Notes under the pieces: model-generated
Database searches by the model: none
What the model saw: the letters and a program-made list of their open reading frames with translations, nothing else
Told to the model about the DNA's origin: nothing
Shown here: piece by piece, positions 1-64,000 of the stretch
Layout of the letters: every line of letters begins with the position of its first letter
Numbering within the stretch: position 1 is the first letter of the stretch
Source of the DNA: Piromyces finnis finn
Taxonomy: Eukaryota; Fungi; Neocallimastigomycota
DNA: 64,000 nucleotides
Assembly (NCBI GenBank): GCA_002104945.1
Contig: MCFH01000006.1
Location: forward strand, 248,001 to 312,000
Direction: 5' to 3'
Translations under genes and position numbers: made by a program

Positions 1-1850
1 TATCATCTCTTTGGTAATATTTTTAATGGAATTTATTGAATTAAATAATTGTTGTTTAAAGGAATGTCCAGGTGATGTTTCATTACTATTTGCTATTGGT
101 GGTGCTATAGATGTTTTTATTATACTATCATGACGACTGCAAATACTAGTAATATTACTTTTATATCTTTTTCTTGGTGAGTTAATCGGTGTCTGAGTTC
201 GTATAGATTCCATTCTTGGGTGATAATTTTGTGAATCATTATTAATTGATGATGTTTTTGTACCATTTGTTTGTTTTTTTGGAGGAGGAATTATAAAATT
301 GGATGTTTTGATTGAACTAGTTTTCTTTTTATTAAAAATATAATAATAAAAGTATATAATATAAAATATGATAATTCCTATAAACATTGTTAATACTATA
401 CAATCTAAGGAATTGAATTTAGAATTATAATTACTATTATGATCTATTAAGTTTTTTAAAATAACAGATGAATATAAATCTTGATGTTCTAATGAATTTG
501 GATTAACTATAATAAATTTAATATTTAATAGATATATAAAAAAAGTATTAATATATTTTAATTCTATTGTAATTACTATGCAACCTTTATAAAATTTCAA
601 ACAATAATAATAATAATAATAATAAAATATATATACATGATGATAAACAACTTTTTACACAAGGGTATGGCCAATAATCAGGTTCGTATCTTGCTTGAAA
701 TATTTCATTGCAAGGCTTATAACATGTTTCTAACTTTATACTTTCTTTATTTGTAAGAAAGCCTTTAAAGTTATTATATCCAGCAACATTTCTTTTATAC
801 ATAAAAAGGGTTGTATTTATAATTAATATATAATAATTATAATATATTTATATTATTGAATAGTAATGAAAAATTTTTGATATAGATTATTGGAACTATT
901 TTAAAAAATAGAAAGGATACTTACAATTCTTTTAAATTTGTAAACTTTATCAAAAAGTCTAAATTTCCACTCATTGGGTTATTAGATAGATTACTTAAAA
1001 GTACATAGATATAATTAATTTAAAGGAAATATATTATTTATGATTTTTTTTATTATAACTTAAACTTACATTGTGTTAATAACTGAAATTGAGGGATAAT
1101 TTATGGATGTTATATTACATTCAAAATTTTCTATTATATTATTATCTGATAAATTTCTTTTATATATAATTAAAAATAATATATATTAAATATGAGCGTA
1201 TGAAGGAATATTGGTAATATTTTAATATTAGTAGTATTGTTTTACTGTAGTATTGTATATATTCTTTAACTTACAAGATTTTTAAACTGGGTAAATTAAA
1301 TATACTACAAGGAAAATTAATAGAAGTGGTTGATAAACCATCTAAATTACTTTTTTTTTTTTTATTTTAATTTTTTTTATTAAAAAAAAGAAAGGAAGAA
1401 GGAAAGAAAGAAAGAAAGAAAAAAGAGAGAAATTCAATTAAAATACGCCATTTCAAAATTTTAATTGTAAAATATTATAAATTGAAAGAAAAAAAAAAAT
1501 AGAATAATTCCATACACTTTAAGAATATTATTATTTTCATTACAAGATATATATTCTTCAGATATATTACAACAACGACTTGACTTATTGAAGTCTTGAT
1601 ATATTATATGAGATTTAGATATTGATAGTTCTTCTAACACTGTATATAAGATACTACAATCATTATTAGTTAAAAATGTTGTGTCCCTAACTATACTTGC
1701 ATTTGAATTCACATTGGAACTCACGTTTGCTTTATTATTATTATTATTATTGATTATTGAATTTGAATTTCCATTATTTTTTTTTCCATAAGTTTGTATT
1801 AAAAAAAATAAATTGACACCAAGTATTATAATACTGAAATGAATATTCAT
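1..1850 (-). CDS. Leucine-rich-repeat single-pass membrane protein (receptor-like), 3' end outside window
   Basis: Hand-spliced with GT-AG introns: exons approx 1850-1516, 1349-1275, 1156-1070, 993-925, 791-637, ~510-<1. N-terminal signal peptide (MNIHFSIIILGVNLFFLIQTYG), Cys-containing cap (DCSILYTVL...RCCNISEEYISCNENNNILKV), LRR-like units (IFNLPSLKILNLSDNNI; INLSNNPMSGNLDFLIKFTNLKELNVAGYNNFKG), Cys-rich C-cap, TM helix CIVLTMFIGIIIFYIIYFYYYIF followed by KKK, then a Ser/Pro/Thr-rich cytoplasmic tail open to base 1. The last splice junction is less certain. Confidence 0.75.
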
Positions 1851-4800
1851 TATTCTTTCTTAATAGTTTTTTTTTTAAAGGCGCTTTTTTTTATTGCTTA
1901 AAAAATAAATATATATATATATATATAAATGAAAGTGTTTTTTTTTTACTTTAATATTTTATTTTATATAATTATAATTATATATGTTATCGAATATATT
2001 TTAATTTAATTTTATAAAATGGTTGTTATTTTTAAAATTACATGATCTATTGTAGTATTGGGTTTTTAATAATTTCATAATAAAACAAAAATTAATATAT
2101 ATAATAATATATATTAAGTGGTTATAATATTATTTCAAAAATAATAATAATAATAATTATTATAATTAAAAAAAGAAAGAAAGAAAAAATTAGTTTATTA
2201 TAAAATAAAAGGTAAAGTCAAAATAAAATAAAAAAAAAAAAAAAAACAATGCATATATATATTTTTATAGTTTTTTTTTTAATTAATTAATATAAAGTTT
2301 TATAGAATTATTATTTTTTTATTTTTTTTTATTTTATCTTATAATAATTAATGTAGAAAAGTATAATGTGAATAAGTAAAGTTTTTTTTAAACTTTTTAT
2401 TTCACCTACAAAAGATGGTTTTAACAAAAATCACTTTAAACTTTATTTCTATTTATTTTATTTTAATTAAATTTTTTTAAAAAAAAAAAAAAAAAATAAA
2501 AATATAAATAATAAAATTTTTTAATTTATTTTAATTAAAATTTTTTTTATTTTAAAAAGAAATTAAATTTTAATTTATTTTTTTTTTTTTTTTTTGATAG
2601 ATAGAATAAAAATAAGATTAATACTGAAAAATGGTAAATAGGGTATGAAGAAAGAAGGGAAAGAAAATATTTAAAAAAAGAAAAATAGAGAAATAGAACA
2701 TAGATTAATGGTAAAGAAACACAATACAATTGATATAAAAAAAATTAATCTTTATTATGAATTTAGGTAAATATTTTATAATTATAAAATATTTAATTAT
2801 ATTAAAACTTTAATTTAAAACATGATTTTAAATATAATTTTTACTTTTACTAATTATGGTATATATTTTGATGATGGTGTTGATAAATAAAAAAAAAAAA
2901 ATGTATGAGTAATAATAATAAGAGGTAAAAGAGTGTCAAGGCATAATAAAAGAATAAGAATAATAGAAATAATAAGAACTACGAATTACTATTATACTAA
3001 TTAGATAATATATATAATTAATGCATCATTCATAAATTAAGAGTTAAAATATTTATATAATAATATGTTAAACTGCATTATCTTACATATATCTATAAAA
3101 GAGAATTTTATTTTTTTATACATATATATATGAAAATGTACATAAATAAAAAAGGTTTTTATTAATAATTAGTATTATTTTATGATATCCATTCATAAAT
3201 ATTTTTAATATGATTTTCAATTTGGGTTTAAGGCTAGAGCAATATAAACATTTTTAGAAAATTATCGAAAACCATTATATAACATATAATTCAAGTATAT
3301 ATACAATTGGGTTGATTAATTTTTAATCTATCATTTAATATATATGTATATACTTTTGTAAAGATATTTAAATAATAATTAAAAAAGTGAATCATTTCCA
3401 ATGAATTTTACATATTAACTTTTAGAAATAAATTGTATTTAATAAAATCAAAGATGAAATGCAAATCATAATTTTTTTTTTTTTTAAAAAAATCTAATAG
3501 ATTTAATTTTTATTGTCTTAATAACATTAGAATATGAAAAACTTTTCTATAATAAATATAGATTAATAAGGAATGTATTTTTATCTCGTATATCTAAAAC
3601 ATTATCTTTCATTTTTATATTATAAAGTATATTATTATGTAGTTTGTAATGATAATATTATAAAATAAATATAGTAGATAAAAAATATATTTTAATTTAT
3701 TTTATGTACCATCAGAGTTTAATTAAAATAGGATTAAAAGTCATTTATCTTTAAACACTTCATCAAATAGTTTAAAAGTAATAAAAAAAAAATCCTTTTT
3801 TTTTTTTTTTTTTTAATTTTAGATATCAATACTTCATTTATTAGAGATTTCAGTTTACTTATAAAAAGTAAATAATATACTTTAACGTTTAGGTTCATTA
3901 TTATTATTTGATTATATTTAAATTATGATAAAAAATACATATTAAAAAAAGTTTAAATTTTTTATGATTTAAAAAAAATGATATTAGACAATTAAAAAAC
4001 CTTTTAAAATACTATTTAAATAGTAATAAGAATTGGAAAGAAAGAAAGAAAGAAAAAAAAAAAAGAAATGTAGAATAATAAAATAAAATAGATAAATTAT
4101 ATTCTAATAAAGTATGAAAGGTCATCACTACAATTGATTTAACTTTTTAAAAATTTTAAAAAAAATTTTTTTTTTTTTTAAACTAGGAAGAGAATACACT
4201 TTATTTGAAATATTACATTGTATTAGGTGATAATACATATTGATATAATAAATGATAAATAAATTTATACAAATATGCCTATTGATATTTTAATAGAGAT
4301 TAAAAAGAAAAAAAAAAAGAAAAGAGAGAGATGTCCAAGATAGAATAAGAATCAAATTTGATAGGATTCGTTTTACTAACCTATCTTTGAAAAAGGTATT
4401 AGTAAATTATTCCGCAGTAAAAATACTTTGCAAAAAAAAAAAAATTCATTCCCTGGAATTAGTTTATTATTAAAAATTTTGTTGCTGCTTAAAATTCAAA
4501 TTCAAATATAAAATATCCTTTTTTACTGATTTAAATAAAGTTTATTTTTTTTACTCTTCATGATTAATTCATAATCAACACATCATGTATAAAAGAATTG
4601 TAAAAAAAAAAAATTTTTTTATAAATTATGTGCTTTTATTCTTTATTTCTTGTTATTTTTTTCTTTTTCTCTAAAAAAAATATTTAATCTACATTTCTAT
4701 AAAAGGTAGGATACATTAAATATTTCAAACATTTTATTTCATGAAAATGTTTTTTTTTTTCCCTATTTTTCGTTTTTTCTTTATTTTTTCTTTATTTTTT

Positions 4801-4938
4801 TTTTGTTCTATTATTTTTTTTCCAGATTGCTTAATTTCAATACTGTTATAACAGGTTCAATTTTTCTGTTGGTTTACATCAGAAAAATGGTTTTATCTAT
4901 ATATGTAATTATTCATAATAGTTTAAAAAAAATCACAT

Positions 4939-6171
4939 TTAGAATTCCTTCTTAATGTTCTTTGGGTAGGTAGCACCACTTTGTTGAAGAACGATGTTAG
5001 CAACAAAATTACCGGCATCAATGCATCTTTCGAATGGTTGGTCTTGAACGAGTTGAGAAAGGAAACCACCAACGAAGGCATCACCAGCACCGTTCTATAT
5101 ATCACATCGAAAAAAAATATCATTAAATATTGAAAGTTTTTTGATTTATCATTTTTTTATAGATAGGTAATTTTGAATAGTTCAAGGAAGAAATACAATG
5201 TAAATATAAATGAAATAAAAATATATATATTAATAAGAAATAGGATAACACAAAAGTTAAAAAAATACATATCATTTGCTAAATTTAAATATAATTCCAC
5301 TTACAGAATCAACGATAGCAGACTTTTCTAAATCGTAAACTGGGTATTCAGTAACCTTACCATCACGAGCAACAATAGTTGGTTCAGCACCTTGAGTGAT
5401 GACAACAATTCTTGATCTGGACTTGTTAACCTTTTCAATAGCGGCCATCTTTAAGGCAATTTCCTTAACATCCTTAGTACCGTAGTTGTGGGAATCAGCG
5501 AAAGCAATAGCTTCAGATTCATTACCGAAAATGATATCCCAGTATGGAGCGGCTTCATCTAATAAGTTAGAGTAGAATTGTGGAAGGAATGGAGCAGAAA
5601 GGTTTTGAGTGAAGACCTTGTTGTTTTCAGCAGCGTGCTTAGCAACAGCCATAATAGATTCATGAGAGTGGGTGAAGAAGAAACCACCAATGTAGTAGAA
5701 CTTAGCCTTTTCAACAAGTTCCCAGTTTTCTGGCTTCTTTAAGTGTTCAATACTGTACTTATCAGCAGCAGATAAGTTAGCAACTAAAGATCTGTTGTTG
5801 TCAGTAATTAAACAGGCACAAGTACCAGTTGGAACATCGTTGTACATGTATTGGACGTTAACACCATCTTCTTCAGAGGCACTTTCGAGGGCCTTGGCGA
5901 AATCATCCTTACCAACACTACCAATGAAAGAGGTAGAGTTTGGTGGAAGAAGCCATTGAGCACCTCTAATAGAGTTTTGAGTAGCACCACCAGCAACGTA
6001 AGTAATCTTGTAGTTGTTCTTGAGTTCTTCATAAATTGGCATGTGCTTTTCTTCAGCCATGATAGAGTCGTTGGCATTTAAGTTGTACTTAGTAAGCATG
6101 TCCTTAGAGACATCGGCAATCATATCAAGAAGAGGATTACCCATACCAAGAAGAATTCTTTCAGTACTCAT
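4939..6171 (-). CDS. ADO1: Adenosine kinase (PfkB/ribokinase family), 2 exons
   Basis: Exon 1 6171-5305, intron GTAAGT...ATAG, exon 2 5094-4939. Contains LLGMGNPLLD, AGGATQNSIR, TGTCACLIT, NRSLVANLSAA, NLSAPF, FGNESEA and VVITQGAEPT. Splicing restores the anion-hole motif DSNGAGDAFVGGFL. Many C-ending codons (AAC, TAC, TTC) suggest high expression. Confidence 0.97.
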
Positions 6172-6542
6172 GTTGCTTTATATATAAATATATATATTTA
6201 ATTTATATAAAAAAACATTAAAATTATTAATTTATAATATTTTTATTTTTTATTATTTTCTCTTTATTTCAAAAATAAAATTGTGTTTTCTAGCAATAAT
6301 TTTGAATTTTAATATTGATGAATATACAATTAACTTCATATTATTTTTTATTGATGTTTATCAATTATATGTTATTTATTTATTATTTTATTTTTGATTA
6401 TCTTTTTTTTTTTTTCCTTTATTTTTTAATTTAAATGAACAATTATTATTTTTTTTGGAATTTAATACTTTTTTTTTTTTTTAATATTTCCTTTTTTTTT
6501 TTTTTCTTCTTCTTCTTCTTTTCTCTATCTTTCACTCATTTT

Positions 6543-6615
6543 ACCAATGATTGATTCTTTCTTTTAAAAGTAATGCTATTTACATTAACCGAAAATTTGG
6601 TGTTATTGCCAATTT
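6543..6615. promoter_or_regulatory. CCAAT-box cluster in the divergent ADO1/SF3B6 intergenic region
   Basis: CCAAT/ATTGG occurs in both orientations (ACCAATGATTG at ~6543; GCCAATTTCATTGG at ~6609) between two head-to-head genes. Motif match only. Confidence 0.3.
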
Positions 6616-7502
6616 CATTGGATATAAATAATGGGAAAATAATTTATTTAATCCTTTCTTGTAACTCATTCAATAAAAAGTTTCAAATGAATTAAGAACA
6701 AAATACATAAAAAAAAAATAAAAAAACATTTATAAAAATAAATAATATTCCTCCTTTCTTTTTTTTTTTTTTATTTTACCTTTTTTTATTTATTTATTTT
6801 TAAAATATTATAAATAGTATATAAATATTTTTTTTTTAATTGTAAAGCTTTCAATAATTTTGGCTGGTTCCCTTTTTTTTTATAATTATGATAGAATGAA
6901 TCATGTAATTAAGATCTTTGAATCATTGGATGATATTGAAATGTTTTGAAATATGATTGGTTTAAAAATGTAATAAAGTACATTATTTATTAAATCTATG
7001 TAAATAAAAAAATGGATTATGTTATATATAGATGGGACAAAGCAAAATTAAAAAAAAAAAGCATTTTATATTAATATTCTTTTGGGTAGTAAGGAATATG
7101 AATTGTTTTATTTTTTTAAAATATTATATTTTATAATATAGTTATTTAAAAATTAGTTTAGATAATTAATGCTTACTCTTTATAAAACCATAACTATACA
7201 AATAGAACTATTATATTTATCATTACTTTATACAGACTTGAAAATTTTTTAATTATTATTAAATAATAATAATAATAATAATAATAATATATTTAATTTA
7301 TAATATTTATAAAAAAAATAATAATTAAAAAATTTTTTAATAATTAATAAATTTTTTTTACATATATATTAATAAAAAAAACAAGAAAAAGAAAAAGAAA
7401 TTCTTTGAAATTTAATTTCATTATAAAGTAAAAAAAAAAAGGGAAATTATAAGTCTTTATAATCTAATAACAAAAAAAAAAAAAAAAACTTTAAAATAAA
7501 AA

Positions 7503-8746
7503 ATGGCTTTAGCTGCAAAAGCTCGTGCTAATGTAAAAATCAAATAAAAGAAAATGTTTATTTAATATATTATTATCATTTTCAATAGTAACTTTACCAT
7601 GTGATGAGAAATGTTCATTGGGTTGATTTTATATATAATTGAAAATGAATTATTTTATTTTATCATAATGAAAATAGCAACTATATTTAAAATGACATAA
7701 TTGGTAACAACAACAATAATAATAAGAGTTCAACAAAATAATCTATTAAAATATAATAATGAAAATAAAGGAAAAAAAAAAAAAGGTTTTCAATATTAGG
7801 AAAGATTAATAATAAATTTTATATTTTCAATCTTTATTTTTGAAAAAAAAAAAAAAATAAAATAAATATTACAACATTCAAATTAACAAAATATAAAATT
7901 TATCATTGTATAATACCTAAAAAGAAACTTGGAAAGAAAAATAGTAAAATGTTCTAAATTTTTTATTTTTTTTTATATTATTAAATTTAAATGGATTTTT
8001 CATTTCCATAATGGAATCACAAAAATTAACAAAAAAAAAAAAAAAAAAAAAAAAAACATAATATAATATGATATTACACTTTATTATTTCTCTAATTTTT
8101 TTTTTTTTTTTTTTACAAAATTTCATTATACACACCATTAATAAAATACAAAATGTTATTAAAATCATAAAAATTTAATTAATTAAAAAAAAGAAATATT
8201 AATCAAAGAAAAAAAAAAACTTTACCCTTTGAATCTTTTGTGGAAAATCATTACATTTTTTTTTATATTGATAATAATATATTAATCTATTACTATAATA
8301 GTTATATATACATTTCTTATTCTTATAAATATATATTTTTTTTATTATTATCATTAAAATAGATAAGACTTCCACCAGAAGTTAATAGAATATTATTTGT
8401 AAGGTAAAATAAATTTTGACAATCTCCCCATTATTATTTATCAGAATGTATATTTATATATTTAAAAAAATATATTATTTGTAACTAACATTATATATAT
8501 TTATTATTATTATTATTTTTGTTATATAAAAAAAAAAAAAGAAATCTTCCATTTAAGATTACTAGTGAAGAACTTTATGATTTATTTGGTAAATATGGTG
8601 CTATTAGACAAGTATGTAAATGACATATAGATAAAACAGTTTTTATTTTTTATTTAAGAATAGATATATTAATACAACTTTTATCAACTTTTTATATAAT
8701 ATATTATATATATCATTATAAATTATATAATTTTTATTTTTATTTC

Positions 8747-8796
<50 letters not shown>

Positions 8797-9087
8797 ATAA
8801 TATTATTATAATCCATCGATGGTCTATCTACATCCGTATATATTATTTATAAAAATTTTCATTAGATTAGATTAGGTAATGCTAATGATACCCGTGGAAC
8901 TGCCTTTGTTGTCTATGAAGATATTTTTGATGCTAAAGCTGCTTGTGATCATTTATCTGGATTTAATATTATGGGAAGATATTTAATTGTACTTTATCAT
9001 CAACCAAATAAAACGCAAAAGAAAAAAGATCTAGCAGCAAAAGAAAAAGAGTTGAACGATATGAAAAAGAAATATGGTGTAGAATAA
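7503..9087 (+). CDS. SF3B6: Splicing factor 3B subunit 6 (p14, branch-site RRM protein of U2 snRNP), 4 exons
   Basis: Exons 7503-7532, 8363-8403, 8542-8611 and 8866-9087 give [93 protein letters not shown]...KKKYGVE*, which matches p14/SF3B14 closely. Missed by the ORF track. Confidence 0.96.
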
Positions 9088-10054
9088 AAAAAAAATCCTT
9101 TTTTTTTTTTTTTTTTCAAAAATTTTCAATAAAAAATCTATTTTTTTTTTTTTTAAATATATATATATATATAATCTATAAAATATATCGAATTTTTAAA
9201 AATAGTATAATATTTAAAAGATACTACTCTGCAAGGGAAAAAAAAAGTAATATTATATATATATTTATCAACCACTATTAAAACATTTATTATATTTCTA
9301 TATATATTTTAAAGCTATATTTTTATTAGCCTCCATAATATTTGTACATTATAATTATATTATTTCACTATTTTTTTATTTAAAAAAAGAATTTTTTATA
9401 TCCTTTTTTCTTTTTTTTTTTTTTTTACTTTTTTCAATTTATATAGTCATACAATAAATTTATATCTATATATGAATAAAATAAATAAGTAAAAAATACA
9501 TATAATAAAACAAGTGTATATGGTAGTTGAATGTTTATAATAAAAAGTATTTCATTAAATTGAGAAGAAAAAATAAATTGTAATGTTTTTTTTTTTTTAA
9601 CGAATTCATTTTATATTGATAATATAAAAATTAATACAATCTTAATTATTTGAAATTTATATATATAAAAAGAATAGTATACTACACACCCTCGAAACAT
9701 TATAATAAATTGTTAAAAAAAAAAAAAAAAGAAAAGAAACTACCTTTTTTTTTTTTTATCTATTATTTATTTTTTTATGATGATTATTTTTATTTTATTT
9801 TGTTATATATTTATATATATATATATATAAAATAATAAAAAAAAAAAAAAATTGTAAAGAAAAAATGATAATAATTTACGATTTTAAAAAAATTCTAAAA
9901 TAAAAAAGATTATTTCTCATAATAGTAATACAAATATAATACTTTAAAAAAAAATTTTTTTTTCCTTTCTTTTAATAAATAAATTAAAATTAAATAAAAT
10001 TAAAGAGAGAAAAAAAAAAAAAACACTAAATTTCAAGTGTTTTTTTTTTAACAT

Positions 10055-13000
10055 CTATTCTTTTTGAGCAGTTGCGGCTGCTTTAGCAGCAGCAGCTTCA
10101 GCTTCATAATCTGGGAAACCCCATAAACTACAATAATCAGTAAATATAGATGGAGTAATATTTGATTTCATAATAGCAGTAGCTGGTGATTTCTTTACCT
10201 TTTTATTTAATTCGGATTCAACAAACTATATTCAATAATAATAAAAATATATTTTTATATTAACGATAAATGAAAATATATATTTATTTAAAGATATATT
10301 TATAACTAGAGCGCAAAAGAATAAAGTATTATTTTTTAATATATATAAAAATATATATTGAAAAAAAAAAAAAAAAAAAAAGCTTACAGTTGAATAGGTT
10401 TGATCAAGGAAATCTTCAAGATCATATGGTTCCTTTTTGAAATCACTAGTAAAGATATCACCTAATGAAGCAAGATCACCAAAGTAGTGTTTTCTAAGAG
10501 CCTATTGACATTTATTTTTTTTTTTTTTAAAAAAAAGTATATAGATATATATATAAATATAAATAACATTAAAACTTTTAATATTTAAAAAAAAAAAAAA
10601 AAAAAAACTAGAATAAAATAGTTTATTTACATTTAATTCCCATAATGAACTTTCCATAGCACCACTCTTTAATGGATCTTTTTCATTCATATCAAATTTA
10701 TCTATAATTCAAAATAATAAACACACATAAAAAAAAAATTGATTGATTAGAAATAGAGTTTGAAAAAAAAAAAGATTTTTTCTTTCCTCCTATTAAATTT
10801 AAAAAGTATTTATATATTTTACCAGTTTTAAGGTTGCCTTCACGATGAATCATAACCATACATGATGGATGACGTTTCATTAATGAATAAATTAAAGGTA
10901 TAACAATAACAACACCTGATGGTGGAGAATAAAGAGCAAGTCTAGCCATTTTCTTTATGAAAGCAGCAACAATATAGGCTGGCATATGTCTATATTTTAA
11001 ATTTAAATATGATTATTAAAATAGGACCAATACATTGAAAAAAAAATTTTTTTTTTTTTTTAATCTACTTGTTGACAATATTTAAAAAATAAAAAAAAAA
11101 AAATAGATAAAAAATTATATATATATATAAATATACTTACGATGATGTAAAGAATAAATCAACAAGACGGAAGAATCTTGAACGATATTTAATATGCATA
11201 AGATCATTATCAAATAAGGCGTATAATTTAGTAAAGAATTCTGGATAATCTCTGTTGAATAAAAATAAAAAAAAGAGTTAGTTTTTCTGAGGTTCTATTG
11301 CTTCCCATTTTTAATTATATATATAAAATCGTAAATAATAATAATGATGATGATTTTGCATCGGGTATAATTTAGTTTGAAGGGGGAAATTTGAGTGGGA
11401 TAGGAAACTTACAAATTATGTTCATTCATTAAAGTAAAAAGACCATTAAGAGCTAATAAACTAATAGCACCACCTTCATTATAAGCATCTGTTAAGAAAT
11501 CAATTAATCTTACAGGGTTTGTCATGAATGGTATAATACGTTTATTAATAATTAAAAGAACACGTTTATAAATTGGAACAGTTAATGGTAATCTTAAAAA
11601 GGCTAACCAAGCATCACCAAAAACTTGATTATGACCTTTAACGGTTAATAATGGATGTTTAACTTTTTCTTCTGAATCACCCTTAAGTTCTATTTATAAT
11701 TATTGTTGTTGTTGTTGTTGTTATCAATATTGCAAGGATTGTTATTTTTTATTGTTGATATTATCAATGCCATAAAGTAATTTAATCATTAAAATAAAAT
11801 AAATTAAAAGGATAAAAAAAAAGAATGTGTGTGTGAGATTTTAATTTAATATTTTTTAAAAAAATCTTTTTATTTCTTTTCTTTCAAAAGTACCTGCTGG
11901 GTTTAAAATAAAAAAAGTTTCAATTTGACTATCATCCATTGGCATATTTTGAATTTCACTTATTAATGAATATAAAGTATTTACAGAAACATTGTAGGCT
12001 TCTTCATCAGACTTTTCATCATTCTTTAACATCATTTTTAAAAGTTTTATCATTTTTATATTACATAGAGATTAAAAAAAAAAAGTTAGTATCCCTTAGA
12101 TATAAATTATTTAAATAGGTAATTTTTTTCACTTGTTCATTATTTAATGACTTACCTTTTTAGCTTTTTTAACATTTGCGGAATTATTAACAACAGTTCT
12201 TTATATAAAATAATGAATAATGTTTTTTTTTTTTTTTTTCATATTAATTATTTATTTATTAATATAAAAATAAAAAGCCAATAAGGTTAAAAAAAAATAA
12301 TAATAATAATTTATAAATTGAGGTTTGTTTTTTTTATACTTACTCAACAGCCTTTAAGAAATAATATCTTAAATCATCGTAGGAATCAATTTGTTCCAAT
12401 AAGGCATCATAAAAAGTTTTATTCAAGTTTTGACATAATAAAATAGCTTTAACTGTTGGAATAAATATTTTGTTATTGATAACTAAAAATCCTTTTTGTA
12501 AACTAAAGAAAGTGGTTTCATGTTTAATAAATTCAAATAAAGTTTTTAAAGTAATGATCTACGAGAGTAAATTGTAATATTTTTTTTTTCAAATTTTCAA
12601 CAATGGTAACAGTACCAATAGTAAATGAATAATATTTATATAGACATATATAAAAATATTTTATATATTTTATATACAGATTAATATAGGTAATTATATT
12701 TTTTTTTTCCTAGTTTAAATTATTTTATAAAATTAAAAAAAAAAAATAAAATTTTACTTGAATAGCTGGTTCATCATTTTCGAATAAAGTTAATAAATAA
12801 GAAATAAAATTGGCATAATTATCCTTTAACCATTGATTAACCATCTTTTTCTTATCGTTACTTTTTTCATCAAAAGTTAAAATAGAAGGAAGATAATGAC
12901 TGAAAATCTTTTTTAATGAAACAATGGTAGTGTGAATAATTTCATCATCTGAACTTGACTATAAATAGGTATGAATAAATATATATTATTGAATTGTTGT

Positions 13001-13720
13001 TGTTTCGTTTTATATATATATATATATAATTTTTGTTTTTATTTTCATAAGATTTCCAAGTATAGTACAAAAAATTTTATATATAGAAAGAGATAGGATA
13101 AATTAGAGATTTGTTATTAAAAATGGTCATTAATATTTCCTTTTTTTTTTTAGTTATTTCAATTCCAATATCGGTATAAAAATAAATAAAGATATATGAG
13201 ATATATAAATAAATAAATTTTCTTGTTATATTAACCTTTAAAATAGTAAAAATTTCAACAATGTTATTCAAATTCTTTTTATCATTTATACAATCCTTTT
13301 CAAGTTTTCTTATTTGTTGTTTAGTAATTCCTTCTACTTTTTTTTCTTTGGCATTGGCATTACCAATCTTTTAGAAATAGTAATATAGCAATATAAAAAG
13401 ATAGTAATATATAATAATAACAATATAAAATAGAATATATATGTATACATGTATATATATATATATATAAAAGGAGGGGTTAAAAAAAATATATTATTAT
13501 TATTATTATTATTTATAATTCAGATTTCTAAATTTAAATTTCATTATAAAATTTAAAAAACATTTCGTTATATAATTCTTTTTTTTTTTTTCTATGTATA
13601 TAATTATAGACATTGTTTTTTTTATATATATATAATATAATGGTAAATAAATGAAATATAGTAATTTGTTTAGAATTTACATACATCGTTTTCATCTCTT
13701 TTTCTTTTATTACTTTCCAT
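10055..13720 (-). CDS. NOC4: Nucleolar complex protein 4 (CBF/Mak21 family; SSU processome), 12 exons
   Basis: Spliced from MESNKRKRDEND (13720-13685) through 12 GT-AG exons. Hallmark segments: LLALNGLFTLMNEHNLDYPEFFTKLYAL, HIKYRSRFFRLVDLFF, MPAYIVAAFIKKMARLALYSPP, KDPLKSGAMESSLWEL, ALRKHY. Stop TAG at 10055-10057. Confidence 0.93.
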
Positions 13721-13919
13721 TTTATTTTATTTTATTTTTTTAAAAAAAAAAATGTATCTCTATCTATAATAAATAATTAAAAGAAATAATGAAATATTTT
13801 TTTAAAAAAAAAAAAAAAAAAAAAATTAAAATTTTTCCATAATATTATTGGTTGATCAATTATTAATAAATTTATTCATGTCATATATTTATGGAATAAT
13901 AAAATAGAATTATTTATAC

Positions 13920-13925
13920 CACGTG
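13920..13925. promoter_or_regulatory. CACGTG E-box about 200 bp upstream of the NOC4 start codon
   Basis: CACGTG palindrome in otherwise GC-poor upstream DNA. Motif match only. Confidence 0.3.
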
Positions 13926-14394
13926 TCTTACATACATTTAATAGCAAGTGTTGTTGAATTGTCGTTTTATCTTAATCATTGATAAGATTCTTTTTTTTTT
14001 TTTTTCAATATATGGAACAATTATGACACCAAAACCCTTAAAAAAAAAAAGTCATTTGAATGAATAATGTATTATAGTAAAATATAATTAAATAAATGAT
14101 GACAGTATTTTATTATTCTGTTTGAGAATAATAAAATTTATTTAAAGAATACATATTTCATCCGTAGGTCAATGTTTTTTTTTTAAAGGCATCAAGTATT
14201 TTTAAACTTTATTAATTTAATTAAAATTATTATACATGTTGTAGAAAAACAAAATTAAAAATAAAAAGTTAAAAAAAAAAAAAAATAGGTTTAAATAAAC
14301 ATAAATGAATAAAACATTGGGTATAATGTATTCAAGTCACTTTAATTAAAGTAAGAAAGTTACTATAATACTAAAATATAATAATTTTAATTGA

Positions 14395-14667
14395 CTTCCA
14401 ATGGGACACCAAGTCAAAGATCAAAATTTTGTTATGGGACAAAATTATGATCTCCATTGGTTGCGTTGGCCCTCCCAGCCTGTCTTATTGTTTCTTCAAC
14501 ATTGACGCTCTTGGAAGTTGCTTCAAACCTCTTGAACATTGACCATTGCTGACCAATAATAAAAGGCATGATTTTGATTAGAAGTTCCGCTATTGCCGTC
14601 AAGAATAGTATTCCTTCGTAAGTGCCCGATTGTATCTGACACTTACAAAGTAGGTCAATGTATAACA

Positions 14668-14668
<1 letters not shown>
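14395..14668 (-). ncRNA. Candidate structured non-coding RNA (~270 nt), family unidentified
   Basis: GC-enriched island with several helices read directly: CUUUGUAAGUGUC..GAU/AUC..GGGCACUUACGAAG hairpin (14614-14650); ACAUUGACC complementary to GGUCAAUGU; GCCU-UUUAUU with AAUAAG-AC-AGGC; terminal three-way junction (14398-14460). C-A mismatches on the plus strand become G-U pairs on the minus strand. The overlapping 93-aa ORF starts in a poly-A run and resembles nothing I recognise. Confidence 0.6.
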
Positions 14669-14698
<30 letters not shown>

Positions 14699-15596
14699 GA
14701 ATGATAAACACACTACAAACCCAATAGAATTAAAACAATAATTTTAATGCTTATAGATATAAAGAGAGTTGTATTTTAAATTACAATATTTTATAAAGAA
14801 ATATTTTTTTGTAAATGTTTATTTATTTATTTATTATAAGAAAAGTTTTTCTATTATATTAAGAATATATCTTTTTATATATATATATGATTATAGATGT
14901 AATATAAAATTAAAAAAAAAAAAAAATCATATATATTATTCTTATTCTTATAAAAAAAAACTATAAAAATTATTTCTATAAAAAAAAAAAAAGATTAAAA
15001 CGTATAAGGGAAAGAAAACATTAATTTATAAAGTTAATGATTAAAACGATAGAGGATGAATTTATTATTAAAAGAAATACTTTTTTAAAAAAAAAAAAAA
15101 AAGATTAAATATAAATTATTAAAACTAAAAATTATTTACTTAAAAAAAAAAAAAACATTAAATTAATACATATTTCTTTTATGACTTTTTTTTTTTTATA
15201 ATTTTTTTTTTTTTTTTACTAAATTCTAAAAAAAAAAAAATTTATACCATTTTGTTAAGTATATATATAAAATTAATGATGATAGTTAAAAAAAATAAAA
15301 TAAAATAATATATTTATATATATCCCTTGGCGTAAATTATATTTGAAAAATAGTTAATATTGAAAAAATTTAAAAAAATTTTTTTTCAATATTATTTTTT
15401 TTTCTTTTAAAAAAAAAAATTATTATTACAGATTATTTATAAAATAATATTATAATATTATATATATATATTTTTTTCAAGATATTCTATGATTTAGGAT
15501 TTATATAGTTGAGTTTTGGTTAGAGATTGGTGTCATAGGATTTTTTTTTTTTTTAAATTAAAAAAATTTTTTTTAACAAAATAAAAAAATTTTATT

Positions 15597-18369
15597 TTAC
15601 CATGGTCTTCTATGATTTGATTCATAGCTTTCATTAGATTCATTAGATTCACTAACAGGACCATTATTTATTTCATTTTTGTTCATATTTAATGAATCAT
15701 TAAATCCACCATTGGATTTATCTATAAATTTTTGAATGGGATAAGTTGATTCTGGTTTAGATCCAGTTTTACTTCTTGTTTCATAATTTACTGGTTTATG
15801 AAATAATTCTTTATCTTCTCTAGTATTTGATGGATCATTCATATCCTCAAATTGACTATTTGGTATAGTATTATTTTCAATATTATTATTTATATTATTA
15901 TTATTATTGGTATTGGTATTATTGGTATTATTGTTGTTGTTGTTGTTATTATCATTATTGCTGTTGTTATTATCAGCAATGTTATTATTATTAGTATTAT
16001 TGTTATTATGGTTGTTATTATGGTTATTAGGGCTGCCATTATAATAATCATTTTCATTATTAATATAATTATTATTATTGTTATTGTTGCTGTTATTGTT
16101 ATACATTCTATTATCATCAAGATAATTATTATTATTGTTATTATTATCATACATATCTCTTCTCATATAATTATCTTCGTTATTATAATTATAGTGAGGA
16201 GGCTGGTGAGGAGGGGGGTTATTACCATTATAATTATTATTATTCATAGAATTATAGTCTTGATAATCATTATTTGAATGATAGTTGTTGTTGTTATTGT
16301 GATTATTACCGCCGTTAAAATTACCGTTCATATTATCAACAGGAGTAAAATTTGAAGGAGGATTATCAAAAGAATTAAATTCACTTTTAATTGGTGGACC
16401 ACCACCAAATAAAGCAGATAATGAGGTTAAAGCTTCAGCAGCAGCCATAATTTCTTCATCTTGACCATTTTCTAATTTTATTTTTTTATGTGACTTTCCA
16501 TAGTTAAAGTTATTTCCGTAGGAAGAAGTAGAAGCGTTGTTTAAACTCTTTTCTTTTTTGTTGTAATGACCCTTTGGTCTACCCCTTTGTTTTTGTTCTG
16601 GTGGATTAGAAGGATTTTCATGTGGAGGAGATGGCTGTGGTGTTGGATAATTCTATGATATGTAATATTTAAATAAATAATTGTTCATTTAGTATATTAA
16701 GATATATAAATAAAAAAAATAATGTTTTTTTTTTTGAAAAAAAAAAGGTTTGATATATATAATTAAATTTTTATATACATTATATATAAACCATTATTAT
16801 TCATTACAATCAATCAATCAATCAATTAAAATATCAATTGAATTATTTTACCAAAATAAAATGATTATGAAAAAAAAAATTTTATTATTAGAAATAAAAA
16901 TATTTTTTAATTCGACAAAAATAATAAATTGATAGTTATCAATGGATTAAAAAATTTATAATGTTATAATAGTATATCTATAGATAACACTTTAAAAATA
17001 CTAGAATAAAACATTAACATTATCTTTACCTCATTGTCTTGCTCATTTCTTGGTGAATTTGGATTTTGTCCTTGTTGATTTTTCCAATTATTATTTGGAG
17101 TTTGATATTGGTATTCATTTTGTATAATATTTGGTTTTGATGGTGAACTTGTTGGTGAATTCTTTATTTGAGAAGGATTAGGTAAAATCTATTAAAATGA
17201 ATAAATGGAAGTAAATGATTAATACCTTTTTTTTTTTTTTTAATCAATTAATTACTAAAACCTAAAAGAATAAGTTTTCGACATTTTTTTATCATTATTT
17301 TTTTAAAAAAAAAAGGTTAAACCTACCTTTTGCATTGTTGGTGATCCTTTGGATGATTTATCAGAATCTGCCTCGGACCCATAATTAGAACTATTACCTA
17401 TACTAATATTTATATTTGTATTATTTGGTTTATAATTTATAAATGGAGGAGTAGAAGAACGATTTCTTGCACCCTTTTTATTTTTAGCTCTTCTATTTTG
17501 GAACCAAACCTATTATTTATTTATTTTTTTTTTTGATAAAGAGAAAGAAAAAATTATAAAAAAAAAAAAAGTGAATAAAAGGATTGACAATAAAAAAATA
17601 AAATTTATTTAATACTACTACATACTTGAACTTCACGAACACTCATGCCTAAAACACGAGCTAGTCTTGCTCTTTCATCATGAGAAGGCTTTTCAGTAAT
17701 TTGGAATACTCTCATCAATTCATTATATTGAGTTTTATTGATAATCTTTCTCTTTTGTTTATAGTTGATACCACGTTCTAATCCGTTGGCCCCATTCTTT
17801 TGTTGTGGGTTAGGAGTGACATTGACAAAAGAGAATTTTTTAGTTTGATTTGTGGTATTATTTCCATTATTCATTCTATTTTGGTTCATGCTACCATTAT
17901 TGTAATTCATATTACCATTATTATTATAATTCATAGTATTCATAGTATTCATAGTGTTCATTGTGTTCATAGTGTTCATAGTGTTCATATTGTTATTCAT
18001 ATTATTCATATTTCCATTATTCATATTATTATTCATGTTTCCGTTGTTCATGTTGTTATTCATATTTCCGTTATTGTTGTAGTTCATATTATTCATGTTA
18101 TTACCGTTGTTATAGTTCATGTTGTTATTGTTGTTGTTGTTGTTATTATAATTCATGTTATTCATGTTATTACCACCATTACCATTATAAGGAGAATTTA
18201 CGTTATCCATATTGTTATTATTCATATTATTAAATGAAGAAACAGGTGGTAATTGATTATATGAATTTTGTTGCATATAATTCATACGGTCATTTAATAA
18301 TGGAGAATCTGAAGAATTGTAGCTTGGTTCATAGCTACTTACCATTGTTGAGTTATTTTCACTATTCAT
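15597..18369 (-). CDS. Homeodomain transcription factor with AT-hook and Asn-rich low-complexity regions (~713 aa), 4 exons
   Basis: Exons 18369-17626, 17509-17327, 17188-17030 and 16652-15597, all phase 0 with GT-AG ends. Homeodomain KQKRKIINKTQYNELMRVFQITEKPSHDERARLARVLGMSVREVQ|VWFQNRRAK is split by an intron. Exon 4 contains QRGRPKG (AT-hook core) and joins the 283-aa track ORF in frame. Confidence 0.9.
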
Positions 18370-19028
18370 GGTGTAATTTTATTATATAATATCAAAGTAT
18401 ATTTAAATATATTTATTATACTCTACAATATTATAACAGTATGGTTTATTATTGTTTATGCTTTTTTTTTTAATAATTGTTTTTTTTAAAAAAAAAAAAA
18501 GTTTATATTATTCTATATTAATAAAAAATAATAAAAAATTAATACCAGTTCTAATTCAATAGTAATGAAAAAATATTTTGTTTTTCAATAAAATACTATA
18601 ATCACAAAATATATAAATCATATATTCCTACCTTGATAATAATATTTAATACAAACTAATATAGGCATTGTATAGAATAGAAAAAATATAAAAAAAAATT
18701 TTTTTTATTAGTAACCTACTGTATAATAAAGTAATATTCAATATAAAAAATAGTATATCTATTTCAAAATGCTTTATAATATTATATAGATTTATATTTA
18801 TATATATTTATATATATAAAAAAAAAAGTATTTCCTTGGTTGTTGTAAATGATGCTATAAACTATACAATATTCATATTCACATTGTATTTTTGCCCCTT
18901 AAATTCCTTATCATAAAAGATTTATTTAATTTCTTTTTTTTTTTTACAAATTACTAAACTAAATATAATCTATTCTTTATAGAAACATTCAATCAACTTT
19001 TTTTTTTTTCCTTTCAACTATTGCTTAA

Positions 19029-19072
<44 letters not shown>

Positions 19073-22000
19073 TATTTTTATTAATTTATTATTTATTTTA
19101 TATTTCTTTTTTTTTTTTCTATTTTATATTTATTTTTATTATTATTAATTTATCAATTTATATTTATTTTTTTTTTCAATATTTTAACACTATTTTAAAG
19201 ATGATAATGTGGTACTCTATCCTTTTAGTTGATTACTTTTTTTTTTTTCAAATAAATTGTCAATTATTGTTTATCAAATAAAAAAAAAAGTTTTTACACA
19301 TTTATATATAGTAACCTTTTTTATAAATAACAAACCAAAGTGTTTTCTTATTTTTTTGTTATAAAAAAATAATAAAAAAAAAGTATTATTTTCAAAGTCT
19401 ATTGAAAATGACTATTTCAAATAAAAAAAAAAGGTAACTTTCTCTTTTAAATAATAATAATATTATTATAATAAAAAAAAAAAAAAAAAAAAAAAAATTT
19501 TTTTTAGATTATAAATAAAAAAAAAAAGGATTAAATTCTTATTAAATAATTTTTTTTAATTATATTTTTTTAATATATTATAGGTTCATCATAAGCTAAT
19601 ATTTTCTTTTTTTAATTAAGGAATTTTTTTTTGAGAATTTAAATTTTTATTTTTATAAAAAAATTGATTAAATTATTTATTTTATTTCTATTTATTCACC
19701 TATTTATTTATTTATTTATTTACCTATTTTTTATTTACTCCTCCTAGTGAATAGCAATACCAAAATACGAAAAAGGTTGGTGGTGGTTGTCGATGTTTGT
19801 TTTCCTTCTTTGACAAAATAAATAATTTTTTTTTATTATGAATTATAATTTAATTTTATTAATTAAAATATTATAATTAAATTTTTAATTAATATTTAAT
19901 ATATTTAAAGTTATATTATCATGTATATTTTTCTAATTAAAATATATTTCATCATATATTATGATTTAAATTAATATCATCTATTGAGATTCACTTTTTT
20001 TTTTTTTTCAGATTATAATTAAATGATATATTAAGAATAGTAAAAATAATAATAAATAAAGTTTATAAAGTTAATTAATAATAAATAAAAAGATTATTTA
20101 GTTTTAATAAAATGATGACAAAAAAAAACAATCCTTATTTATATTACTATAAAAAATAAATATATTCTAATATATGAATAAAAAGTTTGTTAATTAATAA
20201 TTCATATATTAATTAATTTATCATCATATACCTTTTTTATCTTTATTTGTATTGACATATAATTTTAATGAAATAAAAAAAATTTAGAATCAAAATATTA
20301 ATGGATAAAGTTTAATTTTATTTAATATAAAAAATATAACTATTTTTATATATATAGTAATTAAAACATTCTATTTAAATTTATATATTATTTAATTATT
20401 TTTAATTAAATTAAATATATACTATTTATTTATTTTAATATATATCGAAATAATTTAAATTTTTTTTTAAAATGTGAGATGAAATGATTTAAAAATAAAA
20501 AAAAAAAAAAGAGAGCATTTGAGAAACGATAAAGAAATATGTAAAAAAAGTATGTAGAAGGCTACGTAGAAGACTACGTAGAAAAGAGTTGAAAGGAAAG
20601 TATGTAGAATAAGGAGAAAACCATATAAAATAAATAAAGGAATACAATGTTAGGATTATCGAGAAAAGAAAAAATGGAAATAGAGAATTTGAATGAATAA
20701 CGTAGAATTAAATGAATAAGAATGAATTTGAATTACTTAAAAAAAAAGATGTATTACATTAAGAAAAAAGTAAATTTAATTCATAGGATGTGAGTGACAA
20801 GATGATCTTTAAAAACTATTTGAGTTTTTTTTTTTTTAGTTTAATCCAAAAAAAAAATACATATAGAATTCAAAAAAAAAAAAAAAAGAATATATAAAGT
20901 TATTGTCTATGCGATGCTTTTTATTCCTCTATGCACTGTTTAACTTGTGTTCTTTTGGTACTCTTGCATTGATCTTCTTGATTTCATTTAAATTAGCCAC
21001 AATCAATTGTTTTTAAATAGAATAATTAACAAATTTAATATTTAATAATAATTTATTAGCCATAATTTAATAAAATTTTCTTTGATAATAATTAAAGTTT
21101 AATTTTAGATTAAATTTTATTTTAATTAAATAACTTTTAATTATATTTCATTAATTAAGATTTTAATTAGTATTTAATTTAATATTAAAAAAAAAAGATA
21201 ATTAAAAATTTAATTATTATTTATAAAAAAGTTTTTTTTTTTATTTTTAAATAAAGACACCTTGACAAGAATTAATATTTTATATTATGATTATTATGTT
21301 TAACAATTCATCACTCTTTAAAGAATTATTGTTTTTTTAGAGTGTAGGAGAAGAAAAATATTTATTTAATCTCATTCTTCATCATTATAAAATTTTTTTT
21401 CAAAATAAATAATTTATTCACTTTAAAGCTGTTTATTTTATTTTTAATTAAAAAAAAAAAAGATAAAAATATTTTATATACTTGATACGACAAATAGTTT
21501 AAAAATAATATTAAGCTTTTTTAAATTAAAAACGAGATAAATTGTTTTTTTTTTTAATCAATTTTTATAAAAAAAAAATAAAAGATCAATTCATAGGATG
21601 AACACTTTGATACTTTAAAATAATTTAATATAAAATAAAATAAATAACTTAAATCAACTTAAGTAAATTATATAAACTTTAAAAATTTTAAATCTATGTA
21701 TTTTATTTTTTAATATCTTTAGAATTAAATGTTTACAATATATTTTCAAATAGATTCAAAGTTTATTATATTTTTATAAATTCAATAGTAATAAATAAAT
21801 AAAAAATTAGATATATTTTTAGAAAATAAACAATATTTCATAATTTAAATTTGGTAAAATTAGTAAAATAAAAATAATTAAATTCTTTTTTATTTCTTTT
21901 ATAGTTTATTAATTTTTTAATATAAGAAAAGTATATTTATTTTTTAACCATTTTCTTTTTTTTTTTTTAATTTTTTTTTTGTTTATTCTATGCAAAAAAA

Positions 22001-22370
22001 AAAAATTAATTCTTTAAAAAAGTTTTTGATTTTGAGATGATGGTTGATCGATAATGGTTTTAATATCTTTTAAAATGAATTGTATTTCCAATAATTAGAA
22101 ATAATAAGAAGAAGAGGTGGAAGAATACTTTTTTTTTATAATAATTCAATTATAATTAGTAAATTTTAAATTATTTTTATACTAATACTTTTTTTATTTT
22201 ATTTTGTTTTATTTTGATAAAAATATATTAAATCGATAAATTTAAATTTTAATTTAATTAAATTTGATTTAAAATTTTAAACCATTTTTAATTTATTTTT
22301 ATTTTATATTAAATTTTATATTGGTTTAAATTAAATAATTAATTTCATATGGTTGAAGGTGCTTGGTGAT

Positions 22371-22620
22371 AGAAAGGGATTTGTGTAGGCGGTAGGTGAT
22401 AATAATAATAACTTTTTAATTTGTGTGAGTGGTTGGTGATAATAATAATAATAATAATAACTTTTTTTTTGCGTAATTGGGTTGGTGATAATAATAATAA
22501 TAACTTTTTTTGCGTAATTGGGTTGGTGATAATAATAACATTTTTAAATGTAATTTATGTAGTTGGGTTGGTGATAATAATAATAATATAACTTTTTAAA
22601 TGTAGATTACAAGGTGATAA
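22371..22620. repeat. Degenerate minisatellite, ~7 units of 30-55 bp
   Basis: Recurring GGTTGGTGAT(AAT)n-AACTTTTT...GCGTAATTG units starting near 22371, 22401, 22431, 22470, 22511, 22566 and 22612. Confidence 0.8.
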
Positions 22621-23466
22621 CAATTAAAAAGATAAAGAATAAAAGTATTAAAAATTTATTGATTCTACTAAAGTAAATGAAATAATATTATTTGTAGAGG
22701 TAAAAAAAAAAAAAAAAAGGTGTATTCATAAAAGAAACCTTTCAGTAATAATAATTTATAATTAATAATTAATTTAGTAAATAATTAAATCGTTGAGGAA
22801 AATAGTAGCATTCGAAAATAAATCCAAAAAATTCAACCATTACCAATATTTTATTTTAATTGCATATTAACCACCCATTAAAAAAAAAATATAAAAAATG
22901 TTTTTAATAAATTGCATATTAAAAAAATCTTCAATGATGAAATAAAATTAGTAATTTTAATTTATATTAAAATTTAAACATTTTTAGGAATAACACTAAT
23001 GTAATGTTTAATAATAAAAGTGGAAAATCGATAGTAATAATAGAATAAATAAAAGAATGGGATTATAAAATAATACTAATATTTCTTGTTATTGTTATTG
23101 TTAAATTCAATAATTCAATAGTCCGATCTTGACTTTTTTGTTGTTGTTATGATACATTCTGTAACATTTTATGGTTAAACTGTGTAACTTGGTTTAATTA
23201 TTATTTTCAACCACCACATTTGTAATCCAAGCCACATAAAATATGATTTGATAAAAATTTTCTCTGTATTATTGAAGATTTTATACAAAAAAAAATAAAA
23301 ATAAATAATACAATAGTAATATTATATTATTAAATAATAATAATATGATAATAAATAATAAGTGACTCTATTTTATAATGATGATATTAAAAGTAGCGAT
23401 TTATTTATTTATATATTTATTTTTATTTTTGAATCGTGATGTTCAACCGGCATAATGTTATGTTTT

Positions 23467-23529
23467 ATTCCATTGTATCCCTAAATTGGAAAATATTAAA
23501 TTAAAAATAATAGGGTAATACATTGGAAT
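23467..23529. repeat. Short imperfect inverted repeat (hairpin)
   Basis: ATTCCATTGTATCCCTA (23467-23483) pairs with TAGGGTAATACATTGGAAT (23511-23529), with a 2-nt insertion and one mismatch around an AT-rich loop. Confidence 0.55.
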
Positions 23530-25904
23530 ATATTAAAGCAATATATTATTTCATTGCTACTTTTTCAAAAAGAAACATTAAGGAATAAATAAAAAATAAA
23601 AAAGTAAATAATAGCAATGATTCAATGGAATTTCAGTATTATATATTTCTCTTTATTTACTTCTTTCTCTGTTATTTCTCTTTATCATTTTTATTGCTAT
23701 TCTCTATCATTATTTCTTTTCATTAATTTTTTTTATTTCTATTGTTTCAGTTCTTCCCATAGAATAGAAAATAATTTATTAAAAATTTTTTTTTAAATTT
23801 TAATTCTGAACACAAAAAATAGAAATTAAAAAATTAATAAAAAATTTTTAAATTAAAATTAAACTTTATTTATTAATAAAATTTAAAATTTACAAATTGT
23901 AATTAAAAATTTAAAAATTAAAAAAAATGCCTTTTTTTTTAATTATTTTAATTCCTATTAATAAATAGGAAAAATGATAAAAAAATATAGATATACTTAT
24001 TCTCTTTTACTCTCTATTTTATTTAAAAGATAAAAAAATGAAAATAAAAAAAGATAATCCAAAAATAATTCTATTTCAATTATAATTGTTTTTATAGGTC
24101 TTTTATAACTCTTTTTTAAAATTTTAAAATATGTTATTCTCACCATATAAATAAATTTTTATATATAGAAAATCCGTAGATAATCTAAAACAAAAAAATT
24201 ACTTTTTTAGTAAAAAGAAGGAAAATTTACCATAAAAAAATCACCCTCCACTTTATATTCAATTTTACTAGAAAAAACGGTATGATAAGAATTTATGGTC
24301 ATTACTATCGATCGTCATGTTAAAAAAAAAAAAAAGACTAATCATTCTACATAAAATGAAATATCATCTCTTTTTTTCTACAACATCATCCACCTTATCC
24401 TTATTCCTGAACTTTTATTATGCCAACATCCGATAAATAGGTATAAACATATAATCATTTACATTGTTATATATATAATCTAATAGACAAAATAATAATT
24501 AAAATTTTTAAAAAAAAAACTTCTATTTTAATGATCTTTTTGTTTTAGTGACACATAATTGTATCAAATTTAGTTCAATATTCTTTTTTAAATATTAGAA
24601 TATAATCGGATATATTGGTAGGATAATTTTTACACATATTATTTAATTACTAAATGACTTACTATAAATGGAAAATATTAAATATTATCTATTTAATATA
24701 TTTAATATGAAAAAAATACAAAAACTAATTAAAATCCAAAAACTTTAAAAAATATGTTTTATCCAATCATATTAAAATATTTAAATTCAACCAATCATAG
24801 ATCTATGCACGTGGAATAGATAAAATTAAACCTCTTATTATGGAAAGTGAAAAAAGTGTGACTTTTGGCAAAAGAAAAAAAAATGCATTTTTTTTTACTA
24901 TGAATTTACAAACGCATTGATATTAATGATTTATAGGGATTAGGAATGAATTTTCTCATCATCAAGTTTTATTATTATACTATTCATACTATCTTTTTTT
25001 TATAAAAAAAAAGTTTTTGATGTAACTTTTTTTAAAGGAAAACCTCTTTTTTAAAAAATCTTTATTAAATTTTTAATTTGATATTTATGGATATTTAATA
25101 AAGTATTTGGTTTTATTTCAAATTGTGTATATATTTGGAAATTATTTTAATTAAAAATTTAAAATCTCATTTAATTTATATTCTAACCTTTTGTTGGAAT
25201 AACTTAATTAAATAATATATTGACTGTATATTACAATATAATGGATATGTATTAATCATTATCTAATTTAAATAATATATTTAATTAAATAGGCCCTCGC
25301 GAGACCTACTCTAAATAAATAAATAAAAGATAAAAAATGGGAAATTTATGGTTGTTGTGGTTGATTTCTACTAACCTATTTTTATAAAAAAAAAAAAAGG
25401 CAATTTGAAGTATAAAAAAGAGTTTTTTTTTATTAGACATTCATGATTCTATATATATCTATATATCTATATTAAATATAGATTTTTTTTATTTTATTAT
25501 AAATAATGAATAATTATTATTAAATAAAACAAAAATTTTGTTTATTAAAAAAAAAAAAAAGAGGAACAACTATTGCATACGCATATACATTGCATATAAT
25601 TAAAAAAAAAAACTTTCTTTAAATAGAAATAAAAAAATACACGGAAAGATGATGACGAGAAAAAGTAACTTTCCTTTTTGGGTATATTCTTATTATTTAA
25701 ACAGAATAAAATGGGACCAGATGGAAAATTAAGCATTATTTTAATAATATATAATACGATAGGTAGTTTTACTTTATATATATATATATATATATAATTA
25801 TTGTATAGATTTATAATTAGTAATAATAAATTTAAAGTATGTAGGTTTTCAATATTCTATTTTTTTTAAAAAAAAAAAGTATATATCCCCTGATTATTAT
25901 TATT

Positions 25905-26027
25905 ATTAGTATTAGTATTAGTATTAGTATTAGTATTAGTATTAGTATTAGTATTAGTATTAGTATTAGTATTAGTATTAGTATTAGTATTAGTATTAGT
26001 ATTAGTATTAGTATTAGTATTAGTATT

Positions 26028-26100
<73 letters not shown>
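25905..26100. repeat. Compound microsatellite (ATTAGT)~21 followed by (ATT)n
   Basis: Directly visible tandem hexamer 25905-26030, then triplet run to ~26100. Confidence 0.95.
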
Positions 26101-27729
26101 GTGGTGGTGGTGGTATTAGTATTAATATTATTAAAATAAAAAATAGAATAACTATTTATTTATAATAATTAATTTTTTTTTTTTTTTTTTTAATTTTATA
26201 TTGGCGTAATAGATGTTATTTTATATTTTTTTTTTATATTGGTGTAATAGATGTTATTTTATAAAGTAGAAATTAAAAAAATATAATAGATTATATAAAT
26301 TCTTATATTTTCAATTCTTGATTAATAAAAAAAAAAAGTAAAATATGTGTTAAACTATTTCTGGGTTTCAAATGTTATATCTAAAAAGTTAAGAATTGAT
26401 GGTCTTATATTTTTCATTATATCCATCCAAGGAAGGATAAAATGAATTAATATAAAAAAAAAAAAAAAAGGAATTGATAAGTATAATAAAAAATATTTAG
26501 TATATATATTTATCAAGAACAAATAATAAAGTATTTAATTGTAAATAGAAATACAAAAATACTATTTATACCATTATTACTAATTTTTATCCCAATTTTT
26601 AAAATAATTATATGAAAATACATTTATATTAAAAAATTTGAAATATACTGCTAACTTACTATGGATATTATAGAAAATTAAAGAGTAAAAAGAAAATTAT
26701 TTAGCATGGAAAAGTGATTAAGAAAATGAAAAAGTTTTTAAAATTTTTATTTTGGATTTTTATTCTTTAAATATTTTATTAAAATATATATATATATATA
26801 TATTGCTTTAAACTTTTAATGTTAAAATGATCTTAGCAATAATAGGTGTGGGATATGTCTTAATATTATATTATTGTTAGCGAAAAAAAAAAAAAAAATA
26901 ATTAAAAAATTACAATCGTTAGAATATTTGTCAAAGATACTCTCTTTAGAAATTATAATAATAAAAGTCTTGAAAATTATTATTTTAATGAAATATATAT
27001 TAACTTTGATCTACCATTAAAAATTTAAATATTGTATTTTTTATCAAAAAAAGTTTTTTTTTTTAGAGTTTACTCATATAATTATATAACCTCTTTCTTT
27101 CAAAAAAAAAATATGAAAAAGAATGTATATATATTAAAATTAGTATTTAACTTATTTGGGCTTTAACAATTTGATTGATTATTTTTTTAAATAATATCAT
27201 GATCCTAACTCCAATTTAATATTGGTATTGTTATTTGTATTGCTATGTTTTGATTCTTTATTACTATGATACATGATGATCATATAAATTTATACCATAT
27301 TTGTGAATAACATAGAAAATTTGGTGTTTTTCCTTGTTCAATTATTATAATTAAAAAAAAAAAATTATAGGATAAGAGAAAAATAAATTCAATTATTAAA
27401 TAGTTATCATATTATAGTGTTATAGTGATTGTATCTAGGGATGGGTGATGGGAAGGAGGAGGATGAAAAAATTCTTTTTTCAGGTAGTATATTCAATACA
27501 TATATATATAAATAGTAATCTTTTAATTCTAGTTGTAATCCTAATAAAGCATAAATCATAATTATGATTATAAATTATGTTTTATTATTATTCATTATTT
27601 CTTAAATTTCATGGTAATGATTAAAGATAAAATAATAATAAAACTCATTTTAATTCATACTTTTTATAATAGAAAATATTGATTTTAAATAAAAATTATA
27701 TTTTCTAATAAGACTGGTTTAATATCGAA

Positions 27730-27870
27730 TATACCCTAGATGTGTTAGTATTTATCCTAGATTTTTTCACTTGGTCCGTTTTTTGGACCCCTCCAAAATC
27801 TAGGATAAATATCAACACGTATCTATGTCAATTTTTTCCCTCTAGCAGTTTCCCTATGAGTTAGGGTATA
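27730..27870. mobile_element. Foldback/MITE-like element, copy A
   Basis: Perfect 17-bp inverted repeat TATTTATCCTAGATTTT (27749-27765) / AAAATCTAGGATAAATA (27795-27811), extendable imperfectly to ~29 bp. Inner hairpin GGTCC-GTTTTTT-GGACC; outer TATACCCT/AGGGTATA. The core is shared with the element at 60.9-61.2 kb. Confidence 0.6.
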
Positions 27871-28200
27871 TCAGGTAAATAAAGTTGTTCAGTCCCAATA
27901 GAATATTTAGTTAGAATTTTAGATACTATCCTATTTACTATTTATTAAATACTTTGACAGGACGTAGAATCATTAATGCCATCACCTTTTCCATGTTACT
28001 CTGGTTTTAGGGTATTGAGAGCACTGACGCCGAAACTAATGTGGTACAAAAACACTAAAAGTTGTATTCTATTATCATATGAAAATATATGACAAAGCTT
28101 AAAAAAAAAAATTGATTGTTACATATTATTTAGAAAATATATTATTTTTGAACAAATAATTATTTTGATAATTAATTATAAAAATTTAGGACATAGTATT

Positions 28201-28590
28201 AATAATAGTCAAAGTAATAGTCAAAGTAATAGTAATAGTCAAAGTAATAGTAATAGTCAAAGTAATAGTAATAGTCAAAGTAATAGTAATAGTCAAAGTA
28301 ATAGTAATAGTAATAGTAATAGTAATAGTAATAGTAATAGTAATAGTAATAGTAATAGTAATAGTAAATAGTAATAGTAATAGTAATAGTAATAGTAATA
28401 GTAATAGTAATAGTAATAGTAATAGTAATAGTAATAGTAATAGTAATAGTAATAGTAATAGTAATAGTAATAGTAATAGTAATAGTAATAGTAATAGTAA
28501 TAGTAATAGTAATAGTAATAGTAATAGTAATAGTAATAGTAATAGTAATAGTAATAGTAATAGTAATAGTAATAGTAATAGTAATAGTAA
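28201..28590. repeat. (AATAGT)n satellite with CAAAGT variant units at its 5' end
   Basis: Directly visible. It produces the spurious ORFs 28165-28371 and 28186-28698. Confidence 0.95.
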
Positions 28591-30135
28591 TACGATAAAT
28601 ATTTTTATAAAGGTAGTAAGAGTTTTTTTTTTTTTTTTTATATTATCTGGTTCATTTTTTTTTTTATAGATAGTATTAAAATATAAAAACAAATTCAATT
28701 TTAATTTTTTAAAAATTCATCTATTGAAAAATAGAAGCATTACTATATATACATTTTTTATTAAATAATTCCTTTCTATTTCATTAATACTATTTCCCCC
28801 TTCTTCTATCTTTAATGGATTAATAATTAAAAATTCTATATTAATAATTTTTTTTTTCTTAAGGCATGTAATATTGTTAATACTATTCCATCTTTCTTTT
28901 TGATCTAAACTAATTAAATAGAATACTTTTCTTATACATATAAAACAGAGCCATTATATTTTTAAAAATGATAAATTTTGAATTTAATTTTAAGTAAATA
29001 TTTAATTTTAATATTATCAAGATTACTTTTTATTTAATAATATTTTTAAATAAAAATGAATTGTATTTCGACTATTTTTTTTTTTTAATTAATGAATCAT
29101 CTCAATACTTAAACAAAATCTAAAATGTCTTTTTTTTTTTTTTTTTAATCCTTTTTTTGATATTTTTTGATAGGAATATTAAATATACCTTTATTTTGTT
29201 TTTAAAAAAAAAAATATTAAAGATTTAAATGAATTATATTAATAATTTATTATTATTAATAAAATCACATTATTTTTTTTTTGATTATTAATCAAATAAA
29301 ATTAAATTCATCATTATTAATAAAAAAATAATAATAAAAATAATAAAAAATAATAATAAAAAAATAATAATAAAATATATTTTCTTTTTTTTTTTTTTTT
29401 TTTGCTCGAAATATAATTGTAAAAGAAAGAAAAAAAGAAAAAAAAATAAAAAATAAATAAACAATATTAATAAAAAATAAAGTCAGTAGGAGAAGAGAAT
29501 AAATAATAATAATAAAAAGTGACATTTATTTGTATGTTTTCATAAAACAAAAAATAAAAAGATTTCCATTTATAAAATAATAAAAGATCAAATAGACTTT
29601 ATAAATAATATTATGTATTCATTTATTATCAATTAATAAATTCCAACGATATAACAAACCATGAAAATGAAACATAAATAAAATAAATTAAAATAAATAA
29701 TAAAAAAAAAAAATAGCAATTCATGTTAAAAAGACTTTAGAAAAACAAACAAACAAAAAAACAATCTTGAAAATTTTTTTTTTTTAATAAATGGACCCTA
29801 TAATAAAATTGCTCATATTAAATGAAGAAATAATTGACATTGTTTATTGTTTGATGATATATAAGTAATTAAATAAACATTAAATGAAATTGAAATTTAT
29901 TAATTCTTAAACATGACTTTTTCTTCAAAGTCAATAATAATAAAAAAAAATTATCAACATTATCATTTTGGAATCAATTTTTAAAAGATGTTTTTATAAA
30001 AAATATTTTATTTTTATATATATATAATATATATAAAATGAATTATTTATTAATCGTCTTTCTTTTTTTTTTTTTTTTTTTTTTCTCTTTTTTATTTTTA
30101 ATTTATTCTATTATTAGTTAAATAAATAAAAATGG

Positions 30136-32956
30136 ATGAAATTATTCAAAATCCAGCAAAGGTTTATGGTAATCATTATAGACAATACATTATAAATATT
30201 TAAATTATTAAAAGGAAATATATAGATAAATAGTTGTAAAATTTCATTCGTTATTAAATATATTTATATCATGTATATTCTTTTTAAATAAATTGTATAT
30301 AAACAATGGAATTAAAACAGAAACCATAACCTATTTAATGAACTATGTTCAAAAATATACTGCAATTATTTCTGAATACAGTAAAAAAATCCCATATACT
30401 ACTTCCTTTGTAAAATATATATTTAATGTAGTTATGGCAAACCCATTAAGAATTTTATTAGAAGTTGCTTTAATTATTTTCTTAATTGTTTATATCAGAA
30501 AGGATAGATATAAAGTTACCACTGAATTAAGAAATCAATTAACTGAAAAGGTTCATATCATAAAACTATATATATGGAATGTTTTAAAATTTGATAATTT
30601 TTTTTTTTTCAAAAAAAAAAAAAAAAAAAAAAAAATGTAAATGATGTAGTAGAAATTCTAAAATAATATTTCTTTTTTTTTTTTTCCATTCAGGAAATTG
30701 AAGAATTAATTGATGAATGGGAACCAGAAGAATTAGTTCCAGATATTAGTGATGATGTTCGTCAACTTGAATTAGAATCCGTTCCAACTTTAAAGGGGTA
30801 TGATAAATAAATATTATTTAAATCAAGTTTTGTTAAAAGATTTTTTTTTTTTTTTTTTAAAAAAAAAAAGACTAATAACTTATTTTTAATATTTTATTTT
30901 CTATCATTGATATATTTTTAAAATAAAAGAATTGTTGGTTCAAAAAGTGTATTGGAAGATGGAAGTACTGTTTTAAATTTAGCTTCAAATAACTTCTTAG
31001 GTATCAGTAATGATAAAAGACTTTTGGTTAGTATTCCTTAAAATTAATATATTATAACAATATTATTTTCAAGTTTTTTTTTTTTTTCATGAATGTCTAT
31101 TTCATTAACATCAATTAAAAATTTATTTCATTTAATAGGAAAAAGCTATTGCTGGTGTTAATAAATATGGTGTTGGTACTTGTGGTCCACCAGGTTTTTA
31201 TGGTACTTTAGGTAGGCTATATAGTTTTTTTTTTATTTGTAAAAAAAAAAAAAAAGATAAACATTAAACTAGACATTTTTTATTAAAACAGTGAATGAAA
31301 TATTAAAATAATATATATATTTTATTTTTAATAAAAAAAATAAATAGATGTTCACACTGATCTTGAAAAGAAGATTGCTAAATTTTATGGTACTGAAAGT
31401 GCTCTTGTTTATGCTCAAGGTTTTTCTACTATTTCCAGTGTTATTCCAGCATTTTTAAAACGTGGTGATTTACTTATTTGGTAAGTAATTAGAGTTTGAT
31501 AGTTTTTTTTAATATATTTTATTATGCCAAATTTTAATTTCATATTAATTTTTTTTCCAATGATTCTATTTTTATTTTTTTTTATTTTATAATTTTTATT
31601 ATTATATTATTATATTTATAGTGATGAACTTTGTAATTTTGCTATTCAAAAGGGTGCTGAAATTTCAAGAAGTAATGTTAGATTTTTCAAACATAATGAT
31701 ATGAATGATTTAGAAGAATTACTTGAATCTATTCATATTAATGATAAGGTAAAACATAAAAAAAGAATAAAATTGACAATTAAAGAAAGAATATTAAACT
31801 AATATACATGTTTAAAAAAAAAAAAAAAAAAAAAAAGAAAAAGGGAACTAAAATTACTAGACGTTTTATTGTTACCGAAGCTATCTTTTATAATACTGGT
31901 GAACTTTGTAACTTGGAAAAAATTGTAGGATTCTTTTTTTTTTTTTTTTTATAATGTTTTAATAACATATATAACAAAAACAGAGGATTAACCAACACAT
32001 TATATATTAAACAACTATTTTCCAAAAAAAAAAAATTTATGCTACTGATTTTTAGATTGAATTAAAATACAAGTACAAGTACAGATTAATTTTAGATGAA
32101 AGTTTATCTCTTGGTGTTTTAGGTAAAACTGGTAGAGGTATCACAGAACATCTTGGCATTCCAGTAAGTACAATAAAATATGAATGATGTAACCATCAAC
32201 AAGGTAATCAATTATTAATACTGAATTTTTTTAAAGGTTGATAAAATAGAAATATTTGTTGGTTCCTTAGCTAATACTTTAGGAGCTGCTGGTGGTTATT
32301 GTGCTTCCAATGGTGAAATTGTTGAGCATCAAGTATTAAACGGTTTAGCTTACTGTTTTTCAGCCTCATTACCAGCTCCACTTACTCTTGCAAGTATTGG
32401 TGCTTTTGATATTGTAGATAGTAAGGAAGGTGTAAAATGCATTCAACAACTCCATGAAAATAACAAAAGCTTTAGAGAAGTTATTAAACCATCAAAAAAG
32501 GATAAATATGTTGTATATCAAGGTTTTAAATCTGAAGATTCTCCAATTATTCACCTTAGTTTAAAGAATAATGATATGCCAAGAATTCAACAAGAAAAGT
32601 TATTACAAAAAGTTGTTGACGAGGTAAATATTTCTCTTTTTTATTTTATGCATGAATAAAATAGAAAAAGAAATATAATTTATAAAATACTACATTTTTT
32701 TTTCAAATGTTAAAAATTTATATCATCATGATTGTATTACTTATATCTCATGTATATTTTATAATGTTAATTTATATTTAAAATATAGGCTATTAAAGAA
32801 GGTGTATTAATATCAAGAGCCAAATACATTTTAGCTCAAGAAAAGAATGTTCCACGTTCCACTATTGCTGTTAATCTTACTGCTGGTTTAACAAAGGAAG
32901 AAATTGAAAGAGCAGCTGTAGTTATTAAAGATAGTTTTAGAAAAGTTTTGAATTAA
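30136..32956 (+). CDS. LCB1: Serine palmitoyltransferase subunit 1 (non-catalytic SPT subunit), ~11 exons
   Basis: Spliced product has an N-terminal TM helix ([17 protein letters not shown]), [103 protein letters not shown] and [12 protein letters not shown] (no PLP-binding Lys, as expected for LCB1). The start codon is uncertain: ATG 30136 gives the matching phase, ATG 30132 does not. Confidence 0.93.
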
Positions 32957-35482
32957 AGAAAAAAAAAAGTTATATATATATATATGTATATTTAGATAAT
33001 AATAATAATAAAAAAAAAAAAAGATCAATTCATCACGATATATCTATAGCCATATACATATTTTTTTTTTTCCAAAAATTTATAAACAATGACAATAATT
33101 AGATGCACAACACTATAATTTAATATTTATAATATTTTAATATTTAATAATAATATTAAAATATTCCACCACCACAACAAAATCCTACAACCCTCATTAT
33201 CATTTTATTAAAACCTTTATAAATTATAATCAAACGGTAAAATAATTTAAACAAAAGTATTTCATGTATAACTTCTCCCATATTTTTATATTTTTTTTAA
33301 ACTAATTTTCCATACTTTTTTTTTTTTTTATTAGCTATTTCAAAATTTTAAATTTTTTTTTCCCATTTCAATTATAATAGTATTAATAAAAAAAATAAAT
33401 AGCAATAGCAATAATAATAATAACACTATAAAAAAAAATAAATATAATTTATTGTTTTATTTATGTAGTCTTCATTTTTTTTAAAAAAATTAAATAAAAT
33501 AAAAAAAAAAAAAAAAGTAAATAAATAATATGTTAAAAAAGTAATGGTTATATAAACTTTATTTAGTTTGATTTTTGGTATGAAAGAGGTTGTTGTTGTT
33601 GTTGTTGTTGTTGTTGCATCTTTCTTGGTTGGTAGGTAATTGTACATAAGTTTTAAATTGTATGTTTATTGTAAATGTACATTTTAATAGGATAAATGGA
33701 GCAATCATTTTTCCTACATCAACTCTATGATTATCCAATAAAATGATCCCATTTAATCCTTTTAAATTTAAATAATTTTTATTAATTTTTTTTTTTTATT
33801 TTTTTTTGTATTTGTATTATTTAAAAAAAGAAAAAAAAAAAATTAAGAAAAATAAATAGAGAAAAAGTAATAAATAAATGTAAAAAAAAAAAGAATTGAA
33901 TTATATAATAGGATAAAGTATAAAATATAATTCAATTAAAGAATATTTAAAGTATTGCATCGGAATAAGCGAAGGAGAAATAAAAAAATGAAACACTTTT
34001 TTTAAATTTTCTTTTTCGAAAAAAGTTATGCATATAAAAGAAATCGTGAAATGCGTTCATCATTCTAATGTTCAATTGTTTATATAAATTTTACTTTTTA
34101 TATAAATAGAATGATACAACGGACATTTTATTAAAATATATATATTTATTAAGTAAATATATAAAATAAAAAAAATTTAAATCTACTTTAAAATGTTTAT
34201 GATGGATTAACCATTTCTAATAAATAATTGAAAAAAGAAATGTGTATTTAATTTTTTAAAAAAAAAAAATTAAAGAAAGATTATTAGCCTTTTTTTTCTA
34301 TTGTAAAAAAAAATAAATTATTTTTAAAATGAATATACGAAGTTATATATAAAATTATATGAATTATTTGAATTTGTCCAGTTTCAATATCATCATGATA
34401 TATTGGTTTCTAATATTTATTGTATTTCCTTTTTAAAGGATTTTTTTTTATTGTGAACTTTGCTCAATATATCCATGTTTTAACTATAGCCCCTAAAAAA
34501 GTATTGCTATAAATGGGAAAGCGAGAGTTGATTTTTTTTTTTTTATTTTTATTTTTATTTCATTAAAGTATTTTAAATTATGCATTGAATTGATATTTAA
34601 ATACAAAGAATGAGGTTTTTTTTATTTTTTATTTAAAAAAAAATTATTATTTTAGAATTTTCACAGTTATTTAAAAATTTAAAAAAAAAATCAAATAAAA
34701 TTAAAAACAAATAAAATTAAAGTTTTTTTTTTTTTTTTTTGTTAAAATAGGCATAGGAATAAAGTTACATTTATTGTTTTTTATAATAATTTTTTTAATT
34801 GAAGCTAATTTTTAAGATAATTATATTTATAATTATATATATATAATTATAAAATCAATTAACAACAACAACAACAACAACAACAACTAGGTTAATGTTA
34901 AAACTTTATTATAAAAAAATTAAAAAACAAGTTTATCATTATAAAAAAAAATATTAACTTTTTGTATTATTTATACTTATTAAATATTTTTATTTTTTTT
35001 TTATTTTTTTTTGTTGTTGTTTTAATTTATTTAATAAAAATTAATAAAAAAAATTAAAAAATTTTTAAAATTTAGATATAGAAAAAAAAAGTAATTACAA
35101 AATTTTAAAAATTATACATAAAAAAAAATAAAATAATAAAATAAAAAAAGAGGAAAGAAGAAGAAAAAAAAGCAAAAAAAAAAGGAAATATTAAGTGATA
35201 ACAATAATAATTATTTTAATGTATGAAAAGATATTCACTATTATATTAAATAAGCATTCCAATTAAAAGACAACATTTTCAATTAAAAAAAAAAAAAAAA
35301 GAATTATCATTTAAATTTTGTATATTAGAAAGAAAAAATACTTTCATTTTACTGTATAGCATAATAAAATAATTTTTTAATTTTTAAAATAAAATAAAAA
35401 ACATATTTTTTTTTTTTTCCTCTTCACCCCGAATTTTTTTATTTTATAAATAATATTTGTCACCGTGGACCGAATAGTTAAT

Positions 35483-35988
35483 ATGCGTGTTGAAGATTCA
35501 ATGTCTTCTGTCTACAGTTATGATGAATTACAACTACAATTAATTAACGACAATAAAGAATTCAAGTATTATATCTTCCTCCTTTTTAATATAAATTTTA
35601 TATTTTATTCTTTTTTTATTGTTAATAAAATTAGAATTTATTTTTGGTTTATAATAATATTAAATATCAAATATATATAATATATAGTATTATTATTATT
35701 TTATTCATTTCAAGTTATAAAATAGAAATTCAGTTTTATTTTTATTGAAATTTATTTTTATTTTATTCATTTTTAAATATATTTATATTTATATATAATA
35801 TTTGATAAAAATTAATTATAATTATTAACAAAAAAAAAAATGACCTTTCCTTATTTTATTTATTATTATTATTCTATAGTACTGAATTAGGTCGTTTTAT
35901 GAAAGAAAAATGGAATTTAGCTGAAAGTGGTTTTGATTATAATGTTGTTGCTGTTTTCGGTTCACAGAGTACAGGAAAAAGTAAATAT

Positions 35989-36026
<38 letters not shown>

Positions 36027-36786
36027 AGAGAAAAAAAATTTTTTTTTTAAATATAAGTTACATATAATAATATAACTGTGCTAATATATTATAACTAAAC
36101 AATGTATTTTTTCCTCTTTTTCATTATTATTATTAATATATAGGTACTTTGTTAAATAGACTTTTCCATACTAATTTCAGTGTGATGGACGAACAATCAA
36201 GACAACAAACAACAAAAGGTATAAAGAAAGAAGAAAAAAAAAGATTTTTTTTATTTTGTTATTATAAAACTTTAAAAAGAATAATAATAGTAATAATGAA
36301 TAAATAAATAAATCTTTAATATTTTTTTTAATAATAATATATAAAAAAAAAAGGTATTTGGTTAAGTGAAGCAAGAGAAAGACCATTGCTTATTATGGAT
36401 GTAGAAGGTACAGATGGTAGAGAAAGAGGAGAAGAACAAGTAATGATTGATTAAAATGAAATTTATATTATTGTATTATTTTTTTTTTTTTTTTTTTTAC
36501 GATAATCTATATATATTAATTTATATATATATCATTTCTTATCTTATTATTTAAAATAAATAAACATATCATGCCTATATACATATATACAAATCTATAT
36601 ATAAATTTATATACATTTAGGATTTTGAAAGAAAAAGTGCTCTTTTCTCATTAGCCATTTCTGAAGTTCTTATTATTAATATGTGGGAAAATATGGTTGG
36701 ATTGTACCAAGGTGCGAATATGGGTTTATTAAAAACAGTATTGGATGTTAATCTTCAATTATTCCAAAATAAAGGGTAAATTTAAC

Positions 36787-36830
<44 letters not shown>

Positions 36831-36939
36831 GTGAAAGTAACAATAGTAGTAGTAATGAAATTAAGGCATTTAAAAAAAAAATAGATTATTTCTATATTTA
36901 TATTATTACTATATATTCATTTTTCTAATTTTTATTTTT

Positions 36940-36986
<47 letters not shown>

Positions 36987-39900
36987 CTATTTTTTAAAAA
37001 AAAATAACAATAACAAAAATAATAACAATAATAATAATAATAATAATAAAAACATTATGTTATATATATCTTTTATATGTATAAAGAGCTGCAAGAACTT
37101 TATTACTTTTCGTTATTCGTGATTTTGTAGGTGTGACACCATTAAAAAATTTACAAAAAACAATTGAAGATGATATGCATAAAATATGGAATGAATTATC
37201 AAAAGTACGAAGAACTATGAGTTTTATTAATTTTTATTTTTAAAAAAGAAAAAGAAAAAATGAAATATAATTTTAAAGTTTTTTTTTTTTTTTGAGTATA
37301 TTAACTCTAATTGTTTTATTTTTTTTATTCATACACATACACATATATAATACCAATTCAAAAAATTCAATTAATACCATCTTTTTTTTTTTTTAAACAC
37401 TTGTTCTATTATATGAAATTTCTATGATATTAAAATATATAAATCAAACCAACCAACAAAATAATATTACTATTATTTTTCAATAATATTTATAATTAAA
37501 AAAAAAAAGCCTGAAAATTTACAAAATTCGGATATTAGTGACTTTTTCGATTTTATGTTTATAGGTTTACCACACAAAGTTTTCAAAAATGAACAATTTG
37601 AGAAAGAAGTTGATTTATTAAAAAATAGGTAAAAAAAAAAAAAAATACAGTAATAAAAAAAAAGAAAGAAAGAAAAAAGAAAAAGAAAAAATTAATTATA
37701 CTAGAATTTTTAAATTTCCTTTTTTTTTTAAAAAATAATTAGTTATATATATATTATCTTTATAATTTATGACTTTTTTATAATAAAAATAAAAAATATA
37801 ATATAATAATAATATTATCATTACAATAACAAAAAAAAATATAATAAATAAATTAGATTCTATGATAAAGATGATCCAAATTACGTTTTTAAACCAGATT
37901 ATCATCGTAGAATTCCAGCTGATGGTTTTCCACAATATGCTCAATCTATTTGGGTAAATTTATCTATAGATATAGAAAGAAATATAAATTTAATAATTAT
38001 AGACTAATTATTATTTATTTTATATTTTATTAATATCTCGTAATTAATTTATTCACTTTTTTTTTTTTTAATATATAATAAAAAACAAATAATAAATAAA
38101 TTAGGATAAAGTTATTAATAATAAAGATCTTGATATTCCGACTCAACAACATTTATTAGCTCAATATCGTTGTGAAGAAATTGCTAAAGTAATTATTATA
38201 ATAATTAAATTTCCATTATAGAAATTAAAAGAGTTTTTCAAAAAAAATATATATATATATATATATTAAATTATTAAAATTGAAATTAAATAATTTTATA
38301 CTTATCCATTTATAACATATATATTTATAATAAATTAATGGATTATTTAAAAAAAAAAGGAAGAAAATGAGATATTCTTAAGTAAAATATCACCATTTAA
38401 AGAAAGATTAGATAATGGTGAGATTATTGATAATTTAGGACAAGATTTATTGGAATTCCGTGATACTGCTATAAGTAATTAATTTGAATAAATTTATTTC
38501 CATATAAAAAAAATATATAGATAGATAAGAGGAATAATTTAAATTTAAAATATATATATTATATTATACAACTATGTTATGTATGTTATATCCACATTTA
38601 CTCTTGTTTTTATAATAATTATTTTTATTCTTTCTTCATATAATACTATAGAAAGTTTTTCTGTCGAAGGTTGTCGATACCGTCAAGATATTTACGAAAA
38701 GAAAAAATCTGATTTCTTAGAACAAATGAATAATACATTATATTCCTATTATACTGCTCAAATAACAAATGCTCAAAAAGCTATTGTTATTAATTTCAAA
38801 GAAAAGTTTGATGTAATAATTCATAGATAAAAAAAAAAATTAAAATTCAATTTATAATAAACTATATAATCTTATAGTTTATATTATTTATATTATTTAC
38901 ATGACTTTTATTAATATTTTTTAATTTTATTATGATTTTATTTATATTTTTTTTAATAGGATAAAGTTATTGATGATAATAATGATTTTAAAAATACGTT
39001 TGATGGATTATATGAAAATTCATTAAATGAATTCCAAGCCGTTGTTGATGGTAAAGTAAAAAAAAAAAATAAAAAATAAAAAAAATAAAAAAAAAAAAAG
39101 AAAGAAATATTAATAATATTATAAAATTATTTGCTAGAATAATTATATTAAATTATTATTTTTTTTTCTTATTTCTTATTCTATTTTGATTTTTGATTTT
39201 TTACGTATTCATTTCAATTTTTATAATATATATAAATTATAGAAATAACTTTACCACAAACTAATTGGAATTCAAATGAGTTCATTAAAAAGGTTAAAGA
39301 AGAATTGAATACAATTGGAAATAATATTCGTAGAAAAAAAGTTAATGAAATTAGATTTACTATTGATGTAAGACTTGTTTTATATTTTATATTATATATT
39401 ATATTTTTTTTAACGAATCCTTTGATAATATATATATACATATATAATATTTTTTTTCTATTTTTCTAAAATAATAATTAATTCATAATATTTCATGTTT
39501 CCATATCTAATATAATCATTTTATATAAAAATATAATTTATATTATATACATTAGAAATCTTTAAGAAAGGAAGTTGTATTATGTGTTAGATCCGCATTA
39601 AATGAAAATATTTCAGAAAATTTATGGGAAGATTTATTCGATAAGTATGGTGTCATTGTTGAACAAAACGAAAATAAATTTATTAATAAAGCAACAGGTT
39701 AGATTTTTTTAATAAAGATATAATAGATACAATAATAAAGTAGAAGATGATGATGATGATCAACTAATATTAAATATATAAAATAATATTAATCTTATTC
39801 CTATAAATCAATTTTTTTTTAAAAAAAAAATAGTGTATAGTTGTGAAGAAAATGAATTAAAACATATTTCTAAAGAACTTAAAAAAGCTTCTTGGGATGC

Positions 39901-41190
39901 CTTTTATGATACCATATTTGATGAAACAAAGGATACACTTATGATTATAAGACTTAAAGAAAAGTTTGAAAGTATATTTAGATATGATTCTAATGGATTA
40001 CCAAAGGTTTGGAAACCGGGAGATGATATTGATGGACAATTCCAAAATTCATTAAATGAGGTAATACCTTAAATTGTTAACATAAATTTTTCTTTCTTTA
40101 TATAGATATAGATATATTTTTTTAAAAAAAAAAATAAATTAATATACTAAAAAAAAATTATGAATTCTAATAATAAATATTATCATTTTCTAATTTCTTT
40201 TCCTTATTCTATTTCTATATAAACTTTTTATTATTATTATTCTTTCATTCCTACTCTTTCACCTCCAAAAAATATATATATATATATATATATTAGGCAT
40301 ATAAATTATGTGATCTTTTTAATCGTATAAAAATACCACTTACCAAAATAAAAGAAATTACCGAAGTTGATAATATTGATGAAGATGCCTTAGAAATAAT
40401 AGAACCATCTAAAAAGAAGATGTTAATTAATCGTTTTAGAAATACAGTAGAAATATTATATATTGATGCTAAACATTCTGTAGTTTCGACTAAAGCCGAA
40501 ATACCCTATTGGATGTTTATTGTTATTATTGTATTAGGTTGGAATGAATTTATGGCAGTGCTTCATAATCCAGTATATTTCTTGCTAGCTTTAATAGCGG
40601 GAATTACTGTATATGCCTTATACCGTATGAATATGATACAACCTACCCTAAAAATTATTCGTTCTATTTTAATTGACCTTGGTCATCAAATTATTAATAA
40701 ACTTAATGCCATTGAAAATCAAAATCTTCTTAATGAACGTTATGAAATGTACAAACAAAACTATGACAATCCAAACTTTATGGCTGAATATGAAGATAGT
40801 AAAAGATATTCCGATATGAGTGGAGGTAGTAATAGTCCTTCGAAACCAACTCAAGGTCATGGTTTAGTTCAATCTTCTTCTCTTAGTCATCTTACCGATA
40901 CGGTTCATTTTATTGATAATACCGAAGAACTTGATAAACAATACGAAATGAATGTAAATCAAATTAAAAGAAATAAATTATTAAAACGTCACACCTTCCA
41001 AGTCCCATTAAATACCAAGAATAGAAATTATGATGATGAAGATGAGGATGAAACTGATTCTTATTCCTTTGAAATGGAAAATTTAGAAAAATTCGATGCT
41101 AATAATAGTGAAAATCGTTCCACTTTACATAGAAGAGTTAGTAAATCAAGTTTAAGTACTACAGCCACTAGTGAATTTGTAGATGCTTAA
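35483..41190 (+). CDS. SEY1: SEY1/RHD3 dynamin-like GTPase for homotypic ER fusion, ~16 exons
   Basis: Spliced motifs: [22 protein letters not shown] (P-loop), [111 protein letters not shown], and TM hairpin [27 protein letters not shown]. Confidence 0.96.
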
Positions 41191-42732
41191 AATTATAATT
41201 AATTATTAAATAAATAAATAAATGATAATTTAACTTTTTATTATTATTATTATTATTATATAATATATATTATTTTATATTCTATATATTCTTACATATT
41301 CTTTTCTCTATATCATTATTATTATTTGTATATTTAATAAATAATGTAAAAACTTTATTAGGTTTAAAAATAAATTACCCTCCTTTTTTTTTTTTTTTTC
41401 CTTATAACATAAAAAAATAAAAATAAATGCTCCCATCTTTATATAATTAATAAAATATATGTATATAATTTTCTCTTTTAATTAATATATATAAATTAGA
41501 TACAATGTATATTTCAATATTTTTAATGATAATAAAAAAAAATTACTTTTATTAACATATAAGTCTTTTTTTTTACACAAGTTTTTTTTTTTTTTTTTTT
41601 TTTTTTTGTGAATTAATTACATATTTATTATATATATAATAATAATAAAATATTTAATAAAATATTTAATATTTAAAAAAAATATAAAATAAAAAAATAA
41701 ATGAAAAAAAAAAAAAAAAAAAGAGAAAGAAAATGAAAAACAACAATAAACAACGATAATAATAAAATAAAATAAAATAAAAAAAAATCATTTACTATTT
41801 CTCATATATTATATATTTTAATAACTATGATATTTAAAAAAAAAACTTTTACTTTTCTTTTTATCTTTCTAATAATAAATCTAAAATTGAAATTATTATA
41901 TCATATAAATATAATATATATATATATATAAATGTTATAATAAAAGGTATTTTAGATATAAATATATATATAGGAAATATCATTCAAATTCAAATTATCA
42001 CTTTCTATATATAAAAAAAAATTTATAAAAAAAGTAAATAATAAAAAAATAATAGTTTTTTTTTTTTTTTTAACTACGATTAGTAATACTGAAAATTCAT
42101 AAAGAAACAGTGTAACAAAACTTTTTTTTTCAATTTCCTTTTTTTCTTTTCTTCTATATCTTTTACTAAACAATTAATATTTATCATTTTACTGTACTGA
42201 ATCTATTTTTTTTTTTTTTTTTAAAAAAATTCTAATACTATACTGAAATAATAAAAAAATTTTTTATAATAATAATAACAATAATAATAATAATAAAATT
42301 ATCTTCATAATGGAATAATGGATGGGAATGGTATATTATGAAAATATTACAAATACTTTTTTTAAAATAAAGGTTTTTTTTTTTTTTTTTTTTTGTTAAC
42401 ATAATTTAAATTCTTTTGAAATTTTTATATTATGATAGGTAATAATAATGATGGTAAATACTATTTAATCATCTATTAATTAATGAGGTATATAACTCTT
42501 TTTTTTTTTTTCCATATATATATATATACAAATAATTCGTTTAAATATAAAATAATAAAAATTGGGGAGAGAAAGAAGATAATACAAAAAAGGGTATATA
42601 TTAACTATTCTAATAAAACTATTTCTAATATACTAATATATAATATCATAAAAGAGGTTAATAGTACATAAAAAAAATTAAAGGTAGTAGGAAAATAAAA
42701 AGCAATTTTATAAAATTAAAATTCTTTTTATT

Positions 42733-42773
<41 letters not shown>

Positions 42774-42774
<1 letters not shown>

Positions 42775-42803
42775 GTTTTGGTTTTGGTTTTGGTTTTGGT
42801 TTT
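42774..42803. repeat. (GGTTTT)5 short tandem repeat
   Basis: Five GGTTTT units between poly-T tracts, with TTTTAGG on both sides. Confidence 0.8.
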
Positions 42804-43263
42804 TTTTAGGTATATTATGAAGATTATTTTTTTTTTTTATTCTTATTATTATTATTATTATTATAATTAGGTAGTATATATTATTAATATATCTTTTTTT
42901 TTTTTATAAAAAAATAATATATTAAAAAAAAAAAAAAAGATACAACTATTACTAAGAATATGATTGTATATATTTATATTTTATACTATATATAATATAT
43001 ATTCATTTTCTTTAAATTTATTATGGTTATTAAAATTAGTATTTATTAATAAATTAATATTATATTTTTATGTATATATTCGATTTTAAAATTAAAAAGG
43101 TATTAAAAAAAAAAGTTTTGTTAGTAATTGTTTCAAATATACGTTTCCTTACTAATAAAGATAGTATAATATATTTACTAATTTATACTAATACTATTTT
43201 TTTATTACTATTATTATTATTGATATCATTATTTACTTTTAGTTTGATTACTTTGATTTGTTC

Positions 43264-43303
<40 letters not shown>

Positions 43304-44785
43304 AATTTTATTTATATATTTACTCTATTTAATTTACTTATTTAATTATTTTTTCAGAAAAAATAAATAAATAAAAAAAAACAAAGATTTTATTTTATTT
43401 TAATTACGATGATATTTATTGTTATTATTATTGTTGTTGTTGATGTTGCTTTTATATATATATATATATAATTTTTTGTTTTTGTATTTTTTTGTTTCGA
43501 TTTGTTTTTGTTTTATTATTTTATTATTAGTTTTTTCTTTTATTCTGCATTGTTTTTTTTTTTTTTTGTTTTTGTTTTTTGCTTTTTTTTTTTATTTTTG
43601 CTTTTGTTTTTTTTTTTTTTTCGATATTAGTAATTACAATTTCCTTTATATATATTCTACATTGTATTCATTCGACTACCTTTATTATTTATTTATTCAT
43701 TATTTTTAAATGCTTATAATTATTTACTAACTTGTTAATTTTTCAAAAATAAATGTTTAATATATATAAAATAAAAACAATAATAGGAAATAAAAATAAA
43801 TTTTTATAGTTGGTTTTGATTTGATTTGCTTTTCATAAAAATAATAATATATAATTTCGAATTAGAAAAAAAATTAAAACAAAGTATATTATAAGAATGG
43901 TGATAAAATGTTTTGATTCTTATAAATACTAAAAAAAAAATAAATAAATAAATAAAAAAAAATTAAAATTGTTGTAAAGGTATAACAATTAATAATAATA
44001 AAATATTGGATAGATAAAATAATTTTAATGATTATATATATCCATTAATATCATTATTATTATTAATTATTAGGATAGATGGTGGTTTCATGTTAATTTA
44101 TAGTAAAGGTGGATTAAAATAGTATGATAAATGTTTATAATTGTGTATATTTATGTAGAGTTAGGATAAGAATATTGATGGTGAAAAAAAAAAAAAAGTA
44201 AAAAATATAAATATTATAAAAAATTTATAATAAAAAAAATAAAAAATAACCATTGAATTTTTCTTTTTTTAATTATAATTATTTTATATATTATTTCTTA
44301 CTTTAATGACTAGCATAGGAGTAGTAATATCCGATGATGAATAGTATTAAATAATATATTATTTTTTTTTAAAAAAAAATAAAAGTTAAGAAGAAATTTA
44401 CATTTTTATTATAGTGATAAAATAAAAAAAAAAGAATACCTTTTTAATTTTTTTTTCTTTATTTTAAAAAAAATGAATTGGAGCTATAAATCTGAAAAGG
44501 GAATTTCCTAAATTGATGATTCTAATTTTTTTTTCTTTTAATGATGTTGTTATAATATACATTGAAATTGTTGATGAAAAAAGTAAATAATAAAACGGAT
44601 GAATGATGTTGCTTTTTGGAATAATAAAAAATAAAAAATGCTCTTTTGGTTTTCGCTTTGGATTAAAATACAATTTTAATTTAAAAAAAGATTTCATCTT
44701 TTTTTCTTTTTCCTCTAAATATTTATTTTTTTTTCCTATAATTTTTAATTAAATCTACACCATTTATTTTCTTTAGATAATGTTT

Positions 44786-47700
44786 CTAATTAGATATAAT
44801 GGTTTCACGGGTTACTGTAAATCTACCGATATTTTTTGATTCTGTACTGGTAGTCACATTACTACTAATAACTTTTGATTTATCATCTGGTCTTTTAATC
44901 ACCACTACAGAGGGCTTTAATTTTGATGATGGAGCAGTGATGGATGGGGTCATTGAGGTGGTTACTGAAGTAGTATTATTCACTATAGATGATGCATCAT
45001 TTGAAATGGAATTGTGTAAATTTGACTGTCTTTTGGTAGTTACTTTAGATATAGAATAATTTGGAGAATGTGGATCATTACTTTCTCTTGTTACTGTAAA
45101 ACGACTAGTACTATTATTGGTGTTAGAGCTCGATGTACTTGGTGAACGATAATGTCCTAAATTAGATCTCATCGAAAGTCTACTTGTATTTTTACTCACA
45201 ACTTGACTAGATTTTAATATTGGTGTGGTTGTCGATGCTGTAATCAAGGAAGAATTTTTATTGTTTTCTTTGGTAATAGAGCCAGAACCGGAATGTCCTT
45301 CAGTGAAACTTCCATCGCCTGTTAAATTTAAATCTCGATCAAATATTGTAAATGACTCATTACTAGCATCATTATCTTTCATTGGGAACTTTGATGAAGT
45401 ATTATCCTCAAGTACATTACTGTTCAACGATGAATTGGACTTGTAACTGAAACTAAATGGAGAATTTGGAATAACTGGTGGTTTTTCCATTGGAGTGGAA
45501 AGATGATGATAATATGGTGTGGATGGTGAGGATTCAGATAAATCATTCGTTTTCTCGGTTTCTGAAAGCACTTCATTATCTTCTGTTTTGTCCATGTCAT
45601 CTAAAATGTTATCGGTTTCCTTTTCAGACTTTTCATTATCTTTCGAACAACAGGAAAGAATGATACTGTTGTAACTATTATTATACTTGAAAAATTTAAA
45701 ATAATCACTATTGGTCTCAAGAATTTTATGAGGTGAAGGGGTGGAGTAGCTTGTTGATTCTAATGGATTTGTTTTCTCCTGGAGTATACTACTATTATTT
45801 TCATGACTCGAAACAGGTAGATTTGGCACATCCTGAACATCAGAATGATGTGCGGCATCATTGGTGCTCATGTCAACAGTAGAATTGGTTGTGATAATGG
45901 ATAAAGGTTTAACACTATTATGATACGAGCTAGGTTTAACGCTACTGAGCGCAGGAGAAGAAGCATTAGAATGAATTCCATTTTCAGTTAAAACTGAAGA
46001 TATAGAGCCAATAGTATGCTGATTGACATTGCTTATCGGCTGTTGTAAATAATTTGAAGTACTAACATTGACATTGGCACTGGTAGTAATATTACTTGAG
46101 GTTAAGGAATGATTGGAAGCCGGACGTCCAAGTCGGTTCTCTTCCATATAATTATTGAAAAGAGAAGAGGAACGATTGGCAAAGTCATTAATTTCTACTT
46201 CATGTTCCACCATGTCATGATAATTCTTAGGTTCATCAACAGAACTAGTATCGTTATTCAAAAGTCGAGTACTTAACCTATTCAAATTAATTTTTGAAGA
46301 TTCCATGGATTTCTTGGAACAAATAGAATTATTACTTGGTGACATAGCACCAGGGGTATATATCACTTGGAATCTAGAATTAGAACTCTTTGTTTTATGT
46401 GGTCGACTATATGGGGATACAGAAGGTGATGGAGTGATTGAAGATGTAGAAACAGAATGGAGTGAACTAAAGGATTTATTAATATCATGAGAATATAAAG
46501 AGGAAGGCACATTCTTTCCTTTTTCCAATTTTGAATCAATCTTTGATAGTGTGAACTGTTCATAATTATCCTCGGAATCCTCAATGTCATCTTTAACACT
46601 AGAATTATAATTGGTGTTGAGGTAGTCAGGATCAAGACTATTATTGCTTTTTCTTCTTTTATAGTCAGCTGCACTAGTAGTGGCAGAACGATGGTGTTCT
46701 TTATTAAGAAAATCACTAGAAAGAGGAGTGTGGGCAATGATAAGAGAATTAGATTTCTTTGGCTTAATGCCTGGATCTTTTTGTTTATACAATTCATTCT
46801 CATTATCATTCTTAGGAATAGATGAGCTAAACTTTAAAAGTGAAGAGGTCACTTTTTTATCCAATTCAGAGGTGAGATAAGAAGCTGAAGCTGGTTGTGA
46901 ACAGGATCTTTTTCTCATGGCTACTTTTGATGGAGAAGATGAAATGGATGACATTGTTGTAATAGATTCTCCATTTTCGTCTTCTTCACCTTTTGTAACA
47001 ATAAAGACACGATGACCATTATTACTTGGATATATGGGCTTTGTTACTGTAAATCTACCTTTTTGAAATTCTTGAACCATTGAATCTTCACTTTTTATAG
47101 ACTTTATCATTGGTGAATATGTTTTATAGGAGCGTACAGAAGAAATTGAAGGTGATCTTCTTCCTAAATTTGATAGTCCACCATCAGATTTTAAGGAGAG
47201 TTCCTTGGATGGTAATTTTGACTGATTCTCTTCAAATGGATGAGGATGGCTCTGAATGCTGACATCACTTTTTGGATTTTCTGTTGGTGTCTTGTTCTTT
47301 AGTTCGAAGGAGCAAAATGATTTACGGGATTGATGACTAATACCACCTTTTAAATTAATTTCTCTTTGACTTGTCGACAATGAACTTTCTGTATTATCTT
47401 TCTTTTCAACGGTATTTGTTGAATTGTCAGGGAGTGCGGTAATACTATCAGATTTAGTTTTATCATTGGTATTGGACCATAAAATTTTTGGGTTTAATGG
47501 TTTGTTAATTGGAGTGGAAGTTTTGTTGATTTCTGATGGAGTGAAACGCGTATCTTCGATGGCATCTTCATCAGGAAATTCTTGAATATGATGTAATGAA
47601 AAGGTTAAGGACTCGTTATCAGATACCTTTTGTAGACGACCTGGTCCATTCAAAATATTTAATTCGCGATGGCTTACCGATTGACTATCTTGACACGTCT

Positions 47701-49630
47701 TTCGTTTCAAATCACTACCTAATCGATCTAAATAATCTTGAGTAGTGGAGGATGCAAATGAACTTGTTGTATTGTAATTATTAAACATAGATTCACGTTT
47801 AGAAAAATTATTCTTCCTTTCCTCTTCAGTTGGGGGTATAAATATAGACATATCCAAGGGAGGACCCGAAGATTTAGTAGAACGATGAGTATGACCATAA
47901 TAAGAATGTGTGGTACGACCAGTACCTAATGAATATTCGCTTTCAGCATCAAGTCGAAGATCATCTTCCTCATCTGATATAGAAATAATATGAATACCAA
48001 CTACTTCTGCAAATTCACGTGCAGAAAGGTCTTCTGTACAAACTGTGTTGTTTTCTTCCATTTCCATACGGCGACGTAATTCGTCCCAATCATATCCACT
48101 ACCTGAATTGCAGGTTGAATAGGCATGATGAATAGAATCATCGATAGATGATGAAAGTGAATTTCTGTAATATGATTTTCTACCGTTCTTCTTTCCAAAT
48201 AACTTTTTAAAGGAATTCCATGTTTTTTTCTTTGTTTCTGTTGATACAGAATTTGGTGACACTAAATTATGATTTATTTTAGTTGATGGGGATAATGAAG
48301 ATGATGAATTAGAAACTATTATTTCTTGATCAACCTTGGTGGTATTAACACTTAATGAAGCATTATTTTTCTTATCCTTTTTCTTTGAATGTTTTAACAT
48401 TTTTTGTTTAGCCTTATCCTTTCCTTTTTTGTGGGATTCTTCCTTGAAAAACTCACTGTCTACGACAGGATTTCCTTTAGAAATAAAATTCATTGAAGGG
48501 GTATAAGATCTAACTTCAGTAATGGGTTCAAAAGAGGATTGATCTTTTTCAGTAATGTTCTGTTGAGTCATGGCAGTTGGTTTATTTCCGTTAGTATATA
48601 GTAAGCGATCCACTTCTTCATCTCCTAAACTATTATTATAACTTTCAGATCCATTAATAGGAGTGATACAACTGAATGCTGGACTACTAGGTGTTACCAT
48701 GCCAAGGCATGTTGGAAAAGAAAAATTCAATATTGAATCATTATCAAAATTAAATTTGAATTGATTTTCCTTTGAAATTTCTTTTGGAGTAGTAAAGGAA
48801 GATGATGATGGTGTATTACCACAATTACTTTCATTATATTTTTCTACAACTGCATTATTTTCTAATGAAAATGTCGTTGCTTCTGAATTGATGTCAGAAG
48901 GTCTTCTACTTTCTTTTCTCTCTGATCTATCAATGACCAAATTAAATTTACTTTTTTCATGGATTGTATCTGAAGTATGATCCGAAGTATAGCCAATGAA
49001 ACCTTGTTTTTCTTTAATATCAAAGTTATCATGTTGAAATTGCGAGGCTTCATTATAACTTCTGATAAGATTTGTTGATGATACATCATTTTTTGGAGCA
49101 TCCTGAAATTTACGAACTGGTTGTTTTCCTGTATATTTACCTGTCATTGCATCTTTCTTTGAGAGACTTGAAGAGTGATGGAGAAAGCCTTCCATTATAT
49201 TTGATTTAATTGCAAAATCTCTTTGCTCAGATTTACTTTTTTTATATTTCTTATTCTTGCGCTTTTCTTTTTTAACCTTTTTACTTTTTTCTTTTTTGGA
49301 TAATTCATATTGATTTTCTTTTATTACTTTTTGGTGATGTTGAATATCTTTTAATAAAGATGAATCAACACCAACAACGACATTTTCTTTGTTATCCTCA
49401 TTACTTTCGTTTAATTCATTATCACCATTATTTTTATTTTCTTCATTATTAGTAGTTGATTTGACTACTTTAAGATGTGAAAGAGTAGACGTATTACTTT
49501 TATTTTTCTTGTCAACTATTGTTTTTTGATTTGGTTTTTGGTGGTCTTTTTCTTTATGTTCTATTCCATTCAAATTATTAGATATAATATCATTTTTGTT
49601 GGTTCTATTGAATAGCTTGAATGAATTCAT
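44786..49630 (-). CDS. Large intronless Ser/Asn/Lys-rich, mostly disordered protein of unknown function (1614 aa) with four [S/G]RFxV motifs
   Basis: 4845-bp uninterrupted ORF with clearly higher GC than its flanks and non-repetitive protein-like composition. One probable ordered block (YDWDELRRRMEMEE...DLSAREFAEVVGIHIISISDEEDD...GPPLDMSIFIPPTEEERK). I recognise no catalytic domain. Confidence 0.85.
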   Translation of the reverse strand: MNSFKLFNRTNKNDIISNNLNGIEHKEKDHQKPNQKTIVDKKNKSNTSTLSHLKVVKSTTNNEENKNNGDNELNESNEDNKENVVVGVDSSLLKDIQHHQKVIKENQYELSKKEKSKKVKKEKRKNKKYKKSKSEQRDFAIKSNIMEGFLHHSSSLSKKDAMTGKYTGKQPVRKFQDAPKNDVSSTNLIRSYNEASQFQHDNFDIKEKQGFIGYTSDHTSDTIHEKSKFNLVIDRSERKESRRPSDINSEATTFSLENNAVVEKYNESNCGNTPSSSSFTTPKEISKENQFKFNFDNDSILNFSFPTCLGMVTPSSPAFSCITPINGSESYNNSLGDEEVDRLLYTNGNKPTAMTQQNITEKDQSSFEPITEVRSYTPSMNFISKGNPVVDSEFFKEESHKKGKDKAKQKMLKHSKKKDKKNNASLSVNTTKVDQEIIVSNSSSSLSPSTKINHNLVSPNSVSTETKKKTWNSFKKLFGKKNGRKSYYRNSLSSSIDDSIHHAYSTCNSGSGYDWDELRRRMEMEENNTVCTEDLSAREFAEVVGIHIISISDEEDDLRLDAESEYSLGTGRTTHSYYGHTHRSTKSSGPPLDMSIFIPPTEEERKNNFSKRESMFNNYNTTSSFASSTTQDYLDRLGSDLKRKTCQDSQSVSHRELNILNGPGRLQKVSDNESLTFSLHHIQEFPDEDAIEDTRFTPSEINKTSTPINKPLNPKILWSNTNDKTKSDSITALPDNSTNTVEKKDNTESSLSTSQREINLKGGISHQSRKSFCSFELKNKTPTENPKSDVSIQSHPHPFEENQSKLPSKELSLKSDGGLSNLGRRSPSISSVRSYKTYSPMIKSIKSEDSMVQEFQKGRFTVTKPIYPSNNGHRVFIVTKGEEDENGESITTMSSISSSPSKVAMRKRSCSQPASASYLTSELDKKVTSSLLKFSSSIPKNDNENELYKQKDPGIKPKKSNSLIIAHTPLSSDFLNKEHHRSATTSAADYKRRKSNNSLDPDYLNTNYNSSVKDDIEDSEDNYEQFTLSKIDSKLEKGKNVPSSLYSHDINKSFSSLHSVSTSSITPSPSVSPYSRPHKTKSSNSRFQVIYTPGAMSPSNNSICSKKSMESSKINLNRLSTRLLNNDTSSVDEPKNYHDMVEHEVEINDFANRSSSLFNNYMEENRLGRPASNHSLTSSNITTSANVNVSTSNYLQQPISNVNQHTIGSISSVLTENGIHSNASSPALSSVKPSSYHNSVKPLSIITTNSTVDMSTNDAAHHSDVQDVPNLPVSSHENNSSILQEKTNPLESTSYSTPSPHKILETNSDYFKFFKYNNSYNSIILSCCSKDNEKSEKETDNILDDMDKTEDNEVLSETEKTNDLSESSPSTPYYHHLSTPMEKPPVIPNSPFSFSYKSNSSLNSNVLEDNTSSKFPMKDNDASNESFTIFDRDLNLTGDGSFTEGHSGSGSITKENNKNSSLITASTTTPILKSSQVVSKNTSRLSMRSNLGHYRSPSTSSSNTNNSTSRFTVTRESNDPHSPNYSISKVTTKRQSNLHNSISNDASSIVNNTTSVTTSMTPSITAPSSKLKPSVVVIKRPDDKSKVISSNVTTSTESKNIGRFTVTRETIISN

Positions 49631-49664
49631 TTCTATAAAAAAAAAATATAATATAAATAAAATA

Positions 49665-50245
<581 letters not shown>

Positions 50246-50604
50246 TCTATATCTATTAATTATTTATTAATATCTATTAATTGAATGTTTAATTTAATCC
50301 CACCATATCTTAATGTCTTGTTTATGTTATTAAATTATATTCCATTTAAAAAAAGGCTTATATAATTATAGATTTTATGTTTCTTTGTTTAAGTATCCTT
50401 TTGTCTCAATATAATAAATTTTTAATCATTAATATTTAAAAAGTTAAAAACAAAAAAAAAATGTTACTCTAAAAGGATTAATTTACATTTAAAAATTGAA
50501 TTGCCTATATCCAAAAGCTATTAAAAGATAATTTATAAAAAATTATAAAAATATATTAATATTTCTTGTATATTATATTTTTACTAATAATATTATTGTT
50601 TATT

Positions 50605-50870
<266 letters not shown>

Positions 50871-53800
50871 ATACTATTATTATTTTATTGTTGATATTAT
50901 TAATGTTTTTTATAAAAAAAAAAAATACCAGATATATGGTTAGCTATTATTGGGGAGTAATAAAAATGTTTTATTTTTATAGGGATAATATTTGCTTAGA
51001 TTGAATTATTATTTTTTTGGTTTTCTTTGTAACTTTTTTTTATTTTGTTTCTTAAATATTATAAGAAAAAATATAAATATTATTTAAAATAAATAATATT
51101 TATAAATAAAAGATTATATTTTATCTAAATAAATAAATAAATAAATATTAAATACACTTTAGTAAAAAGAAATTAGTAATTTATTGTTATATAAAAATTA
51201 ACCTCTTGAATAATAACTTGTTAGTTGAAATAAAGTTTCATTTGTTAATAGTTCTACTTCTCACCATTAATTTCTAATAAAAAATATAAAATTAAAAATA
51301 TTATTATTAATTAGTAACATTGTGCTTAATAGTAAAGTAAAATAAAAAATCACTATATATTATTAATTTAATCTATGCTATTTATGTTGCAAGGTCCATC
51401 TAATTTATTGTTTTCGTAATAAGCAAACATTCTTTAAAATAAAACTATCTTTTATTAAGACATTTAATTATTTATATTTATAGCATAGTAAAAAAAAAAT
51501 AGATTATTCTTTAATTCGTATATTCCTTTTTTTTTTTATGATTAAGCATATAGTATTAACGGGATAACACGTTATTGATTTAATGTATAAATAAAAGCAT
51601 TATCGCAATTTTCTTTTCTTTGAATAGAATAAAAATTTTATTTCATCAATGAAAAAGGATTTTGTTTGTTGGCTTTAAAAATTATTGTTTTAATAAAACT
51701 TTAAAATATTATTATTCAATAGTATTGATTATTTGTCTAATTTTGAAATTTTAATCAAAGTCTATTTCTAATGTATCAAAAAATAAAATATTATTATTAT
51801 ATTCATATTTATAAAATGAACTTTTTAAAAAGTACTTTTTATTTCTTTTCATCATTATTGGCTTATTATTTTATTCTTTTTTTTTATTTAAAAAAAAAAA
51901 ATTTCATTGCCATTTATTTTGTTTTATATATTATAATTTTAATCTTTAAATTTATTTGTTGGTAAAAATTTTTTTTTGGTATTTACTAAATAATAAAGTT
52001 TAAACATAAAATAAATAATTAATTAAATAAATGAATAATTAATAAAATAAATAAATATTACTAATTAATATTTAAATGTATGAATAACTAATAATTAAAT
52101 AAATAATAAAAGTAGAGAAAGGAATACATTTCATTCATTCTCTCTACCCATTATTTAATATTAAAAATAGGATTAAACCAAATATTATGCATGCATAGAA
52201 TTATACAGCTTTCATTGATGCCCATATACCCTATACTAAGTACTTTTTTTCTTTCTTTCTTGACATTTACCCTTTTTTTTCTAACCAATTTCTATATAAA
52301 ATTCCAATATATTGCAATATATTGTAATCAATACAAATATATGGTATTAGTCAATAGTTCATAGTATTATAAAATGAATAATTTTAATAGAAATTAAAAT
52401 TATTGTTCAATACTTCATTGATATAAATTTATACAGAATTGAAAAGAAGTAATAAAAATATATTATATATTATATATGAAAGATTATATTCTAATATATT
52501 TAAGATAAATTAATTTAAGCAACTAAATTTTAATTTATAAAACTTTATCATTTAAAATGCATATATTAAAGGATTTATTAAATCAATATTTAATATATAA
52601 TTTCATATTTTTTTAATTAATACTATTTTTGATAGAATAAATTCCATTACACTCTAATATATGATTCTAGAAATTAAATAGTAAATGAAACTCTATTCAT
52701 TGATATATTTTCAATTCAATTGTAATAGAATAAGGAAAAGAAAGAAGTAAAAGTTCATGGCTAACGCTATAAAAAAAAAAAGATAGTCAAGATAAAAAAA
52801 ATAAATAATTTATTCCTATTGATATCTTTGATATCTTTTAAAATAAATTAGTTGTTGAATGGTTCATGCCTATTTAGTATCTTTTATTTTTCAATTTTTT
52901 AAAAAAAATTGATAGATAAATAGAGTTATCAACAGTTATAATTTTTTTTAGAATGCTTTGGCTTATTCTATATACCAAATTTAGAAAACGACACTTTTTT
53001 TTTATACCAAAAATGTAGCATTTTTAAACTAAATGCCCTATATATTATAATGTATTGTAATATATTTTATAAACTATATTGTACTACATTAAAGTACTAA
53101 TAAAAATCCCATCTTTTATTTCTGGAAAGTGCATAAAAAAAAGTTCAAAACTTTAATTATTAAAATAAATTAGATTTTATGGATAATAATAAATTATTTA
53201 AAATAAATTAAATAATATATGGTGGGAAATGTATTATAAAATACACGTTTATATATTATTAATAATAAATTAAAAAATTTTATAAAGTATAATTTGGATA
53301 GATTGAAGAATTTCCATAAAAGGAAAATTATCTTTTTTTTATTTTCCATGTTGACTTGAAAATGATGATTGAAACTATTGTAAAATAATGTATACAAATC
53401 AAAATAAAGGATTTATTATTGGGCAATGTATTGAAATAATGTATTTTAAAAAAAGTCCCATGAATAGAAAGTAAAATGGGAGATAAACTAAAATCCAGTG
53501 TTCCTTTAGCAGATATGACATAATTAAAGGTTATACCAACGTATTAATGGTCTATTATAGAAAAAAGATGGATTATTGTCTTTTATAAGAAATTATTATT
53601 ATCAAACATAGACATGGTAGGTCTACAGATCAAATCTACATTAAATTCAATGATTATAACATACATTACATAAATTTATGTAAATTTTACATTTATTGAA
53701 AGTTTTATCCTGTTTTAGCCTTGTATTAAATATATTACTGGTATGGATGAATTAAATGAATGAAAATAAAGATATTATATTATTCATTTTATCTATTTCA

Positions 53801-56500
53801 TTACATTTTATTCATTTTATCTATTTTATACATTGGCATATTATTAGAAAAGAGCTTTTTTTTTTTAATTAAAGTATGCATTTGACAAAATAATAAAATT
53901 TGATTTTTTTTTTATTTTGTTATTTTAAATTAAAAAATTAAAGTTTAATTAAAATTATTAAAATCAAATCATTTTATTTTATCTTTTATTTATCTTGTTA
54001 TTGTTTTTTTTTTTTTTTTTAATTTAAAAATTTAATAAAAATTTTACTTTTTTAAAAGGAAAAAAAAAAAAAAAAAAAAGCCAGAAAGAAATGGCAAAAC
54101 AAAAAGTTTAAAAAAAGTGAATAAAGAGAGTAGTAGAAAAAAGAAAAAGTTTTAAGAAAAAAACAATACTAAATATTATAAACTTTAAAAAGTTTGTATT
54201 GAATTTTAAATTTCATTAATAAATAGTTTAAATATTTATAAATATTGAAAAAAGCATCATTTTAAAAGACTACATTAGATATGAAAATGCAATGCATCTA
54301 AAAAAAAAAAAGTATCATGATGTTGATTTATTTGGTTTATTTCCTTTATCAATTTGAAAAAAAAAATGGAAATATATCTTTTTATAGTTATATTAAAGAA
54401 TGTTTTTTTCAACTCTAATAATATAAATGTTAATATTATTATTATTAAAAAAAAGTATAATTTTTAATAATTTATACTTTTAAAGTTTGTTTTTTTTTTT
54501 AAAAAAAAAAATAAAGTATATTAAGATTTCATGAATTCTATATCTTTTTTTTTTTTAAAGTTTTATTTATTTAGTATTAAAGATACACTTTTATCAGTTT
54601 CTTTTTCATTAAATAATAGTATTATTGTTTGATCATTTTTTATATAGAATAAAAAAAAAGATTAGGGTGTATTGAAATAAATGATATATAGAGTACATTA
54701 TTAGTAATAAAAGTTTATTTTTTATAGTAGAATGAGGTTAGTATGTAATAGTAAAAAGTATTTTAAAGATAAATTTTAAGAAAGAAAGAAAGAAATATCT
54801 TTATAATTTACTATTAAAAAGTTTATAACTCATAATTATAGTTTATATTATAATTATAAAAGATGAATATTACAACGAATAAAGTGATGGGATAACAAAA
54901 AAATTATCATCTAGTATTAATATTAATTTTTATCTTTGAATTATAATAAAAGTAGGTTGTATAGATTACACATAATTTACACATTTATGATTATAATAAA
55001 AAAAAAAAGGCATTTCAATATGGTTTTATAAAATGACTTTTCTATGAATTAAAAAAATTTCTTTTTTTACTTCTTCTTTAAAATCACCACAAAAATTTTT
55101 TAAATTTCTCCTGATTTAAAGTTTAAAATAAATAAATGATATAAATTAAATTTATATTAAATTTAGGTTACATTTTAATTTATTTATATACTAATGATTA
55201 TACTACAATAAATATAATAATAGTAATTTTGATTTAATTTGTGTAACTTTGATGGAAAAAAAGAATATTAAAAAAGAATATTAAAAAAATTGGAATTTTT
55301 TTTTTATTAAAAAAAAAAGATGACTCTTTAAAAAAAGACCTTTTTTTATATAGATATAAAAGAATAGAGTAGGAGGTTAGACCTAAAAATAATAATAATT
55401 ATTATAAGAAATATAAGAAATAGAGAATGAAAAAGAAGGGAATAATTAGAAAAAAATTGATAATATGATTTCTATTTTATAAGGAAAAAAAAAAAGATAT
55501 CTTTCATTTAAAAGGCTAAACTATGAATAGTATTTAATGGATAATGGAGTAAAATCAATTGATTTATTAATTATTATAATTATTTATTCATTTATTAAAT
55601 TTATAAAAAATTTTGTTTTTGTTGTGATAGTTAATTACGGATTTATGCAAAATATAAAGAATCGAGAATAAAAGAAAACAGACAGTATTCATTTTTCATT
55701 TTTATTAAGAAAAAAAAAAGAGAGTTGTCAAAAGATTTTAGTATTCCTTTTATTAACATAATAAAAAAAAAATAATTATTGTTATGATGATAAAAAAGAA
55801 AAAAAATCAAAATTCCTTACCATAAAATATTGCCTAAAAAAAATGATTTATATACAGAGAGTTGAATTTATTATCAAATAATAATAACAAGAATAAAAAA
55901 AAAAAAAAAAGGTTTTTTAAAGAATTCAATTATACTAATCTGAATAATTGAATAGACTTTTTGAATTAATAGGGAATAACTTAGAATTTATGGGGGAATT
56001 GAATACTAATATTTCATTGTTCCTTTTCTTTTAATATTATTTTCAATCCTTTATCCTATTAAAAGTAATAATAATAATATTATTAATAGATAAAGATAAC
56101 AATATACTGTCAAATACAAACCATTAAAGAAAATATTTATAGAAATGTTGTTTATAATAAATGTGGATGATACCACTTTATTTCATGTCGTACAAAAAAA
56201 TAAAGAAATTCTTGTAATCATTAAAGAAATATTTCTTTTTCAAAAAAAATAAAATTTAAATGAACAAAAAAAAAAAAGTATTTAAAGAAGAAATAAATGA
56301 ATAAATTATTATGCATATTAGTTTTATAAACTTTAAAATTATATTTAATATAAATAATATTTATAATATTGTATATAAATACTATTTTGTTTTCTCTTGT
56401 ATATTCAATAGAAATTTCATTCAAAATTAAAAAGTATTAATAGTTGCATTGTTTCTGTTAAATAACATGAAATCTTTACTATTTAGTTTGTTTAATTCAC

Positions 56501-60660
<4,160 letters not shown>

Positions 60661-60898
60661 TTATAGTTTAAAAGCAAAACATTTCGAAAAAAAAGTTTAT
60701 GGAAATAAGGCAAAATGAAAAACCTTTTAATTTTTTAATATAATATATATTATATATACTTAATAGGCATGGTATATTAGTATAAAGATATAGATACATT
60801 TTGTTTTATTTTATCCAATTATCCAATCTTGTTTTTTAAATTGGTAAAACTATATAAAATCTGCTTTAATTACTAGTGTAAAGTCTTAACTTTTTTTG

Positions 60899-61165
60899 AT
60901 GAATTAATAGTTATCCTAGATTCTTGACGATTTTAGTCAGACTTTTTAGCCAAAGGAAATTCAACTTCTGCTATACTTTTAGCCAGGAAATTTTCAAAAA
61001 AAAACGAGTTTTTTGGTAAAAAACTCTCAGGCTTAGTCAGAGTTTCCAAGCAAAAAAACTTTGAAGTCTGGTATAATTCCAGGCAGAAAATTTTAAAAAT
61101 GAGAATTTCTGGTAAAAAATCTGGTATTCTATGATTATAAAAATCTAGGATAAATATTAATTCAT
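60899..61165. mobile_element. MITE-like element, copy B (~267 bp, 24-bp terminal inverted repeats)
   Basis: ATGAATTAATAGTTATCCTAGATT (60899-60922) vs AATCTAGGATAAATATTAATTCAT (61142-61165): 23/24 match. Internal short repeats TTAGTCAGA x2, TTTTAGCCA x2, TGGTAAAAAA x2. No ORF and no clear target-site duplication. Confidence 0.65.
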
Positions 61166-62397
61166 TTTTATCACAATTATCCCATTTTTAGTTTTTTGGT
61201 TTATAGTGTTACTATAAACTATGTTTATAACTATTTTTTTATCATAAGTATATTTTTTAGTAAAAAAAAAAAAGAAAAAGTTGGTAGTGATAAAGATAAA
61301 TACTATTTTTTTTAAGATACTTTAAGTATTAAAATTTATAAAACTTTCAAAATTCATTTTCAAAATGTCATGATCTTTTTGTTTTACAATGTATTTAGTC
61401 TAAAAAATGTTATATAAAGTATGACCAAGATGACCACTATGTTTACTTTCTTTAAACCTTTTTTAAAAAAAAAAAAAAAAAAAAAAAGATTGATATTTGG
61501 TAAAGGATTAACATTGATGACGGTTATAATATATCCTCTTTTGTGATCATTTTGATTTACAGTACTATGATACAATAATTCTATAATAGAATTAAAAATA
61601 GTCCTAATCGATAAGAAATAGACTTCACAATAATATAAAGTATAATTCATTTTAAAAAAAATGTTAAAAGATTTTATAAGAAAAAAAAATTTTTTTTATT
61701 AATTTTTATCATAATAAAATATTTATAATAAAAGTTCTTTCTAAACATTTTATTATGGTGGTATTAGTAATATATTTATATTTTAACAGCTTCAACCGTT
61801 CATTGATTTATTCTTTATTGGAAATAATTGGAGAGAATATAAAAAATATAAAATTTAATTATAAACTATTTTTTTTTATTTTTAATAACATAAGAGCTAT
61901 ATTTATTAATTTCTTTTGTATATGAATCTATTTCTAAGTGATATATTTTATTCTTAAAAAAAAACACCTTAAATAGGGAAAATAATATGTAAAATAATAG
62001 AATAAATAAATCAAAGTAGTTATATACATATTATAAATATTGATGTGGGTTGAGTACTCTAAGAAAGACTATAACCAATCAATTTCCCTCCTCCTCTATA
62101 TAGAGTGTATATGTGAGTGTTTTTTTTTTTTTTAAGGCTTTATCAAATTAGAAAATACTTTTATAAAAAAAAAATATTGTTATACTATTTAACTATTTAG
62201 TCTATTTCATTTAATTTCTTTAAAAAATTCAAAAGCATATATATACAAAGCAAAATTGGGATCTTCTTAGCAAAAAATGTCTTGTTTATTTATTATAATA
62301 ATTATCTTTTTTACAAATTTTAATTGGACAAGGGAATTTCAAAAATTATTAAATTTAAAACAATTAGGTGTTTAGCTCTTTTTTTATATAAAGTCCT

Positions 62398-62473
62398 ATT
62401 CCTACAATCATTCCTACGGTCATTCCTATAATAGTATAATAGGAATAAACAATTATTTGGAGCAAATAGGAAT
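62398..62473. repeat. Cluster of five ATTCCTA/TAGGAAT heptamers
   Basis: ATTCCTA at 62398, 62410 and 62422 (exact 12-bp spacing), with inverted TAGGAAT at 62440 and 62467. Confidence 0.6.
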
Positions 62474-63102
62474 AACAAATTAAACTATTTTCACATCAAA
62501 CTTTTTAAAAAAAAAAAAATAGAGTTTTCAGAAATATATGAAATGTTTAAAAAAGTGTGTGATGTGTTCGTTATTAAAAATTATAGGATGACCTTTTTTT
62601 TAAAAAATAAAAATATTACTATTAATAATATATAATATATTTATTTAAAAAAAAAAAAAACTTTTTTATAACTTAATAATAATGACTTGTTTATATAATT
62701 AATTATATACAATATATACAGTTTAGTTGATAGGATAACTACTAATTCTAATAAATAATTTTCACACTTTTAATGAGTAATAATATAGATAATAATAATA
62801 ACAATAATTATAGTAATATAATATTTTTTGTAATAAGTAGATATATATTTTTTTAAAAAAAAAAAAAGTTCTATTATAATGAGCATGAATGATTGCTTAT
62901 TTAAGTAATGAATAAATAACAAATATTTAATTTTCTTTTTTTTTTTTAAATATTTAGAATGAAAAGAGAGGGGGGAAAGTATATATTATTATTGAAAGTT
63001 TTATTATTTTTTTTTTTAATATACAAAATACAAAAAAAATATTATTTACATAAAAAAAAAAAAAGATTAAACAAATAAAAAGCTAATTCCATATTATACC
63101 TT

Positions 63103-63138
<36 letters not shown>

Positions 63139-64000
63139 CATATTAAAATATTTAAATTGGTATAATCTCTTCTTTTTAAATAAAAGTCATTTAAAAAAAA
63201 AAAACTATTATTTTTAATATACATAAAATTACTTATTTTATGTTATTATGGTTATTTGTTGTTATTTTTATCTATATTTCTATTGTCTAAAAAATCAATT
63301 CATTACTTTTAAAATTTACGAAATGTATTATAATTATAATTTTTTTTAAACTCTATTAATATTAAAAAAAAAAAAAAAAAAGTTATCGATAATAATTTAT
63401 AAATTTTATTTACAATCCTCACTTTGACAATAAAAAATTATTCATAACTCTTCTTTTTTTTCATTGTACTCCCATTTTCTTTCATCTTGTTTCTTGATTT
63501 TATGTCATATAATTCTTTAGCATTTTGGTTAGGATCACAAAACAAAAAATAAAATAAAAAATCAATATAGTTTTTTGATATTTATATATCAAATAAAAAT
63601 GATGAAACCTTTCTTTCCTTTTTTTTTTTTTTTTTTATTTAAACAATAATACAATACAACCAATTTTACATATATATTAATAATCATTATTATTAATAAT
63701 TCAGTTGTAATGGTTAGTTTTATAGATCAATCAAATAAATTATAATTTTAAATTTCTTTAAATCCTAACCTTTTATAATATAAAAATAAAAAAAAACAAA
63801 GCATATTGCTATCATTAAAATACTTTATTATTATAATAAAAATAAATATTAAATATTAATGTTTTATTGTATACTTGTAACTCTGCTTTTTTTTTTTACT
63901 TTTATTTAGTTATCAAAAAAAAAAAATAAATAAACAACTTATAAACCACGAATTAATACAAAATAAAGTCAAAGTTTTAAAAATATTTTTTTTTCTTACT

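What the first reader, a model, noticed from the sequence alone, without database searches (positions are those of the whole stretch)
44786..49630. 1614-aa disordered protein with four [S/G]RFx[V] motifs: possible WNK-SPAK/OSR1-type CCT docking scaffold in a fungus
Seen: KGRFTVTK (~47045-47056), SRFQVIY (~46354-46365), SRFTVTRE (~45092-45103) and GRFTVTRE (~44812-44823, at the extreme C-terminus), scattered through non-repetitive Ser-rich sequence. All four have S or G before RF and V at +4. Established: RFx[V/I] is the docking motif for the CCT domains of the SPAK/OSR1 kinases, found in WNK kinases and cation-chloride cotransporters (WNK1 carries GRFQV). This osmotic and volume-sensing module is best known from animals and is not described in budding yeast. 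Inference: a multivalent kinase-less scaffold or substrate for a CCT-domain kinase, implying an animal-like ion/volume signalling circuit in this lineage.
Basis: partly seen in the sequence, partly recalled or inferred. Interest (0 to 1): 0.72.

Follow-up and report, generated by a model that had tools for sequence, protein, structure and literature searches.

The report
Fungal disordered protein with conserved WNK-docking motifs
A giant, mostly disordered protein of the anaerobic gut fungus Piromyces finnis carries four to five strictly conserved RFxV motifs, the kind that dock onto WNK/OSR1-pathway "CCT" domains in animals. In this fungus the only CCT-like domains sit on the WNK kinases, so the pathway appears to be wired the other way round; no binding has been tested.

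Summary
The 1614-aa ORF (window 44786-49630, minus strand) has four [S/G]RFxV motifs, where composition predicts 0.02. All four are invariant in seven orthologues from anaerobic gut fungi, and so is an unreported adjacent R-x-F-x-V (GHRVFIVT).

The protein has no Pfam domain and is predicted to be mostly disordered. It has a 1469-aa paralogue in the same genome. Both belong to an uncharacterised family of early-diverging fungi (chytrids, Umbelopsis). A profile built only from an N-terminal block found 18 distant members, and 17 of them carry [KR]GRFx[VILM].

The genome does encode CCT-like domains, but only in its two WNK kinases. These have the WNK CCT1 fold, and all six peptide-contact positions are kept or conservatively replaced.

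The two OSR1/SPAK-type (FRAY) kinases have no detectable CCT domain and carry three or four RFx[V/I] motifs themselves. In 88 fungal FRAY tails the mean is 3.7 motifs against 0.05 expected.

My best reading is a multivalent ligand, scaffold or substrate of the WNK CCT-like domain, in a pathway with receptor and ligand swapped relative to animals. Binding is untested: co-folding gave no verdict.

The scan had flagged the paralogue separately (s1-173847).

The parts
44786..49630 (-). Single-exon gene for a 1614-aa, Ser/Asn/Lys/Thr-rich, mostly disordered protein (P0001)
   Evidence: ORF. Full-length orthologues of 1440-1722 aa share the same start MNSFKLFNRTNKN, among them the N. californiae and A. 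robustus gene models. No Pfam family.
49592..49630 (-). Invariant N-terminus MNSFKL.N.TNKN; function unknown
   Evidence: Alignment A1; coordinates.
47822..48094 (-). Block A (residues 513-603): DWxELRRRME, then xAREFAxxVGIxII..DEEDD, then GPxLDMSIFxPP. This is the homology anchor of the family.
   Evidence: BLASTP against the paralogue gives E 5e-12. Alignment A3. The A3 profile finds chytrid and Umbelopsis relatives. AlphaFold2 predicts two short helices here.
47039..47065 (-). Motif 1, QKGRFTVTK (RFxV with -2 Gly, +3 Thr, +4 Lys). This is the family hallmark.
   Evidence: Invariant in 7 orthologues. QKGRFT[VI] is kept in the paralogue clade. [KR]GRFx[VILM] is present in 17 of 18 distant relatives.
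46994..47017 (-). GHRVFIVT, an R-x-F-x-V variant motif 15 residues after motif 1. Together with motif 1 it forms a tandem pair.
   Evidence: Invariant in 7 orthologues. The paralogue has HHYKFVII at the same place. Distant relatives have SRFx[VL] 20-29 residues after the first motif. The R-x-F-x-V binding mode is seen in PDB 6FBK (PMC12413468).
46358..46384 (-). Motif 2, SNSRFQVIY
   Evidence: SNSRF is invariant. Position x is Q or T, and V is replaced by I in one orthologue.
45083..45109 (-). Motif 3, TSRFTVTRE
   Evidence: SRFTV is invariant. The paralogue has SRF[TI][IV][IT]RE in the equivalent C-terminal position.
44894..44926 (-). Conserved island SKLKPSVVVIK (beta-prone; role unknown)
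   Evidence: SKLKPS and VVI are invariant.
44789..44830 (-). Motif 4, IGRFTVTRETIISN, ending the protein
   Evidence: GRFTVTRET is invariant, one of the two longest invariant runs. The paralogue ends in SRFTVTRNAIN.

Best explanation
The gene encodes a giant, intrinsically disordered member of an uncharacterised protein family of early-diverging fungi. The family's conserved functional elements are short linear motifs of the RFx[V/I] / RxFx[V/I] class.

I propose that these motifs dock, by beta-strand addition, into the CCT1-like domain that follows the kinase domain of the fungus's two WNK kinases.

The protein offers four to five such sites along about 750 residues of flexible chain. The WNKs carry a coiled coil and a SAM-like C-terminal domain. 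The protein would therefore act as a multivalent scaffold, or a docked substrate, that clusters WNK. It would either compete with or co-assemble the FRAY (OSR1/SPAK-type) kinases, which in fungi bear the same motifs instead of a CCT domain.

Functionally it would supply in trans what animal WNKs (long C-terminal disordered region with RFxV motifs) and TSC22D adaptors supply.

Shown here:
- the motifs, their statistics and their conservation;
- the family;
- the CCT1-type fold and the conserved pocket residues of the fungal WNK domain;
- the absence of a detectable CCT domain in the fungal FRAY kinases and the presence of RFxV motifs in them.

Inferred, not shown: that motif and domain bind each other, and everything downstream of that (scaffolding, condensates, osmotic or crowding signalling).
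For: **Motifs**
- Counts are 20- to 200-fold above expectation, and the motifs are invariant islands in 43-69%-identical orthologues.
- The paralogue P0008 (E 5e-12 in block A only) keeps motifs at the same relative places: QKGRFT[VI], HHYKFVII, SRFTIIRE and a C-terminal SRFTVTR.
- A profile of block A alone, containing no RF motif, found 18 relatives outside the gut fungi. Of these, 17 carry [KR]GRFx[VILM] downstream and 13 carry a second SRF 20-29 residues later.
- The flanks match validated animal CCT ligands: -2 G/S, +3 T, +4 basic, no Pro (PMC12413468).

**Receptor**
- PF12202 and a lineage-specific CCT profile each find only the two WNK loci in the 56-Mb genome.
- Both kinases are true WNKs, with GKGAYK..EVAW and no beta3 lysine.
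- A spliced WNK from a close relative scores OSR1_C 24.6 bits, above the cut-off.
- The AlphaFold2 model has pLDDT 86 and a beta3-alpha2 topology.
- The best structural matches are human WNK2 CCT1 (6elm), WNK2 CCTL1 bound to an RFXV peptide (6fbk), WNK3 and the WNK1 autoinhibitory domain, followed by the OSR1/SPAK CCT domains.
- The six OSR1 peptide-contact residues I450/F452/D459/E467/L468/L473 (10.1101/2021.08.19.456998) align to V/F/D/E/M/V, and all six are invariant in 10 fungal WNKs.

**Context**
- The FRAY kinases (best PDB hit OSR1, 2.6e-89) have no CCT hit even at E<=1, whereas an animal OSR1 control scores 78 bits.
- 88 fungal FRAY tails hold a mean of 3.7 RFx[VI] motifs against 0.05 expected.
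- The WNKs themselves hold none.
Against: - No binding evidence. The single co-folding job gave no verdict.
- The CCT-like hits are modest in sequence terms: 21-25 bits for PF12202, with E about 0.03-0.06 against the isolated WNK2, WNK1 and OSR1 CCT domains (WNK3 kinase-CCT1 didomain 9.7e-6).
- AlphaFold2 places motif 1 and the RxFxV motif in a small intramolecular beta-meander at pLDDT 58-74. If real, this could occlude them or point to a different role.
- In distant relatives the +2 position is sometimes M or L, which animal CCT domains are not known to accept.
- Absence of a CCT domain in FRAY rests on Pfam and profile searches only; no structure was predicted for those tails.
- No SLC12 effector was found.
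Confidence: 0.55

Rival explanations
1. The motifs are functional docking sites, but for a receptor other than a CCT-like domain. Candidates include a surface on the FRAY or another kinase, or an unrecognised fungal peptide-binding domain. On this reading the resemblance to animal RFxV ligands is convergent.
For: Binding is untested, and co-folding gave no verdict. Some family members have M or L at +2. Other invariant islands of unknown function (block A, SKLKPSVVVI, YRSPS) show that the protein has additional partners.
Against: - The only known receptor class for RFx[V/I] exists in this genome with its contact residues conserved.
- The flanks match the measured CCT preferences.
- The same motif class decorates the fungal FRAY kinases, the canonical WNK partners. 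FRAY usually co-occurs with WNK across eukaryotes (PMC3218828).
Confidence: 0.2
2. The RF-T-V-T / R-V-F-I-V / S-V-V-V-I segments are structural beta-strands. They would form a small folded beta-meander or mediate reversible beta-zipper self-assembly of the disordered protein, rather than being ligands for another protein's domain.
For: AlphaFold2 predicts four strands over residues 852-898 at pLDDT 58-74, while the rest of the segment is below 50. All conserved islands of this type alternate polar and beta-branched residues.
Against: - Arg and Phe are strictly invariant, whereas the beta-prone x position varies (Q/T/E/I/S) across paralogues and FRAY tails. That pattern fits side-chain recognition rather than a generic strand.
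- Motifs 2-4 are isolated single strands with no partner strand nearby.
- CCT ligands themselves bind as added beta-strands (PMC12413468), so beta propensity is expected under the main hypothesis as well.
Confidence: 0.12
3. The motifs are phosphorylation-site consensus sequences (Arg upstream of Thr in RFTVT) for a basophilic kinase, conserved as regulatory phosphosites rather than as docking sites.
For: Three of the four motifs have Thr at +1 and +3. The protein is 18% Ser and carries many SP/TP sites.
Against: - Thr is not conserved within the motif class: RFQVI in motif 2, and RFEVS, RFIID and RFSVN in the FRAY tails.
- Phe and Val/Ile are conserved, which a basophilic phosphosite would not require.
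- An invariant Phe directly after Arg is not a feature of common R-x-x-S/T consensus sites (established knowledge).
Confidence: 0.08
4. Chance or compositional artefact in a low-complexity ORF.
For: The genome is extremely AT-rich and the protein is of biased composition.
Against: - Poisson 4e-9 for [SG]RFxV.
- The motifs are invariant across seven orthologues, kept in a paralogue clade, and recovered in distant relatives by a search that did not use them.
- The RFTVT coding pattern is not enriched genome-wide (32 hits against 48 for the reversed control), yet three of the hits lie in this gene.
Confidence: 0.01

Closest known systems
Long isoforms of TSC22D proteins (TSC22D1/2/4), adaptors of the animal WNK pathway
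   Same: Both are mostly disordered proteins without enzymatic domains. In both, a short conserved region carries several closely spaced CCT-binding motifs (canonical RFxV plus variants) that bring WNK-pathway components together (10.64898/2026.04.15.718729). The fungal family likewise has a conserved tandem pair ([KR]GRFxV, then 15-29 residues, then SRFxV or RxFxV), plus extra copies in the giant members.
   Different: There is no sequence homology and no TSC22/leucine-zipper box (Pfam: 0 families). TSC22D is reported to have arisen with Metazoa (10.1101/2024.02.13.579840). The fungal family has its own anchor, block A. No NRBP-type CCT partner was detected in this genome.
C-terminal disordered region of animal WNK1/WNK4 (and kinase-deficient KS-WNK1)
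   Same: Both are long disordered chains carrying several GRFxV-type motifs. GRFQVT of WNK1/4 compares with GRFTVT here, with the same -2 Gly and +3 Thr.
   Different: Here the motifs are on a separate, kinase-less gene with no similarity to WNK. The fungal WNKs are short (558-576 aa), lack a long disordered tail and have no RFx[V/I] motif. In animals the receptor for the WNK motifs is the CCT domain of OSR1/SPAK, which the fungal FRAY kinases lack.
RFxV-bearing substrates of SPAK/OSR1, such as the N-termini of NKCC1/KCC3 cotransporters
   Same: One or more RFx[V/I] motifs lie in a disordered, Ser/Thr-rich region and serve to recruit a kinase to its substrate.
   Different: This protein has no membrane or permease domain. 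No SLC12 C-terminal domain was detected in the genome.
Human WNK2 CCT-like 1 domain bound to an RFXV peptide (PDB 6FBK) and OSR1 CCT bound to GRFQVT (PDB 2V3S)
   Same: The fungal WNK domain is predicted to have the same beta3-alpha2 fold (TM 0.68-0.71 to 6fbk/6elm). It sits at the same position directly after the kinase domain. It keeps the Phe, Asp and Glu and has conservative replacements at the other three contact positions.
   Different: Identity to the human domains is only 19-24%. The structure is predicted, not solved, and no complex was obtained.
Tails of fungal FRAY (OSR1/SPAK-type) kinases
   Same: They carry the same motif flavour ([KR][SG]RFx[VI]), in several copies, within a disordered tail, in the same species.
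   Different: Those motifs are attached to a kinase domain and a terminal leucine-zipper-like coiled coil. They have no block A and no detectable homology to the window protein.

Membership tests
RFx[V/I] / RxFx[V/I] CCT-docking short linear motif | Core R-F-x-V/I (or R-x-F-x-V/I) | tested here: met
   Four RFxV motifs and one RVFIV.
RFx[V/I] / RxFx[V/I] CCT-docking short linear motif | Flanks compatible with measured CCT preferences (-2 Gly/Ser, +3 Ser/Thr, +4 basic or Pro, no Pro inside) | tested here: met
   The -2 residue is G, S, S, G. The +3 residue is T, I, T, T. The +4 residue is K, Y, R, R. There is no Pro. Sequence; rules from PMC12413468.
RFx[V/I] / RxFx[V/I] CCT-docking short linear motif | Lies in an accessible, disordered region | tested here: inconclusive
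   The protein is largely disordered (pLDDT 43), but motif 1 and the RxFxV motif are modelled as a small beta-meander at pLDDT 58-74. Motifs 2-4 were not modelled.
RFx[V/I] / RxFx[V/I] CCT-docking short linear motif | Conserved in orthologues while the flanks diverge | tested here: met
RFx[V/I] / RxFx[V/I] CCT-docking short linear motif | A CCT or CCT-like domain encoded in the same genome | tested here: met
   Two, both in WNK kinases.
RFx[V/I] / RxFx[V/I] CCT-docking short linear motif | Physical, Arg/Phe-dependent binding to the CCT pocket | not testable with these tools
   Co-folding gave no verdict. This needs peptide-binding assays.
WNK kinase (as the origin of the motif-bearing chain) | WNK-type kinase domain, or homology to WNK | tested here: not met
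   No kinase domain and no Pfam hit. The upstream DNA is AT microsatellite. Orthologues start at the same Met.
TSC22D family | C-terminal TSC22/leucine-zipper box | tested here: not met
   Pfam finds nothing in the window protein or in 10 relatives.
CCT/PF2 domain (the proposed receptor, in the fungal WNKs) | PF12202 match over the curated cut-off | tested here: met
   24.6 bits against a cut-off of 22.4 on the spliced WNK L055, and 22.9 bits on the genomic exon. Single exon pieces score 21.2-21.6 bits, below the cut-off.
CCT/PF2 domain (the proposed receptor, in the fungal WNKs) | Three-stranded sheet plus two helices, resembling solved CCT1 domains | tested here: met
   AlphaFold2 pLDDT 86 with topology E-E-E-H-H. 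Foldseek top hits are 6elm, 6fbk, 5o2c, 2lru and 5g3q, followed by the OSR1/SPAK CCT domains.
CCT/PF2 domain (the proposed receptor, in the fungal WNKs) | Peptide-contact residues (OSR1 I450, F452, D459, E467, L468, L473) | tested here: met
   They align to V, F, D, E, M, V and are invariant in 10 fungal WNKs. The residue list is from 10.1101/2021.08.19.456998.
OSR1/SPAK (FRAY, GCK-VI) kinases of this genome | Kinase domain closest to OSR1/SPAK, with the T-loop RKTFVGTPCWMAPE | tested here: met
   OSR1 2.6e-89 and SPAK 1.1e-87, against 3e-63 for the next family. Sequence.
OSR1/SPAK (FRAY, GCK-VI) kinases of this genome | C-terminal CCT domain | tested here: not met
   No PF12202 hit in the tails of the P. 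finnis kinases or of six other fungal FRAY kinases even at E<=1, whereas the animal control scores 78 bits. No genomic hit at those loci.

The most novel reading that the evidence does not exclude
In early-diverging fungi the ancient WNK-FRAY module is wired in reverse of the animal one. The CCT receptor sits only on WNK. The RFxV ligands sit on the FRAY kinase tails and on a dedicated, previously unrecognised family of disordered adaptor proteins.

The giant gut-fungal members (this gene and its paralogue) would provide in trans the long multivalent disordered region that animal WNKs carry in cis. They would nucleate WNK/FRAY assemblies, analogues of 'WNK bodies', in response to crowding or osmotic stress. 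That would be an independent, non-metazoan solution to the role filled by TSC22D and the WNK disordered tail.
Probability: 0.25. Interest if true: 0.8.

Novelty: new variant of a known kind. Interest (0 to 1): 0.62.

Why it matters
CCT-RFxV docking is the organising principle of the animal WNK-SPAK/OSR1 pathway, which controls blood pressure, cell volume and crowding sensing. Recent work argues that its disordered adaptors (TSC22D) and the long disordered tails of WNK arose with Metazoa.

Several things would follow if the fungal motifs bind the WNK CCT1-like domain:
- The docking code is older than animals.
- Its direction (which partner holds the domain and which holds the motif) is evolutionarily flexible.
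- Fungi evolved their own disordered multivalent adaptors.

It would also give a function to a family of 'hypothetical proteins' found in chytrids, including the amphibian pathogen Batrachochytrium, in Mucoromycota and in rumen fungi. Finally, it would offer simple, genetically tractable systems (for example Spizellomyces) in which to ask what the ancestral WNK-FRAY module senses.

Tried and rejected
- **Co-folding** of the WNK CCT-like domain (A4) with residues 845-890 (A5): score 0.27 against a mark of 0.34, no verdict. This is neither support nor evidence against.
- **Expression check.** Orthologues lie on about 5-kb JGI contigs holding only this ORF, but their ends do not prove that they are transcripts.
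- **Paralogue search** with the C-terminal half as a protein query found only the gene itself. The paralogue was reached through a degenerate RFTVT DNA pattern.
- **That pattern is not enriched genome-wide**: 32 hits against 48 for the reversed control. Most hits are out of frame or encode Ser rather than Arg.
- **PF12202 hits L003 and L004** are spurious, with no gene context.
- **PF24889 (CCTL2_WNK) and PF03522 (SLC12)** gave no hit in the genome. These are weak negatives, because the search is six-frame and exon by exon.
- **Other motif classes considered by eye and rejected.** PP1 RVxF: the Phe is in the wrong position. For block A and the PSVVVI island I considered calcineurin LxVP and PxIxIT and the B56 LxxIxE motif. 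The key positions vary or are missing for LxVP and B56; PSVVVI is left open as a PxIxIT-like site.
- **A hidden upstream kinase exon** is unlikely. The upstream DNA is AAT microsatellite, and all orthologues start at the same Met.
- **Spliced models.** The P. finnis WNK and FRAY genes are split by introns. I searched them exon by exon by reference and did not join the exons. For an intact CCT-like domain I used naturally spliced contigs of close relatives instead (L055, L057).
Full report
**The object.** The window comes from a 56.5-Mb, 232-contig genome of about 17% G+C. The NCBI name of a protein encoded elsewhere in it identifies the organism as the anaerobic gut fungus Piromyces finnis.

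The ORF is exactly as described: 44786-49630 on the minus strand, 1614 aa. It has no Pfam family. Upstream of it lies AAT microsatellite. Its neighbours are an unrelated membrane-protein exon at 40420-41190 and kilobases of AT repeats that produce meaningless poly-Ile ORFs.

Six other full-length proteins (1440-1722 aa, 43-69% identical) were found, all from Neocallimastigomycota. Two are annotated hypothetical proteins of Neocallimastix californiae and Anaeromyces robustus. All start with the same MNSFKLFNRTNKN, so this is a real, single-exon gene.

- From composition one expects 0.19 RFx[VI] and 0.017 [SG]RFxV; four are seen (Poisson 4e-5 and 4e-9, with shuffles in agreement).
- GRFTVT is encoded twice in the whole genome, both times in this gene.
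- All four motifs are invariant across the seven orthologues. Five of the eleven invariant runs of 5 or more residues are motifs of this class, including the two longest.
- The fifth is GHRVFIVT, 15 residues after motif 1. It is an R-x-F-x-V, the alternative register that CCT domains also bind and that WNK2 CCTL1 engages in PDB 6FBK (PMC12413468).
- The flanks fit validated animal ligands: -2 Gly/Ser in all four, +3 Thr in three, +4 basic in three, and no Pro.
- An AlphaFold2 model of residues 498-904 is mostly disordered (pLDDT 43). It shows short helices in a conserved block and a low-to-moderate-confidence beta-meander over motif 1 and the RxFxV motif.

**A family, not a one-off.** I located it with a degenerate DNA pattern. 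It is a 1469-aa paralogue, P0008, on contig C169.

P0008 is similar to the window protein only in a roughly 130-residue 'block A' (E 5e-12): xAREFAxxVGI..DEEDD followed by GPxLDMSIFxPP. Nevertheless it and its five orthologues keep motifs at the corresponding places: KLSRF[ET][VI], QKGRFT[VI], HHYKFVII, QHRKFDIT, SRFTIIRE and a C-terminal SRFTVTR.

A profile of block A alone, run against 1.84 billion representative proteins, returned 27 hits. Those beyond the gut fungi are hypothetical proteins of Batrachochytrium dendrobatidis and B. salamandrivorans, Kappamyces, Gorgonomyces and Umbelopsis, plus unnamed metagenomic proteins of 116-776 aa. None has a Pfam family.

The query contained no RF motif. 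Even so, 17 of these 18 carry [KR]GRFx[VILM] downstream of block A, and 13 carry a second SRF 20-29 residues later. The tandem RFxV pair is therefore the hallmark of an old family of early-diverging fungi. The gut-fungal members are giant versions with extra C-terminal copies.

**The receptor side.**
- PF12202 (OSR1_C) found two credible places in the genome. Both lie directly after WNK kinase domains.
- These are true WNKs: the lysine is in the glycine loop (GKGAYK), beta3 reads EVAW, and the HRD motif is intact.
- The CCT-like domain is split by an intron in both genes. Instead I used naturally spliced contigs of close relatives from JGI collections.
- Those contigs show 558- and 576-aa WNKs built as kinase, CCT-like domain, coiled coil and a SAM-like C-terminal domain, with no RFx[V/I] motif at all.
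- The intact domain passes the PF12202 cut-off.
- As a profile, its top five PDB hits are WNK3, WNK2, WNK1 and two OSR1 CCT entries.
- It folds with pLDDT 86 into three strands plus two helices.
- It is structurally closest to human WNK2 CCT1, including the RFXV-peptide complex 6FBK.
- The six OSR1 peptide-contact residues align to V/F/D/E/M/V, invariant in ten fungal WNKs.
- A profile of this fungal domain finds nothing else in the genome.

**The unexpected part.** A scan for the STE20 signature GTPxWMAPE gave nine kinases. The two with GTPCWMAPE are OSR1/SPAK-type (FRAY) kinases: OSR1 2.6e-89 against 3e-63 for the next family.
- Their tails have no CCT domain.
- Instead they carry SKGRFIID, RSRFEVS and PSRFIIT in one kinase, and KSRFIID, KKGRFSLL, KKGRFEVQ and HGRFTME in the other. 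Each tail ends in a coiled coil.
- This is general. Among the 120 best relatives, none of the fungal ones (chytrids, Mortierello-, Mucoro-, Glomero- and Blastocladiomycota, Basidiobolus; no Dikarya) lists PF12202, while the nematode OSR1 in the same list does.
- 88 fungal tails of 250 aa or more hold a mean of 3.7 RFx[VI] against 0.05 expected. Most are preceded by [KR][SG]. The animal OSR1 holds none.
- I found no paper describing this. The literature says only that FRAY usually co-occurs with WNK (PMC3218828), and that TSC22D adaptors and long WNK disordered tails arose with Metazoa.

**Interpretation.** The most economical reading is that the window protein is a multivalent ligand of the WNK CCT1-like domain. 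It would act as a scaffold or docked substrate, sharing that receptor with the FRAY kinases. In function, though not in ancestry, it would parallel TSC22D adaptors and the RFxV-bearing disordered tail of animal WNKs.

Steps that are shown:
- the motifs, their conservation, and the family;
- the CCT1-type receptor domain with a conserved pocket;
- the swapped distribution of domain and motif.

Steps that are inferred: binding itself, multivalent clustering, and any link to osmotic or crowding signalling.

The one co-folding job gave no verdict. Expression could not be checked. No SLC12 effector was detected.

The rivals are a different receptor, an intramolecular or self-assembling beta element, or a set of phosphosites. 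Each is weaker than the main reading, but none is excluded without a binding assay.

**Verdict.** Its interpretation is partly right. These are very probably CCT-type docking motifs on a kinase-less disordered protein, but the receptor is on WNK rather than on the SPAK/OSR1-type kinase, and an animal-like ion-transport circuit is not demonstrated.

I rate it a new variant of a known kind, of moderate-to-high interest, resting entirely on computational evidence.

Noticed in passing
L051 (G000:C24:516000-525000, + strand) and L052 (G000:C167:1141500-1151000, - strand); proteins P0014-P0132: The two OSR1/SPAK-type (FRAY) kinases of this genome, and 88 fungal FRAY kinases from chytrids to Mucoromycota, have no detectable CCT domain. 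Their tails instead carry 3-5 [KR][SG]RFx[VI] motifs (mean 3.7 against 0.05 expected) followed by a leucine-zipper-like coiled coil. An animal OSR1 in the same hit list has the CCT domain and no such motif.
   Followed up: yes
L005 (G000:C1:987000-996999, about 4540-7381 +) and L006 (G000:C222:507000-516999, about 4897-7283 +); spliced relatives L055:534-2210 and L057:732-2462: There are two short WNK kinases (558-576 aa) built as kinase, CCT1-like domain, coiled coil and a C-terminal SAM-like domain (EDWxxLGLTVxAxRLLKNAL). They have no long disordered tail and no RFxV motif. An intron splits the CCT-like domain at the same place in both paralogues.
   Followed up: partly
L040:1969-6378 (+) = G000:C169, protein P0008: This is a 1469-aa paralogue of the window protein (Piromyces finnis BCR36DRAFT_585809) with six or seven RFx[VI]-type motifs.
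   Followed up: yes
L041:3570-4676 (-) = G000:C189:814000-822000: This is the tail of a MARK/Kin1-like kinase, ending in a KA1-like LKFEVEICKLPRL segment. It carries a single RTRRFTVTG motif in a disordered Pro/Thr-rich linker and could be another CCT client. I did not check its conservation.
   Followed up: no
L041:852-2903 (-): A 683-aa ORF with reverse-transcriptase-like sequence (non-LTR retrotransposon type) sits next to the MARK-like gene.
   Followed up: no
window 49600-60700: Kilobases of AAT/ATT microsatellite and tandem AT-rich repeats (G+C 9-12%) lie upstream of the gene. They produce long meaningless poly-Ile/Leu 'ORFs', for example 56571-60671 (1366 aa).
   Followed up: no
window 46994-47065 (residues 852-898 of the protein): AlphaFold2 models motif 1, the RxFxV motif and two flanking segments as a four-stranded beta-meander at pLDDT 58-74, inside an otherwise disordered chain. 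It is unclear whether this is a real mini-fold or only reflects beta propensity.
   Followed up: partly
P0139, P0145, P0148, P0149, P0151, P0154 (small family members): Seven of the 18 distant family members end in a DSG[IVY] motif a few residues from the C-terminus (for example RRDSGVNI, SVDSGIVLE). The giant gut-fungal proteins lack it. Its function is unknown; it resembles a phosphodegron.
   Followed up: no
window 44894-44926, 45137-45151, 48094-47822: Further invariant islands have no assigned function: SKLKPSVVVI (PxIxIT-like), YRSPS, and block A (AREFAxxVGI..DEEDD / GPxLDMSIFxPP). Block A is conserved out to chytrids and Umbelopsis.
   Followed up: partly
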